A DNA stretch of 64,000 nt. It comes from an uncultured cyanobacterium (GTDB lineage Bacteria > Cyanobacteriota > Cyanobacteriia > CAKZMO01). Below the pieces are notes generated by a model. That model saw nothing but the letters and a program-made list of their open reading frames with translations, had not been told where the DNA came from and did not search any database. Positions within the stretch are counted from its first letter, which is position 1. Every line of letters begins with the position of its first letter. The stretch spans positions 65,705 to 129,704 of the forward strand of contig CAVRCJ010000003.1 of assembly GCA_963719515.1 (NCBI GenBank), in the 5' to 3' direction. Made by a program: the position numbers and the translations under genes. Positions 1 through 64,000 of the stretch are shown here, piece after piece.

Positions 1-1
1 C

Positions 2-112
2 CGAGCGCATCCGCATCCTCGATGCGGCCTACCTGCAGCAGGCGGCACAGCAGCACCTTAATCCCGAAGCCTACGGCATCGTTGTGACTCGGCCTGCCGC
101 TTCCCATGGCTA
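2..112 (+). CDS. 3' end of an unidentified CDS that enters from upstream of the window
   Basis: The frame is open from the window edge to TAG at 110-112 (ERIRILDAAYLQQAAQQHLNPEAYGIVVTRPAASHG*). The stop overlaps the ATG at 106 of the next gene (ATGGCTAG). No family recognised. Confidence 0.3.
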
Positions 113-1086
113 GCCTGCCGGGAAAGGCGGTAATTCGTCTGGGGCGGTTTGTCTGGAGTCAGCAGTGGCACCTGATGATGTCGCAGATGGCTCCCTCCAG
201 TAAGGCGGGAGACTATGAGCGCCCTAGTAGCCAGTTTCGCAATTCGATTAGGTCCGACAGCATTCATCCGCCCGAGACAAACCGATATCGCCTGATTGCT
301 GGCATGGGCTGTCCCTGGGCGCACCGTACCTTGGTGGTGCGATCGCTCAAAGGCCTAGAGGAGGCGATCGCCGTGACGGTGGTTTCCCCCTCGCCTGAGG
401 AAGGAGGCTGGGTGTTTGACAAGCCTTTCCTGGGGCATCGGGCTTTGGCGGCGCTCTATAAGCAGGCCGTTCCGGGCTACGGCGGTCGCGCCACGGTGCC
501 GGTGCTGTGGGACGACAAGTTGGGGGCGATCGTCAACAACGAGAGCGCCGAGATCATCGTGGTGCTCAACGAGGCCTTTAATGCCTTGTCCCAGCGGGAG
601 CTCGATCTCTATCCGCCTGATCTCAAGGACTCAGTGGACCAATGGAACGCCAAAATCTACCCCGCCGTCAACAACGGTGTCTATCGCTGTGGATTTGCCC
701 AGTCCCAAGAGGCCTACGATCGCGCCTGCGATGAGCTGTTTACGGCTCTCGATGACATTGAGGGCGTGCTAGCTACCCAGCGCTATTTGTGCGGCGATCG
801 CCTTACCCTGGCGGATGTGCGGCTGTTTACAACTCTGTTTCGCTTTGACACGGTGTACTACGGCCTCTTCAAGTGCAGCCGCCGCCGCATTGCGGACTAC
901 GAGCATCTAAGCGGCTACCTGCGGGATATCTACCAGCAAGAGGGCGTCGCGGCGACCTGCAATCTCAACGTCGTCAAGCGAGACTATTACGGCAATCTGT
1001 TTCCCCTCAACCCTGGCGGCCTGATCCCCCAGGGACCGGAGATTGATCTTGGGGCTCCTTGCGATCGCGGTGAACCCCAAATTTAG
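106..1086 (+). CDS. Xi-class glutathione S-transferase / glutathionyl-hydroquinone reductase (YqjG/ECM4 family)
   Basis: 326-aa ORF with the hallmark CPWAHR active-site motif (GMGCPWAHRTL), plus VPVLWD, NNESAEI and NNGVYRCGF. It is colinear with E. coli YqjG as I recall it. Confidence 0.85.
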   Translation: MASLPGKAVIRLGRFVWSQQWHLMMSQMAPSSKAGDYERPSSQFRNSIRSDSIHPPETNRYRLIAGMGCPWAHRTLVVRSLKGLEEAIAVTVVSPSPEEGGWVFDKPFLGHRALAALYKQAVPGYGGRATVPVLWDDKLGAIVNNESAEIIVVLNEAFNALSQRELDLYPPDLKDSVDQWNAKIYPAVNNGVYRCGFAQSQEAYDRACDELFTALDDIEGVLATQRYLCGDRLTLADVRLFTTLFRFDTVYYGLFKCSRRRIADYEHLSGYLRDIYQQEGVAATCNLNVVKRDYYGNLFPLNPGGLIPQGPEIDLGAPCDRGEPQI

Positions 1087-1166
1087 GTACTGGGGCCAAA
1101 AGCATGTTTTTGATGCACCAGCACCAGCGGCGCTGCCAGCCTTGCCGACCTAGCGGCGGCCCCACT

Positions 1167-2207
1167 TTATTCGTCTCGAATTGGAACAAACCCCGCCTCT
1201 TGAATCATCTGCTGGCCCTCATTGGTTAGCAGCAGCTCTGCATATGCATTGGCTACTTCACGCTTAGAGGGGTCACTATTGTCTGAAATCACGTAGAGCT
1301 TTCTCGTGAGGGGGTACTCACCTGACTGAAAGGCTTCGGTGTTAATTTGGTTGCGAGCGTCCGGGCATTGCTCGGGGGGAATGTAAGTGCCTTTATAGGG
1401 CGAAACAATATCCCCCGCTGCGCTAATCAGGGAGAGGGCCTTGATTTCACATTGGGGAATGACCTCAGGCGCTGAGCCGTAGTAGATGCCGCCACGATCT
1501 TGGGAAACCTGCCGCAGCCCCGTGGTCAAAGTGTCGACAAACACAACTGAGTCCCCAAAACCACCTTCGTTCATCACCCGCTTAGCAAAGAACTCTACCG
1601 TACCGCTGTCTTCGCGACGGCGAGTGTAGGGCGTAATCGCTAAGTTAGGTCCGCCAAGGGTTTGCCAGTTTGTAACCCCACCCCGATAAATGCGGTTTAA
1701 GTCAGCAATGCTGAGATGATCAACCGGCAGTTCTGGGTGAACGCTAATGACGATACCGTCAATAGCGACCGAAGTCTCTTTGATCACCAGACCTAGATCT
1801 TTGGCCTGTTGGTATTCTTTTTCCTTGATCTCGCGAGACGATTGGGAAAAAGACAGCTGATTCTTCAGCAGCATTTGAATTCCCGCTCCGGAGCCGGGGG
1901 CCGTCTTTCCATCTTCGGTGTAGCGAAGCACGAAGTTAGGATAACGTTGCTGAATTAGAGAGTCGGCAGTATTTCGGATGGGGGCCCAGGTGGTGCTACC
2001 GCCATAGTCAAACGTTCCCGATGGGACGGAAACATCATCAAATGTAATAGGTTTTGTTAGGGCGTTTTGCGATAGGCTTTTTGGCGTAGTTTCGCTCGAC
2101 CCTGAAGGCGAAGAGGGCCAAAGTGCATAGGCTCCGAATGCCAAAAACGGAGCTACAGCCACCGCCAGTATTAAAGATTCAGTAGAATTCAAGCGTAGTC
2201 GAGACAT
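1167..2207 (-). CDS. PstS-family periplasmic phosphate-binding protein (SphX-like)
   Basis: 346-aa ORF with an N-terminal hydrophobic signal segment. GSGAGIQML and SQSSREIK motifs are typical of PstS-type PBP domains. Confidence 0.7.
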   Translation of the reverse strand: MSRLRLNSTESLILAVAVAPFLAFGAYALWPSSPSGSSETTPKSLSQNALTKPITFDDVSVPSGTFDYGGSTTWAPIRNTADSLIQQRYPNFVLRYTEDGKTAPGSGAGIQMLLKNQLSFSQSSREIKEKEYQQAKDLGLVIKETSVAIDGIVISVHPELPVDHLSIADLNRIYRGGVTNWQTLGGPNLAITPYTRRREDSGTVEFFAKRVMNEGGFGDSVVFVDTLTTGLRQVSQDRGGIYYGSAPEVIPQCEIKALSLISAAGDIVSPYKGTYIPPEQCPDARNQINTEAFQSGEYPLTRKLYVISDNSDPSKREVANAYAELLLTNEGQQMIQEAGFVPIRDE

Positions 2208-2440
2208 AGATCAGAACAAGGGTGGAGGAACAGGTTTGGTAGAGCTCCCCGATCTAAAAACTTGATTTAGAAGTGCTTTGCTGTCCAAGCTTATTACAAG
2301 TATTGCATAAGCTTCCTTATGGCTTGGCAAAAATCCTATAAAGCCAAGATGAATTTCTGCGCTTCACATCGCCTCAGCTCCAATCCGCCGCATCAAGTCG
2401 GTAATAACGATCTCGATACTGAAGTCCACATACTGCAATC

Positions 2441-2481
2441 CGCATAAAAGTAAAGGCGAGCTAAGCTTAGCTCGCCCTTAC
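2441..2481 (-). terminator. Rho-independent terminator downstream of the transaldolase gene
   Basis: A 16-bp inverted repeat with one mismatch, gtaaaggcgagctaag/cttagctcgcccttac (2450-2481), is followed on the minus strand by TTTTAT. Confidence 0.65.
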
Positions 2482-2531
2482 TTTGTGACTGTGGGTCAAC
2501 GCAGTCTAAAAAAGACGATCAGCGCCTAAAG

Positions 2532-3716
2532 CTACGCCGCCGCCGCCGTACCCTGAATTGCTGCCCCCAATCCAGCCGCCATCTCATCGGGGCTAATTTT
2601 GCCGTCGTGGTCAATATCGAGGGCGTCGAACACCGCGTCAGTGCCCATCCACTCTTCGCGGGTGATGAAGCCGTCACCATCAAGGTCGTACACCAAGAAC
2701 ACGTCCTGAGCGGCGTGGCTGATGGTGTTCTCTCCCTCCAGGCGAGCTAGCCGAGAGATCAGCAGCGACTCCAGGGTCTCGATCGCCTTGGAGAAGCCGC
2801 TGATGCCTTCGTCTAGCTTCTCATGGGCCATGCGATCGCTTTGGTGCATCTTGTCGAAGGTGGCTTTGTCTATCGATAGCTTCTCGATATCCATTGACTT
2901 AGATTTCTCAGGGTCGAGCATGCGGGGCAGCTCTTCGGTCGTTTCATCTAGCACCTTCAACAGCTTAGGTGAGATGGTAAGCAGGTCGCAGCCTGCTAGC
3001 TGACGGATTTCGCCAATATTGCGGAAGCTCGCTCCCATAATTTCGGTCTTGTAGCCGAACTTTTGGAAGTAGTTGTAAATGCTGGTCACCGACTCCACCC
3101 CGGGATCTTCCGCCGGGGGATACTCGTCACGCCCGGTTTCTTTTTTGTACCAGTCGAGAATCCGCCCTACAAACGGCGAGATCAGCGTTACGCCAGCTTC
3201 AGCGCAGGCAACGGCCTGGTGTATGCCAAACAGCAGCGTCAGATTGCAGTGGATGCCCTCTTTCTCCAAAGTCTCGGCGGCGCGGATGCCTTCCCAAGTG
3301 GAGGCAATCTTGATCAGCACGCGGTCGGGGTCGGCGCCAGCTTCCTTGTACTGAGCAATGATTGAGTGAGCTTTTTCTAAGGTTGCCTCAGTGTCGTAGG
3401 ACAAGCGAGCGTCAACCTCGGTAGAGACGCGGCCCGGCACAATATCAAGAATGCGCAGACCGAAGGCCACCGACAGCATATCGATGGCTTTACGAACCAC
3501 GTGCTTGGCGCTGGCGTCACTCCCTGCGGACTCACGGGCTGTCTTCAGCGTCTCATCGACAATGTCCTGATACTGCTCCATCTGAGCCGCCGCCGTAATC
3601 AGCGAGGGGTTTGTGGTAGTGTCTTGAGGCTTAAATGTCTTGATCGCCTCGATGTCGCCGGTGTCGGCGACCACGACGGTCATTTTGCGAAGCTGCTCTA
3701 ATAGGCTCTGGGTCAT
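2532..3716 (-). CDS. tal: Transaldolase with a C-terminal pair of EF-hand Ca-binding motifs
   Basis: Transaldolase core ([29 protein letters not shown]). The C-terminus carries [12 protein letters not shown] and [12 protein letters not shown] loops. The start is placed at the ATG at 3716 (MTQSLLEQL), which is preceded by GGAGA. The ORF track extends to 3836. Confidence 0.9.
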
Positions 3717-3967
3717 AATATCTCCTTGAGTTGGTATCTCTGAAACTTTGGCTATGGGAACGTGACTGCGGAAACGTGACTGCGGGAACGAACGTTGAGC
3801 GCCATACGGATGACTGGGGGTTGGATCCAGAAGCATCCCATGACCTGGACAAACCGTCGCGTTGAATGAGCCGTTTCCAGGTTAATCGCCTTTTGGGAAT
3901 AGTGACCTTAGGAGATTGACCTTCTGACCTCATCTGGGGCTCTAGCTCGGCATATTTTCCCTCAATA

Positions 3968-4900
3968 TCAGCCCTGAGACTGCTGAGAGTTGTCGATGAT
4001 TGAACGCATCCCCTCTACCGTAGCGGGAATACTCTTGGGGTCCATAAACATCACTTTACTGCTGCCGCTCAGACCAATCTGCGTGCCCATCTCCATGTAC
4101 TGCTGCGCCATCAGAAACTGTAGCGCTTCTTGTGTCGAGGGGTCTGACTTGATTTGATTGGTGATAATCTTCAGCGACTCGGCGATCGCTTGGGCCTTGA
4201 GCACCCGCTCTTTTTGCTCGGCCTGCGCCCTTAGCACCACGGCCTCTTGATCTGCTTTAGCCCCTAAAATGCGGGACTCGGCCTGTCCCCGCGCCGAGTT
4301 GATGGCGGCGTCCTTTTCTCCCTCTGAGGTAAGAATTGCCGCCCGCTTGCGCCGCTCAGCGGACATCTGCAGCTCCATGGAGTCCTGGACGTCTTTAGAG
4401 GGGGCAATGTCCCGCAGCTCAACGCGGGTCACCTTAACGCCCCAAGGATCGGTGGCAATATCTAGCTCCCGCAGCAAAATCTCGTTAATTTCAGAGCGGG
4501 CCGTGAACGTCTCGTCTAGCTCTAGCTGGCCGACTTCCGAGCGGATTTGGGTGAGCACCAGGTTGACGATCGCATCGTGGAGGTTTTCCACTTTGTAGAT
4601 TGCCTTTTCCAGGTCCATAATTCGCCAATAGACTACGGCATCGACAGAAATGCTGACGTTGTCCCGGGTAATACACTTTTGGGGTGGGATATCGAGCACC
4701 CGCTCTCGAATAGTCTGCCGATGGACGGCTTCATCTAGAAACGGAATCATCAGGTTTAATCCCGGCTCGAGCTTGCGGCCCGAATAGCGGCCCAGGCGCT
4801 CCACTAAAACCTGGTCCCCTTCTCGGACGATACGGACCGATTTGAGCAGTACTGAGCCGCTCAGCGCTAGGAAAACGAAGAAACCAATAGTACTGCCCAT
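3968..4900 (-). CDS. SPFH/band-7 (stomatin-like) membrane protein
   Basis: 310-aa ORF with an N-terminal TM segment, the SPFH core ([33 protein letters not shown]) and a coiled-coil tail. It is paired with an upstream NfeD gene. Confidence 0.85.
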
Positions 4901-4957
4901 AATAGTTTGCTGTAGATAGGACGGGAGGGTGAAAAGCTTAGCTGAGGGGAGAATGGC

Positions 4958-5446
4958 TTATGGGGTCGACTCAATGTCTCGGTCCGTAGATTCCTTGAGG
5001 CTAGGAAGAGGACGGCCATAGAGCAGCCGCTCTGGCAAAACAAAGAGGGTGTTCCCCTGACGAGATACGATATAGACGGGTTCATCAAGGGCGATCGCCA
5101 TTTCAGGGTCATCACAGCGGGCTTGCCACGATCCCCCCTCGTAGAGAATTCGCCCGGTCTTGCCGGGCAGAATCGCCGTCAGCGTCGTTCCGTGAGCGGC
5201 GTCTTCGATACTTCTGGCCCGCCGCTTCGGCATTACCCGGTGAGCCAGCAGCGTCAGCGCGATAGAGACCACCAGAAATAGAGCGATTTGCAGCGACAGC
5301 TGAGGCACAGCGAGGGCAAACAGCGCCACGATAATGGCGCTGACCCCCAGGGTAAATTCGACAAATGCCGTAGGAACCACCCCCTCCATAATGCATAGGG
5401 TGACGCCCACAACCAGCCAAAATAAAAAGCTAGGGTTTGCTGTCAT
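4958..5446 (-). CDS. NfeD-family membrane protein
   Basis: 162-aa ORF with three N-terminal TM segments and a C-terminal OB-like soluble part (GRILYEGGSWQARC). This is the classic NfeD-SPFH gene pair. Confidence 0.75.
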   Translation of the reverse strand: MTANPSFLFWLVVGVTLCIMEGVVPTAFVEFTLGVSAIIVALFALAVPQLSLQIALFLVVSIALTLLAHRVMPKRRARSIEDAAHGTTLTAILPGKTGRILYEGGSWQARCDDPEMAIALDEPVYIVSRQGNTLFVLPERLLYGRPLPSLKESTDRDIESTP

Positions 5447-5596
5447 CGAAAGTCTTGCAACGCAACAGTCCGCCGCCCAACATCCCGCAGTACCTTACGG
5501 CCCATTATCCTGCAGTCCAGAGTCCGCAGTTTGATTAACCCTAGTCCGGTACCCACGATATCGCGCTAGCTCCACTCTAGCTCAGCTCTCAAAAAC

Positions 5597-7885
5597 GTGA
5601 CTATGCGCTCCCCCTCCCATCGCCTTCCCCGCTCCTCTCCCTATCGCTGGGCGATCGGAGCTCAGGATGTCTCCCCAGGTCAAACCGTCGACAACCGCTA
5701 CATCGTTATCTCGCCCAATATTTGGCGAGATACCCAGCTGGGTCGCCCCACCCCAGAAGTGTTCACCGCTGACGGTGACATCGCCAATAGGGCATTCGCG
5801 CCCCTGCGCCAGAGCTTAACGCCCTATCACCAGCTGCGCCAGCTGCGCTACGCGGCTGTCCAGGCTCATCTGCCGGTGCTCGACACCGTTGCGATGCTCA
5901 ATGGCAGACCCATCCCCCTATTGCGCGGGGCCTTGGACCTAGTCGGCCAGCCCTACCCGACCCTCTACGACCTCTGGAAACAGGCCTCTGGGCCTCAGCA
6001 GCTGACCTGGCTGTGGCAGCTCTGCCCCCTGTGGGAAGCCCTTGTCACCGTGGGCGCAGCCGCTAGCCTGCTGCAGGCCGACAACCTGCGGGTTGATGGC
6101 GATCGCCTGTGTCTATTATCCCTCGTGGGTGACCCGCCCCAAGAGCCATCGTCGTCGCTGCTGGGGCGACTGTGGCTTCCCTGGCTTGCCTATGCTGGGG
6201 CTATTGCCCCGGCGCTGCAGCCCATTGCCCAGCAGCTGCAGACTGCCCCCTCTCCCCAGGGCCTATTTACCGCTGAGTACCAGCTCAACTGTCTGCTCCT
6301 GCAAACCGCAGCCCAGCCCTTTGAGGTAGGGGTGGCGCAGGCGGTTACCGCAGTAGAAGGCGCATCGCCGGTAAGCTACGGAGCTACGGTAGGTCTTCCC
6401 CTTGCGGCAGTCTGCGCTCGCCCCGCCTCCGCCCCGGCCCAACCGTCTGCCCCCCTTGCCTCCCAGATTGTGCAGTCCCTCGCGCTTCAGGTCGAGGTCA
6501 TGGGGGGGGAACTCGCCCGCTGTGGTCTACTCTCCCCCCGTTGGATTGTGCCCCAAATTTTGGCGATGGTGCGGGTGTTAAACAATATTCTTTTAGCCCA
6601 AGAGCTTGATGAGGAGCTGTCTCTAGCGTTTGCGATCGCAATTCCCCAGCCGGTTCCAGCCCTGGATCCACAGCTGGAGAACTCACCCGATTCAGGTCGG
6701 TCATCAGCGCCCAGACCGTCAGCGCCCAGACCGTCAGCGTCCGGACCTCGTGACGCCTCCAATGACTCGGCCCAGGAGGTCTATGTATTCACTACTGGAG
6801 GCAGTTTTGTTTATCTGATGAGGGATGAGGTATGGCAGCGCGTAGTTCCCTCGACTCCCCTATCGACCTTCTTAGGTGAGCGCAGCGATCGCCTCCAGGG
6901 TCAGCTTCAGCGGCTTGTGGTGGAGGGTGACCAGCTCCTGCTCCTCAGCACCTATCCCCTAGATGACTTGCTGAACCAGCGACAGCAACCAGCAGTCGAA
7001 GCCCTAGAATCTGAGACTGTAGATTTAGAGGCGATCGCTCAGTGGGTAATGAGCAAAACCACCTCTAAAGGGGCGGTAGCCATCGCGCTACTTCATCACC
7101 AAAGCGAGCGATCCGCTCGCCCGGTAGACCTCACATCCGCACCAGTACCGTCCGCACCAGTACCGCCCGCGCCCGTATTTCCCGCACCAGTATCGCCCGC
7201 GCCCGTACCGCCCGCGCCCGTACCGCCCATACCTGTAATCTCAGGCAAGACCAACCGCCCCGCCGCCCCTGTATCTATCGCCTCGGGAAATCGCCCTGAG
7301 GTCGAGCGCCCCCCCGCAAACGTCAACAACCCGCCCCCCCCTGCTAGCCCTCCGCCCCGTCAGGTCACCGCCGCTGACTTTGAAGAGGGAAGCGGCATCG
7401 GTGACGATTTCGACAGCGCCGCTTTTGGCGATCTATACAGCAGCGTCAACCTCGTTCGTCCCCGCGAAGACGACAGCATTAACCGCTACATCGACGCCGA
7501 GGTGCGCCCTCCCCGACCCGCTGCCAACACAATCTTGGACCAGGACATCGATCGCGGGCTGTCGACATTAGTCTCGAAGCAGACTCGCCCCAGCGACCCT
7601 GCGCGGCGCGATCGCGCAACCATTGATCTCCCTCAGACCAGTCAGCTCCGGAGAAAACCTGTTTCGACAACGCCAACCCGCAAGCTAACCTCACCTGAGC
7701 AGAACCGGGGCGGGAAATCTCGAGACCGCCGCCCCAAAACTGGACGCCGCAAGCCTAGCCAAAGAAAGCGATGGGCAAGGCTGATGGCGCTGCTGCTGCT
7801 TCTTACTCTAGCGGGAGCCGCTGGCGTCACTCTGGCCTGGCGATCTGACCGGTTTGAGCCATGGCTACCATCACGCCAAGATTAG
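5597..7885 (+). CDS. Large proline-rich conserved cyanobacterial protein with a C-terminal TM anchor
   Basis: 762-aa ORF. The N-terminal region (NRYIVISPNIWRDTQ, LWQLCPLWEAL, LRVDGDRLCLL) resembles a cyanobacterial family that I recall being annotated as PP2C-domain proteins. It has PAPVP and SAPRP low-complexity tracts, a basic tail, and the TM segment LMALLLLLTLAGAAGV. Confidence 0.5.
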   Translation: MTMRSPSHRLPRSSPYRWAIGAQDVSPGQTVDNRYIVISPNIWRDTQLGRPTPEVFTADGDIANRAFAPLRQSLTPYHQLRQLRYAAVQAHLPVLDTVAMLNGRPIPLLRGALDLVGQPYPTLYDLWKQASGPQQLTWLWQLCPLWEALVTVGAAASLLQADNLRVDGDRLCLLSLVGDPPQEPSSSLLGRLWLPWLAYAGAIAPALQPIAQQLQTAPSPQGLFTAEYQLNCLLLQTAAQPFEVGVAQAVTAVEGASPVSYGATVGLPLAAVCARPASAPAQPSAPLASQIVQSLALQVEVMGGELARCGLLSPRWIVPQILAMVRVLNNILLAQELDEELSLAFAIAIPQPVPALDPQLENSPDSGRSSAPRPSAPRPSASGPRDASNDSAQEVYVFTTGGSFVYLMRDEVWQRVVPSTPLSTFLGERSDRLQGQLQRLVVEGDQLLLLSTYPLDDLLNQRQQPAVEALESETVDLEAIAQWVMSKTTSKGAVAIALLHHQSERSARPVDLTSAPVPSAPVPPAPVFPAPVSPAPVPPAPVPPIPVISGKTNRPAAPVSIASGNRPEVERPPANVNNPPPPASPPPRQVTAADFEEGSGIGDDFDSAAFGDLYSSVNLVRPREDDSINRYIDAEVRPPRPAANTILDQDIDRGLSTLVSKQTRPSDPARRDRATIDLPQTSQLRRKPVSTTPTRKLTSPEQNRGGKSRDRRPKTGRRKPSQRKRWARLMALLLLLTLAGAAGVTLAWRSDRFEPWLPSRQD
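6704..6748 (+). repeat. 15-bp in-frame tandem repeat x3 (SAPRP)
   Basis: tcagcgcccagaccg occurs twice exactly, followed by one degenerate copy. It lies inside the 5597-7885 CDS. Confidence 0.85.
7136..7240 (+). repeat. 15-bp in-frame tandem repeat, about 7 units (PAPVP)
   Basis: Units such as ccgcaccagtaccgN and ccgcgcccgtaccgc are repeated head to tail and encode SAPVPSAPVPPAPVFPAPVSPAPVPPAPVPPIPV. Confidence 0.85.
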
Positions 7886-7978
7886 ACCCGGCGTAAGCAA
7901 TGGGCAAAGGGTACTAGGCTGGCTTCGTACTATACTGGCTTCAAATAAGTTATTCAGAGCCAAATTACTAAAAGTCAT

Positions 7979-8203
7979 ATGAAAGTAGGCGAGCGCGTTC
8001 GGGTCAAAGAGTCAGTATTGGTTTATCATCACCCCAAACATCGGAACGAAGCCTTAGATCTCAAAGGCCAAGAGGGGGAAGTGGCGACTATTGCTAGCGA
8101 GTGGAAAGGTCAGGCCATCAGCGCCAACTTTCCTATCCAGGTCAAGTTTGACAAGCGATTCAAAGCCCACTTCCGTGAAGATGAGGTTGAGCTAATCTCC
8201 TAG
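7979..8203 (+). CDS. ftrV: Ferredoxin-thioredoxin reductase variable chain
   Basis: 74-aa ORF with a typical FtrV sequence: MKVGERVRVKESVLVYHHPKHRN ... FPIQVKFDKRFKAHFREDEVELI. Confidence 0.85.
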   Translation: MKVGERVRVKESVLVYHHPKHRNEALDLKGQEGEVATIASEWKGQAISANFPIQVKFDKRFKAHFREDEVELIS

Positions 8204-8243
8204 CCTGACTCGCGCTCGGGCAGTCTTTCTTCCCGAGGCGCTG

Positions 8244-8477
8244 CTAGCGGCAAAACCAGCCCCAAATATTCACCTCGCCCGCCATCTGCTCTAGATCCTG
8301 CCGGTTGCGCTCAGCGAGATCGTAGTACCACTGACAGTACGCTTCAAAAGCCTGCCTGTCGCTAACCTCTCGGTAAAACTGAACCGTAGCCCAAGCGGCC
8401 TCCAGATCGCTGTCCTCAGCAATCGTCTGAGAGGCTGGAAAGGGTCTAGCGTAAAGTGGGTCGCTCATCAAGCCCAC
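8244..8477 (-). CDS. Small hypothetical protein
   Basis: 77-aa ORF whose start overlaps the stop of the upstream DUF218 gene by 10 nt. No family recognised. Confidence 0.4.
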   Translation of the reverse strand: MGLMSDPLYARPFPASQTIAEDSDLEAAWATVQFYREVSDRQAFEAYCQWYYDLAERNRQDLEQMAGEVNIWGWFCR

Positions 8478-9262
8478 CCCCGCAGTCTGTAGACAATCAG
8501 GCCGACGTATTCTTTCATAGCTCGGGTAAAATTTTCCAGGTTTTGGGCAGTGGGCAGAGTTTTAAGAATCTGAGCTTCGCTTGTAATAGGAGCTGCGTTG
8601 GCATCGGTGATTAGAAAGTCCGTTGGAGCCGCCGCCACCTCAATTCCCAACCGCTCAAAGACCGCTAGGGCTCGGGGCATGTGCATCGCAGAGGTCACCA
8701 GCAAAATCTGTTCTAGGCCCTCTTGCTCCAGCAGCCGCTGAACATTGACGGCGTTTTGACGGGTGTTAAGGCTGTCTGGTTCTTGGAGAATGCTGGCTTT
8801 GGGAACGCCCAATACCTCCGCTAGGGACGCCATATCAGCAGACTCAGGCACTTTCACTCCCTCCCAAGCGATACGCCCGCCGCTGAGGATTAGCTTGGGC
8901 GCTTTGTCCTCTCGGTAGAGCTGTGCGCCGTGCAGGACGCGATCGCCCGATTCCATCAGATCTATCCAGGGGCGCGGCGGCAGCTGAGGGCGCACCGCAC
9001 CGCCCAGCACTACGATAGCATCCACCTCGGGCAGTTCAGGTAAGGGCCGGTAGCGCCACTCTAAAGACTGCACGAGGGCGTCCGAAACCCAGCTGCTGCT
9101 GGGAATAAGGAGGACCAGCAGCGCCAGCCCCAAGGGTAATACCGCGAGCCGAGACCGCCACCACAGCATAGCCAATGCGACTACCATCAGCAGGCTGGCT
9201 AGCCCCAGGGGATAGATCAACGTCGGCAACAGCTTCGACAGAAATAGAAACATGGGCGACAA
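8468..9262 (-). CDS. YdcF/ElyC-like DUF218 protein
   Basis: 264-aa ORF with N-terminal TM segments and the DUF218 core (DAIVVLGG, LILSGG, TRQNA, LLVTSAMHMPRA). Confidence 0.75.
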   Translation of the reverse strand: MSPMFLFLSKLLPTLIYPLGLASLLMVVALAMLWWRSRLAVLPLGLALLVLLIPSSSWVSDALVQSLEWRYRPLPELPEVDAIVVLGGAVRPQLPPRPWIDLMESGDRVLHGAQLYREDKAPKLILSGGRIAWEGVKVPESADMASLAEVLGVPKASILQEPDSLNTRQNAVNVQRLLEQEGLEQILLVTSAMHMPRALAVFERLGIEVAAAPTDFLITDANAAPITSEAQILKTLPTAQNLENFTRAMKEYVGLIVYRLRGWA

Positions 9263-9361
9263 TGCCTTCTGTTGAGAGCGGTACCTTGATTTCGAGTAGC
9301 GCGCGCTGCTCGATGTAAGCGTAGGGCGAATTAAGCGCTGCTCGACTGAGCCAACCTGAGT

Positions 9362-10594
9362 CTAATCCGCCGGCCCCACCGCCGCCATCGCCGCCTCTAG
9401 GGCGATCGCGGCATGGGTCCAGTGAGTTCCTCCCTGGCAAAACACGATGTAGGGGGGACGCAGCGGGCCGTCGGCAGACAGCTCAGCGGTGCTGCCGTCG
9501 ATGAAGGTACCCCCCGCCATGACCAGCTGGCTTTCATAGCCCGGCATGTGAGCCGGCACCGGTTCTAGGTAGGCTCCCACCGGAGACCACTGCTGCACCG
9601 CGCGGCAAAAGGCAATTACCTTCTCAGGGGAACCCAGCTGGATGGCCTGAATCACATCGCGCCGAGGCGCTAGGGGGGCAGGGTTGACGGGGTAGCCCAA
9701 ATCTTTGAACACATGGGCCGTCAGATGGTTGCCTTTGACCGCCTCCCCCACCATCTGCGGCGCAAGAAAGAGTCCCTGAAACAGCAGTCTATTTTGATCG
9801 AAGGTCGCGCCGCCGCTGCTGCCGATGCCGGGGGCCGTCAGCCGGCAGGCCGCCGCCTCAACCAAATCCGCTCGCCCCGCCACGTAGCCTCCTGCCGGAG
9901 CAACGGTGCCGCCAGGATTTTTGATCAGCGACCCGGCAATCAGGTCGGCCCCTACTGCAGGCGGCTCTTGCCCTTCCACGAATTCGCCGTAGCAGTTGTC
10001 GACAAAGCAGACCGTGTCGGGATTTTGGGCTTTAACCACCGCGACGATACGGGCGATATCGGCGATCGCTAGGCTAGGCCGCCAAGCGTATCCGCAGGAG
10101 CGCTGAATCAAGACCAGACGGGTGCTGTCGCTGACCGCCTCGCCCAAAGCCTGCCAATCGACCTCTCCGGTGGGCGTCAGGTCAAGCTGGCGGTAGCGAA
10201 TCCCGAACTCTTTGAGCGAGCCCTGCCCCTTACCCCGTAAGCCAATCACTTCCTCTAGGGTGTCGTAGGGACTGCCCGCTACCGCCAGCATCTCGTCTCC
10301 AGGACGCAGGACTCCAAACAAGGCGCAGGCAATCGCGTGGGTTCCCGAGACAAACTGCAGCCGCACTGCGGCGGCCTCCGCACCCATACTGTCGGCAAAG
10401 ACGCAATCCAGGGTATCTCTGCCCAGATCATCATGGCCATAGCCGCTGACCCCGCTAAAATGATGAGGCCCAACGCGATGATGCCGCATCGCTGTGAGTA
10501 CGCGGGCAAGGTTCTCCTTGACCTGAGCGTCAATTCCAGCAAAAATCTGGAACAGCGCCTGTTGCGCTTCCTGCAGCCTATGGGAGCTGTCCAT
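9362..10594 (-). CDS. PLP-dependent methionine gamma-lyase-family protein (YnbB / aluminium-resistance family)
   Basis: 410-aa ORF. The N-terminus is typical of the family (HHFSGVSGYGHDDLGRD), with SLIKNPGG around the PLP lysine region. Confidence 0.7.
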   Translation of the reverse strand: MDSSHRLQEAQQALFQIFAGIDAQVKENLARVLTAMRHHRVGPHHFSGVSGYGHDDLGRDTLDCVFADSMGAEAAAVRLQFVSGTHAIACALFGVLRPGDEMLAVAGSPYDTLEEVIGLRGKGQGSLKEFGIRYRQLDLTPTGEVDWQALGEAVSDSTRLVLIQRSCGYAWRPSLAIADIARIVAVVKAQNPDTVCFVDNCYGEFVEGQEPPAVGADLIAGSLIKNPGGTVAPAGGYVAGRADLVEAAACRLTAPGIGSSGGATFDQNRLLFQGLFLAPQMVGEAVKGNHLTAHVFKDLGYPVNPAPLAPRRDVIQAIQLGSPEKVIAFCRAVQQWSPVGAYLEPVPAHMPGYESQLVMAGGTFIDGSTAELSADGPLRPPYIVFCQGGTHWTHAAIALEAAMAAVGPAD

Positions 10595-10794
10595 TGCTGT
10601 CCACTTTAAGATTGCCCATCTCTGTCAGACTGGGTGCTTATTATTGCGCACAATCGAACCGTTTGCCTAGTTCGGTATGACTTATCACTCGCCCGTTAAA
10701 GCAAACACCAGTCTAAGATGATAAGTGGCCCAGAGCCAATAATACTTGCTCTTAGATTGAATAACGCCTTATCGCTGTATCTCAAGACAACTAC

Positions 10795-11637
10795 ATGACG
10801 CTCGCAACTTCAAACAAACTTCCTTATTCTTGGACAACCATAATCTTTATGGCCATCGTCCACAGTGTCGCACTGCTGGCGCTGCTGCCGCAAAATATTA
10901 ACTGGCAGGCGATCGCCGTAGCGGCATTTCTCTACTGGCTCACCGGCTGTGTGGGCGTCACTCTTGGATATCATCGCCTTGTAGCCCACAAGAGTTTTAA
11001 AGTTCCCAAGTGGCTTGAGTACTTTTTAGTGTTCTGCGGTACCCTCTCCTGTCAATCGTCGGCTATCGAATGGATTGGGCTACACCGTCACCACCACGCC
11101 TACTCCGATCACGACAACGACCACCACACCTCGACTCGCGGCTTTTGGTGGAGCCACATGGAGTGGATGTTCTATGACGTACCCGCTAAGGAAGAAGTTC
11201 CTCGCTTCACGAAGGACATCGCAGACGACCCCGTCTATCAGTTCTTGAGCAACTATTTCATTCCTATCCAGATTGCTCTAGGCGTTGTGCTGCTGGCGAT
11301 CGGCGGCTGGCCGTTTGTCCTATGGGGCATCTTCATGCGCTTGGTGCTGGTGTATCACACAACTTGGTTTGTTAACAGCGCCACCCACAAGTTTGGCTAC
11401 CGCACCTACGACTCTGGCGATCGCTCCACCAACTGCTGGTGGGTCGCTGTGCTGGCGTTTGGAGAAGGCTGGCACAATAACCACCACGCCTTTCAGTATT
11501 CAGCTCGCCACGGCTTGAAGCCCTGGGAATTTGACCTCACCTGGCAGATTATCCGAGGACTGCAGTGGCTAGGTTTGGCCACCGATATCAAGCTCCCCGA
11601 TGAGCAAAAGCTAGCCCTAGCAGAGATAGGCCGCTAG
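10795..11637 (+). CDS. desC: Acyl-lipid/acyl-CoA delta-9 fatty acid desaturase
   Basis: All three His boxes are present: GYHRLVAHKSF, HRHHHAYSD and GEGWHNNHHAF. The N-terminus has TM segments. Confidence 0.9.
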   Translation: MTLATSNKLPYSWTTIIFMAIVHSVALLALLPQNINWQAIAVAAFLYWLTGCVGVTLGYHRLVAHKSFKVPKWLEYFLVFCGTLSCQSSAIEWIGLHRHHHAYSDHDNDHHTSTRGFWWSHMEWMFYDVPAKEEVPRFTKDIADDPVYQFLSNYFIPIQIALGVVLLAIGGWPFVLWGIFMRLVLVYHTTWFVNSATHKFGYRTYDSGDRSTNCWWVAVLAFGEGWHNNHHAFQYSARHGLKPWEFDLTWQIIRGLQWLGLATDIKLPDEQKLALAEIGR

Positions 11638-11811
11638 CCCTTGTGCTCCGCCGCTAGTCGGGTCTAGAACCGTAGGGACATGGCAGTGCCATGTCCTTTC
11701 CAGTATCCAATCATTTTCCACAAGGGTCGCCTTTGGTGGAAAATGGACAGACAGCGCGACAAAGACTGTACCTTCGCGATCGCCAATCCCACAATACTCC
11801 CCACCCCCACC

Positions 11812-12216
11812 ATGGTTCTTTCCTTCTCAGGGACGCGTCCCACCAATTTAGGCGTGACTGACGGCAAGCTTGCCGCCTGCCCTAGCAGCCCCAACTGCGT
11901 CAACAGCCAGACGCCTCAAAGCGACGGCGAACACTATATCGAGCCAATTGCCTGCGGAGACGTTGATACCGCCATGGCGCGGCTTAGGTCCATTGTGGAC
12001 AGCATGGCCCGCACCACCGTCGTCACCGAGTCGGAAAACTACCTCTACGCCGAATTTAAGAGCGCCCTCATGGGGTACGTAGACGACGTCGAATTCTATT
12101 TGGACAAAGCTGCAGGGGCGCTCCAGGTACGGTCTGCCTCTCGCGTAGGTAAGTCCGACTTAGGCGTCAACCGCAAGCGGATTGAGGCCATTCGCGCCCA
12201 GCTCAATCCAGCTTAG
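11812..12216 (+). CDS. DUF1499 protein
   Basis: Contains FSGTRPTNLGVTDGKLAACPSSPNCVNSQ and YVDDVEFY, which are typical of DUF1499. The start is placed at the ATG at 11812 (MVLSFSG). The ORF track starts at 11680. Confidence 0.7.
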   Translation: MVLSFSGTRPTNLGVTDGKLAACPSSPNCVNSQTPQSDGEHYIEPIACGDVDTAMARLRSIVDSMARTTVVTESENYLYAEFKSALMGYVDDVEFYLDKAAGALQVRSASRVGKSDLGVNRKRIEAIRAQLNPA

Positions 12217-12219
12217 GTT

Positions 12220-13779
12220 GTGACGGTGCCGAAGGCGGTAGCGGCAGGCTGGTGGCGTCGAGTAGGGACGCTGCTGCTCTTTTGCGGAGTGGCGCTGGCG
12301 TTTGGGATCAGCTATACCCAGGACGCTATTTACCATTCCCCAGAAAATCAAAACACCAAGTATCTCCACGGCCTAGCTCAAGCGGGCCACGGCTTTTTGA
12401 GCCAAGACTGGACAGCCAATACCCTCAATCCGCTGCCTGCATTTACCGCCCTGGTGCGCTTCACCTATCAGTTCATACAGCCTGAGTACGGGTTCTACTT
12501 CTACTATTTCATTGTTTTTGGGCTATACGTCTTCAGTCTGGTAGGCATTACCGCATCGGTATACCCGGCGATCGCCAAGTGGTCTCGGGTGGTCCCGTTC
12601 TTTGCCCTGCTGCTGCTAGTCCACTGCTTGGATATCGACATTGGCGATATTGAAATTGGCTGGCATCTACAGGCTGGAGTAGCGCAGCAGTACATCTTGG
12701 GGCCGGTGTTTCAGCCCGCCAACTTTGGCGTCTTTCTGCTGGTGTCGATTTGGCTGTTTTTGCAGCGGCGCAGCCTGGGGTTTGCGGTGGGGGCAGCGGT
12801 CTGTCTGGCGATCGCCGTCACGTTTCACCCGGCCTACCTGCCCAGCGTTGGGGCGCTGACGCTGTCCTACATGGTTGTTTTGGCGCTGCAGCGCCAGTGG
12901 GCCAAGACCGGCGTCGTCGCCCTAGCGAGCGGGCTGCTGACGCTGCCCGTGCTGCTGTACATGCTGATCACCTTTTCTGACACCTCCCCAGAACTTGCCC
13001 AGCAGGCCACAGCCTACATCGTCAACGAGCGCATCCCCCACCATTCTCTTCCCGCCGAGTGGGTGGACAGCAGCGTCTATTTTCAGATGGCGGTGGTGGC
13101 CTTAGGAGTTTACCTGGGCCGCCGTAGTCCGCTTGCGATCGTTTTAGGGGTGCCCTTTGCGATCGCTATCTTGGGGACGATTATCCAGGTGATCACCGGC
13201 AGCGACTTTATTGCCTTCGCTGCCCCTTGGCGAATATCGGTGTTTTTGCTGCCGGTGGCCACCAGCTTGACGCTGGGAGCATTGGTCACCCGTCTGCCGC
13301 TAGAGCGTATCCAATGGCGGCGGTTTTCCCGATGGCTGAGCGTCACCGTGACTGTAATTTTAGTCATTGTGGGGGGCGTTGAGCAGTGGGGGGAGTGGCA
13401 TCCTCAAGACGGCACCGAGGCAATGATGGAATACGTGAAGCAGACGGTGCAGCCCGGTGAGGTGTACCTAGTCCCTGCTGATAACAAAAAGCTGCGCCGC
13501 TTTCGCCTCTACACCGGAGCCCCGATCTACATCAATCGCAAAAGCCACCCCTACAAAGACGTAGAGGTAATTGAGTGGAGCGATCGCCTCACCTTCGCTA
13601 AGCGGTTTTACAACACAAAGAAGCCTGAATTTCAATGTCAGCTGCTGCGCCGGCGGTTTAGCAGCGCGGGGGTAACTCACGTCGTATTTCCAAAGGGAAC
13701 AAAGCAGCGCTGCCCAGAGCTGCAGCAGCGCTATCGAGACGAAAACTACAGCGTCTACGAGTGGAGCGCCCTCAACTAA
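12220..13779 (+). CDS. Polytopic integral membrane protein (possibly ArnT/GT-C-like)
   Basis: 519-aa ORF with about 10 hydrophobic segments and a soluble C-terminal domain. The GTG start is 4 nt after the DUF1499 stop. The family is not securely recognised. Confidence 0.5.
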   Translation: MTVPKAVAAGWWRRVGTLLLFCGVALAFGISYTQDAIYHSPENQNTKYLHGLAQAGHGFLSQDWTANTLNPLPAFTALVRFTYQFIQPEYGFYFYYFIVFGLYVFSLVGITASVYPAIAKWSRVVPFFALLLLVHCLDIDIGDIEIGWHLQAGVAQQYILGPVFQPANFGVFLLVSIWLFLQRRSLGFAVGAAVCLAIAVTFHPAYLPSVGALTLSYMVVLALQRQWAKTGVVALASGLLTLPVLLYMLITFSDTSPELAQQATAYIVNERIPHHSLPAEWVDSSVYFQMAVVALGVYLGRRSPLAIVLGVPFAIAILGTIIQVITGSDFIAFAAPWRISVFLLPVATSLTLGALVTRLPLERIQWRRFSRWLSVTVTVILVIVGGVEQWGEWHPQDGTEAMMEYVKQTVQPGEVYLVPADNKKLRRFRLYTGAPIYINRKSHPYKDVEVIEWSDRLTFAKRFYNTKKPEFQCQLLRRRFSSAGVTHVVFPKGTKQRCPELQQRYRDENYSVYEWSALN

Positions 13780-13783
13780 TTGA

Positions 13784-14542
13784 CTATTGATTGAGGGCGG
13801 TAAGCGCTTCTACAAAAGCGCCGTTGAGCGCCTCATACCCCTGCGCGTTGAGATGGAGCTCATCTTTACGATGCTGCCGCTGCATCAACCCCCGCTCATC
13901 GGCGAGCACCGCATACCCATCGAAGACGATCACGCCGTCATCCGCTAGCGCCCTGATGTAGTCATTGACCGTCTCAACGGCTTTGCCCACTTCATCTGAC
14001 CAAACAAGCCTGCGCTCTAAGGGCACCTCGCCTGCAGGAAGAATGGTGCTCACGACAACAACTGCCCCCGACGATCTAGAAACATTGACCATCTGCTGAA
14101 TGTTGTCGCGGCAGTTGGCCACGATTGTCTCTTGCTGTGCTGGCAGGAGCGGGATGGCCTTGAGATCGTTGATGCCCACCTGAATGACAACGACATCGGG
14201 CTGTAGAGGCTGGATGTGAGAGTCAAACCTTTTCAGCGCTTGGATTGAGGTTTGAGAACCCACCCCGCGGTTGACGAAGTCGTACCCCGCGATATCGGGT
14301 GCAGGCCACCCCGCAGCTCTAGAGTCTCCCCAAAAGACAACCCGCTTCTGGCGGGCGTCGAAGGCAGTGGAATTTGACGGGGTGTCGTAATAACTCAAGC
14401 CCAAGGGGTCCAACCGCACCTGGCTTAGCTCGGTGTAGTACTTTTTGAGCTGCCCGTAGAGCAGGAAGTTGAGCGCCGCTGAGCCTCCAAGCAGCAACAA
14501 GCTTAACCCCGCTATCAGCAGAATAGCTTTGTTGAACTTCAT
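13784..14542 (-). CDS. SGNH/GDSL-family hydrolase
   Basis: N-terminal TM segment, block I VVFWGDSRAAGW (GDS), block III GINDL, and block V DELHLN. Confidence 0.75.
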   Translation of the reverse strand: MKFNKAILLIAGLSLLLLGGSAALNFLLYGQLKKYYTELSQVRLDPLGLSYYDTPSNSTAFDARQKRVVFWGDSRAAGWPAPDIAGYDFVNRGVGSQTSIQALKRFDSHIQPLQPDVVVIQVGINDLKAIPLLPAQQETIVANCRDNIQQMVNVSRSSGAVVVVSTILPAGEVPLERRLVWSDEVGKAVETVNDYIRALADDGVIVFDGYAVLADERGLMQRQHRKDELHLNAQGYEALNGAFVEALTALNQ

Positions 14543-14696
14543 CGCTAGCGTTACTTAGAGAGGGACGGCTTTGGCCCTATTTTAAACAGCTGCAGATCGA
14601 AAAGCGCACGCAGAAATTTAAATCCTTACGCGCGCTTGAAGTCGTTTTGACGTCTCCAGCCAGATTTACGGTGGAGGCATACAGAGTAGCCGAGGA

Positions 14697-15145
14697 GTGA
14701 CATACTCCCGACGCTCATCTTTTAGATAGAGCGCGGGCTTCTTGGCTCACGCACCACAATTTAATGGATGCCGCGCAAGAAGGTGTCCTGCTTCATCTGG
14801 TCCTGTCTAGTTACGCAGCAAGCCGTGCAACCCCGATTAGATCCCATCGACAGGCGATTTGTTTAATGTCCAGGCAATGACCAACCCCAGACAGTGACGA
14901 GTATTCAATTTCCAGCTACGTTTTCTACCGTCTGCACTGTTCACCAGCCAAGGGCTGTACGTTTGTGTCAGGATAGCAGGCCGCCGCCATGAAATAGTTT
15001 GAGCTTGGTTCAATTGTACCCTTTGCTCGCCTCGGCGCTGCCCTTAATTGCCGCCTTCGGCATCCAGTCAAGGGCGCACCTCGACTCGCTCGCTTACATC
15101 CCGACGCTGATGCTGCGCATACAGCGCGGGGCTTTCACGAACTAG
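14697..15145 (-). mobile_element. Miniature non-autonomous derivative (PATE/MITE-like) of the IS200/IS605-family element at 20538-21982
   Basis: 15097-15130 is an exact 34-nt copy (minus strand) of the left-end hairpin of the IS at 20553-20586. 14725-14741 is an exact 17-nt copy of the right-end sequence gaagcccgcgctctatc (21914-21930). 14697-14716 repeats the terminal agcgtcgggagtat(g)tcac. No ORF lies between them. The boundaries are approximate. Confidence 0.45.
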
Positions 15146-15679
15146 CTAATACGCGTCCTGAAGCTCGTAAAAGTCCGGCGAGATGTAGTCTTTGCGCAGC
15201 GGCCAGCCCTTCCAGTCTTCCGGCATCAAGATGCGCTTTAGACCCGGATGACCCTCATACACAATGCCGTACATGTCGTAGCTCTCTCGCTCCTGCCAGT
15301 CCGCAGCCCGCCAAATCCAATAGACCGAGGGCACACGAGGATCGTCCCGCGGGATGAATACCTTGATGCGGACCTCTTCGGCAGTGTCAACATCGTCAGC
15401 CACCTTGATTAGGTGGTAAGTACTCACCAGCTCTTTGCCAGGACCTAAATCATAAGCCGCTTGGCACTGGAGATAGTTAAACCCGTAGGCAAGTAGCGCC
15501 GTCGAAAACGGAATCAGCAGCTCGCGATCGATTTTAAGAATCTCAGTCTCCTGATGGTCGGGAGAGAGAATGTCGTGCTCGAAGCCCTGCTCCGTCAGCC
15601 ACTTGGAGACCTTACCGGCCTCAATAATTTCTCCCCCCTGCTCCTGCTCAGCAGCCTTATCTGACGTCTCATCAGCCAC
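15146..15679 (-). CDS. ndhJ: NAD(P)H-quinone oxidoreductase (NDH-1) subunit J
   Basis: 177-aa ORF with a typical NdhJ sequence, ending DFYELQDAY. The GTG start overlaps the ndhK stop. Confidence 0.95.
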
Positions 15680-16394
15680 GATCGCTCACCTCCTTTTCTC
15701 TCTCTTCCGATGCTACGGGCATCCCGAACGCTTCTGCAAGCTCTTTCGGAGGGGCCTGACGTTCTTGAACTGAGAGATACTTACCATCGTGGATGGTGGG
15801 AACTGACTTCATTTCATGGGAGCGGGTATAGTAGCGGTGAGTTTGAGCTCTGATACCCCGCTCTTGAGCGGCTTCAGCCGAGATCTTCTTCCGCAGCTTG
15901 ATAATGGCGTCCACGATCGCCTCTGGGCGAGGCGGACAGCCAGGGATGTAGACGTCCACGGGGATAAGCTTGTCTACACCGCGCACCGCTGAGGGAGAGT
16001 CCGTGCTGAACATGCCTCCGGTGATGGTGCAGGCCCCCATGGCAATGACGTACTTGGGGTCGGGCATCTGCTCGTAGAGACGCACCAGAGCGGGGGCCAT
16101 CTTCATGGTCACCGTACCGGCGGTGATCAGCAGATCCGCCTGCCGAGGACTGGCCCGAGGAATGAGCCCAAATCTATCAAAGTCGAAGCGGGAGCCAATT
16201 AGGGCGGCAAACTCAATGAAGCAGCAGGCTGTGCCATACAGCAGCGGCCACAGGCTTGAAAGGCGGGCCCAGTTGTGCAGATCGTCGACCGTCGTTAAGA
16301 TGACGTTCTCCGATAGATCCTGAGTAATCTCAGGTGTCCCAACTGGATTTGTGATCTGCTTTAAGGTGTCTTTGGCGCTTGCGCTCGGATTCAT
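15672..16394 (-). CDS. ndhK: NDH-1 subunit K
   Basis: Contains [26 protein letters not shown] and [10 protein letters not shown]. The start is placed at the ATG at 16394, which forms an ATGA overlap with the ndhC stop. The alternative starts 16400 and 16421 remain possible. Confidence 0.93.
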
Positions 16395-16753
16395 GACCAT
16401 TCCAGTGCTCCTTTTCTCCATGCATAGACTAGGCCAACAACGAGAATCGCAACGAAGATGAGAACTTCGATAAAGGCGAGCAGGCCAAGCTGATTAAATG
16501 CGACCGCCCAGGGATAGAGGAACACAACCTCAACGTCGAAGATGACGAACACGAGCGCAAACATGTAGTAGCGGATGTTGAACTGAATCCACGCACCACC
16601 AATAGGCTCCATTCCTGACTCGTATGTCGTTCGGCGCTCAACGCCTTCGCGCTTGGGTCGCACAATGTAGGATGTTCCCAGCGCCAGGATTGGCACCAGC
16701 CCACAAACCATCAAAAATCCGAGAAGATATTCGTATCCGCTAAGGACAAACAC
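16391..16753 (-). CDS. ndhC: NDH-1 subunit C
   Basis: 120-aa three-TM protein with [12 protein letters not shown] and [12 protein letters not shown]. Confidence 0.95.
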
Positions 16754-16951
16754 TGCGTCTACTGCCCTACCCGTTCCAAATGTTACGTCTCAATGTTACC
16801 TTTCTTTTTATTATAAAAGCCCTTCACCTCGGTGCCCCTATCAAATTAGGCGAATTTTGGACCTCGATTGGGCCAGGCCAACGGCCTCAGTCAAAGTCGA
16901 GGTCAGGGCGATCGCCTTCCCTGTCGACCATCGCGATGAGCAAAACTGAGT

Positions 16952-18476
16952 ATGGATGACGTCGCCGGACGACCCCCGGTTATAGCGCCGGCAACAAGCG
17001 CTGAGCCAAGACCCTCGGCGGTAGCGCGAGCAGGCCAGGCGGTAAGCGCCGAGCAGGAAACCATGGCGGTAAGTGCCGAGCAAGAGGCCTTAGCGGTAAG
17101 CGCTGGGCAAGAGACCTCGGCAGCAAGTGCCGAAAACGCAATAGATCAGCTTCTAAATCGCACCGCCAAAGCAGGCGTCCATCTCGGACTCGCCCAAATC
17201 AAGCAGCTGCTAGCCCACCTCGACTCTCCTCACCACGCCCTGCCCATTGTGCATGTGGCCGGCACGAACGGCAAAGGGTCCGTCTGCGCCTACCTCTCGT
17301 CAGTTCTTACCCAGGCCGGGTACCGCGTGGGCCGCTACACCTCCCCGCATTTGGTCAGCTGGATCGAGCGCATTCACATCGACGAAACCCCCATAGCGCC
17401 CGCTACCCTACTGGCCCTCCTGCACACCGTCACCGAAACCGTTGCCGCCCACAACCTCGCCCCGACCCAGTTTGAGCTGATTACCGCCGCGGCGTGGCTG
17501 CACTTTGCGCAGCAGCAGGTCGACTTGGCCATTATGGAGGTAGGTTTGGGGGGCCGCCTTGACGCCACCAACTGCTGCGATCGCCCCCTAGCCACCGCCA
17601 TCACCTCCATTGGCCGCGACCACTGGCAGCGCCTTGGCCCCACCCTGAAGGACATTGCCCGGGAGAAAGCCGGTATTTTGAAGCCCGGTGTCCCGGCTGT
17701 GGTGGGGCCCGTGTCGGAGGAAGCCGCCGCCGCCATTACCCAGCGATCGCAGGCTGTGGGCTGTCCGCTGCTGTGGGTCACCCCCTCTACGCCTGCACTC
17801 AGCCCTGACCCAGATCGTCCTGGAGTTTGGGCTCGGTTTACGCCCCCCTCAGAGACGCATCTGAATGCGCCTCCCCAAACCTTCATCCCGCTGACCTACC
17901 CTCTAGCGCTGCTAGGGGCGCACCAGTACAGCAACTCGGCGGTGGCGATCGCGCTGCTGCAGCTGCTGCAAAATCAGGGCTGGGCTATTCCAACGGAGGC
18001 CATCCAGAAGGGGATGGGGAAAGCGCAGCTGGCCCGCCCGACTGCAGTGGGCCAGCTGGCGGGGCATCCCGCTGCTAATTGACGGGGCGCATAACGCGGA
18101 TGCGGCTCGTGCCCTGCGCCACTATGTGGATGAGTATCGGCGTCAGGGCGAGGGCGCCCGCTCCACGACTTGGGTGATCGGCATGCTGACGACGAAAGAC
18201 CATCCTGAGGTGTTGGCGGCGCTGCTGCGACCAGGCGATCGCGCTTGCTTCGTGCCGGTGCCGGGTCACCAAACGGCGGCCCCTCAAGAACTGGCGGCTG
18301 AGGCGCACCGCGTTTATTCTGGGCTACGCTGTGCCACCGCTACTGACGGATTTGAGGCGTTGGACTGGGCGACTCAAGCTGTCGGTGACCCGCGACTATC
18401 CCCTATTGTGCTTTGTGGCTCTCTCTACTTGATTGGCGATATGTTGGCGCAGCGGCATCCTGAGCTGTTGGTCTAG
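16952..18476 (+). pseudogene. folC: Folylpolyglutamate synthase/dihydrofolate synthase FolC, frame-disrupted as assembled
   Basis: The N-terminal part (VHVAGTNGKGSV, LEVGLGGRLDATN-like) is in the frame of ORF 16952-18082. The conserved WPARLQW..PLLIDGAHN motif and the C-terminus (ORF 18126-18476) are in the +1 frame. The switch needs one nucleotide skipped near 18029. The real start may be the ATG at 17063. Confidence 0.8.
17020..17140 (+). repeat. 27-bp tandem repeat, about 4 units
   Basis: The units are ggtaagcgccgagcaggaaaccatggc, ggtaagtgccgagcaagaggccttagc and ggtaagcgctgggcaagagacctcggc, with partial flanking units. They lie in or upstream of the folC N-terminus (AVSAEQE repeats). Confidence 0.8.
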
Positions 18477-18686
18477 GCTAGAGGAGGCGCAAGATGTCAA
18501 GAATCGAGTCGAACTCAAGTATGGTTTAACCGATTGTGCTCTATCAGCTCGGTAAAACCGCTATCCTAAAGAAGCGGCTCCGGCTAGCGTCACGACGATT
18601 GTGCTCGCTTAGCGGCACTATTCAACGGAACTATAGAGCAGATAGCAGCGCTGCTGATTTAGAGTAAGCAACGGGAGATTTCAAGC

Positions 18687-19193
18687 ATGACTTGGCGCGG
18701 ACAAACGACCCCCTGGAATCGAGTATTTTCCTGCCTGGTGTATGTCTTGCCGCTTATGGAAGCCTACATGCAGTACGGGCGAGTCTTCTTTGCCCAGTTT
18801 CCTGTGCTCAACTTTTTGCTGCTGCCCCTACTCCCCTTCCTGGCCATCTACGGAACGCTACTCAGCGTATTTCCCTTCGGGTTGGGGGGTCTAGTAGTCT
18901 TTATCGCCCTGATCGCCCTTGTAGTGCGCAACGAGCGCATCCGCCACTTTGTCCGCTTCAACACGATGCAGGCTATTCTTATCGGCATTGCCCTAAGTAT
19001 CTTCAGTCTGCTTTGGAGCGCCCTTCTCAGCGTCACGCCCGCCCTAAGCGGCAGCATCATTGGCCTGACCATCGCCAATGTCCTGTTTTTGGGAACGGTA
19101 GCTCTTGTCGGCTATTCAATTTTCCAGTCAGCCCGTGGCCAATATGCAGAAATCCCGACGCTGTCAGAGGCTGTCTACGCCCAGGTTCGCTAG
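18687..19193 (+). CDS. Tic20-family membrane protein
   Basis: 168-aa four-TM protein. The N-terminus RVFSCLVYVLPLMEAYMQYG..FAQFP is typical of cyanobacterial Tic20 homologues. Confidence 0.6.
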   Translation: MTWRGQTTPWNRVFSCLVYVLPLMEAYMQYGRVFFAQFPVLNFLLLPLLPFLAIYGTLLSVFPFGLGGLVVFIALIALVVRNERIRHFVRFNTMQAILIGIALSIFSLLWSALLSVTPALSGSIIGLTIANVLFLGTVALVGYSIFQSARGQYAEIPTLSEAVYAQVR

Positions 19194-19208
19194 CTAGAGT
19201 AGGTTACG

Positions 19209-20015
19209 TTAGCGGGTTACCACTGCATCCTCAACGGGAGCCTGACGCGAGATAACGGTGTTTTCCAAAACGCCAATTCCCTCAATGCTCACCCTGACGC
19301 GATCGCCGATGGTCATTGGCCCGACGCCCTCAGGGGTACCGGTGAGGACGATATCTCCCGGCAAAAGCGTCATGGTTTGGCTGATGTAGGTGACCAGCGC
19401 ATCGGGTTTATGCACCATGTCGCTAATGGTGGTAGTCTGAACCGGCTCTTCTGCGTCATTGAGAAACGTCTCTAAGCGAGCGCCAAGGGGCAGCTCTCGC
19501 ACAATCCAAGGGCCCAGAGGACAAAAGGTGTCAAATCCTTTTGCTCGGGTCCACTGGCCGTCTTTGCGCTGCAGGTCGCGAGCCGTGACATCGTTGGCGA
19601 TCGTGTAGCCCCAGATCTTGCGGCCGGCTTCCTCTAAAGAGCAGCTTTTGCAGCGACCGCCGATTACAACGGCGAGCTCTCCTTCATAGTCAACCTGCTT
19701 TGACTGGGGTGGGTACTGGATATCGTTTTGGCTGGGAAGGACGGAGGTTGAGGGCTTAAGAAAAAGCAGGGGCTCCTTAGGGACCTCTCCCCCCATCTCA
19801 GCAGCGTGCTTGGCGTAGTTTCGCCCTACGGCAACAATTTTAGAGGGGGCGCAGGGGGAAAGGAGCCTGTAGGTACCTGGGTCTAGCACTTGGTCGATGG
19901 GCTGCCCCTGAAGCCAGGGCGGGGCGTCTAAGATTTGGACCCGTCGGTCGAGCTGGAGGAGTCCGTAGTGAAGCTGCCCTGCATCGGTTTGAACTCGTAC
20001 GTAGCGCTGCGCCAT
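19209..20015 (-). CDS. Fumarylacetoacetate hydrolase (FAH) family protein
   Basis: Contains GRNYAKHAAEMG, DYEGELAVVIG, ANDVTARDLQ and GDIVLTGTPEGVG. The start is placed at the ATG at 20015 (MAQRYVRV). The ORF track extends to 20108. Confidence 0.85.
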   Translation of the reverse strand: MAQRYVRVQTDAGQLHYGLLQLDRRVQILDAPPWLQGQPIDQVLDPGTYRLLSPCAPSKIVAVGRNYAKHAAEMGGEVPKEPLLFLKPSTSVLPSQNDIQYPPQSKQVDYEGELAVVIGGRCKSCSLEEAGRKIWGYTIANDVTARDLQRKDGQWTRAKGFDTFCPLGPWIVRELPLGARLETFLNDAEEPVQTTTISDMVHKPDALVTYISQTMTLLPGDIVLTGTPEGVGPMTIGDRVRVSIEGIGVLENTVISRQAPVEDAVVTR

Positions 20016-20261
20016 AGTGCTGTACTGGTGGTGGGTCGTTGTACAAATAAAAATTTTGATATGGAGACGGGCACACGACTCTTTGGTGTACACATGATAG
20101 ATATACACCAGAAGTCCGCAAATGGGCAGCGCTATTGTATGACGACTTTCGGCTGAGCTAAGTTCCCGACCGCGATCGCAGTTCAGGTAAGTGATCGCAG
20201 GCGGGCTCGGTTTGCCATTGAGCCTAGCGCAGCTCAGGTGCGATCGCTCTGCGGCGGAAAG

Positions 20262-20537
20262 CTACCCGTCCATAATCTGAGATAGCGTGAACTTGCACTC
20301 ACTGGGGAACGTATCTGCCGGAAGCTGGGTTTCGGCGGCAGCTTGCTTAACAGCGTCCGTGTAAGCCTCGGGCAGCACTTTCTCTAGCTGCGGCTTGAGG
20401 CTTGGTGAATCTTTAAGTATTTCGTTGATGCGGCGGCGATGTTCGACAATGCTGCCTGCCCAGCTCCCACTTCTTCTATCGGGCTGATATTGCCATTTCA
20501 GCAGGTGCAGCAGCAAAATGACCAAGTTGCTTTTAAC
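20262..20537 (-). pseudogene. DUF29 protein, C-terminal half (gene split by IS insertion)
   Basis: The last 91 codons of ORF 20262-21176 (VKSNLVILLLHLLKWQYQPDRRSGSW ... FPSECKFTLSQIMDG) match the second half of DUF29 proteins. They are contiguous in frame with 21983-22150 once 20538-21982 is removed. Confidence 0.75.
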
Positions 20538-20657
20538 TATTAGACGGGAAGTCCCGCGCTGTATGCGCAGCATCAGCGTCGGGATGAAAGGCGCATGAGC
20601 CTCAGGCGAACAATTAAGGAGCGGCGCACTACTCCTTAAGGATGCTACAATCGAGGT

Positions 20658-21982
20658 ATGTTGACCTTGAACTACGCCTACAGAGTTTATCCGTCTCTTG
20701 AGCATGAAGCCCGTATGGTCTGTTGGCTTGAGACCTGTCGCGGCGTCTACAACTATGCGCTGCGAGAGCGAAAGGACTGGGTAAATTCGAGAAGCTGTGC
20801 TGCTAATGCCTGCTCGCTTCAGTCGGAGTACATCATTGCGGCGGACGCGCCATATCCTGACTACTACAAGCAGCAAAATGCGCTGACTGCGGCTAAGAAG
20901 ATATTTCCTCACCTGAAGGACGTGCAGTCTCAGGTGCTTCAAGAGCCTATTCGCAGGGTAGAGGCAGCGTTTGCTGCGAGGAAGGAGAGAGGTCACGGTT
21001 TCCCGCGCTTCAAGAAGTTTGGGCAGTACCGCTCGTTCCTCTTTCCGCAGTTCAAGGAAAACCCGGTGACGGGTAGCCAAATCAAGTTGCCTAAGCTGGG
21101 CACGATGCGCATCGTTCTGCACCGACCTATCCCTGATGGATTCAAAGTAAAGACGGTGCGCATAATCAAAAAGCATTCAGGGTGGTACGCTACCGCGAGT
21201 ATTCAAGCTGATGTCAATGTTCCTGATGCCATCCCTGCTGGGGACAGCATTGGTATTGATGTCGGGCTTGAGTACTTTCCTGTCCACTTCCAACGGCTTG
21301 CAGGTAGAGCGTCCGCGCTTTTTCGGTAAGCTGCAGCGCAAGCTTAAATTGCTGCAACGCAGGCTGAAGAATAAGCAGCGGGGCTCGAATAACCGCGCCA
21401 AGCTCATCGGAAGAATTGGACGGGTACATGAGCAGATAGCCGCTTGCCGCCTTGACTGGCAATTCAAGCTGGCTCACAAGCTGTGTGACCAAGCCCAGAT
21501 CATCTTCGTAGAAGACCTTGACCTTCGCGTCATGGCGAAAGGGATGCTGGGTAAACACACTCTTGATGCTGGCTTGGGGCAGTTCATAAACCAGGTCTTG
21601 CCGTGGGTGTGCTTCAAGCGCGGCGTCTATTACGGCAAGGTTGACGCTTATGGTACTTCTCAGGAGTGCCCAGACTGCGGCGCTGTGGTCAAAAAATCGT
21701 TGGGCGATCGCGTTCATCGGTGTCATGAATGTGGGTCAGCTCAAGCCGAGAGATATTGCCGCTGCTCAAGTCATCAACGCCCGTGGAATTTCGGGTATTC
21801 AAATTGCCTGTGGAGCCGAGGTAGCGGGGATGTGGGAAGCCATATCTAGCCAACTGGCTGCGTTCGCGCAGCGTGCGTGTAACGCGAAGCAGGAAACTCA
21901 TCGGGTGACCGATGAAGCCCGCGCTCTATCCGTAGGATGTTCGCAAAGCGCTTCCGCAGGAAGAACGTCGGGAGTATTCACG
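20658..21982 (+). pseudogene. tnpB: tnpB (RuvC-like RNA-guided nuclease of IS605 family) with two +1 frame disruptions
   Basis: Three consecutive frames carry the OrfB N-terminus (LNYAYRVYPS), RuvC D (GIDVGLEYF), E (IIFVEDL), the zinc ribbon CPDCG..HRCHECG, and RDIAAAQVI. The breaks are near 21279 and 21736. The true stop is unclear. Confidence 0.85.
21750..21982 (+). ncRNA. Predicted omega/right-end RNA scaffold of the TnpB element
   Basis: This is inference only. In characterised TnpB elements the guide-RNA scaffold overlaps the 3' end of tnpB and ends at the IS right end. A small hairpin cttccgcaggaag lies near the terminus. The extent has not been determined. Confidence 0.3.
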
Positions 21983-22150
21983 GCTTCGTCGTTCCCGCTT
22001 GCCCATATCTTCGATTTCTTCGATCAGATTGGCCCAGTCGACGTGGTTGTAGTCCTGACGGCGTAGCTTGTCCACCGTGGTCGTGATCCACTGCAGGTAG
22101 TCGGTGTCGTATAGCGTTGCCGGGGAGCTGCTGGGTTGGGCTGCTGTCAT
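21983..22150 (-). pseudogene. DUF29 protein, N-terminal half (gene split by IS insertion)
   Basis: The first 56 codons of ORF 21926-22150 (LYDTDYLQWITTTVDKLRRQDYNHVDWANLIEEIEDMGKRERRS) match the DUF29 N-terminus. Beyond them the frame reads into the IS end. Confidence 0.75.
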
Positions 22151-22257
22151 GGGTCAGGTCGGCGTCAGCAGGTTACTGGTTTGATCATAGCAGGCAAGAT
22201 TTTTGAGGCCGCTCATACAGTATCTAGAGATTGCGATCGCAACCGTGGGCGGTGGCT

Positions 22258-24552
22258 CTATGGGCTGGCAGCATCCTTAATCAGTCTGGCAATTTTGACC
22301 AGTGCGGCATCTTGCTCGGGCTTGCTGAGGCTGGCGAGAGGGCGATTTGGGGGGTGTGCGGCCTGGTACTTTTCGATGTCGCTGTCTTCGTAGGTGCTGT
22401 AGCTGATGGGCACCCAAATGATGGTTAGTCCCTCGCGCTCAGCGGCGTCGAGCAGCGGGGGCAGCTCTTTTTCGGCAATGAAGTCTGAGGCGAGGAAATC
22501 TTGACTGACCAGCAGGACGGCGACTTTGGCGGTAGCTAGGGCATGGTCGATTTCTTTACGCCATTCGGTGCCGGGCTGAATTTGAGTGTCGTCCCATTTT
22601 GTAATTGCGCCTTTACGCATCATGGGCTTGAGGAAGGTCTGCAGCTTTTTTAGCCATTCGACATCTTGGTGACTGTAGCTGACGAAAACTTTGTCGCGGA
22701 CTGGCTTTGCTGCTGGCATGGGTGGGCCGATAACATCATCAATGAGCGATCGCACATCCACCATTTCATAGCTTTTATCGCACTCAACCTTTTCGCGCCG
22801 GTCCGACAAGCGCTGCCGCAGTTTGTCGAGCGGGTACAGATGGGGGTTTTGAGTACCTTGGCAGATAGCGCAATTACAGGGCACCAGGGTCTTGTACTGT
22901 AGACGTTCGTAGCCGTGGTGAATCTTTTCAAACTCGTGGTTGATTATGGTCAGCAGCTCTTTTTTTCGCTTTCCTGAAACGCGAATGTGAATCTGGCGCT
23001 GGTTATACCGTTCGATCACTTCAGCGCGGGCCTCATCTTTCAGCAGCACCAGACCGCTTTTCCAAACCAGCCGCTGCTCCTCAATGTACCGGTGCATCTC
23101 CACAATGAACCGTGTCACCATGCCCTTGGGCATAAATTCGTAGGCGTAGCGCAGGATGAGGTTCTGATTCTCGTCCCAGACGTAGTCCGGCTGCTCCACC
23201 GGCAGCAGGTTAGGCGCAATGTATGTCTCGGGATCGTTAGGAATCTCGTAGCAGAGCTTGAAGTTGATCATCAGCTGCAGCAGCTCATCGCGCATGTCGG
23301 CGTACTGGCGATCGCTCCAGATTTGGTTGAGCTGAGCGCGGCTGAAGCGACCCTGACTGTTGACCACTTCCTTTGTATCTAGAACGCGATACACCGCCGC
23401 AGTACCCCATTCCGGCTTGAGGATGATCACACGCTTGAGCAGGGGATCGTTTTGGAAATGGAGGCAGACACCCAAATCGTGGAGGTAGTCGCTGAGCTGA
23501 AGCTGGTCATCGCGGTTGTCAAAGCCGTTGCTCTCACAAATTTTGAAGTATTCGTCCAGAGAGATATAATCGCGGGAGTCCATCTCTAGGGTTCGCCGCA
23601 CGTCTACCCACTTTCGCGGCAGCGGAGCCCCAACGTGGTCAAGCTGGCTGGCGTAGCGCTGAATGGTTGTCACCAACTCTCCTAGAGCGCGATTGGTGGC
23701 CAGGTTTGTGGCTAGAATCTCCTTCAGGTTAAGAAACTCTCCCCGCAGCTCTCGCTCGTTGACCTGGCAGATGCGCTCCTGCTTTTCGTTCTTGATAATC
23801 AAAATAGGGCTGCTGTTGCTGAGCAGGTCCACAATGCTGAGCCAGTAGTAGAGGTCGGTATTGTCCTGCCGGGTATCTACGACGAGGACGTAGAGGGAGC
23901 GCTTGGTGAGGAAGAACTGATGGGTAGCGTGGTAGATTTCCTGACCGCCGAAGTCCCAGATATTGAGGCGGAAGGGTGGTTTACCCTCCAGCGGAAAGTC
24001 CCAGCGAATGACGTCAATACCCTCGGTGGAGGTTTCCTTTTTATCTAAGACGTAGTTTCTGTCTTCAATCTTTTTAGCCAGCGAGGTCTTGCCTGCGCCG
24101 CCTTCGCCCACAATTAGGAGCTTGGCCTCGTAGAGGTAGTCCTGCCCTTGCTCTAGCTGCTGACGGCAGTAGTTTAGGATTGCTTCTGTGCCTTTGCTGA
24201 CTATTTCCGGTGGTGGGCTCGTTAGCGGGTTGCTTCTGAGGGAAAGCGATTGGAGGTTGGTGAGCTGGCCAATTTCCGGCGGCAGGCTCGTTAGCTGGTT
24301 GCCGCTGAGGTGAAGCGATTGGAGGCTGGTGAGCTGGCCAATTTCCGGCGGCAGGCTCGTTAGCTGGTTGCCGCTGAGGGAAAGCGATTGGAGGCTGGTG
24401 AGCTGGCCAATTTCCGGCGGCAGGCTGGTGAGCTCACACTCCGAAAGATTTAGCTCTGCCCTTTGATCAGCTGCAGCTTTCTCTATCAGCTGCGCAATGA
24501 ACTGCTGGCCTTGAAGCGCTAAGCGAATTTCTTTGTCTAGTCTGTCAATCAT
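22258..24552 (-). CDS. ROCO-type protein: LRR - Roc GTPase - COR - C-terminal TIR domain
   Basis: 764 aa. It has four 23-aa LRRs (LTSLQSLSLSGNQLTSLPPEIGQ). Roc G1 is LIVGEGGAGKTSL and G3 is WDFGGQE. A long COR-like region follows (RKWVDVR, LHDLGVCLHF, ILKPEWGTAAVYRVLD). The last ~145 aa form a TIR (KVFVSYSHQDVEWLKKL, AVLLVSQDFLASDFIAEKEL). Confidence 0.85.
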   Translation of the reverse strand: MIDRLDKEIRLALQGQQFIAQLIEKAAADQRAELNLSECELTSLPPEIGQLTSLQSLSLSGNQLTSLPPEIGQLTSLQSLHLSGNQLTSLPPEIGQLTNLQSLSLRSNPLTSPPPEIVSKGTEAILNYCRQQLEQGQDYLYEAKLLIVGEGGAGKTSLAKKIEDRNYVLDKKETSTEGIDVIRWDFPLEGKPPFRLNIWDFGGQEIYHATHQFFLTKRSLYVLVVDTRQDNTDLYYWLSIVDLLSNSSPILIIKNEKQERICQVNERELRGEFLNLKEILATNLATNRALGELVTTIQRYASQLDHVGAPLPRKWVDVRRTLEMDSRDYISLDEYFKICESNGFDNRDDQLQLSDYLHDLGVCLHFQNDPLLKRVIILKPEWGTAAVYRVLDTKEVVNSQGRFSRAQLNQIWSDRQYADMRDELLQLMINFKLCYEIPNDPETYIAPNLLPVEQPDYVWDENQNLILRYAYEFMPKGMVTRFIVEMHRYIEEQRLVWKSGLVLLKDEARAEVIERYNQRQIHIRVSGKRKKELLTIINHEFEKIHHGYERLQYKTLVPCNCAICQGTQNPHLYPLDKLRQRLSDRREKVECDKSYEMVDVRSLIDDVIGPPMPAAKPVRDKVFVSYSHQDVEWLKKLQTFLKPMMRKGAITKWDDTQIQPGTEWRKEIDHALATAKVAVLLVSQDFLASDFIAEKELPPLLDAAEREGLTIIWVPISYSTYEDSDIEKYQAAHPPNRPLASLSKPEQDAALVKIARLIKDAASP
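24204..24440 (-). repeat. 69-bp near-identical tandem repeats encoding the LRR units
   Basis: The unit atttccggcggcaggctcgttagctggttgccgctgagg(t/g)(g/a)aagcgattggaggctggtgagctggcca is repeated about 3.4 times inside the ROCO-TIR CDS. Confidence 0.9.
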
Positions 24553-24789
24553 TTGTCAGCCAATCACGCCACTCCAACACTCTAGCGGCAAAAATCAGCC
24601 GTGAGTAGGTTCCACACTGTGGCCGCGACGCTATCAGCTGAAGTTCCATCAAGGTAGGCAAACCAAGGTAGAAGACGGCTGCGTCAGTAGTTGAAGGCTG
24701 AAGGCGGTCCCCACACCATCACCCACCGCAAGGTTGTTGCAGCCGCCTCACCTCCAGCAGTTCTCAATTTGGCGGATGATGAGCAATCG

Positions 24790-25060
24790 ACGAGCTGACT
24801 ACGCTTTCAGCCCACCCGCAGATAAATGATGCTGTTGGCGAATGGGGTGTCAGATCCTTCATTAGAGTTTCAGCTTCGCTTTCACCCCACCCGCAGCTGA
24901 AGCGCGGGCTAGTGGAGGTCACCCGCTCAAGCGGGCTGAACGCACTTCTAGCATATGGTTTAAGCATCAATGCGTTTCTAGAGTCCGCTTTAGCGGACGG
25001 CGTTCGATAGCCCGCGCTTTTAGCTGCGGGCGCTTGCGAAGCATAGGCTCTGCCTGAACG
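24790..25060. repeat. Field of short GC-rich hairpin (REP-like) units in an intergenic region
   Basis: Hairpins include cccgcagctgaagcgcggg, cccgctcaagcggg, tccgctttagcgga and cccgcgcttttagctgcggg. The leader ctttca(g/c)cccacccgcag occurs twice. The only ORF here (24764-24970) looks spurious. Confidence 0.5.
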
Positions 25061-25247
25061 CGGGCGAATAGGGGCAAGACCAAACTGAGAATTGCTACCT
25101 CACCTTCTATTATTGCAGCCGTCACAATTCAAATGTGTCAGCCAACAACGCTAACGTGGCCGCCCTAGTTTCAATCATTGCCGCCACAATCGCTCTGTAG
25201 GCGACAATCACACCTAACCTGTAAGTCCTCTGCAACGGCTATACAGG

Positions 25248-25889
25248 CTAAGTTCCCGCCCGCGATCGCAGCTCTTTGGGTAAGTGATGGCGATCGCCCA
25301 AAATCTTCAGCAGCGGCCCGTGAACGTCGAAAATCACCAGGGACACCGACGCCGTCAGCATCTCGATGCGATCGCGGTAGCGCCCCAGGTCCATGCCCAT
25401 CAGGCTGCAGATCATCAGGCGAATGGTGGACTTGTGGCTTACCACCAGCACGTGGCCTTCGGGATGAGTGTCTTCAACTTCAGCGATGACCTGCATGGCG
25501 CGGCTAGCCACCTGCACCCCGGTCTCCCCACCGCCCGTGGGAGGATTCCACGCGGGTTCCGTCAGCCAGCGCACGTAGTCTTCGGTGTAGCTCTCGTAGA
25601 CGGCCTCTTTAGTCTTATCTTCCCACTCGCCAAAGTGCATCTCCTTGATCCCATCGCGAATAATTGGCTCCATGCCGACGCGTTTACAGAGGGGCGCGGC
25701 GGTTTGGCGGGTGCGGGTCATGGGGCTGACGTAAATGGCATCCCAGGGGATATGAGCGTAGGCCTCAGCAAAGGCCTCAGCCATGGCGGCTCCTGACTCC
25801 GTTAGCCCTAGGTCGAGGGAGCCACAGAAGCCTCCAGATTGGGTGTGAGTGGTCTCGCCGTGGCGTAGAAGGTATAGCTTAAGACTCAT
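25248..25889 (-). CDS. Histidine phosphatase family protein (phosphoglycerate mutase-like)
   Basis: RHG motif LYLLRHGET, plus VVSHKSTIR. The start is placed at the ATG at 25889 (MSLKLYLL). The ORF track extends to 25916. Confidence 0.8.
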   Translation of the reverse strand: MSLKLYLLRHGETTHTQSGGFCGSLDLGLTESGAAMAEAFAEAYAHIPWDAIYVSPMTRTRQTAAPLCKRVGMEPIIRDGIKEMHFGEWEDKTKEAVYESYTEDYVRWLTEPAWNPPTGGGETGVQVASRAMQVIAEVEDTHPEGHVLVVSHKSTIRLMICSLMGMDLGRYRDRIEMLTASVSLVIFDVHGPLLKILGDRHHLPKELRSRAGT

Positions 25890-26213
25890 GGTAAATCGGG
25901 TATGAAGTACGGTCAATTACTCGAATTTTTCTAAAGTGAGAATTTCTGAGTCTGTGCAGCCTGTATGTACAGGCCTAATATGCATAGAACTGAATTTATT
26001 GATGGACTTAAATTCATAGAGTGAAATCTATTGATCACCCATAGAATAGGGTATGCCGCGATCGCTCTCCAGAGCGATTGATCGCTTTACAATTTGGCCA
26101 AGTAACCCTCTTCAAACGTTTATTTGGAATTTATCTGAGCGTTTGCCTGAGCGCTTATCTAGGCTTCTGCCTGCACAAGACACGGGTTATGCACAGTCGT
26201 TTATCACTCGAAG

Positions 26214-28628
26214 GTGACTATAGCTATGACAGTTGCGTCTCGTCCTCAGAATATCACCCTCTCCAACGAAGAACTGAACCAGATTCACGCCTACTGGCGA
26301 GCCTGTAACTACCTGGCCATCGGCATGATTTATCTGTGGGACAACCCGCTCTTGCGTCAGCCCTTAACCACCGAGCACGTCAAACAGCGTCTGCTAGGCC
26401 ATTGGGGCACGAGCCCTGGCCTCAGCTTTCTCTACGTCCATCTCAACCGACTGATCAAGGCTCGCGATCTCAGCATGATCTACGTGGCGGGACCAGGGCA
26501 TGGGGCTCCTGGCGTGCTAGCCCCGATATACCTTGAGGGCACCTACTCTGAGATCTACCCCAATAAAGCCCAAGACGCCGCCGGACTGCAGCGCTTCTTT
26601 AAGCAATTCTCCTTTCCTGACGGTATTGGGAGCCACTGCACTCCGGAGATGCCAGGGTCGATTCACGAAGGAGGAGAACTGGGCTACAGCCTTTCCCACG
26701 CCTATGGCGCGGCCTTTGACAACCCTGAGCTAATCGTAGCCTGCGTAGTGGGAGACGGCGAGGCAGAAACCGGACCGCTGGCCACCGCCTGGCATTCTAA
26801 TAAGTTTCTCAACCCGGCGCGGGACGGGGCCGTGCTGCCGGTGCTGCACCTCAACGGCTACAAAATTGCCAACCCCACCCTGCTGTCGCGCATTAGCCAC
26901 GAAGAGTTAGAGGCCCTGTTTCGGGGCTATGGCTACACCCCCTACTTCGTGGAAGGGGAAGACCCCACCGACATGCACCAGCAGATGGCGGCAACGTTGG
27001 AACAGTGCATCGACCAAATTCAAGACATCCAGCACCAGGCCCGCTCGGGGGAAGACGTCAGCCGCCCCCGCTGGCCAATGATCGTCCTCAGGTCGCCTAA
27101 GGGCTGGACCTGCCCTAAAGAAGTGGATGGCCATAAAGTAGAAGGCTTTTGGCGCGCTCACCAGGTTCCCCTCAGCGGCATCCATAATAGCCCTGAGCAC
27201 CTGCAGCAGCTGGAAGTCTGGATGCGCAGCTACGGCCCTGACGAGCTATTTGACGCATCGGGGCGGCTCATGCCTGAGCTAGAGGCTCTGGCCCCGGAGG
27301 GCAAGAGCCGCATGAGCGCCAACCCGATTACCAACGGGGGACTGGTGTGCAAAGATTTGCGGTTGCCCGACTTCCGAGACTACGCCGTGGAGGTGCCCCA
27401 GCCGGCGGCCGAGCGGCAGGGGAATACTAAAGTGCTGGGCACCTTCCTGCGGGACGTGATGGCGGAGAACAGGGACAATTTCCGCGTCTTTGGTCCGGAC
27501 GAAACAGCCTCTAATCGGCTGAGCGCTATCTACGAGGCCACCAAGAAGACCTGGATGGCCGACATGATGCCCGAAGATCTTGACGGCAGCGAGCTGGGGC
27601 GCGACGGGCGAGTGATGGAGATGCTCAGTGAGCACACTCTAGAGGGCTGGTTTGAGGGCTACGTGCTTACGGGGCGGCACGGCTTCATCAACAGCTATGA
27701 GGGCTTCATCAACATCATCAGCTCTATGTTTGGCCAGCACGCCAAGTGGCTAGACATCTGCAAGCGGGAGGTGCCCTGGAGAGCGCCGCTGCCCTCCCTC
27801 AACATTTTGCTTTCCTCCACCGTATGGCGGCAGGACCACAACGGCTTTAGCCACCAGGACCCCGGCTTTTTAGACGTGGTCACCAACAAAAGCCATGAGG
27901 TCACGCGCATTTACCTCCCTCCCGACGCTAACTGCCTACTGTCGGTGGCCGACCACTGCCTGCGCAGCCGCGACTACGTCAACGTGATTGTGGCGGATAA
28001 GCAACCCCACCTGCAGTATTTGACTATGGAAGAGGCCATCCAGCACTGCACCAAAGGCATCGGCATTTGGGACTGGGCCAGCAGCGACGACTGCGGCACC
28101 GCGCCCGACGTGCCGGATGTGGTGATGGCCTGCTGTGGCGATGTGCCTACCCAAGAAGCTTTGGCGGCCACGTCGATTCTGCGGGAGGAGTTCCCTGAGC
28201 TGAAGGTGCGGTTCATCAACGTAGTGGATCTATTCCGGCTGATGCCTTCCGAGGAGCACCCCCATGGCCTCACCGACGCCGACTTCGACACTTTGTTTAC
28301 CCCTGATAAGCCCGTCGTCTTCAACTTCCACGGCTACCCCTGGCTGATTCACAAGCTCACCTACCGGCGTACCAATCAGCACCGCATTCACGTGCGGGGC
28401 TACAAGGAGCGGGGCAACATCAATACGCCGCTGGAGCTGGCGATTCGCAATCAGATAGACCGGTTCAACCTGGTCATTGACGTGGTCGACCGGGTTCCCT
28501 CCCTGAAATCAGCGGCGGCCCACGCCAAGCAGCGGATGCAGAATAAGATCATCGAGAATATTGACTACGCTAGTCGATATGGCGTCGATAGGCTAGAGAT
28601 TGCAAGCTGGACGTGGCCTCACGGCTGA
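26214..28628 (+). CDS. xfp: Phosphoketolase (xylulose-5-P/fructose-6-P phosphoketolase)
   Basis: 804-aa ORF with [32 protein letters not shown] and [14 protein letters not shown]. An ATG at 26226 is an alternative start. Confidence 0.95.
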
Positions 28629-28655
28629 GTTTTAGCCGGCAAGTCGGTGCCGCCG

Positions 28656-28695
28656 TCGCACCTGCAAACCCCTACCAAAGCGTTTGCAGGCGCGA
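28656..28695 (+). terminator. Hairpin downstream of the phosphoketolase gene (possible terminator)
   Basis: tcgcacctgcaaac and gtttgcaggcgcga form a 14-bp stem with one mismatch and a 12-nt loop. No clear T-tract follows, so confidence is low. Confidence 0.35.
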
Positions 28696-29046
28696 CGTCA
28701 GTCTAGATTGCTTAGATCATCCTTAATTTACGCTGAAGTTCAAAAATTTGGTCTTACTGTGGGTAAAGACGCAATGAGGCAGTCGCTCCATCTTGCAATC
28801 CCTCTAAAGTAACGCCATGAGTACAGTCAAGTGATGAGTACAACATGTCAACCGCGCTGCAGGGCGACTGATTAGCTCACTCGTACTTTGCAGCAACGAC
28901 TACAGCTATAGCGCCGCCGGCCTAGAATACTTCTGAATTACTGGTCTTAGGCTCGCCCTAGTTCTTTTTGAAGGGCGATCGCTTTCAGCGCAAGGCGCAT
29001 AGCACATTCTTCAGCGTACTATCGATTATCCACAGGGAACCCCTCT

Positions 29047-31605
29047 ATGACATTATCTGCAGACCAGACGTCTCAATTTCAGGTTGAGGACGACCGCACT
29101 GGATTGACCGTCGAAACGATTCGCCGCGCCATGGCCGACCACCTGCGCTTTACTCAAGGCAGACGCGTCGCTATGGCAACGCTAAACGACTTTTATATTG
29201 CCCTGGCTCAAACCGTCCGCGATCGCCTCATGCCGCAGTGGTTGGGAACATTCGAGCTTTACCTGAAGCCAGAAACCCGCGTTGTGAGCTACCTGTCAGC
29301 CGAATTCCTGGTCGGGACTCACCTGGCGAACAACTTAATCAACCTTGGGCTACAGGACTGCGTCAAGCAGGCGGTGGAAGAGTCGGGCCTCAACCTCGCA
29401 GATCTGATTGCTCAAGAAGAAGAGCCGGGTCTGGGAAATGGGGGCTTAGGCCGTCTGGCCGCCTGCTACATGGATTCGCTGTCCACCCTAGAGATTCCCG
29501 CTATCGGCTACGGCATTCGCTACGAGTTTGGCATCTTTGACCAGGCGATTCAAAACGGCTGGCAGGTAGAGCTCACCGATAAGTGGCTGCAAAACGGCAA
29601 CCCTTGGGAGATCGCCCGCCCTGAGTCTTCCGTGACCGTTGGCTTGGGAGGCCACACCGAGACCTACACCAACAGCAAGGGGGATTTTCGGGTACGGTGG
29701 GTACCCAACCGGATTGTCAAAGGCATTCCCTACGACACCCCTATCTTGGGCTACAAGGTTAATACCGCCAATACCCTACGCCTGTGGAAGGCTGAAGCCC
29801 CGGAGTCCTTCGATTTCTACGCCTTTAACACCGGCGACTACTATGGCGCGGTGAACGCCAAAGTCACCTCGGAGAACATTACCAAGGTGCTCTACCCCAA
29901 CGACGAGCTGGTGCAGGGTAAGCAGCTGCGCCTAGAGCAACAGTACTTCTTTGTCTCCTGTGCCCTTCAAGACATGCTGCGCATTCACATTGCCTCAGGG
30001 CGACCGATCACCGAATTCCACGAGAAATTCGCGGTGCAGCTCAACGACACCCACCCGGCCATCGGCGTGGCAGAGCTGATGCGCCTGCTGTTGGACCGTC
30101 AGCATCTGGACTGGGATACCGCCTGGTATATCACCCAGCGCACCTTTGCCTTCACCAACCACACCCTGCTGCCCGAGGCTCTAGAAACTTGGTCGGTGGA
30201 CCTGTTCGGCGAGATGCTGCCCCGCCATTTAGAAATCATCTACGAAATCAACCAGCGGTTCCTCGATGAGATCCGCATCCAGGACCTGGGCGAGGCCCGC
30301 ATGTCTCACTTCTCGCTGATTGCCGAAGACGGAGAAAAGTCGGTGCGCATGGCGCATCTGGCCTGCGTGGGCAGCCACCACATCAACGGCGTGGCGGAGC
30401 TGCACAGCAAGCTGATGAAGCAGGACGTCTTTAAAGACTTCTACGGCCTCTGGCCCCATAAGTTCACCAGCGTCACCAACGGGGTGACGCCTCGCCGCTG
30501 GATGGTGCTCAGCAACCCACAGCTCACCAGTCTCATCAGCGATAAGATTGGCCGCGACTGGGTTCATGACCTAGAGCAGCTGCGGCAGCTAGAGCCCTAC
30601 GCCGACGACCCCGAATTTCGTCAGCAGTGGCGTCAGGTGAAGCAGGACGTCAAGCGCGAGCTGGCGACCCATATCTACACCACCACCAAGCAGAGCGTCA
30701 ATCCCGAATCCATGTTTGACGTGCACATGAAGCGGATTCACCAGTACAAGCGGCAGCACCTCAAGGTCTTGCACGTAATCTGGCTGTACAACCGCATCAA
30801 GCAAGATCCCACCTTCGAGGTGCTACCGCGCACCTTCCTGTTTGCGGGTAAGGCGGCGCCGGGCTACCGCGAAGCGAAGCTGATAATCAAGCTGATTACC
30901 TCAGTGGCTGAGGTGGTCAACCGCGACCCGGCGGTGGGCGATCGCCTCAAGGTGGTATTCATTCCCAACTACAACGTCTCCAACGGCCAGCGACTCTACC
31001 CCGCTGCCGACCTGTCGGAGCAGATTTCCACGGCGGGCAAGGAGGCGTCGGGCACCGGCAACATGAAGTTTGCCCTTAACGGCGCTTTGACGGTGGGCAC
31101 TCTAGACGGCGCTAACGTCGAGATCCGCAGCGCCGTTGGCGAGGAGAATTTCTTCTTGTTTGGTCTCAGCGCCGACGAGGTCTATCGTGCCAAGGCCGAG
31201 GGCTACAGCCCTCGTAGCTACTACGACACCAACACCGAGCTGCGGCAGGTGATGACCCTGATCCAACAGGGTGTGTTTAGCCACGGCGATCGCGACTTGT
31301 TCAAGCCGCTGGTTGACCGGCTGCTCAACCACGACCCCTATCTGCTGATGGCCGACTTCCAGTCCTACATTGACTGTCAGCACCGGGTCGACGAGGCCTA
31401 CCGCGACCCCGAGCAATGGACCCGCATGTCCATCCTCAACTCGGCGCGCATGGGCTACTTCTCGAGCGATCGCTCCATCCAGGACTATTGCGACAAGATC
31501 TGGAAGGTTGAGCCTGTTTCTGTAGAGCCGAGGCCCTACGACCAAGAGCGGGCCGCCCTCAAGGTTGACGACTACTTCCGCGCGCACCCGGAAAACGCGG
31601 TGTAG
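29047..31605 (+). CDS. glgP: Glycogen/alpha-glucan phosphorylase
   Basis: 852-aa ORF with EEPGLGNGGLGRLAAC, TNHTLLPEALE and EASGTGNMKFALNGALT (the PLP lysine region). Confidence 0.95.
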   Translation: MTLSADQTSQFQVEDDRTGLTVETIRRAMADHLRFTQGRRVAMATLNDFYIALAQTVRDRLMPQWLGTFELYLKPETRVVSYLSAEFLVGTHLANNLINLGLQDCVKQAVEESGLNLADLIAQEEEPGLGNGGLGRLAACYMDSLSTLEIPAIGYGIRYEFGIFDQAIQNGWQVELTDKWLQNGNPWEIARPESSVTVGLGGHTETYTNSKGDFRVRWVPNRIVKGIPYDTPILGYKVNTANTLRLWKAEAPESFDFYAFNTGDYYGAVNAKVTSENITKVLYPNDELVQGKQLRLEQQYFFVSCALQDMLRIHIASGRPITEFHEKFAVQLNDTHPAIGVAELMRLLLDRQHLDWDTAWYITQRTFAFTNHTLLPEALETWSVDLFGEMLPRHLEIIYEINQRFLDEIRIQDLGEARMSHFSLIAEDGEKSVRMAHLACVGSHHINGVAELHSKLMKQDVFKDFYGLWPHKFTSVTNGVTPRRWMVLSNPQLTSLISDKIGRDWVHDLEQLRQLEPYADDPEFRQQWRQVKQDVKRELATHIYTTTKQSVNPESMFDVHMKRIHQYKRQHLKVLHVIWLYNRIKQDPTFEVLPRTFLFAGKAAPGYREAKLIIKLITSVAEVVNRDPAVGDRLKVVFIPNYNVSNGQRLYPAADLSEQISTAGKEASGTGNMKFALNGALTVGTLDGANVEIRSAVGEENFFLFGLSADEVYRAKAEGYSPRSYYDTNTELRQVMTLIQQGVFSHGDRDLFKPLVDRLLNHDPYLLMADFQSYIDCQHRVDEAYRDPEQWTRMSILNSARMGYFSSDRSIQDYCDKIWKVEPVSVEPRPYDQERAALKVDDYFRAHPENAV

Positions 31606-31630
31606 TGGGCCGACTGATTGACTGAAAGAA

Positions 31631-31663
31631 AGGCCCCAGAGATTTCTGAAATCTCTGGGGCCT
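31631..31663. terminator. Bidirectional terminator between the convergent glgP and gpx genes
   Basis: A perfect 16-bp stem aggccccagagatttc/gaaatctctggggcct. A T-rich run (TTCTTTC) follows on the minus strand. Confidence 0.7.
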
Positions 31664-31696
31664 TCAAGTGGTATAAGGAAACGCTAGGGAGCTGTA

Positions 31697-32161
31697 CTAG
31701 CTCAGCTCCTTTTCGATTGCGGTAGTAACCTCAGAGGCATCGGGGGCCGTTTTGGGTTCAAAGCGGGAGACCACTTCGCCCTTGCGGTTGACCAAAAACT
31801 TGCCAAAGTTCCAGCCGATGTCGGGGCCGTCGCCCACCAGCTCTTGATAGAGTGGGCTGCGGTTAGGACCATTGACGTCTTGCTTTTCAAGCAAAGTGAA
31901 ATCGACGTCGTACTTGGTTTTGGCGAAGGTCTTGATTTCCTCCGGGCTGCCGGGCTCCTGCTCACCAAACTGGTTACAGGGAACGCCAACAATCATGAAG
32001 CCGCGATCGCTGTACTGCTTATCTAGCGCGACAAGCTCCTTGTACTGCGGCGTAAGGCCGCACTTGCTGGCGACGTTAACAAATAGAACAACTTTGTCCT
32101 TGAGAGCGTCAGCGGGAAGGGCGTTTCCGTCTAGCGTGGTTAGGTTATTGGGTATTGCCAT
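31697..32161 (-). CDS. gpx: Glutathione peroxidase
   Basis: Contains VLFVNVASKCGLTPQY, VPCNQFGEQEPG and WNFGKFLV. The start is placed at the ATG at 32161 (MAIPNN). The ORF track extends to 32227. Confidence 0.9.
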   Translation of the reverse strand: MAIPNNLTTLDGNALPADALKDKVVLFVNVASKCGLTPQYKELVALDKQYSDRGFMIVGVPCNQFGEQEPGSPEEIKTFAKTKYDVDFTLLEKQDVNGPNRSPLYQELVGDGPDIGWNFGKFLVNRKGEVVSRFEPKTAPDASEVTTAIEKELS

Positions 32162-32257
32162 AGTTAAATCCGAGCGCGTACGGCACTGCTTGCAGTTGAC
32201 GCCTTCATTATCGGCTATTTGAGGCACGACCGAGACATCAACTTCTGCGCTCAGCCT

Positions 32258-33187
32258 TTAGTTCAGTCGCCCGAACTCGTCCATAGTAATCTGCTGAAAG
32301 CGTCCTACCATCGGGATTTCGTCTTGCTCGCTTTGAGCGATGTTGCTGTAAAGACGATTTATAGTCCGCTGTCCGTCTAGGGTTACCTTGAGATAGCGCA
32401 GGCCCTGTTGAATATAGGGCTCGACGCTATAGCGATAAAATTCCGGGTAGCTATTTAGCATGTCTTGAGGGCAACGGTATCCCAGCGCTTGAGCCGTCCC
32501 GGTTTCTCGCATCTCTGCAAGCAGAAGAGGAAGCTTGGCGAGGTAAGCCGGATCTGCAAGCTGACCAATTAGATCGGCGGCGCGGACCAGACCGGGGTAG
32601 TTTTGGGTGTTCTGATAGGGCTGCTCAGCGGGAACCGGAAAGCGAGTAAATTCGATGGCGGTTTTAACCCTGTCGGCGTCAATGCTGACGGATGCGAGCC
32701 GCTCTTCGACCACCATCTGCCCGCGCTTCACGTGATAGGGCGTTAAGCTCGCATCCGTAGCGTTGGGGTTGAGCTGCACCGCGGCGTCTCCGGTCACGTA
32801 GCAATTTTTACGAACCTGATCGCCCTGGCAGGCTCCTTTGATGTAGCCCACATCGTGGCACATTAAGGCCGTAGTCACCTCAAGCCAGTCTTGACGGCTA
32901 ACATTGCTCTCTAGTTGGTGCTTGCCTTCTAAAATTTGATGGCCAACGAGAATCACGGCGATCGTGTGTTCTAGGTTGTGGTAAGGTGCATCAGTCCATG
33001 CAATAATAGGCAAGATTTCATCAGTAATGTTGTCAATCAACGTTACATCAGAGGTCAGGGTAGGGCCGTACATACGCTGATAGTTTTTCTTGATGGCGTA
33101 GCGGCATTGGCTAATGCTTACACGAGCGTAAGCGGATTGCGAGCATTGAGCTGCATCTAATTGAGCTGCATCTAAAACGAATTGCAT
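32258..33187 (-). CDS. HD-domain metalloprotein with class-I-PDE-like motif pattern
   Basis: Motifs are APYHNLEHTIAV, ALMCHDVGYIKG and LVRAADLIGQLADP. The start is at the ATG at 33187, preceded by GGAGG. The ORF track extends to 33277. Confidence 0.65.
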   Translation of the reverse strand: MQFVLDAAQLDAAQCSQSAYARVSISQCRYAIKKNYQRMYGPTLTSDVTLIDNITDEILPIIAWTDAPYHNLEHTIAVILVGHQILEGKHQLESNVSRQDWLEVTTALMCHDVGYIKGACQGDQVRKNCYVTGDAAVQLNPNATDASLTPYHVKRGQMVVEERLASVSIDADRVKTAIEFTRFPVPAEQPYQNTQNYPGLVRAADLIGQLADPAYLAKLPLLLAEMRETGTAQALGYRCPQDMLNSYPEFYRYSVEPYIQQGLRYLKVTLDGQRTINRLYSNIAQSEQDEIPMVGRFQQITMDEFGRLN

Positions 33188-33633
33188 TGTCTGCCTCCTG
33201 CATATCAGGGTTTTCGGGTTGTGAGGTAAAGGTGCGACGCACTTGGCATAGTGGCTTAGCTGCCATCGGTTTGGCACAGTAATTCACTAACGCAAGGTGC
33301 GATCGCCGATGGCGGCAGCTTGGAACTGTAACCCCTGGTTGCGGGCTGAGCTGCACCCTTGGTTTAAAAAGAAACGCTCTGGGAGTCGGGATGACTTACC
33401 ACAGCGTGACGATCCGCTAATGCGCTAGCTGGGACTTATCTCAGCTGGCGATATCAGCTCATGTCGGTATTAAAGCGCATCGATACCTGCGTTCCGGACG
33501 AAGGCATCCAAACTTACTTCAAACTCGTTGATAACTTATAGCCGTTCTACTACGCGACCGACTTGTGTAGGCCTTATCGAGATACGCTGTTGCTTCTTAT
33601 ACAATCAAAAGTCGTTGCAGGCAGGTTGAACCC

Positions 33634-34950
33634 ATGACTCGAGCACCTCGATCACGTAGGATTCGTAGCGAATGTATCGAGCAGGTTAAGCGAGCGTTGC
33701 TCATGCAGGGCTATGCCCGGCAGGTCGATTTGGCAAGCGACGTGAAGCTTTCGTTGACAACCGTCAACAAATTCTTGACCGGTAAACGAGTGGACCAGTG
33801 GAATTTTCTTGAGCTTTGCCGGTATCTCAACGTTGATACAGCGACAATCGCGGCCCTAGAAAACGAAGACGTTGGAACTGACGGAGATGTTCCCACAGAA
33901 GAGCCCCTCGCGGGTGATTTAGACCTAGCCATCGATGAAGAGGCCTTGAACGACTATGTTGAACGACCGCCTTTAGAGAAAGCTTGCTGCAATACACTTC
34001 TACAGCCTGGCGCTCTAGTACGAATCAAAGCGCCGAGCCACATGGGTAAGACATCGCTTTTGCGGTACGCTCTGTTTCAGCTTCAAGAGCAAAAGCAGGA
34101 ATTTCAGACAGCCCTCGTCAATTTTCATATGGTCGGGGCCGCAGACTTTGAGAGCCTAGATTCGTTCCTACGGTGGTTCTGCATTAGCGTTGGGCAGCGG
34201 CTCCAGCGTCGCAACCGACTAGAAGAATTGTGGAATAGTCAGCTTTTAGCGCCCAAAGAAAACTGTACGCAGTATTTTGAGCAATATTTGCTTGCTGAGC
34301 AAACCAGACCGCTAATTTTGTGTCTAGACCAAGTGGATCGTATCTTGAAAGATCCTCAATCGGAGATTGTTCACGAATTCTTGAGTCTTTTGCGCGCTTG
34401 GCATGAGCGCGCCAAGATTGAGAAGCGCTGGGCAGTTATGCGTCTAGTTCTTCTGTATTCGACGGAGGTTTACCTTCCTATGCGGGTAAATCAATCCCCC
34501 TTTAATGTGGGTGAACCTATTGAACTGATGGAGTTTACCCCAAAGCAGGTCGAAGCGCTGGCCGAGAATCATGACGTCATCCTCGATCAAGCGCGGCTCC
34601 GACGGCTGTTCGATATGGTAGGCGGTCATCCTTATATGTTAGAAAAAGCCTTCGCCTACCTCAAAAGCCACGATCAAGACGTTTTCGAAACGCTTTTGGA
34701 GCTAGCGCCGACGCAGGCGGGAATTTATAACAATCATCTGCGCGATCACTGGACAGCGCTCCAAAGCAGTTCTGAGTTGAGCGGTACGTTAAAGCGCATT
34801 ATCGACGTTGATGGCCCTCTACTCATCGACCCTAGTCAAGCCTATCAGCTGTACAGTCGAGGTTTGATCAAGTTCCAGGGAAACGAAGTTGTCGTACGCT
34901 GCCGTCTCTATCAGCAGTACTTTGCTAGCCAGCTCAAGCTTAATTTTTAG
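33634..34950 (+). CDS. HTH domain + AAA-like (AAA_35-type) NTPase protein
   Basis: 438 aa. The N-terminal HTH is QVDLASDVKLSLTTVNKFLTGKRV. It is followed by YVERPPLE, GALVRIKAPSHMGKTSLL (P-loop), ILCLDQVDRI (Walker B-like), LLRAWHE, SPFNVGEPIEL and GGHPYML, which are typical of the cyanobacterial AAA-like domain family. Confidence 0.7.
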   Translation: MTRAPRSRRIRSECIEQVKRALLMQGYARQVDLASDVKLSLTTVNKFLTGKRVDQWNFLELCRYLNVDTATIAALENEDVGTDGDVPTEEPLAGDLDLAIDEEALNDYVERPPLEKACCNTLLQPGALVRIKAPSHMGKTSLLRYALFQLQEQKQEFQTALVNFHMVGAADFESLDSFLRWFCISVGQRLQRRNRLEELWNSQLLAPKENCTQYFEQYLLAEQTRPLILCLDQVDRILKDPQSEIVHEFLSLLRAWHERAKIEKRWAVMRLVLLYSTEVYLPMRVNQSPFNVGEPIELMEFTPKQVEALAENHDVILDQARLRRLFDMVGGHPYMLEKAFAYLKSHDQDVFETLLELAPTQAGIYNNHLRDHWTALQSSSELSGTLKRIIDVDGPLLIDPSQAYQLYSRGLIKFQGNEVVVRCRLYQQYFASQLKLNF

Positions 34951-35006
34951 AGGGCTCTCAAGGTTTTACATTTATTCTTTTCTTCAATTTTTCGGGTTGA
35001 TTCATC

Positions 35007-36421
35007 ATGGTTTCAGCATCCCTCTACCAATATCAAGTGGGAGGATCTCTTCCCGCCGACGCCCCAAGCTATGTCGAGCGTCAAGCTGACCACGAGCTAT
35101 ATCAGGCGCTGAAGGCAGGCGAGTTTTGCTATGTCTTGAACTCTCGCCAAATGGGCAAGTCGAGCCTTCGCGTTCGAACCATACAGAAGCTCAAGGCAGA
35201 TGGCCTTGTCTGTGCTGATATCGACGTCACGGCGATTGGAACGCGAGACGTCACACCCTTGCAGTGGTACGGTAGCCTGATTCAGTCCCTAATCCGGAGC
35301 TTCTGTCTACCGCTGAGCCTAACGGACTGGTGGCGCGATCACCAACAAATGACGCCACAGATGTGCTTCTGGGAATTTGTAGAGCACATTCTCTGGAACA
35401 CATTCCTCAGCGCGTTGTTATCTGCATTGATGAGATCGATAGCGTTTCCGATCTGGCCTTCAAAGATGATTTCCTAGCCTTGATTCGTGCTTGTTACAAC
35501 CAGCGTGCTGCCAACCACAACTTCGAGCGTCTCACCTTTGGTCTAATTGGATCAGCTGCACCGTCAGACCTAATCCAAAAGAAAACTCGCACACCGTTCA
35601 ACATTGGGCGGGCGATAGACCTCAGCGGTTTTACGTCTCAAGAGGCCGCTAAGCTAGCCCAGGGACTTGTAGGCAGCGCGGATAACCCGCCTATCGTTCT
35701 TCAAGAGGTCTTGAACTGGACTAAGGGACAACCCTTCCTTACTCAAAAGCTTTGCAAGATCGTCAAGACGCGATCGCCTCGAATAGCCATAGGTCAAGAG
35801 GCAGTGCAGGTCGGTCGCTTAGTAGAACGCTACATTATTCAGAACTGGGAATCTCAAGACGAGCCTGAGCACCTGAGAACCATTAAAGATCGGGCCTTGA
35901 GCGATAAACGACATACGAGTCAGCTGCTAGGGCTTTACGAAAACATTCTGCGTGACGGCAGTATTGCGGCTACTCAAAATCCTGAACAGATGGCACTCCA
36001 GCTGTCAGGACTAATTGTTAAGAGACAAGATCGGCTCAGCATTTATAACCGAATTTACCAGGCTGTGTTTGACCAAGGCTGGATCGATCAGGAGTTTCAA
36101 AATCTGAGACCCTATAGTGATGCTATTTGCGCATGGCAAAACTCGAATTATGACGATCGCGACTTACTAACTGGAGAAGCTCTTGATTATGCACTCGGCT
36201 GGGCAATCGACAAAAGTCTGAGTACTTTAGATTACAAGTTCTTGACTACTAGTCAAGAGCGTCGCGGCAGAGAATTTCAGAAAGATATCGAAGAGCTAAA
36301 TCAGCTGTTAGCCGAAACAGGATATTGGACTATGGAGCTGCAGGAAATTAAAGAGAGAAGTCTAGACCAGGCCAGTTCAGTGAGCACCATAAGACAGCCT
36401 TTCAAAGGCTACAACGCCTAG
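35007..36421 (+). pseudogene. Second AAA-like NTPase, frame-disrupted as assembled
   Basis: The N-terminus ([40 protein letters not shown]-loop) is in ORF 35007-35477. The continuation ([11 protein letters not shown] Walker B, RACYNQRA, RTPFNIGRAIDL, GQPFLTQKLC, LSGLIVK, RPYSDAICAWQ) is in ORF 35330-36421. The join needs one extra nucleotide near 35393. Confidence 0.7.
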
Positions 36422-37632
36422 TGTCTCACATGACTCCAGCCAGCTTTCGCGGAGTTGTTCCCACTCTGGAAAAAAACTTTAGCCTAATTAGTCAAACGCT
36501 GTCTATGGTAGATCAGATGATGGACAGTGGAGAGCTGGGCTCTGAATTTTATCGAGTCATAGAGCTAATTGCAATGAAAATTAGCGAATTTCTAAATGCC
36601 GATCGCACTAGTATATTTCTACTCAATGCAGACGCCAATGAACTGTGGTCTATAGCTGCTGAAGGAGAAAACGGTTCTTGGGAGAAGATTTGCGTTCTCC
36701 TGGGTGAGGGTATTGCTGGTCAAGTTGCTAAAACAAAGAAGTTCGACAATATTCCATTTGACTTTTATGATGATCCTCGCTCTAAAACAGCGAAGATATT
36801 CGATCAAAAAATGGACTACCGAACCTACACAATGGTTGCTATTCCTTTGCTGGATGAGCGGAAAAATTTAATTGCCGTAGCTCAGATTCTCAATAAGCAG
36901 AGACCTAATATAGACCCCTCAGCACCTTTACGGGAAAGAATCGACGAGAAAGGATTTAGCGAAAATGACGTCACAAAATTCCTGGGATTTGCACCTTCAA
37001 TCCAATCCGCTCTTAAATCTTTTCAGCTTCTTTACAAAACTGCTCAAAAGCAGCAAGCTGCTAAGGGATTGATGCGATCTATTCAGTCTTTGAGTCGAAG
37101 TAATTTTGACCTTGATAAGACATTGGCTTGCGTTATTGACGAAGCTGAAAAACTCATGAATGCCGATCGCAGCACGCTGTGGCTAATTGATAGAGCCCGT
37201 CAAGAGTTGTGGACAAAAATATCTGACGTAGACGGAATTATGCAAGAGCACCGTATTCCAATAAACGCTGGTTTTGTCGGCCAGGTCGCAACCACAGCCC
37301 AACCGCTCAATGTCCCATTTGACTTGTACGATGACCCCAATTCTGATACGGCTAAACAGACAGACCGTGCTACCGGATATCGGACCTGTAGTCTGCTCTG
37401 CATGCCGGTATTCAGCCCCAGCGGCGAACTGTTAGCCGTAACCCAGCTCGTTAACAAGAAGCGGTACGGTCATCCTTCAAACTACGATTCAGCGCAGTGG
37501 CCCCAGGTCCCAGACTGCTGGAAGGCTAGCTTCAACCCCACCGACCTCGAATTCATGGTGGCTTTCAATATTCAGGTCGGCATTGCGCTGCAAAATGCCT
37601 GGATCTTCAACAAAACCAACTATCAGCAGTAG
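36421..37632 (+). CDS. Tandem GAF-domain protein with no recognisable output domain
   Basis: 403 aa with two GAF-like halves (ADRTSIFLL..GIAG..AVAQILNKQ and ADRSTLWLI..GFVG..AVTQLVNKK). Each has an NK...F...D signature. The GTG start overlaps the upstream stop (TAGTG). Confidence 0.8.
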   Translation: MSHMTPASFRGVVPTLEKNFSLISQTLSMVDQMMDSGELGSEFYRVIELIAMKISEFLNADRTSIFLLNADANELWSIAAEGENGSWEKICVLLGEGIAGQVAKTKKFDNIPFDFYDDPRSKTAKIFDQKMDYRTYTMVAIPLLDERKNLIAVAQILNKQRPNIDPSAPLRERIDEKGFSENDVTKFLGFAPSIQSALKSFQLLYKTAQKQQAAKGLMRSIQSLSRSNFDLDKTLACVIDEAEKLMNADRSTLWLIDRARQELWTKISDVDGIMQEHRIPINAGFVGQVATTAQPLNVPFDLYDDPNSDTAKQTDRATGYRTCSLLCMPVFSPSGELLAVTQLVNKKRYGHPSNYDSAQWPQVPDCWKASFNPTDLEFMVAFNIQVGIALQNAWIFNKTNYQQ

Positions 37633-37696
37633 AAAGGCGAGGAGTTTTGCATCCATCAGCCTCCCATCGCATTGCGCTCATCTACAGAGAGCTCAT

Positions 37697-37894
37697 CTAC
37701 AGGGATAGGGCTAGCAGCCAAACCACTATCCGCACAGTAATCAGCCCCAGCAATATCGCCACTAGCCACCACCGCTGTCGCCTGGTTTTAGGTAGCGTAA
37801 GCTTGGGCCGCTTGGGCAACGGGACCTCCGAAGTTGCCTTTCGTTCCTCTTCCGAGGGGCGGACAGCGCAGGGGTCTTGACGGCGATCAGACAT
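37697..37894 (-). CDS. Small hypothetical protein with a C-terminal TM segment
   Basis: 65-aa ORF with a basic N-terminus followed by WWLVAILLGLITVRIVVWLLAL. There is no other support. Confidence 0.25.
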   Translation of the reverse strand: MSDRRQDPCAVRPSEEERKATSEVPLPKRPKLTLPKTRRQRWWLVAILLGLITVRIVVWLLALSL

Positions 37895-37926
37895 GGGAAC
37901 TCCTCAAATTCTTAGCGGCTCAGCGC

Positions 37927-38682
37927 TCATTTTGATAAATTGGGTGCCACCACCTCAGGGAAGCTCTTAAAGTTGTGCTGCACCCAATCCATGCCCACTT
38001 CATTATTGAGCTTAATGCCCTTGGGGGTATCTGGATAGATTTTCCTTAGAATATCCGCATCTTGGTCTACAGCGGCCTTACCGAACTTGAGGTAGGCCTT
38101 GCTCAGGGGTTTGAGGGCGGGATGTCTGGCCTGACCAAACAGCAAAACGTATGTCCTGGTCCGGTTTTCTGCCTCTGGCACAAAAAAGTGGCACTGCGCG
38201 AGCTCACCCAGCGGCGACTCTGCGCGAAAGATCACTAGGGAAGGAAAATGATTTTCCAGATGGGCCTTGAGCGTGGTTGGCAGCAGAAACAAATCCGGCT
38301 GCCTCAGCTTTTCTGCCAGGCTATAGGGAGCCGTGGGCATATCGTAAAAGGCTTCGGACGTATACCCGTTGTCGATAAATCGGCGAAAAACCGCCGTAAT
38401 GCGAAACAAGTCCCGGTGGGTTCCATTTTGGTGATTGTAGTCGTGCATATTCAGCAGCATTGTGAGCAAATCGGTCTCGACGCTCTGGTCTGCCGTATGG
38501 CCGATGAAGTCATAATCGGCTGCGATCGCCTCCATGACGTCAGGAATCGGAATTTTGGGCTCGTGCTCACCGTAGGAGCAAATGAAATCCCTCTGAATCG
38601 TCAGCGCCAGAGGATTCAGCTGAGGCAGCGCTTTTACCCAACGCGGCAAATTTTTCAGTCCATCGACGAAAGCATGACCCAA
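37927..38682 (-). CDS. Hypothetical protein, possibly a truncated oxygenase-type catalytic domain
   Basis: 251-aa ORF that is open only from a TTG. FFVPEAENRTRTYVLLF and VDQDADILRKI resemble the C-terminal part of VanA/PaO-type Rieske oxygenases, but no Rieske domain is present. This is a weak call. Confidence 0.35.
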   Translation of the reverse strand: MGHAFVDGLKNLPRWVKALPQLNPLALTIQRDFICSYGEHEPKIPIPDVMEAIAADYDFIGHTADQSVETDLLTMLLNMHDYNHQNGTHRDLFRITAVFRRFIDNGYTSEAFYDMPTAPYSLAEKLRQPDLFLLPTTLKAHLENHFPSLVIFRAESPLGELAQCHFFVPEAENRTRTYVLLFGQARHPALKPLSKAYLKFGKAAVDQDADILRKIYPDTPKGIKLNNEVGMDWVQHNFKSFPEVVAPNLSK

Positions 38683-38910
38683 GAGGCGATCGCCTTTATG
38701 GCGAGCATTTTCCTAGAGCGTCGTCCTACGTTGGGGCAGACGCAGTGTGATTTACTGGCCGAGGTCTGCGTCCACAGCGGCAACGCGGTAGTTCTAGCCG
38801 CCCTGCGCAGCGCTGAGCTAGAGCACCGCCAGCAGTTGGTTCAACAAATCGAGGCCCTCCTCGTGTCGTATTTGGAGCCGCATTTGGGGGATGACCAGTC
38901 GAACTATGTA

Positions 38911-39042
38911 ATGAAAGTAATGATTTGCCCTCACTGCCAATCTAGCCAGCTGTCTAAAAACGGACGCCGCCGGGGTAAGCAGTGCTACCTCTGCAAGGAC
39001 TGCGGCAAACAGTTTGTGGAGAATTCGTCGCGCCTGCAGTAG
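38911..39042 (+). pseudogene. IS1-family transposase N-terminal zinc-finger fragment
   Basis: The 43-codon ORF MKVMICPHCQSSQLSKNGRRRGKQCYLCKDCGKQFVENSSRLQ* matches the InsA-type CxxC..CxxC finger. The rest of the transposase is absent. Confidence 0.4.
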
Positions 39043-39180
39043 AGAGGCGCGATCGCCCACCCTTCAGCTCGCCACATCATAAACTTTAGGGTCATTTTTT
39101 CTACGCTGACCCCGTCTGGGTATATCGTTCAGGTATGCGGTGCGCTGCGCCGAATGTAACAGTTTCAAAGAGCTAGCCCC

Positions 39181-39831
39181 ATGACCTCAGAATCTACTCC
39201 CATTGAGCATCAGGACGTTCCCGAAGCGCATCAGGGGCTCCACAGCTTTTTGTATTCCTCTGATGATGAGCATGGCGTAAATTCCGCCGGCACCGCGCCG
39301 CCCGTTCAAGGTGCCGAAACGCCCGTTGACGTTGAGGCTTGGTGCGACGACGCTCAAAACGCTAAGGTCGCCGGAGTCTACGCCGTGCTGGATAGCGATC
39401 GCCAGCCCCAGTTCATCGGCTACTCCCGCAACGTTACCCGCTCCCTGCGCGGCCACCTAGCCCAAAAAGGCGACGTCTGCGCTCTGGTGCGAGTGCAGCC
39501 CTTCCAGTTTCCCAAGCGAGACGCCATGGAAGCCCTGCGGGACGAGTGGGTGGCCGCGCTGCCTAGCCCGCCCCCCGGCAACGTAGACGAGGCTTGGGCC
39601 GGGACAATTCGAGAAGCCCAGGCTCAGACGATGTCTGCCGCTGAGCGTCAGGCCTATGAAGAGAAAAAGCTGAAGCTGCGCCGCGCTATGGCGGACGGAT
39701 CGCTGTCGCAGGATGAAGTGAAGACGCAGGCGGAAGCGCGACAGGATTTGGCGGCGGCGGTCAATGATGACAACTGGAGCGCCGTGATTCGCGAACAAAC
39801 TCAAGAAACGCGGTCAACTGGCCTCGATTAG
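39181..39831 (+). CDS. Conserved protein with a GIY-YIG-like N-terminal motif
   Basis: 216-aa ORF. GVYAVLDSDRQPQFIGYSRNVTRSLRGHL resembles the GIY-YIG core. The C-terminal part is charged and helical. Confidence 0.45.
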   Translation: MTSESTPIEHQDVPEAHQGLHSFLYSSDDEHGVNSAGTAPPVQGAETPVDVEAWCDDAQNAKVAGVYAVLDSDRQPQFIGYSRNVTRSLRGHLAQKGDVCALVRVQPFQFPKRDAMEALRDEWVAALPSPPPGNVDEAWAGTIREAQAQTMSAAERQAYEEKKLKLRRAMADGSLSQDEVKTQAEARQDLAAAVNDDNWSAVIREQTQETRSTGLD

Positions 39832-40455
39832 TACAGATAGAGCATTCTTGGCGTGCTCCGCTCCATTCGAGTTTCCCTCAATCGTAGCGACAAGACTGGC
39901 CCCACCGATCAAGAGCAAATACTGCTGTGAGAAGATCTCAGGGTTTTTGACGCCGGCTTCCGCAGCTAGGCGCATCACATACTGGCGGATAGACTCTCTC
40001 ACATTCACGGAAGTTTGATGCGCCGGATGGGCTGCATCTGCAAGCTCCAAGACAGCGTTGATGAACGGGCAGCCTCGAAAGCTCGGGTCAGCGTACCAAT
40101 TTTGCAGCACATCAAAGGTGGCCAGCAGCCGCTCTTTAGCGATGTTGCCGCGATCTTCAACGGCAGACTCAAACCACTGGAGCCACTGCACCGCCCGGTA
40201 TTCATCACCATGAGGTCGAAGCCACTTTGGTTTCAGGAAAACCGAAGCAACAGGGTGTGAGAACCGTATTTTGTAGCCTTCATTTTGGTTTGTACTGCTC
40301 AGCGCAGTAGGGGAATCTCGTCTGGTTACCCAAAAAATAGTCTTGCATAATCGAGTTGTTGAGACGTTAAAACCTGTAGCGTAAGCCCAACTTTGCGATC
40401 GCTTCACCGCTTCGTCTCTTGCAACGACTACTATCCAAAGAGACAAAACCAGCAT
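39814..40455 (-). pseudogene. TetR/AcrR-family regulator remnant (C-terminal ligand domain intact, HTH region degenerate)
   Basis: ERLLATFDVLQNWYADPSFRGCPFINAVLELAD...AGVKNPEIFSQQYLLLIGGA is a typical TetR C-domain. The expected N-terminal HTH is not readable in this frame, although pieces such as EAIAKLGL appear in another frame. Confidence 0.5.
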
Positions 40456-42223
40456 GAAAACGGCAACCCTCTCCCACGCGGCCTACAGCACTTTTATTGA
40501 GCAGGTCAGCGGTCAGCAAGTGCTGCGCGTGACCTTTAAACCCCATCGAATTGAATATTGCCTCAAGCCTGACTATGGCTACAAGCGGTTTTACACCAAT
40601 AAACCAGCGGGCAACACCGACGATATTCCCGCCCTGCTGCGGACTCACGGCGTTGAATTTTCGGCGCCGAGCGCTGACCTGGGGGTTATCACAGGGCTAC
40701 TGGGGCTCCTTTCAACAGGGGCGCTGCTGGGAGCAGCTTGGTTGATGAAAGAAAATGCTGGGGGAGCCGGGATGGGTGCCGTGCCAGGCAAGACCAAAGC
40801 AAGAACCTACAGCCCTAGCAAAGGTAGCAGCAAGCGAATCACCTTTGCCGATGTGGCGGGGGTTGATGAGGCTAAGCAGGAGCTTCAAGAAGTGGTTGGC
40901 TTCCTCAAAGATGGGGAGAAGTACCGCAAGATTGGGGCGAAGATGCCGAAGGGAGTACTGCTAGTGGGGCCTCCGGGAACGGGTAAAACTTTGCTGGCAA
41001 AGGCGGTAGCGGGAGAGGCCAACGTACCCTTTTTAAGCATGGCCGCGTCGGAATTTGTGGAGCTTTACGTGGGTGTGGGCGCATCGCGGGTGCGGGATCT
41101 GTTCAATAAAGCCAAGCGGCAAGCGCCCTGCATTGTTTTTATTGATGAGCTAGACGCCATTGGCAAATCTCGGGGCGGCAACCCTCAAGGTGGGAATGAC
41201 GAGCGGGAGCAGACCTTAAACCAGCTGTTAACAGAAATGGATGGGTTCGACGGTAACGAAGGCGTGATCCTGATTGCCGCTACCAACCGCCCTGAAATTC
41301 TCGACCCGGCCCTGAAGCGAGCGGGACGCTTTGACCGCCAGGTGTTGGTAGATCGCCCCGATAAAAGCGGGCGTCTGGAGATTTTGCAGGTGCATTCTCG
41401 CCAGGTGCTGATGGGCGGGGACGTAGATTTGGAGGCGATCGCCGCTCAAACCTCAGGCTTTGCCGGAGCGGATCTGGCCAACTTGATCAATGAAGCGGCC
41501 CTGCTGGCGGCGCGCAACAACCGCGAGGCGGTGATGATGGCGGATGTGAGAGAAGCCATTGAGCGCGTGGTGGCGGGGCTGGAAAAGCGATCGCGCATTC
41601 TCTCCCCCACAGAGCGCAAGACTGTGGCCTACCACGAAGTGGGTCACGCTATCGTCGGCGCGCTGATGCCCGGCGGGTCTAAGGTCTCGAAGATCTCCAT
41701 CGTTCCCCGGGGCCGAGGAGCCTTGGGCTATACGATGCAAACTCCCGAAGGCGATCGCTTTTTGATTTTAGAAGATGAGCTGCGGGGCCAACTTGCCACG
41801 CTGTTGGGCGGGCGCTCGGCGGAGGAGGTGGTGTTCGGTAAAGTGTCGTCCGGGGCCAGTGACGATATCCAAAAGGCGACGGACTTAGCAGAACGCGCCG
41901 TGACCCAGTACGGCATGGCCCGCGACTTGGGTCCCATTGCCTTTGAGAAAAGCCAGTCGCAGTTCCTGGACAATGGCAGCACCCGCCGTCCGATGGGGGG
42001 TGACGTTGCCGCCGAGATTGATCGGCTGGTAACGCAGTCGATTCACCACGCCCACGATATGGCGATCGCTATCTTGAACCTCAACCGTGATTTGCTAGAG
42101 TCTATGGCCCAGCAGCTTTTGGCGGATGATGTCCTAGAGGGCGAGCAGCTGAAGGAGATGCTGGCTCAGGCTCAAAACCCGGTGAATACGCAAATCTGGC
42201 TGGCGACGGGGCAAATGGCTTAG
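40454..42223 (+). CDS. ftsH: ATP-dependent zinc metalloprotease FtsH paralogue lacking the first TM segment
   Basis: Walker [14 protein letters not shown], Walker [32 protein letters not shown], and the zinc site HEVGHAIV. The ORF starts at YSTFIEQV of the periplasmic domain. An in-frame stop lies 72 nt upstream with no alternative start between. Confidence 0.9.
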
Positions 42224-42242
42224 GAGTATTGCGCTGGTTCAG

Positions 42243-42331
42243 TTGCTTAGGACACCAGAAACGGCTGAAAGTCTGACGTTGTGTAGGCAACTGAACGCGC
42301 AAATGTCCTAATGCCTCAGGATATTTGCTAT
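42243..42331 (+). repeat. 89-nt dispersed element, copy 1 (just after the ftsH stop)
   Basis: The ends ttgcttaggaca ... cgcgcaaatgtcctaatgcctcaggatatttgctat match the reverse complement of 57947-58034. It contains inverted copies of gcttaggaca. Confidence 0.6.
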
Positions 42332-42431
42332 CCCGTATACCGCCATATCATCGTATTGGTAGGGACAGAATGTCGTGTCCCTACCAGATCCACGTTGAGA
42401 GCTCCTCTAGCCGACCTAGTGAATCCTTAGA

Positions 42432-43727
42432 TCATCTACAACCTGCACTCACTGGGCTAAAGACTGGCGCAGGTTGCCACGCTCTTGCCGTATCTAGCAG
42501 GTATTTTTCGACAAAGGTTTCTAGGCCAGATCGAGAAACATGCTCCATTGTGAAAATGTGCGTATAATCTCCCTCCGCAGCACTATAGCGAGGCAAGTGG
42601 TACTCTCGGGCAAGTTGAGGAGACGGTGCCGGTAGAACGGCACAGGGGGAATGGCTATTGCACCAGGCTGAAACGCCATTCTGGCGCAGTAAATCGACCA
42701 ACCACGCTGCTTTATCAATTACCCGCTGAGTTCTTTTACGCATCTCTGAATGGCCTAGATGCTTTAACTTCATCAGGGTGATGAAGGGAGACAGTCCATC
42801 GCGGGAGCCGCCAAGGGTGGTGTCGTACGAGGAATAATGCTCAGCGTAGAGAGAAGGCGGCAAGTTCTGGAGGCTACTTTTTCGGGCAATGAAAAGCGAG
42901 CCAGGTAAAGGAATACCCAGTCTTTTGTGAAAGCTGACGGATAGAGAATCTGCCTCCAAGATCCGAAAGTCTAATTTAATGGGTTCCCCCATTAAGAAAG
43001 GGGTAACCATTCCCCCTAGGGCCGCATCAATGTGCAAGTGGTAATCATCAGGTTCAATACCACAGCCAGAGATGACCTGAAGCAGCTCTTCAGAATTGTC
43101 GTAGGCCCCTTTGGTTACAGAGCCGGAACAAAACGCAAAGATGTAGTTTTTTCTATTGAGCGCTTTTAGCTGCTCTTCAAGATGGTCCGGCAGCATCCTC
43201 CCCTGCAAATCCGTCTTTATCTTGACAAGCTCTTTGCATCTAGTGACAACTGCAGCTTTCTCAAAGCTATTGTGAGATTCTTCAGAAATGATAATGGTCG
43301 GTTCTTCAAACCGCCTCATGCCTAAATGCACGCCATGCATGTTTGAGAGCGTTGACCCAGGATTGTAGTATCCCCAACTATTATCTGAGCTTAGATGCAG
43401 TAGAGAAGAAACCAAGCTGACCAACTCTCTCTCATAGTCAAAAGTCACTAAATGTCCGCCTTGGCCGGAGAAAGGATCTCCTAAATTGTTAAGGGTGTGC
43501 GATAAGAGCGGAGCAAACATCTGACAATCTCGAACATCCTGGTTAATTTGGATACCAAAGCACTTATGCTGCTCTTGGTCCAAAAAATGCAAGAATGCCT
43601 TAACTTCTTGCTGAACTCGATCGAGGCTTAATCCTGGAAGAGCATCCATGGGCGATGAGAAGTTAGTTTTCAGAGCAATACATACCGCGAAAATATAATT
43701 CGCGTATACCGTGTTTTCTACAGTCAC
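42432..43727 (-). CDS. Group II PLP-dependent decarboxylase (histidine-decarboxylase-like)
   Basis: 431-aa ORF with SWGYYNPGSTLSNMHG, HIDAALGG, SVSFHKRLGIP (the PLP lysine) and GGSRDG. It has a GTG start. An ATG at residue 27 is an alternative. Confidence 0.8.
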   Translation of the reverse strand: MTVENTVYANYIFAVCIALKTNFSSPMDALPGLSLDRVQQEVKAFLHFLDQEQHKCFGIQINQDVRDCQMFAPLLSHTLNNLGDPFSGQGGHLVTFDYERELVSLVSSLLHLSSDNSWGYYNPGSTLSNMHGVHLGMRRFEEPTIIISEESHNSFEKAAVVTRCKELVKIKTDLQGRMLPDHLEEQLKALNRKNYIFAFCSGSVTKGAYDNSEELLQVISGCGIEPDDYHLHIDAALGGMVTPFLMGEPIKLDFRILEADSLSVSFHKRLGIPLPGSLFIARKSSLQNLPPSLYAEHYSSYDTTLGGSRDGLSPFITLMKLKHLGHSEMRKRTQRVIDKAAWLVDLLRQNGVSAWCNSHSPCAVLPAPSPQLAREYHLPRYSAAEGDYTHIFTMEHVSRSGLETFVEKYLLDTARAWQPAPVFSPVSAGCR

Positions 43728-44009
43728 GCTTTGATGGTCCTGCAGAAGTTAGGTAGGATTGGCGTTGTCTATCAATAGTCATGCCAGTCTTCAGGTCCCC
43801 ATTTCTGAAAATGGTCCGCTATATGAATTATTTTTTATAAGAGAGAAATTCTAAGGATAGTTATGGACAGCTCGTTGCGTTGACAAGACTGCGAAATATT
43901 TCGCCACTATTGCCGCATTATTCGAACATGACGACAAGGCAATATAGATATTCTGTCGATTTAAATATAATTTAGCTATAGATTTGTACTGACGATAACG
44001 GGGGGCTTC

Positions 44010-44246
44010 ATGTCTGGTTCTACTGAGCGCGAGCCCGTTAAGGCTGGCAATATTGTCTACCTGAAAAACAGGAGTGGCCAATACCTGACTTTGGCTGATG
44101 CGGGTAGAACCAAACGGTACTACTGGCCAAGATTAAGCGCCAATATAGAAAAGAAAGCCGCTACTTCGGAACACCGTAATCCAAAATTTGGCGAGATGAT
44201 GGATGCGATCGCTGAATTTGAACAAGCGATGACGGAGAAAATTTAA
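44010..44246 (+). CDS. Small hypothetical protein
   Basis: 78-aa ORF in an AT-rich islet. No family recognised. Confidence 0.3.
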   Translation: MSGSTEREPVKAGNIVYLKNRSGQYLTLADAGRTKRYYWPRLSANIEKKAATSEHRNPKFGEMMDAIAEFEQAMTEKI

Positions 44247-44338
44247 ATAGAGCAGGAACGCCCTAGCTTCAAGCGCTGCGTGAGCGTTTCTAATCTCAAG
44301 AACGGCCTACTTATAATGAAGGGATAGAGCCTGTGCCC

Positions 44339-44671
44339 CTAACGCCGCCTATTGGGTGGCCCAAACAGGCCAAACCATCCTGGACTCGGCTTATCAGCCC
44401 TACGAGCGTGATGGTGCTCAGCCCTAGTGCGGCCTACGGAATTACCGCCGAGAAACCGGGACAGCATGGTCACGGGTTTGAGCAGCCGCTCATCGGTGTC
44501 TCCGCCCTCTATGACGGTTTTAATGGACCACCATTTAGAAAGTAAGCCCCCCGTCCAACCTGCCAGCGCCCCTAGGAAGATGCTCTGCACAGCCGAAAAT
44601 CCCGCTAGCCAGAAGCACAACAGAAAGACAAGCCAAAACTTTAGAGCTGCTGCAACTTTAATCATTAGCAA
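44339..44671 (-). CDS. Small hypothetical membrane protein
   Basis: 110-aa ORF with two or three hydrophobic segments (FWLVFLLCFWLAGF, IFLGALAGWTGGLL) and a basic tail. It competes with two plus-strand ORFs that look less protein-like. Confidence 0.35.
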   Translation of the reverse strand: MLMIKVAAALKFWLVFLLCFWLAGFSAVQSIFLGALAGWTGGLLSKWWSIKTVIEGGDTDERLLKPVTMLSRFLGGNSVGRTRAEHHHARRADKPSPGWFGLFGPPNRRR

Positions 44672-44701
44672 TAGGCGGTAGACAAATAATCAGGTGATGC
44701 C

Positions 44702-46237
44702 TTAGCGATCGCTACTGAGTGGCTCAAGCTGAGACGAAACGGGCTGAGTCGTATCGACGGCATGAACGTAGGGCTGCTCGTCCGCAGTAAAGGACTCGAA
44801 CGTCTGTTTCTCCATCACCTCTACCGTAGCATCTGCAATATCCTGCCGGGACCGGAGGCGATCGCTCCTCACGTCTTGGGGAGCCTCACAATGGACGATC
44901 TGTAGTGGCACCTGACGGGCCTTAGCCTCAGTTAGGATTGCGGATCGCTGGGCAGCGCGATCGTATTTGGCATCTAGAATCACAGAATACCCCGCGTCAA
45001 TCAGCTTAAACGCCAGGTCAGCGAGCCTAGCGTAGGTCTTCTGCGTCATTTCGGGGGTGTAAAGGCTATCGTCCCCCTTTTGCTGTAGAGGGACGCCGCC
45101 TAGATGCTTACGGACGGCGTCGGAGCGGATTTGAATGGCTCCGGTGTGAGCCGCTAACTCCCGGCCCACGGTGGATTTACCGCTGCCCGACAGCCCACTC
45201 ATCAGGGTGAGGGTACCCTGGCTCGGTTGAGCATAGCGCCAGGCCAGCCGGTAGTAGCGGGCGGCGGTGGCGGTGGCGGCCTGCTTGTCCTCGGCGGAGA
45301 CGCTGGGGTCGCCCAGCAGGAACGAGGTCACCTTGGCCCGCACGTAGGTTTGGCGGCTGACATAGAGGGGCAAGACTTGCAGGCCCTCCCAGTCTCCGGT
45401 TTGCTCGACGTAGGCGTTGAGGAACAGGGTGCTGAGGTCGGGCCGCTCTCCCGCCTCTAGGTCCATGACGATGTAGGCCACGTCGAACATGACGTCGACG
45501 TAGCGAAAGGACTCGTTGAACTCAATGCAGTCAAACAGCAGATACTGGTCTTGCCAGTAGCAAATATTGTTAAGATGCAGGTCGCCGTGGCACTCCCGAA
45601 TCCAGCCGTTGTCGATGCGCGAGCGGAACAGGGGAGCTTGCTGCTCAAAGAAGCGATCGGTGTAGGCGCGGGTGTCGTCGAACTGCTGCTGGGTTTGAGG
45701 ACCGCCAATGTACTGCTCCGTCTGGTCGTAGTTTTCGTCGATGGACTGCCGCACCTGGGCAACTTCGCCAAAGCTACGCACGTAGTCGCTGGAGGGGGCC
45801 GCCTGGTGGAACGCTGCAATCTTGCTGGCCAGCGTCTGGAGCTGCTCCGGCCCCAGTCCCCGCTCGAAGTAGCGGCTCAGCAGAGTGTCTTGGGGAAACT
45901 GCCGCATCTTGACGGCGTATTCGACGGGTTCCCCATCGCCGCCCAAGATGTAGCGATCGCCTTGTTGAGCGATAGGTAAAACTTCCAGGTAGATCTCAGG
46001 CGCGCCGCGCTGGTTAAGGCGCAGTTCTTCATGGCAAAAGTGCTTACGCCGGTCCAGAGTTGAATAGTTCAAAAAGCCAAAGTCTAAAGGCTTTTTCACC
46101 TTGTAGGCAAATTCCCCCGTCAGCAGAACGTAGGAAATATGGGTTTGTACAAGCTGAATCGGCGTTTGAACCGCATGACTGTAAAAGTCAGGGCTCAGCA
46201 TCTGCTCGATCAAGGCTGGCCTGGTCGTATCGCTCAT
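44702..46237 (-). CDS. Bifunctional aminoglycoside-phosphotransferase-like kinase / P-loop (AAA_33-type) ATP-binding protein
   Basis: The N-terminal APH-like fold has HGDLHLNNI. The C-terminal P-loop is MSGLSGSGKSTVGREL. The start is placed at the ATG at 46237 (MSDTTRP). The ORF track extends to 46288. Confidence 0.7.
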   Translation of the reverse strand: MSDTTRPALIEQMLSPDFYSHAVQTPIQLVQTHISYVLLTGEFAYKVKKPLDFGFLNYSTLDRRKHFCHEELRLNQRGAPEIYLEVLPIAQQGDRYILGGDGEPVEYAVKMRQFPQDTLLSRYFERGLGPEQLQTLASKIAAFHQAAPSSDYVRSFGEVAQVRQSIDENYDQTEQYIGGPQTQQQFDDTRAYTDRFFEQQAPLFRSRIDNGWIRECHGDLHLNNICYWQDQYLLFDCIEFNESFRYVDVMFDVAYIVMDLEAGERPDLSTLFLNAYVEQTGDWEGLQVLPLYVSRQTYVRAKVTSFLLGDPSVSAEDKQAATATAARYYRLAWRYAQPSQGTLTLMSGLSGSGKSTVGRELAAHTGAIQIRSDAVRKHLGGVPLQQKGDDSLYTPEMTQKTYARLADLAFKLIDAGYSVILDAKYDRAAQRSAILTEAKARQVPLQIVHCEAPQDVRSDRLRSRQDIADATVEVMEKQTFESFTADEQPYVHAVDTTQPVSSQLEPLSSDR

Positions 46238-46353
46238 AGAGACTGGGTCAAGATAACAAAAGCCAGGAAAATTCCCTGGCTTGGACATTATTGCACTGAT
46301 TGCAGCGCTACATGCATTGAAGCGTTAGAGGGGTGCGCTTAGAACTTCAGGCT

Positions 46354-47007
46354 TTATTCTGCCTGAGCCGTCTCTGCGTCTAACTCATTAGTCGCCTCTG
46401 GCGCAGCCAAACCAGTGAGAGCGTCACTGGCCTCATCGGCTGCAGTAGGTAGGGTGGGAGACTGAACTGAGACTACCGTGCGCTGAGGATCGAGGGTCGA
46501 CTTGACTCCTTTGGGAAGAACGACGTCTTCGACGTGCAAAATATCTCCCACCTTAAGAAAGGAGATATCGACGTCAATGACCTCAGGAATCGCGGTGGGA
46601 TCACACTGAATAGGCATCTCGTTAACAATCGTATCGAGGATACCTTTTTCCTCCGTCACGCCCACAGCCTCGCCCGTAAAGTTGAGGGGTACAACGACGT
46701 CAACGGAAGACTGGTTGGCGACGGAGAAAAAGCTCAGAGAGTATATTGACCCGCGCCAGGGGTGCATCTGCGCCTCACGAATCAGCACCTGACCATCCCA
46801 TGACATATCGGGAATCGAGAGCTTAACGAGCGAGCCGTTGACGGTGGCGTAGCGCAGCAGGGTGGTCGCGTCCTTGGCGTCAATGGTCAAATCGATCGAA
46901 TTGCTGCCGTCGTGACCGTAGAGAGAGGCCGGAATGCGGCCTTCCCGGCGGAGCGCCCGCGGTTTGCTGCCGGGCGATCGCGTTTCGCAGTTGAGCGTGA
47001 GTTCCAT
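46354..47007 (-). CDS. rplY: 50S ribosomal protein L25 / general stress protein Ctc
   Basis: 217-aa ORF with the L25 N-terminus (LRREGRIPASLYG) and a Ctc-type C-terminal extension. Confidence 0.85.
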   Translation of the reverse strand: MELTLNCETRSPGSKPRALRREGRIPASLYGHDGSNSIDLTIDAKDATTLLRYATVNGSLVKLSIPDMSWDGQVLIREAQMHPWRGSIYSLSFFSVANQSSVDVVVPLNFTGEAVGVTEEKGILDTIVNEMPIQCDPTAIPEVIDVDISFLKVGDILHVEDVVLPKGVKSTLDPQRTVVSVQSPTLPTAADEASDALTGLAAPEATNELDAETAQAE

Positions 47008-47119
47008 AGTGGTGTGTCTCCCTCGATGTAGTTTTAGTGTTGTTGCAGTGTCGGTCTATTCACTAAGCTTGCCGGGCGCTAGCCTCGTCAAACTTTGGCA
47101 GGGTCAAACTTCGGCAGGG

Positions 47120-48475
<1,356 letters not shown>

Positions 48476-48543
48476 CTACTTAAAGTCACAAATTACAATT
48501 ATGCTCAAATATATGCAATTGTGTCAACTCATCGGAGATCACT

Positions 48544-49569
48544 ATGGCTCTTCACGCTGAACTGCACAGACATCTGGGGGGCTCTGTGGTTCCCCGCGTA
48601 TTGTGGCGCTATTTTCAGCGCAGCGACGCTGAGCTGGCGCAGCGCTTTCCCGACTACGCCGAGTTCGAAGCCTTTTATACTCGCCCTCGCAATACCCTAG
48701 ACGAGTACTTGGAGCTGCACACGCTCGTAGAGGGCGTGCAGACCGAGACGGCCCTCCCCTACTTTGTCTACCGGCTGGTGAGGGGAGCCTATATTTTTGA
48801 AAACCTGGCGTATCTAGAGCTGCGCTATACCCCCTACCTGAGAACCCCAGAGCACTTGAGCCAGAGCGATCGCATCGAGGCCATGGCGCGGGTGGTTGAG
48901 GTGGTGGGGGAGGCCGGAAGCATTGAAGACTATCCCATTGTCCTGCGCCAAATCCTATGTATGCATTCCCGGCTGCCCTACGAGGTCAACCGCGCCATCG
49001 TAGACTTGGCGGCGGCGTCACCCTACGTCTGCGCCATAGATTTAGCGGGCGGGGACGCCCACTACAGCGATCGCCTTGCGGAATATGCATCGCTCTACGA
49101 GTACGCCCGCGATCGCGGACTCAAAACCACCGGTCACCTCTACGAGACCACCGACGGCTGCTACCCTGAGCTGCTGCCCTATCTGATGCGTATCGGCCAC
49201 GGCATCCAAATTCCGCTGCGCCACCCCCACCTGCTAAAGGACGTGGCGGCGCGGGGCCAGTGCCTGGAAGTTTGCCCCACGACTTATCTGAAGACGGGAA
49301 CGCTAGAGGAGCTAGGGCAGCTGAAGACCGTATTCGATCGGTGCTTCGACGCAGGGGTAGACATTGCCATCTGCACCGATAACGCCGGACTGCACAACGT
49401 CCGGCTGCCGTTTGAGTATGAAAGCCTACTCACCCACGACATCATCGACTTTGAGCAGCTGCAGGCCTGTCAGCTCGCGTCATTCCGCCACGCCTTTGGC
49501 TGGCCCCACGACACCTATCCCAGCTCTATTCTCTCCAGCGCACTTCAGCAGCCGTCTTTGCCGGTGTAG
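48544..49569 (+). CDS. Adenosine deaminase-family amidohydrolase
   Basis: Has the N-terminal ELHRHLGGS metal motif and DLAGGD, plus GHG and CTDNAG in the expected order. Confidence 0.7.
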   Translation: MALHAELHRHLGGSVVPRVLWRYFQRSDAELAQRFPDYAEFEAFYTRPRNTLDEYLELHTLVEGVQTETALPYFVYRLVRGAYIFENLAYLELRYTPYLRTPEHLSQSDRIEAMARVVEVVGEAGSIEDYPIVLRQILCMHSRLPYEVNRAIVDLAAASPYVCAIDLAGGDAHYSDRLAEYASLYEYARDRGLKTTGHLYETTDGCYPELLPYLMRIGHGIQIPLRHPHLLKDVAARGQCLEVCPTTYLKTGTLEELGQLKTVFDRCFDAGVDIAICTDNAGLHNVRLPFEYESLLTHDIIDFEQLQACQLASFRHAFGWPHDTYPSSILSSALQQPSLPV

Positions 49570-49607
49570 CGCTGGCGGCAGCTGGCTTCGCCCTGCAGGC
49601 GATCGCG

Positions 49608-49952
49608 CTAGAGGCCAGGCAGATTGAGGCCGCCCGTTAGCTCTTCCATGCGATCGCGCATGGTGGCAGTGGATTTGTTGTAGGCGTCCTTCATAGCGGC
49701 GGTAATTAGATCCTCTGCGACGCTGGCTTCTTCCTTGAGGACGTCTGGCGAGAGCACGACCCGACGGGGCTCTTGGTTACCGCTGACGATCACCTTAACC
49801 AAGCCGTCGCCCGCCTGGCCTTCGATCTCCATTTCCTCTAGCTCTTCCTGGAGACGCTTAGCCCCCTCCTGAACCTGTTGAGCCTTTTTGAAGGCGTCTG
49901 CGAGCTCCTTCATTTTGCCTAAACCGAGGCCAAATCCTTGCCCTTTTGTCAT
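49608..49952 (-). CDS. ybaB: YbaB/EbfC-family nucleoid-associated protein
   Basis: Contains [28 protein letters not shown] and [11 protein letters not shown]. The start is placed at the ATG at 49952. The ORF track extends to 50042. Confidence 0.85.
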
Positions 49953-50166
49953 GATGTTCCGCTTGTATTGGGTATCTCGTTTACGGTAGTTCGCCACGGA
50001 GGGACGGCTAGAAAACATCCTAACCAATTTTCGCGTCTCCATGCCGCGTGATTGCCGAACGTCGGCGGGCGGCTACTGGCCGGCCAACGTTTACGCCACT
50101 TTAGCAGCTCAGGGCGCTCCCATCGAAATGCGCCGCTGCTAATTTTGGGAATAGCCTTCGCGGGCG

Positions 50167-51219
50167 CTAAAATTCTCCCAGCAGGCGGACCTCGGGATGT
50201 AGCCACACAGACCACCGGCTCTCAACCTGCTGCTGCACATGGGCAATCAGGTTGAAAATGTCCTGGGCAGTGGCCCGCTTTAGGTTGACGATGAAGTTAG
50301 CGTGGCGCTCTGACACCTGCGCTTGCCCAATTTGCCAACCCTTGAGCCCGGTTTGTTCGATCAGCCACCCTGCCTTATGGGATGACGGATTACGAAACAC
50401 GCTGCCGCAGCTCGGTAGGTCATAGGGTTGGGTAGTGTGCCGGTAGTTGAGGTACTCTCGGGTTTCGGCGGTGACCCGCTGGGGATCGAAGCCGGGGGAG
50501 AGCTGAAAGGTCGCTTGAGTCACCAGGCTCTGCTGCTGCTGCAAAATGGACGTCCGGTAGTCAAACTGCATCTGATCGACGCCCAGTCTCTGCACTGTGC
50601 CGTCGGGCAGTATCACCTCAGCGTTTAAAAATATGTCCGCTGTCGACCGGCGGTGAGCTCCTGCATTCATTGCGATCGCACCGCCGACGGTACCCGGAAT
50701 ACCCGCTGCCCACTCTAGCCCTTGCCACCCCCGCTCAGCTACCTGCCAGGCCAGTCGGGCAATAGGTTCGCCCGCCGCTGCCGTGAGCTGCGCAGCTGTG
50801 ACGTTAAGGGCGCTATGCCGCAGGTGGCGCGTGCAGATGACGACCCCAGGAATGCCGCGATCGCTTACTAGTAGGTTTGTGCCTGCCCCTAACAGCGTCA
50901 CAGGCTGACCGCGATCGTGAGCCCACTGAAAACTCTCTTGCAGCTGCTCGGGCGTGCGTGGAGCAATGAACAGCTCGGCTAAGCCGCCTACTTTAAAGGA
51001 CGTGAATTTTCCCAAAGAGACGCAAGGGCGGATTTCACAGCGGGTCTCAGGGAGATAAGCCGGGGCTGGCGATACGCCGATGGGCCCTCTTCCAATTGAG
51101 GTGGAGACTGCCGGCTGGCTCTGAAGTAATCCCTCTCCTGACGATGGGGACACCGGCAGGCCACCTGAAACATTGTCAGCATTGGGGGCAGAGAACTCAG
51201 ACACTGAAGACTCGATCAT
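50167..51219 (-). CDS. murB: UDP-N-acetylenolpyruvoylglucosamine reductase
   Basis: The FAD-binding region has TSFKVGGLAE and LLGAGTNLLVSD. GSVFRNP and the C-terminal domain are present. The N-terminal extension makes the start uncertain. Confidence 0.88.
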   Translation of the reverse strand: MIESSVSEFSAPNADNVSGGLPVSPSSGEGLLQSQPAVSTSIGRGPIGVSPAPAYLPETRCEIRPCVSLGKFTSFKVGGLAELFIAPRTPEQLQESFQWAHDRGQPVTLLGAGTNLLVSDRGIPGVVICTRHLRHSALNVTAAQLTAAAGEPIARLAWQVAERGWQGLEWAAGIPGTVGGAIAMNAGAHRRSTADIFLNAEVILPDGTVQRLGVDQMQFDYRTSILQQQQSLVTQATFQLSPGFDPQRVTAETREYLNYRHTTQPYDLPSCGSVFRNPSSHKAGWLIEQTGLKGWQIGQAQVSERHANFIVNLKRATAQDIFNLIAHVQQQVESRWSVWLHPEVRLLGEF

Positions 51220-52769
51220 TTCACTACTACATTTAGCGATACTTCCGGATAGTTGGGCTCACCTGCGTCTTTTGGCTGAAAGAACGCCATGACTTCAGGA
51301 ATAATCCGGTTAAGGTTACCCGCCCCTAAGAAAAGAGCGACATCCCCAGGAGAAAGCGTGTCTTTTAAATAGGTTGAGACATCCGCCAGGCCCGGCTGAT
51401 AAGTCACGCAGTCGTGGTTGCAGCGAACGGCACTGGCCAGTGTCTCACCGCTGACTAGGGGAGATGAAGCTTCCCCAGCAGCATAAATATCTGTAATCAC
51501 GACGCAGTCGGCGTCGGCAAAGCAGTGAGCAAACTCTTTGAGTAGTGCCAGGGTGCGGCTGTAGCGGTGGGGCTGAAAGACAGCAATGATACGGCGGTGT
51601 GACTGAGCCTGAAGCCGCGCGGACGTCAACGTTGCTTGAATCTCGCTGGGATGGTGAGCATAGTCATCGATGAACGCAATTTGATTGACCTGCCCCCTCA
51701 GCTCGTATCGTCGTCTTGCGCCTTCAAACTCAATGAGCGCTTCGGCGATTGTTTCGAACGGCAACCCAAGTAAACGGCCTAGAGCCACAGCAGCAAGGCT
51801 GTTACTCAAATTGTGAGCGCCCAAAACCTGTAGGCTAAGGCAGCCTAGTGGGGTTCCCCGCTCATAAATGACGGCTTGAGTACCCCTCTCGCTATAGGTA
51901 ATCTCTGCTGCAACATAGTCTGCGTCGCTGTCGGCGTTGATACTGTAGGTGGCAGTGGGCTCCAGCGCCCGCACGACGGTTTCACAGTCAGCAGAAGCAA
52001 TTACAATTTTGCACTGCTGGGAAAACTTTTGAAATATCTGGATAACATCGTCTATGGACTGATAGTGGTCAGGGTGATCTAGCTCAATATTGGTCACGAC
52101 GCCAATCTGGGATGAGAGCTTAACGAGAGAGCCATCTGACTCATCCGCCTCAGCAACAAGGTATTCTCCTGAGCCAGTGCGGGCATTGCCCTGCCAAGCG
52201 CCTACCTCTCCGCCAACGATGATGGTTGGGTCGAGTCCTGCTTTGAGCAGAACATATCCAATCATGCTGGTGGTCGTGGTTTTGCCGTGGGTTCCTGCAA
52301 CGGCGATGCCTCGATAGCTCTGCATCAGCCCCGCCAAAACATCCGATCGATGAAAAATTGGGCAGCCCAAGTCTAAAGCAGCTTGATATTCCGCGTTTGT
52401 TTTGGAAATTGCGGTTGAGCAAATAACCTGTGGAATGCGCTGTTTGGAAGCTGAGTCTTGAGCCAACAACGTTGAGTCACCAGAACGGGACTTCATCACC
52501 GCTGATTGGTAAGATTTGACCGGCACCTCTGTTCGTGCGGTCTTTGGCAAGAACAGGGTCAAGTTCTCTGCGTCTTGAGTGTCAAAAATATGAGCGCCAT
52601 TCTGCTTTAGCCGCTGCGTAATGTGGGTCAGATTTTTGTCTGAACCAGAAACCAAAAGCTTTTGCTTGAGCAAGACATACGCAATAGCTGACATGCCGAT
52701 GCCACCAATTCCGATAAAATGGAACGGTCTGCCGCTAAAATCAACTTGATCTTTAACCTGATTTAGCAT
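51216..52769 (-). CDS. murC: UDP-N-acetylmuramate--L-alanine ligase
   Basis: Contains HFIGIGGIGMSA, VAGTHGKTTTTSM and DDYAHHPSEI. Its stop overlaps the murB start (ATGA). Confidence 0.9.
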   Translation of the reverse strand: MLNQVKDQVDFSGRPFHFIGIGGIGMSAIAYVLLKQKLLVSGSDKNLTHITQRLKQNGAHIFDTQDAENLTLFLPKTARTEVPVKSYQSAVMKSRSGDSTLLAQDSASKQRIPQVICSTAISKTNAEYQAALDLGCPIFHRSDVLAGLMQSYRGIAVAGTHGKTTTTSMIGYVLLKAGLDPTIIVGGEVGAWQGNARTGSGEYLVAEADESDGSLVKLSSQIGVVTNIELDHPDHYQSIDDVIQIFQKFSQQCKIVIASADCETVVRALEPTATYSINADSDADYVAAEITYSERGTQAVIYERGTPLGCLSLQVLGAHNLSNSLAAVALGRLLGLPFETIAEALIEFEGARRRYELRGQVNQIAFIDDYAHHPSEIQATLTSARLQAQSHRRIIAVFQPHRYSRTLALLKEFAHCFADADCVVITDIYAAGEASSPLVSGETLASAVRCNHDCVTYQPGLADVSTYLKDTLSPGDVALFLGAGNLNRIIPEVMAFFQPKDAGEPNYPEVSLNVVVK

Positions 52770-53345
52770 CTAATTCCCTCACACCGCGCTGTACCAGAGA
52801 TACCGGGTCATCATAACAAGGTTTGTTTCGTGAGCATACATAGAGGTAGACATATCTTGGTAGACCTCAGGAAAATGACAGACGACAGCGCTGTTGTCTG
52901 CGATGAGATTTTAATCGAGGTCACGTCGCCCTTTTTCTCACAACTCGATTTTCCTTGAGCGCAGATGCCTCTCAATCTAAGGAATCTTAGGCCGCCTGCA
53001 AAGTGCTTGCCGTTGCATTTGCATCTTTCTTCGGGTAATTGTAGTGACTATACACCGAAGATCCTGACTCGTCAGGGTCCGATCAGGACAGTGCGGCTGC
53101 TGGTTGGTCTCACCCTGCTCAGGTCTTAACGACTCTAGGCGTCGGCCTAGCAGAGGCAGACTATACCCTGAACAATATAATTTGCGGTCAAATGCTGCGA
53201 TCGCCTTGTCGCCACTAGCGCAATCGACCCTGTGTCATCATCTCTCAGGATTTTGCTGCAAACGGAAGTCGCGGTCCCCGGAGATGATATGATCTGACTC
53301 GACATTGGAGGTTTGGATTTTAGTTAAGCAAGAGGGCAAGACGCA

Positions 53346-54362
53346 GTGATTAGAGTAGCGATTAACGGTTTTGGACGTATTGGGCGCAATTTCTTGCGAT
53401 GCTGGCTGACTCGAGAGAACAGCGGTCTCGACGTTGTGGCAATCAATGATACGTCCGATCCCGGCACAAACGCGCACCTGCTGACATACGACTCCATGTT
53501 GGGCAAGCTAGATGCGGATATTACGGCTGATGACAATTCCATCACCGTTAACGGTAAGCCGATCAAATGCGTATCCGATCGCAATCCCCTCAATCTGCCG
53601 TGGAAAGCGTGGGACATCGACTTAGTTATCGAGTCAACCGGGGTCTTCAGGGACGAAGCAGGCGCGGGCAAGCACATCGAAGCCGGTGCTCAGAAAGTTT
53701 TGATTACGGCTCCGGGAAAGGGTAGTGGTGTTGGCACCTACGTCATGGGTGTGAACCACCAAGACTACTCCCATGATGGATACAGCGTCATCAGCAACGC
53801 CAGCTGTACGACCAACTGCCTAGCACCTGTCGTCAAAGTCCTTCACGACAACTTCGGCATCATCAAAGGCACGATGACCACCACCCACAGCTACACAGGA
53901 GACCAGCGTCTTCTAGATGCGAGCCACAGAGATGTGCGCCGTGCCCGCGCCGCCGCCCTCAATATTGTCCCGACCACGACCGGAGCTGCCCAGGCGGTTG
54001 CTCTAGTCATTCCAGACATGAAGGGACGGCTGAACGGCATTGCGCTGCGCGTCCCTACGCCCAATGTGTCTGTGGTCGATTTAGTGGCTCAAGTCGAGAA
54101 AAAGACGATTACCGAGCAGGTTAACGAGACGCTGAAGGCTGCTGCTGAAGGCCCTATGAAAGGTGTTTTAGGCTATAGCGACCTTCCCTTGGTTTCGTCC
54201 GACTATAGGAAGAGCGATGACTCTTCTATCGTTGACGCCAGCTTGACGCTGGTGATGGAAGGCGACCTTGTTAAGGTTATCGCTTGGTACGACAACGAGT
54301 GGGGCTATAGTCAGCGCGTTGTTGACCTAGCTGAGCTGGTTGCTGAGAAGTGGGCTGCTTAG
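53346..54362 (+). CDS. gap2: Glyceraldehyde-3-phosphate dehydrogenase (Gap2/GapA type)
   Basis: Contains [23 protein letters not shown] and WYDNEWGYS. It has a GTG start. Confidence 0.95.
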
Positions 54363-54392
54363 GCGGTTCAACCTGGTTCAACCTAGCAGGCC

Positions 54393-54430
54393 AAGCAGCA
54401 GGGGCATAGTACACTATGCCCCTGCTGCTT
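54393..54430. terminator. Terminator between the convergent gap2 and response-regulator genes
   Basis: Stem aagcagcaggggcatagt / actatgcccctgctgctt, followed by ATTTGT on the plus strand. Confidence 0.65.
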
Positions 54431-54487
54431 ATTTGTCGGTTTCATGCGCAGGTTCGTCAGGGACAGGAATAATCTGCCGTATGGCAA

Positions 54488-55210
54488 TTATCCTGCAGCT
54501 ACTGCGCTTGCTTCAGCGCCTTCGGGGGCTTCAAACTTATAGCCTACGCCTCGCACTGTCTGTATCAGAGCTGGCTGCGAGGTGTCGGTTTCGATCTTCT
54601 TTCTGATCTGACCGATATGCACATCGACAACGCGCTGATCGCCGACGTATTCATAATCCCAGACCTTTTGAATAAGCTCTGCTCGCCGCCATACGCGCCC
54701 GGGGTGGCTGGCTAGGAAGTGAAGCAAATCAAACTCAAGGGCAGTTAGGGAAATTGGACTACTGTCCAGCGTCACCTCCCGCCTAACTGGGTCGATCATC
54801 AAGCGGTTAAACGTGAGTCTTTGCTGCTCAGCTGCCGTGACGGGACGCTGGCGCTTCAAGATCGCTCCCACCCGCACCTCTAGCTCTCCCAAACTAAAAG
54901 GCTTGGTCAGATAGTCGTCCGCGCCCTGGGAGAATCCTCTGATTTTATCGGCCTCGTCGGTACGGCTCGTCAACATCAAGACAAACACGCCCGTGCGCTT
55001 TTGCATGTCCTCACAGAGGGCATAGCCCGTGGCGTCGGGTAAGTTAACGTCAAGAATGACTAAGTCCGGGTTGAACTGCTCAAAAACAGAGAGCGCTGAC
55101 TTCCCGTCTTCAGCGGATTCAACGTGGTAGTCGTGTTTAGATAAGAATCGATAGATAAGCGTCCGGATTGCAGGATCGTCATCAACGACAAGGATCTTGG
55201 CTGATGCCAT
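54488..55210 (-). CDS. OmpR-family two-component response regulator (orphan, no adjacent kinase)
   Basis: The receiver domain has ILVVDDD, the phospho-acceptor in LVILDVNLPD, and TKPF. The winged-helix output has LTALEFDLLHFL and VRGVGYKF. Confidence 0.9.
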   Translation of the reverse strand: MASAKILVVDDDPAIRTLIYRFLSKHDYHVESAEDGKSALSVFEQFNPDLVILDVNLPDATGYALCEDMQKRTGVFVLMLTSRTDEADKIRGFSQGADDYLTKPFSLGELEVRVGAILKRQRPVTAAEQQRLTFNRLMIDPVRREVTLDSSPISLTALEFDLLHFLASHPGRVWRRAELIQKVWDYEYVGDQRVVDVHIGQIRKKIETDTSQPALIQTVRGVGYKFEAPEGAEASAVAAG

Positions 55211-55709
55211 AGTCGTAACCTGTGTGCTAAAGAAATAGTGAACATCTATACAAAGCGAGATGCCTTCTTGGGAAGGCTGTAGTATGCTGACCTTGGAGAT
55301 CAGCCATCAAGACCACTGGCCGGGCCAGTAGCTACACCCAATCAGCGGAAGCAGCCGAGTGTCGGCACCACCGCTAGTCAATGTTAACCGATAGTCAAAA
55401 AAGAATAAGCCGAGACTATGCATACCGCATTATAACTAGCAGGTTCAAATGTGCTCCACCCAATAAGATTAGAGAAAGTGCCGCTTCAATCGTGGACGAT
55501 TCGGGGTTAGATTTGCGAGAATCTATATAGGCGTACCGCTATAGTCTATTGCGGACGTCACTGTACCGAATCCGGGATCTTCGGTAAATCCAGAGCAATA
55601 CTCTCAGCAGCCTGGACAGGTAACATGGGAGAGCTAGACTGATAATGTGGATTTTGGTTAGTCTAGGTTAATTCAGTCTAGTTGTTGCTAGCCCAACAGG
55701 GATTAATAG

Positions 55710-56318
55710 ATGAGCACTCAGAGCTACTATGACAAATTGGGGGTCGATGAAAATTCCTCATTTGAGGAGATTCAGAATGCTCGTAGCCGACTCCTAGACG
55801 AACACGGCAGCGATCGCAAGCTGGCTGACGACATTGAGGCGGCCTACGACGCCATCCTGATGGATCGGCTACGGCTGCGTCAAGAAGGAAAGATCCGGGT
55901 TCCGGACCGCATTCGATTTCCTGAACGGCTTGCGGCTGAAGCGCCGTCCCAATCTGCTTCAGCGCCCGCTAAGCAGTCCTTGGGCTGGCTGCAGCGCTCC
56001 ATTGATAACCCCAGCCAGAGCGAAGTGATTTGGCCCGCCCTGTCATTTGTTGGGGTAGGGGCACTGGGTCTTGCGAGTCCATCGGTGGCCCTGGCGCTCG
56101 GCGTTGGATTCTGTCTCTACTTCCTCAACCGCAAGGAGCGAAAATTTGGGCGATCGCTCTTGCTCACCCTTGCGGCGCTTATCTTTGGAGTTGTGCTCGG
56201 CCTGCAGATCGGTAACCTCACAGCCCTCCAGCTCAGCGCATTTCAGATGACGCCTGATGCATTTGCTGCGTTGGTGACAGCGTTTGTCTTTTGGTTGACG
56301 AGCAGCTTCCTTCGGTAG
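55710..56318 (+). CDS. CPP1/CDF1-like J-like domain membrane protein (DUF3353)
   Basis: The N-terminal J-like region is YYDKLGVDENSSFEEIQNARSRLL with no HPD motif. Three C-terminal TM segments follow. Confidence 0.6.
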   Translation: MSTQSYYDKLGVDENSSFEEIQNARSRLLDEHGSDRKLADDIEAAYDAILMDRLRLRQEGKIRVPDRIRFPERLAAEAPSQSASAPAKQSLGWLQRSIDNPSQSEVIWPALSFVGVGALGLASPSVALALGVGFCLYFLNRKERKFGRSLLLTLAALIFGVVLGLQIGNLTALQLSAFQMTPDAFAALVTAFVFWLTSSFLR

Positions 56319-57053
56319 AGACATCGTGGCAGAGATTTAATAGGGTATAGGGCCACGGGAGTAGAGGGCGCTGAAGCCGGAGGCGTAGGCGCTAAAGCGA
56401 CAGAGGTTAGAAGGTCTAGCGCCGAAGAGTACGCCTAGTTCTGCTCGCTGCTGAGGAAACGATAAAGATTTTCAAAGAATAGGCCCGTCAAAACTGACGC
56501 GGCCTAAAATTTTGTGCGCGTGCCGCCGACCGGCCTGAATGTGCGATCGCCATTGAAAAGAGTTCTAAAGCGGCAGGGCTAGTGTCAAACGTTCGCAATG
56601 GTTTCTTGAGAATGCGGTTGATGCTGTAGGTGAGAAGTGCAGTATCAACCGCGATATGCGCCTACCCTGCCGCGATGATGCGATGGGGCGGCCCGATTAC
56701 CCTACGGGCGCGTTTAAATGAGCGCTGCCTCATCAGATAGCTCAGCACCTGCCCCTCTGCAGGGGTAATCCTGACGCTTTTCTCGCCAATGGTGGCGAAG
56801 TCGCTCCACAGGCCCACGGCAAAAGTCTAAGGCAGGGTTCGTCTGTCGCCGACTAGGACGCGATCGTCGCTGATGACCAAATTTCTGGGGAGTAGAGCGC
56901 TACAGCGAACGGCTCTAGATGGAGGAAATAGCGTATCGAGGAGCAGTATGCAAGCCAAATGATTTCGCTGCGATCGCCCCACGCTTTACTTGCCTCGCTC
57001 CCAAGGATTGCGTACCATCAAGCTAGCAAGCTGAATACTCATTTGCATTTTCC

Positions 57054-57518
57054 ATGGCAAACTGGCTACGCCCCCTCCTAGAGCCGATCGCATCCTGGTT
57101 CAATAGCTTAGGCATTCCCACCCCCATCATCAGCTGGGGCCACCCTGCCATGATGGCCATTGTCGTCTTCGTGCTGGGGAGTTATGTCGGGCTAACGGGC
57201 TGGCGGGTCCGCAAAGTTAACGATGCGGAGAGCGCCAAAAGTCACAAAGTTCTAGCTCCAATGATGTTTGCCTTTATGGCCATCGGCTCCACGGGCGGCC
57301 TGCTGGCCCTAGTGATGCGGGGCGAACCCATCATGAGCAGCCCCCACTTTTGGACTGGCACCGGGGTCTTGCTTTTGCTGAGCGCCAACGCGGCGATCGC
57401 CCTCTTAGGATTCAAGGGGGGTACCCTCAGGCAGGCCCACGCCTATATCGGCAGCACCGCGCTGTGCCTTGCCTTTCTGCATGCGGTGTTCGGCCTGAAG
57501 CTGGGGCTATCGATCTAG
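57054..57518 (+). CDS. DUF4079-like four-TM membrane protein
   Basis: 154-aa ORF with four hydrophobic segments and conserved His residues (GHPAMM, AHAYIG, FLHAVFG). Confidence 0.5.
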   Translation: MANWLRPLLEPIASWFNSLGIPTPIISWGHPAMMAIVVFVLGSYVGLTGWRVRKVNDAESAKSHKVLAPMMFAFMAIGSTGGLLALVMRGEPIMSSPHFWTGTGVLLLLSANAAIALLGFKGGTLRQAHAYIGSTALCLAFLHAVFGLKLGLSI

Positions 57519-57623
57519 CCTCAAAAGCGGCGCTAAGCCTTAAATCATTCCATAAAATCGACCGGCATCGCCGTAAGCAGCGTTACACCTAAGGGAGTGA
57601 TTTAGTCTCCTGAGGTCATTGCT

Positions 57624-57944
57624 ATGGCGACGAAACAGACGTTTAAGAGCTTTGAGGACATGCTAGCGGGGTCAGAGCTGCCGCTGCTCGTGGATTTCTA
57701 CGCGACCTGGTGCGGCCCTTGCCAGATGATGGTGCCGATTCTCGACCAGGTTGGCTCCCGGCTCAAAGGCCAGCTGCAGGTGGTGAAGATTGACACCGAA
57801 AAATACCCAGCGATCGCCAGTCAGCACCAAATTCACGCCCTGCCGACCTTGGTATTGTTCAAGAATGGCCAGCCTGCCCATCGAATTGAGGGTGCTCAGA
57901 CGGCCGATCAGCTGGTGCAGACGCTAACGCCGCTGCTGGCTTAG
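57624..57944 (+). CDS. trxA: Thioredoxin
   Basis: 106-aa ORF with the WCGPC active site and the typical IHALPTLVLFKNG. Confidence 0.9.
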   Translation: MATKQTFKSFEDMLAGSELPLLVDFYATWCGPCQMMVPILDQVGSRLKGQLQVVKIDTEKYPAIASQHQIHALPTLVLFKNGQPAHRIEGAQTADQLVQTLTPLLA

Positions 57945-57946
57945 TT

Positions 57947-58034
57947 ATAGCAAATGTCCTAAGGCTTAGGACATTTGCGCGCCGCATTGCCTATGCTATG
58001 TAAGGGTTTGAGTCCACGACATTGTCCTAAGCAA
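57947..58034 (-). repeat. 88-nt dispersed element, copy 2 (just after the trx stop)
   Basis: This is the reverse complement of copy 1 at 42243-42331. It contains a perfect 14-bp hairpin, gcaaatgtcctaag g cttaggacatttgc (57950-57978), which may also terminate trx. Confidence 0.6.
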
Positions 58035-58081
58035 TGTGGCCAAAGCTATATTTACAGCTGGAGACACAGCGAGCAGGCCCA

Positions 58082-59233
58082 ATGGGTTTAGAGTTGAGCG
58101 CCATCGCAGCAATTGACCAACAGGGCTATGCTCTGCTGCTGCCCGACGTTGCGGCGACCCTGCCCTACGCCGCTATCTTCACCAAGAGTCACGATTCTGA
58201 AGTCATCAAGCAGGTGCCGCACACCCTGGCCTATCGGCGCGGCCTGCGAACCATAGCCGCGCTGCTAGACTGCGAGGCAACTGCAGAGGCGATCGCCGAA
58301 AAGCGAGCCGCAATGGACTGGGAGACCTTGGCCGAGCATTGCCTCACCTCGGCGAATCTAGAGAGTTTATTGCTAGACGACAGCGTTTTACCAGAGGCCT
58401 CTCTACCCATAAGCGGGCACCAGCGCCTGATCCCCACGCGCCGAATTTTGCAGCTCGAATCTCTTGCGGAGGCTTTACTACCGCAGGTGAACCAGTTTGA
58501 GGTGTTTTTAGAATGGTTCCGCAGCGAGCTCGATCCCCTGCCTGCAGGGGTAGTGGCCTTCAAAAGTATTGCGGCCTACCGGGGCGGGCTAGACCTTTCG
58601 AGCGTTACCTACGAGCAGGCGGCCCTCAGCTTTGAGGGGATACAGGACGCCATTGACGCGGCGGTCCAAAAGAACCCCGCTGCGAGAGGCCGCGATGGCG
58701 CCCGCTTAGACAAGCCCATGACCTGCTTTTTGCTGGCCCATGCCTTGGAAATTGCGGCCAAGTACAGGTTGCCGGTTCAGATGCACGTCGGGGCTGGGGA
58801 CACCACCTTGGATTTGCGGCTTGCCAATCCCCTGCACCTGCGCGCCCTGCTAGACTCACCGGTTGGCCGTCAGGTGCCCTTTGTGCTGCAGGGAGCCTTT
58901 CCCTTTGTGCGGGAAGCGGGCTATCTGGCCGCCGCCTACCCTCAGGTTCACGTGGAATTTGGGCCAGCGGGGCTGCTGTTGAGCACCGCTGGCGGGCAGC
59001 AAGCGCTAGAGACGCTGCTAGAGCTTTGCCCCACCCGCAAACTCCTCTATGGGTCGGGGGGGCGATTTTTGCCAGACGCCTTCTACATCGCGGCGGTAGT
59101 AGGGCGGCAGCGACTGGCTCAGGTGTTGGAGAAGGCCGTCTCCGACGGGGATTTCACGGGTCAGCAAGCGGAAGCGGCGGCGATCGCTCTCCTGCAGGGC
59201 AACGCTCGACGGCTCTACCTAAGATCGTCGTAG
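58082..59233 (+). CDS. Amidohydrolase-related TIM-barrel protein
   Basis: Contains VQMHVGAGDT, ANPLHLRALLD and LLYGSGG. The expected N-terminal HxH is not obvious (AIDQQGY). The start is placed at the ATG at 58082. The ORF track starts at 58034, inside the repeat. Confidence 0.45.
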   Translation: MGLELSAIAAIDQQGYALLLPDVAATLPYAAIFTKSHDSEVIKQVPHTLAYRRGLRTIAALLDCEATAEAIAEKRAAMDWETLAEHCLTSANLESLLLDDSVLPEASLPISGHQRLIPTRRILQLESLAEALLPQVNQFEVFLEWFRSELDPLPAGVVAFKSIAAYRGGLDLSSVTYEQAALSFEGIQDAIDAAVQKNPAARGRDGARLDKPMTCFLLAHALEIAAKYRLPVQMHVGAGDTTLDLRLANPLHLRALLDSPVGRQVPFVLQGAFPFVREAGYLAAAYPQVHVEFGPAGLLLSTAGGQQALETLLELCPTRKLLYGSGGRFLPDAFYIAAVVGRQRLAQVLEKAVSDGDFTGQQAEAAAIALLQGNARRLYLRSS

Positions 59234-59251
59234 TGCGCTGGCAAGCCCAAT

Positions 59252-59863
59252 TCAGACCGACGTCAATTGGGTATCGCCGCTGCGCTGTTTCGAGCTAGAC
59301 CCGATTGTTCCTAGTCGCCCCAAAGGCCAAAACCGCCACACCGCTCGCCCAATAACCTGCTCTCTGGGCAGAAATCCCCAGACGTGGGAGTCGTTGCTGT
59401 TGTTGCGGTTGTCCCCCATGACAAAATACTCCCCCTCAGGCACCTTGATTGCCCTCAGCTCATAGGCCGGGGCCGCCGCAATATAGGACTCTTGGACAGG
59501 CTCACCGTCGAGGAGCACCTGACCGTTGTGGACCTGCACCATCTGACCGGGCAGGCCCACCACCCGTTTAATAAAGACCTGGTTCTCGCCGTAGCCCAGC
59601 TCTTGCAGCAGTGCAGGAGGTTGAAAGATGATCACCTCACGAAACTGGGGATCGCGGAATCGGTAGGCTACTTTCTCAATAACGAGGCGATCGCCTACCT
59701 GCAGCGTTGGGGCCATAGAATCTGAAGGAATGTAGCGCGGTTCTGCCACAAAGACGCGAATTAGCAGCGCCAGCATGAGGGCAACGACAACCGTGACGGC
59801 GTTATCGAGCCATCCGCTGCGGGGTTGGGAGTCTGAGGAGGTCGAAGGGTTAGGGGTGGTCAT
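59252..59863 (-). CDS. lepB: Signal peptidase I
   Basis: Contains IPSDSMAPTL (catalytic Ser), GDRLVIEK, FIKRVVGLPG and GDNRNNSNDSH. Confidence 0.9.
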   Translation of the reverse strand: MTTPNPSTSSDSQPRSGWLDNAVTVVVALMLALLIRVFVAEPRYIPSDSMAPTLQVGDRLVIEKVAYRFRDPQFREVIIFQPPALLQELGYGENQVFIKRVVGLPGQMVQVHNGQVLLDGEPVQESYIAAAPAYELRAIKVPEGEYFVMGDNRNNSNDSHVWGFLPREQVIGRAVWRFWPLGRLGTIGSSSKQRSGDTQLTSV

Positions 59864-59938
59864 TCAGCGTGAGATTAAGGGAGCATTCTCTAGCGTAGGG
59901 GATCAGGGGCGGGCATGGCCGATCCGCCGATCTGCAAA

Positions 59939-62173
59939 TTATTCAGCCAGAGCCGCTTCGGGGAGGCGCGTGACGACGCTTACCAGAGGGCCAGCCTGGT
60001 CTTGCCCCGAGGTGGACAGATCGCTGTGGCACAGATACAGTCGCTCCCCCACCCGCCCCGCCAAATCTACGAGGCTGCGGTGCAGACGAACCTGATTGAT
60101 AGAGAGGGTATCAGCAGCGGACCAAGGGTGCCCGGACCAGCTTTTCAAAAACAGCGGCGCGCCAAACAGCGGCGGAGCCCCCGTCAGCCACAGCGGCGAG
60201 CCCACATCGAGCCAAAAGTGCCAGCGGTGGGACAGCCGTAGGGAGCGGTACTGAAAGGCCGTCGCTAGGGTGACCGCGGCGGCAGGCTTTAACGGACGCA
60301 CCGGGTAGGGGTCGGCAGTAATGGTTCCGTCCCGCAGCAGCTGGATAAAGCGGGCGATCGCCAGGGTCCCTGTCTCTTGTAGCCCAGACGACTGGAGGCG
60401 GGCCTCCACCTCCCAATAGTGCTGGGCAGTCTCCATTAGCTCCCGCAGCGACGACTGGGCGTCGACGGGCAGGTGGGTACCGCCGTACAAAAATTGCTGA
60501 ATCGCCCGGTCAAGCAGGGTTGCCGGGTTAGGCAGCAGGCGCTGCTGCAGCTGGGTTTGCTGGGCCATAATCCACTGGCGGAGCTGCTCATAGGCGTCTG
60601 CAGCCCGATAGCCGATGCGATCCCAGCGGGGAAATACCGTCACCGGCAGCAGCTGAGGCTGGTCGGGATCGGCCTGGAAGCAGTGGTCCACAATCAGCCC
60701 CGCCCTGACGGGGTCGATGGCCATGGGGCTAGTGGCTTGGCCTGTCACCTGTCCCGTCCTCTGGCCCGCGGCCTGTCCTGTGTCTTGGCCCGTCGCCTGG
60801 CCCTTCCCTTGGCCTATGCCTGAAGCTAGCCCCTGGGGCAAAGCGCTGAGAATAATCAGCATCTCCGCCACCTCTCGCTCGCTCACCAGCCGCCCCAAGC
60901 CGGGGTACACCAGAGCCACCAACGTCAGCAGCGATCGCACCAAAGAGGAGCTGATCAGCGGCTGCTGGTCATTGAGAGAGGCGACTTCGATTCCCTGGTC
61001 CATCAAAATCGTGCGCAGCGTGTAGCGGGCGATGCTGTCGAGTCCGGGGCCGACGATCGCAACGTCTTGGGGCTGTACCCGCTTCGACTTCACGGCTTGG
61101 ACAATGGTGGTGGCCATCTGCCTCAGCAGCGCCGCCCGCGATAGGGTTTGCAGGGCGTGAACGCTGCCGCCCTGAGTAATGCGCTCCACCGGCTGCAGAG
61201 GGGTTTGCAGCGCCTCCCACAGCTGCTCTCCCACCGGCTGTAAAGACGCTGCAAGGGGCTCTAGTGCCTCAATTTGGCAGCGCGACTGCAGCTCGGCTAG
61301 GGCATCGGCGTCGCCCCCCAGCCCCCAGCGAATATTGCCGTCGGGGTTGGAGGTAAACAGACCTGGGAGTCCGGCGTCTAGCAACAGGGAAAACAGCTGG
61401 GCGGCGATCGCCGGATAGTTGTCCACATCGTCAGCCAGCACGGCGGCGTAGCGGCGCTGCAGCTGCTCCCGGTAGATTGGATTGGTCAGCAGCACTCGCC
61501 AATAGAGATCGGAGACAATCCCGTAGGTCAGCAGCCCTCGCTCCAGACACCAGCGCCGCCAGCCGCGCAGCGCTTCCCCATAGGATATCCAGTCTCGCTC
61601 GCTGGAAATGCCCTGATGCAGCAGCGCCGGAATGTCATCTACCGGCACGGCCCCGCTGCCCGCCAGCTGCAGCAAATCCAGCAGTCGCCGCACTAGGGCA
61701 TCGTCGCTGAGGCCCTCTTGCTGAAGCTGCCCGCCGTCAAGCAAGGGCTGCCACAGCCTTTTGGCGAGCTGCTGCTCCGTCTCAGGGCGCAGCAGCAAAG
61801 GGAAGCGCACGGGAATCTCAAGCGCTTGAACAATCAAGGGCCAAAACAAAACCACCTCGTCTTTAAAGAAGCCCAGGGGAGTCGTGGAGTCAAAGGGAGA
61901 GCGGCCCGGTGATGGTTGCTTCGACGCCAGCGCCGTAATCTGCTCTACTAGGGCGATGCGCGTGTCCCCCGTGGCGGCAAAGACAAGCAAACCGCGCCCG
62001 CGCCAGTCCGGACGGGGCAAGTCACGGGGCGGGGGGAGCTGACCCGCTGACCCGCTCCAGTGACGAAACTGCTCAATCAGCCGGGCCGTTTTCCCGCTGC
62101 GGGTCGGTCCCGAAATCCAGTAGGCGGTCGATAGGTCAGCCGCAAGCATGCTCACAAGTTTGATACGATACAC
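59939..62173 (-). CDS. Large P-loop protein, UvrD/AddB-like helicase-nuclease-related
   Basis: 744-aa ORF with an N-terminal Walker A (ISGPTRSGKT) and a Walker B-like LADDVDN. It has an internal (T/A)GQ-rich repeat. The family assignment is tentative. Confidence 0.4.
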   Translation of the reverse strand: MYRIKLVSMLAADLSTAYWISGPTRSGKTARLIEQFRHWSGSAGQLPPPRDLPRPDWRGRGLLVFAATGDTRIALVEQITALASKQPSPGRSPFDSTTPLGFFKDEVVLFWPLIVQALEIPVRFPLLLRPETEQQLAKRLWQPLLDGGQLQQEGLSDDALVRRLLDLLQLAGSGAVPVDDIPALLHQGISSERDWISYGEALRGWRRWCLERGLLTYGIVSDLYWRVLLTNPIYREQLQRRYAAVLADDVDNYPAIAAQLFSLLLDAGLPGLFTSNPDGNIRWGLGGDADALAELQSRCQIEALEPLAASLQPVGEQLWEALQTPLQPVERITQGGSVHALQTLSRAALLRQMATTIVQAVKSKRVQPQDVAIVGPGLDSIARYTLRTILMDQGIEVASLNDQQPLISSSLVRSLLTLVALVYPGLGRLVSEREVAEMLIILSALPQGLASGIGQGKGQATGQDTGQAAGQRTGQVTGQATSPMAIDPVRAGLIVDHCFQADPDQPQLLPVTVFPRWDRIGYRAADAYEQLRQWIMAQQTQLQQRLLPNPATLLDRAIQQFLYGGTHLPVDAQSSLRELMETAQHYWEVEARLQSSGLQETGTLAIARFIQLLRDGTITADPYPVRPLKPAAAVTLATAFQYRSLRLSHRWHFWLDVGSPLWLTGAPPLFGAPLFLKSWSGHPWSAADTLSINQVRLHRSLVDLAGRVGERLYLCHSDLSTSGQDQAGPLVSVVTRLPEAALAE
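60730..60822 (-). repeat. 12-bp in-frame microsatellite-like repeat (xTGQ units)
   Basis: It encodes GQGKGQATGQDTGQAAGQRTGQVTGQAT inside the 59939-62173 CDS. Confidence 0.75.
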
Positions 62174-62366
62174 ATACTTTACCGATTGGGCCCGCTGCCA
62201 GCCACCGGTCTAACCAGCCCCTCATTTTCTCGGCATAGGCAGCTCTGGGCTTTGAGCTTTCGTTGTTTTAGCGCCTTCAGTTTCAGCGCTGCCGCCTCAA
62301 TCGTCAGTTTAGCTGAGTGGCCGCGATCCTGCCCGTGGTCGTTCTACCTGTATTGCACTACACCCC

Positions 62367-63803
62367 ATGAGATCATCTCCGTCCGGCACGATTCAAGGCC
62401 TTTTCCGCAGCGCCAACCGCTGGTTTGAGCGCACGCCGAGACGTGCCCTCAACGACGCCTACGAGGCCGCGATCGCCATCAAGGCGATTGAAGACAACCA
62501 CTTTGGCGGCGGCAAAATCGCCTCTGAATCCGGCGAATATAGCCAAAACGTCTATGGCTACTTTCGCTCTCAGCTGACCAGCAATCTGAGAACTATTCGA
62601 GTGCGGCTGACGGAATTTAAGCTGAGCGACTCGGTGATTCGTGCCACCCGCTCGAGCCGAAGCCCCGATCAAATTGACGTTGATGAGGTGGCGACCGAGC
62701 TGCAAACGATAGACATCAGCAACGACGCCCGAGCCACCCTGCGCAAGCTTAAGTTTATTGACCAGGTGCTGAGCCGCTACCGGGCGGTCCCCAGTGAGCC
62801 AGCCCAGACTGAGGCAGCGGCAGGAGAGCGCCAGCGGCAGGGCGGCCTACGCTTCGGACGGGCCGCTCCCCCCGGTGGCCTAGCCCCAAACGGCTCAGCG
62901 GCCATGCTGTCGGCTACTGCAAAAGACGAAGCGCAGATGCGGCAGGCCCGCCGTGCAGGGAAGTCTGACGTCAAGTCGTCCGTGCTCAAAGATACGGCCT
63001 CCCTTACCGATAAGACGGGGGTCCTGCCTCGCTCCATCCTGCGGACGGTGGACCGAATCACGCGGGAGCTTGATCCCGCCGCAGAGAACGAGGTGGTGGA
63101 CGAATTCCGCGATTCCAAGGCGCGTACAGCGGTATCGCTGCGGTTCATTCTGCTGCTGATTATCGTGCCGCTGCTCACCCACCAGGTGAGCAAAAATTTC
63201 ATAGTAGGGCCAATTGTAGACGCGGTGCGCCCGGTTGAAGAGACGACCATATTTCTCAACGAAGAGATGGAAGAGGAGGCCATACGCGAGCTCAACCTGT
63301 TCCGCGAGCGTCTCCAGTTTGAGCGCCTTGTGGGGGTGGCCCCAGAACTCACCAACGACGCCATCGATGAGCAGGTGAAAGAGAAGGCTCAGGACATTGA
63401 GGTGGCCTACCGCCGCCGCAGCGGTGGCGCCGTCAAGAACGTGTTTGCAGACATTTTGTCGGTACTGGCGTTCGTGTCGATTCTCATGATTAGTAAGCGC
63501 GAGATCGCTACCCTCAAATCCTTTATTGATGAAGTCGTTTACGGCCTCAGCGACAGCGCCAAAGCCTTCATCATCATTTTGCTGACCGATACCTTCGTAG
63601 GCTTTCACTCCCCCCACGGCTGGGAGATCATTTTGGAAGGAGCCGCTCGCCATTTCGGGCTGCCCGCCAATCGAGATTTCATCTTTATCTTTATTGCCAC
63701 CTTTCCGGTCATCCTGGATACGGTGTTCAAGTACTGGATCTTCCGCTATCTCAACCGAATTTCGCCGTCGGCGGTGTCCACCTACAAGACCATGAACGAG
63801 TAG
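62367..63803 (+). CDS. pxcA: Proton extrusion protein PxcA (CemA/Ycf10 family)
   Basis: The C-terminal CemA domain has FIIILLTDTFVGFHSPHGWEI and FPVILDTVFKYWIFRYLNRISPSAV. It has the long N-terminal extension typical of cyanobacterial PxcA. Confidence 0.85.
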   Translation: MRSSPSGTIQGLFRSANRWFERTPRRALNDAYEAAIAIKAIEDNHFGGGKIASESGEYSQNVYGYFRSQLTSNLRTIRVRLTEFKLSDSVIRATRSSRSPDQIDVDEVATELQTIDISNDARATLRKLKFIDQVLSRYRAVPSEPAQTEAAAGERQRQGGLRFGRAAPPGGLAPNGSAAMLSATAKDEAQMRQARRAGKSDVKSSVLKDTASLTDKTGVLPRSILRTVDRITRELDPAAENEVVDEFRDSKARTAVSLRFILLLIIVPLLTHQVSKNFIVGPIVDAVRPVEETTIFLNEEMEEEAIRELNLFRERLQFERLVGVAPELTNDAIDEQVKEKAQDIEVAYRRRSGGAVKNVFADILSVLAFVSILMISKREIATLKSFIDEVVYGLSDSAKAFIIILLTDTFVGFHSPHGWEIILEGAARHFGLPANRDFIFIFIATFPVILDTVFKYWIFRYLNRISPSAVSTYKTMNE

Positions 63804-63836
63804 GGATAGGGCAGTGCCCTGCCCTTGCAACCCGGC

Positions 63837-64000
63837 CTACGACTCTACCTTCGTTTCTTGCAGCGCCTGACCAACAGCGATCGCCGCAGCAACCTCACCT
63901 TGCTGCGGCCTTGCCTGGAGGCCCGGATCCGTTACTCGCAGGGCAAGCAGCGCCCCGATGGCAAAGCATACCCCCCCCAGTATCACCGCCGAGAGCCGGT
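63837..64000 (-). CDS. 3' end of an unidentified CDS that enters from downstream of the window
   Basis: The minus-strand frame is open from the window edge to a stop at 63837-63839 (..AVILGGVCFAIGALLALRVTDPGLQ..QETKVES*). It contains a hydrophobic segment. No family recognised. Confidence 0.25.
   Translation of the reverse strand, partial: RLSAVILGGVCFAIGALLALRVTDPGLQARPQQGEVAAAIAVGQALQETKVES

Follow-up and report, generated by a model that had tools for sequence, protein, structure and literature searches.

A conserved pair of STAND-like NTPase genes in an uncultured cyanobacterium: a possible split cyclic-nucleotide switch with a probably inactivated sensor subunit

The 64,000-nucleotide stretch of cyanobacterial DNA analysed here (the window) carries a conserved three-part module, shared by a clade of relatives with an 872-aa gene B product and made up of a divergent gene for an HD protein, gene A and gene B. 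Gene A encodes a helix-turn-helix (HTH) domain joined to an AAA_35 NTPase; gene B encodes a second AAA_35 NTPase followed by two GAF domains. This HTH/GAF pair is one version of a design that is very common in cyanobacteria, with a variable output domain on A and a variable sensor on B. The best reading of the locus, to which we give an even chance, is that it specifies a split STAND-like transcription switch that responds to cyclic nucleotides and whose sensor subunit has been inactivated in this genome. Gene B is most likely non-functional here through two 1-nt deletions; gene A and the HD gene are intact.

A three-gene cassette was originally predicted from the following open reading frames:

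33634-34950, forward strand: 'gene 1' (gene A), 438 aa
35007-35477, forward strand: first frame of 'gene 2', from the list of open reading frames
35330-36421, forward strand: second frame of 'gene 2', from the same list
36421-37632, forward strand: 'gene 3', 403 aa

The spacing of 56 nt between genes 1 and 2, the TAGTG stop/start overlap (36419-36423, between the second fragment of gene B and a GTG at 36421) and a frameshift at exactly 35393 are all as originally described. In every relative, 'genes 2' and '3' form a single AAA_35-GAF-GAF gene of 872-898 aa, and the unit is therefore almost certainly a two-gene pair, HTH-AAA_35 (A) plus AAA_35-GAF-GAF (B). Downstream of each gene A orthologue (54-67% identity) lies a single AAA_35+GAF+GAF gene, so annotated where gene B is intact. 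The GAF protein that had been thought to stand alone with no output domain is really the C-terminal sensor of NTPase B, severed by a 1-nt deletion. Gene B can be laid out in the window as follows:

35007-35393, forward strand, frame 0: fragment 1, type-B AAA_35 N-terminus with Walker A GKSS, ending at frameshift 1
35393-36374, forward strand, frame 2: fragment 2, Walker B IDEIDS, the remaining NTPase and winged-helix region, and linker
36376-37632, forward strand, frame 1: fragment 3 ('gene 3'), CyaB2-type tandem GAF

These three frames (35007-37632) are collinear with the intact orthologues, and the protein rebuilt from them has 873 aa. At frameshift 1, which falls between Walker A and Walker B, one C has gone from CTC-CTG. 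A second frameshift, overlooked in the original prediction, lies at about 36375 in the interdomain linker, where one base of GGC-CAG is missing relative to the closest orthologue (L094) and fragment 2 terminates. The L094 gene is open through both sites and the window is a net 2 nt shorter. Homology to the orthologues in frame 1 begins 5' of the GTG at 36421 (EHHKTAFQRLQRLVSHMTPASF). With two single-nucleotide deletions in gene B, its product is most likely non-functional as a sensor subunit. The original prediction had named a genuinely dead gene 2 among the evidence that would count against it; since the gene is broken twice, the sensor appears by that standard to be lost here.

The product of gene A has the following parts:

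33634-34950, forward strand: gene A, 438 aa, XRE-type HTH, disordered linker and type-A AAA_35 STAND-like NTPase
33667-33861, forward strand (about aa 12-76): XRE-type HTH, with weak HTH_31/HTH_26 matches and a HipB profile match
aa 108-431 of gene A, forward strand: type-A AAA_35 NTPase, Pfam AAA_35 E=1e-113

The match to Pfam AAA_35 (PF14516) scores 380 bits, the gathering cut-off being 27 bits. At the N-terminus the Pfam HTH_31 and HTH_26 matches are weak, and HipB was found in a profile search at E=0.005. The AlphaFold2 model of gene A (pLDDT 90) has as its best Foldseek match SSO1545 (2FNA; E=1e-8); further matches are to ORC/Cdc6, NRC4, Sr35, RPP1, Avs3/4, Dark and CED-4 (E=1e-8 to 1e-5), all at a TM-score of only 0.35-0.5. 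On the evidence of this model the AAA_35 module has a STAND/ORC NTPase-like fold of the NOD-like type, as the original prediction held for both NTPases. Members of the STAND class carry a Walker A of GK[ST] and a Walker B of hhhhD[DE]; gene A has GKT (GKTS) and LDQVD, the Gln being present in 6 of 6 members of this clade where the wider family has Glu. The Glu-to-Gln change suggests a protein that would bind ATP and hydrolyse it poorly, although the next Asp within LDQVD could still sustain hydrolysis.

In gene B the two NTPase fragments score 34 and 62 bits against Pfam AAA_35, both above the 27-bit cut-off, and the motifs are GKSS (Walker A) and IDEIDS (Walker B, IDEID), so that A and B both keep the P-loop. 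Its sensor half consists of two domains:

about 36544-37021, forward strand: GAF-A of the CyaB2-type tandem GAF
about 37108-37591, forward strand: GAF-B of the CyaB2-type tandem GAF

The tandem aligns over its full length with cAMP-bound CyaB2 (1YKD; E=3.4e-121, query residues 16-400 on chain residues 4-384), and each GAF carries the NK...F..D signature. By sequence the pair belongs to the cAMP-binding CyaB2 class, with the features of the cNMP type, as had been proposed, and is a putative cyclic-nucleotide binder; a cyclic nucleotide is the probable ligand of gene B. Some gene B relatives (P0337) run on into a PAS and an adenylate cyclase domain. The motifs originally quoted (SHMGKTSLL, LDQVDR, SPFNVGEPIEL, GGHPYML, GQPFLTQKLC and the two GAF signatures) are all present in the translations.

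Other genomes conserve the combination of an HTH NTPase with a second NTPase and GAF domains, and the two-protein A/B design to which it belongs is widespread in cyanobacteria. A type-A gene lies directly upstream on the same strand in 63 of 85 evaluable type-B genes, and 5 more B genes follow another B, giving a share of about 74-80%. Seen from the other side, a B gene lies directly downstream of about 70% of A genes (14 of 20 A-selected loci in one set, 2 of 3 in another). The order in pairs is fixed, with A always first, and in half of the cases the gap does not exceed 100 nt. Some 20-30% of A or B genes lack a partner, and pairing is therefore not obligatory. The 60 A proteins examined bear CHAT (18), TIR (15), kinase, HTH, trypsin, cyclase or caspase domains at the N-terminus, and the 46 B proteins bear WD40, GAF, PBP, GUN4 or PG-binding domains at the C-terminus; no sensor was found on any of these A proteins and no effector on any of these B proteins. 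HTH-type A proteins partner B proteins with metabolite-type sensors, PBP or GUN4. The literature that we searched contained no experimental study of any AAA_35 protein and, as the original prediction had supposed, no defined function for these families.

Upstream of gene A lie the third part of the module and the intergenic region that it shares with the pair:

32258-33277, reverse strand: Npun_R2479-family HD protein, phosphodiesterase-like, divergent from gene A
33278-33633, no strand assigned: non-coding region between the divergent HD gene and gene A, with conserved blocks and a promoter-like site
33467, no strand assigned: intergenic block GTATTAAAGCG, from the four-way orthologue alignment
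33489, no strand assigned: intergenic block GCGTTCCGGA, from the same alignment
33597, no strand assigned: intergenic block TTATACAATCAAAA, from the same alignment
33577-33605, no strand assigned: promoter-like site TCGAGA-17-TACAAT, from the promoter scan

The true start of the HD gene is probably the ATG at 33187. The gene adjoins gene A divergently in 4 of 4 distinct relatives of the 872-aa clade, where it always accompanies the pair, and the window has no genes in common with the orthologous loci L004 and L007 except HD, A and B; the HD gene is absent next to the pair in the PAS-containing and 4-GAF relatives. The protein scores 319 bits against NCBIfam NF045583, under the cut-off of 400. 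Its AlphaFold2 model (pLDDT 89.6) has class I phosphodiesterase (PDE) catalytic domains as 32 of its top 32 Foldseek PDB matches (about 300 aligned columns, TM about 0.5, E 9e-4 to 4e-2), other HD folds having E>0.26. Class I PDEs are defined by metal ligands of the form H..H / HD / D in an all-helical catalytic fold, and the motifs YHNLEHT, CHDVGY and RAAD are unbroken here. Pfam PDEase_I (PF00233) gives 15.1 bits (E=0.019), under the 24.8-bit cut-off and over profile positions 1-46 only, and a PDB profile search finds PDE at an E of about 0.03. The link to PDEs is thus weak by sequence and moderate by the modelled fold, and we regard the protein as a putative phosphodiesterase. Domain fusions in the family include type-B AAA_35 with three HD domains, caspase with two HD domains, and HD with GAF. 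The intergenic blocks are invariant in the four orthologous regions, whereas the flanking proteins are just 54-67% identical; together with the promoter-like site they are candidate promoter/operator elements. A search of 33278-33633 found no clear dyad operator and no match in Rfam.

These observations suggest a regulatory circuit in which A and B would be the halves of a split STAND/NLR-like switch, with the output on A and the input on B. A cyclic nucleotide, most likely cAMP, would bind the GAF pair and free the B NTPase for nucleotide exchange, and B would then nucleate a hetero-oligomer with A. B is proposed to be the turnover subunit, and A a partner that would bind ATP and hydrolyse it poorly. 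The clustered HTHs of A may turn on DNA binding at the conserved divergent intergenic blocks, from which A could regulate the operon, the phosphodiesterase-like gene or both, producing feedback on the nucleotide. Domain logic and gene order make an A-B heteromer fairly probable; on the same grounds, a transcriptional output directed at the locus itself or at the HD gene is a tentative and somewhat doubtful proposal.

The best structural match, SSO1545, and the domain fusions in cited work give an indirect hint that AAA_35 is equivalent to the Npun2340/2341 family of STANDs, whose name comes from a pair of adjacent N. punctiforme genes, and to whose clade SSO1545 presumably belongs. Both have a P-loop NTPase followed by helical and winged-helix modules, and both show a cyanobacterial expansion with N-terminal TIR, caspase, kinase, EAD and HTH domains (Leipe 2004, cited in PMC8195603). 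The clade of Npun2340/2341-type STANDs is described as single-chain effector-STAND-sensor proteins; the division over two chains, with the HTH on A and GAF-GAF on B in place of a single polypeptide that bears effector, NTPase and sensor, is quantified here and is not part of those single-chain accounts. The nSTAND2 systems (Kaur et al. 2021, eLife, PMC8195603) are two-gene operons of STAND NTPases with a predicted hetero-multimeric ring, and share with the A/B pair two such NTPases and a variable effector on one partner. In nSTAND2, which is described as nearer to CR-ATPases, the NTP-binding motifs are eroded in one partner, and it is this partner that carries the GT4 or HEPN effectors (PMC8195603). 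In contrast, both A and B keep Walker A, the Glu-to-Gln change being confined to Walker B of A in this clade; there are also differences in effectors and sensors, with neither GT4 nor HEPN among the 60 A proteins, and the NTPase family is AAA_35. The GAF pair matches the CyaB1/CyaB2 tandem (1YKD) end to end from GAF-A to GAF-B, and the locus shares its parts list, a GAF pair and a PDE-like HD fold, with the GAF-regulated class I PDEs (PDE2/5/6/10/11). Unlike in those enzymes, the GAF pair of B is joined to a STAND-like NTPase rather than to a cyclase or PDE, and the PDE-like HD protein is a separate gene whose PDEase_I score is below the Pfam cut-off. In sensor/helper NLR pairs (NAIP-NLRC4 and plant paired NLRs) a sensor NOD that has bound its ligand seeds the oligomerisation of the effector-bearing NOD, and in MalT oligomerisation dependent on ligand and ATP is coupled to DNA binding through an HTH. 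The resemblance of the A/B pair to both would be a functional analogy, their sequences not being specifically related; MalT consists of one polypeptide whose HTH is C-terminal and of the LuxR type, whereas gene A has an N-terminal XRE-type HTH on a chain separate from the sensor.

The damage to gene B could be read in two other ways. Both frameshifts may be assembly or consensus errors in a gene that is intact in the organism, and in keeping with this both events are single-base losses and divergence from the orthologues is no greater for the B protein than for A (67% and 62% identity, respectively, to the pair in L004), which also means that any inactivation is recent. A generic assembly error is nevertheless unlikely because the other long ORFs of the window, up to 852 aa, are unbroken: two indels in 2.6 kb contrast with roughly 50 kb of other coding sequence. 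Moreover, one C was lost from a CC at each site, neither being a long homopolymer, and several decayed genes in the adjacent 2.5 kb suggest a region that is degenerating locally. The intact ORFs, with no sign of frequent indel errors in the rest of the window, and the lack of a long homopolymer at either site also count against a functional set of three genes, in which natural fission at the linker frameshift would yield a TAGTG-coupled GAF-GAF protein and the frameshift at 35393 would be a sequencing error. The second deletion does sit in a variable linker, the stop overlaps a GTG with an ATG 9 nt further on, the public gene call for this genome has a 400-aa GAF protein (P0001), and tandem-GAF proteins that stand alone occur in other places (P0056 in L002). 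The split is seen in no relative, however; one apparently stand-alone protein (P0101) sits within a 1151-codon AAA_35+GAF open frame, and the other frameshift severs the NTPase between its Walker motifs. We consider fission very unlikely.

The function of the pair may also be read differently. A and B might be independent neighbours left by an old tandem duplication, A being a MalT-like regulator that answers some cue through its own NTPase and B a GAF-regulated ATPase with another role, as the solitary genes, the Walker A kept in both and the homo-oligomeric action of MalT-like single-chain STAND regulators would allow. This is quite unlikely given that A and B are distinct paralogue classes (35-90 bits in cross-HMM comparisons against 400-770 for self) in an invariant order, that their start and stop codons often overlap or lie very close together, and that accessory domains are strictly complementary, with outputs on A only and sensors on B only. 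An NLR-like anti-phage or conflict system, in which B would sense a cyclic nucleotide made during infection and the HTH of A would trigger a toxic or defensive programme, is also unlikely. The original prediction likened the combination to NTP-dependent conflict or signalling systems. In favour of a conflict role, A proteins of the wider family bear CHAT, TIR, trypsin and caspase effectors, WD40 sensors are frequent on B, one caspase-TIR pair has a defence-island-like context, MNS-clade STANDs have been placed in predicted counter-invader systems (PMC8195603), and the block is atypical in composition with varying contexts. Against it, the output here is an HTH rather than a killing domain, the closest counterpart of the GAF pair is the housekeeping cAMP sensor of CyaB2, and HTH-type A proteins go with metabolite-type sensors. 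The neighbours of the HTH/GAF flavour are housekeeping genes (PRPP synthase, ycf12, PfkB and GatC), no PADLOC-DB v2 model matched the locus proteins (best E 0.018-0.05, which is noise) and no relatives were found on viral contigs.

The region was also predicted to be an acquired module, and the evidence on this points both ways. The claim that the cassette is AT-richer than its flanks is borne out, including the exact spot counts of 19 and 37 G+C: it has 48.1% G+C compared with 56.3% in the rest of the window, and is the lowest 4-kb stretch (values elsewhere average 56.4%, with an sd of 2.4%, and do not fall below 51.3%). In the cassette genes GC3 lies at 0.46-0.53, compared with 0.63-0.78 in most neighbouring genes. 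The predicted remnants are present in the flanks, as a VanA_C fragment, two TetR C-terminal fragments without an HTH and, at about 38926-39021, an IS1-type zinc finger. Speaking against acquisition are the constant company of the HD gene, a host-like composition of the locus in L004, L007 and L009, and the lack of mobility genes belonging to the block. Speaking for it, the cassette is AT-rich relative to the host both here and in L094, and the context of the locus differs from lineage to lineage.

The cassette at 33634-37632 was originally predicted to contain three genes, the last of them encoding a stand-alone tandem GAF protein. The open reading frames and their quoted motifs are present (33634-34950, 35007-35477, 35330-36421 and 36421-37632), and the predicted 56-nt gap and TAGTG overlap are exact in the window sequence. 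The division into three genes did not survive comparison with relatives. Orthologues of the first gene (gene A; 54-67% identity) were found on independent contigs (loci L004/5/6, L007/8 and L009), and each precedes one AAA_35-GAF-GAF gene of 872-898 aa with which the three downstream ORFs of the window align collinearly; the supposed stand-alone GAF protein corresponds to the 3' part of that gene. Pfam finds AAA_35 in both halves of the predicted second gene and two GAF domains in the third. We refer to these ORFs together as gene B (35007-37632, plus strand).

Gene B is broken twice. At 35393, between Walker A and Walker B, one C has been lost from CTC-CTG and at ~36375, in the linker, one base has been lost from GGC-CAG, with locus L094 as the reference. 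L094 holds the closest relative (75% protein and 73% nucleotide identity); its reading frame continues uninterrupted through both sites, and the window has a net 2 nt fewer. Frame 1 on the 5' side of the GTG still reads EHHKTAFQRLQRLVSHMTPASF, matching the orthologues, and the three frames joined give 873 aa. Assembly error at both sites is an unlikely explanation: no other long ORF in the 64 kb, up to 852 aa in length, is interrupted, and neither break lies in a long homopolymer, so that two indels within 2.6 kb point to real inactivation more than to a generic assembly error. Functional fission, in which the GAF-GAF frame that begins at the TAGTG overlap would work as a protein in its own right, is more doubtful again, given the single gene found in the orthologues. 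Judged from the reading frames, the indels look like real inactivation in this genome, and the sensor subunit B is most likely dead here. The lesson for annotation is that tandem-GAF calls beside AAA_35 genes can be pieces of a fusion gene that is broken or has been mis-called. P0101 was first considered an example of a GAF protein standing alone, with no link to AAA_35; this reading was rejected, because an ORF and HMM scan placed it inside an AAA_35 frame with four GAF domains: the public call ('392-aa GAF domain protein') sits in a 1151-codon frame (L001:7724-11176) that is preceded by an A-type gene. Some database entries for stand-alone tandem GAF proteins may be truncated calls.

The AT-richness that had been noticed in the cassette is real. 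Its G+C content is 48.1%, compared with 56.3% elsewhere in the window, and both spot counts (19 and 37 G+C) are exact. The cassette is the lowest-G+C 4-kb stretch within the 64 kb, with GC3 values of 0.46-0.53 compared with 0.63-0.78 in most neighbouring genes. Pseudogene decay was rejected as the cause of the low G+C, since the L094 orthologue is intact and yet just as AT-rich when compared with its flanks (GC3 0.48 versus 0.69-0.83). The predicted flanking remnants are also genuine, and the stretch that holds them looks like a local zone of decay or rearrangement.

Features of the remnant stretch beside the cassette
37927-40455, whole stretch of 2.5 kb, directly downstream of the cassette
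within 37927-40455, minus strand, VanA_C fragment
within 37927-40455, plus strand, C-terminal TetR_C_15 fragment without HTH and IS1/IS1595 zinc finger in one ORF
within 37927-40455, 216-aa ORF
within 37927-40455, minus strand, C-terminal TetR_C_13 fragment without HTH

Whether the module was acquired, as predicted, is less clear-cut. It is AT-rich both here and in L094, and its right-hand context differs between the window, L004/L007 and L094; on the other side, the pair has host-like GC3 (0.62-0.66) in L004, L007 and L009 and the block has no mobility genes of its own. Acquisition is plausible, and the composition contrasts and differing contexts suggest that related cyanobacteria probably exchange or replace the block, always with the divergent HD gene described below. 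A scan of viral contigs found no relatives of the block, an exact-sequence look-up of the window's own proteins matched no record, NCBIfam had no match for A or B, and an Rfam scan of 31.5-41 kb found nothing relevant.

The NTPase of both A and B is Pfam AAA_35 (E=1e-113 in A), probably the 'Npun2340/2341 family' assigned to the MNS clade of STAND NTPases by Leipe 2004, as cited in PMC8195603. The STAND-like character originally proposed is borne out by the AF2 model of A (pLDDT 90), for which Foldseek ranks SSO1545 (2FNA), an archaeal AAA+ protein, first, followed by ORC/Cdc6, plant NLR resistosomes, Avs3/4, Dark and CED-4; on this modelled fold, the AAA_35 module is a STAND/ORC-like nucleotide-binding oligomerisation module. 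The N-terminus of A has weak Pfam matches to XRE-type HTH domains and is XRE/HipB-like, matching HipB at E=0.005 in a profile search; RecA P-loop matches in the PDB profile search, beside the HipB-like HTH, were dismissed as noise, and a single-sequence search of A against the PDB returned nothing. The best match to the GAF pair of B, over its full length, is the tandem GAF of Anabaena CyaB2 with cAMP bound (1YKD, E=3e-121), ahead of the GAF domains of PDE2, PDE5 and PDE10; this places the pair with the cyclic-nucleotide type, as predicted, and away from the non-nucleotide classes. Walker B reads LDQVD in every A protein of the window clade compared with LDEVD in the wider family, while B keeps IDEID. 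In AAA+ proteins a Glu-to-Gln change in Walker B usually preserves ATP binding and slows hydrolysis, and by analogy the A proteins of this clade may bind ATP and hydrolyse it slowly.

The window pair is one flavour, HTH with GAF-GAF, of a widespread design. A motif scan for the type-B NTPase, with one genome per species, gave more than 600 stretches, from which 80 loci were kept, and separate HMMs were used for the A and B types. The two types separate cleanly, scoring 400-770 bits against themselves and 35-90 bits against each other. An A gene lies directly upstream on the same strand in 63 of the 85 evaluable cases of B, with a gap of no more than 100 nt in 31 of these 63, and five more of the 85 follow another B in A-B-B arrays. 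A metagenome scan for close orthologues of A found only the already-known contig, plus paralogues that served as an A-selected control for pairing: B was directly downstream at 14 of 20 such loci, and also after two of three A proteins chosen from the homologue list. N-terminal domains of A (n=60) were CHAT (18), TIR (15), protein kinase (7), HTH/sigma-70 r4 types (~10), trypsin (3), cyclase (3), caspase (1) and GerE (1). The C-terminal domains of B are variable, WD40 being present in about half (n=46), and the B partners of HTH-type A proteins carry WD40, PG-binding, periplasmic-binding-protein, GUN4 or GAF-GAF domains. In these 60 A and 46 B proteins, outputs were confined to A and sensors to B. 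Fusions of AAA_35 with GAF are common, and include proteins with PAS (~1005 aa, 53-55% identity), with PAS and a cyclase (P0337, 1283 aa) or with four GAF domains (~1150 aa).

A conserved ORF of ~210 aa (MVQLIQGKDITLAQLIDEFGL...FFSEWQQDLPEL) lies between A and B at six loci (L016, L039, L041, L042, L068 and L071) and a Uma2-like ORF occupies the same interval in L089. Selfish insertion is the probable explanation, although a third component is conceivable. In Dulcicalothrix desertica (L090) an unpaired A-type protein with an N-terminal PF26355 domain (HTH_VMAP-M9) is encoded beside a divergent Crp-family gene (cNMP_binding + HTH_Crp_2), with an AAA_35+CHASE2 gene ~6 kb away, a further hint of cNMP links in the family.

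Apart from A and B, the window has only one gene in common with L004/L007, the divergent upstream HD gene (32258-33277, minus strand). Its product belongs to the Npun_R2479 family, with an NCBIfam score of 319 bits that falls short of the 400-bit cut-off. Within the 872-aa clade the gene adjoins the pair in each of the four distinct relatives; it is absent from the other 80 loci. Three concordant lines tie the protein weakly to class I cyclic-nucleotide phosphodiesterases: a below-cut-off match to Pfam PDEase_I (E=0.019), PDB profile matches to PDE10A, 8A, 9A and 5 at E ~0.03, and an AF2 model (pLDDT 89.6) whose top 32 Foldseek matches are all class I PDE catalytic domains (~300 aligned columns, TM ~0.5, E from 9e-4 upward; other HD folds E>0.26). 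Matches to PPR proteins in the profile search were set aside as repeat artefacts. All three motifs that supply metal ligands (YHNLEH, HD and RAAD) are preserved. Independent fusions link the HD family to the AAA_35 system: P0361 is a B-type AAA_35 followed by three HD domains, P0362 combines a caspase with two, and several proteins join HD to GAF. All the tandem HD copies of P0361 and P0362 have lost metal-binding His/Asp residues, whereas stand-alone and GAF-fused copies keep their ligands; the tandem copies look like inactive modules in the sensor position. They bring to mind 'decoy' or sensor domains that have been integrated in an inactive form. The gene for P0361 (L093:136-4257) is followed by parA/parB. 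The HD/A intergenic region contains invariant blocks although the proteins are only 54-67% identical, and a promoter-like TCGAGA-17-TACAAT lies ~28 nt 5' of the start of gene A; a search for inverted repeats in the orthologous intergenic regions, four in all, gave no dyad common to them.

What is shown so far are the components and their order on the DNA, the way the accessory domains of A and B complement each other, the fold classes and the breaks in B. Beyond this, we infer a mechanism in which B would sense a cyclic nucleotide through its GAF-GAF and hetero-oligomerise with A through both AAA_35 modules, thereby activating the HTH of A on the conserved divergent region, from which A would control the operon, the PDE-like gene or both. 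This wiring is coherent and directly testable. We tentatively entertain a joint reading: HD-A-B as a cNMP homeostat and, more generally, a 'binary NLR' platform, some members of which carry dead PDE-like copies. If the former holds, HD-A-B would be a self-contained system of a kind not described before, in which an ATPase switch of two proteins, built in the style of NLRs and reading cAMP or cGMP with CyaB2-type GAF domains, sets how strongly a bacterial class-I-like phosphodiesterase is expressed. If the latter holds, hundreds of effector-NOD and NOD-sensor pairs in filamentous cyanobacteria would serve plug-and-play signalling and immunity, some with catalytically dead PDE-like copies as an integrated sensor or decoy. 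A role for the window pair in conflict or defence, which TIR and caspase outputs elsewhere in the family bring to mind, seems improbable; PADLOC matched no system. Independent action of A and B is a poorer prospect still, set beside the frequency with which B follows A.

The window copy is damaged, yet it exposes a widespread and uncharacterised split-STAND design. AAA_35 is among the most expanded and least understood gene families of filamentous cyanobacteria, and the ordered A/B pairs in which most of its members occur yield a concrete model that experiments can test: a split switch, hetero-oligomeric and NLR-like. It supplants the label 'AAA-like domain protein', which says little. For experiments the simplest entry is the HTH/GAF/PDE-like flavour, for which one can name a likely ligand (cAMP/cGMP), a likely DNA target (the conserved 350-nt intergenic region) and the enzyme that is likely to be regulated. 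The link between GAF and a PDE-like protein also bears on the origin of the partnership of GAF with class I PDE known from animals.

Kaur et al. 2021 (PMC8195603) predicted a two-gene hetero-STAND system, nSTAND2, to which the window pair is analogous in having two STAND genes; nSTAND2 is defined by one inactive partner and by GT4 or HEPN effectors, features that the window pair lacks. PMC8195603 was the only match in a literature search for Npun2340 and the MNS clade. Searches for AAA_35 (the underscore being ignored), PF14516 and 'AAA-like domain' gave nothing relevant, a 2026 STAND census paper did not mention the family under the terms tried, and the literature searched held no experimental work on any AAA_35 member.

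In Sphaerothrix gracilis (L091) a caspase-TIR-AAA_35 A gene is followed after 3 nt by a B-type gene of 1284 aa that has no Pfam match on record, and the neighbouring dnd-associated, HNH, MazG_C, UDG, Uma2 and NACHT-WD40 genes resemble a defence island. In the window itself, ~10 kb upstream of the cassette, 22258-24552 (minus strand) encodes a 764-aa LRR-Roc-COR-A-COR-B-TIR protein with the 'AP-GTPase' conflict-system architecture (Kaur et al. 2021, PMC8195603), here with a TIR effector. Two further genes on the minus strand are unrelated to the cassette: a low-G+C (47%) pyridoxal-dependent decarboxylase gene at 42432-43727, and one at 44702-46288 for an APH-like kinase fused to an AAA_33/zeta-toxin-like P-loop kinase.
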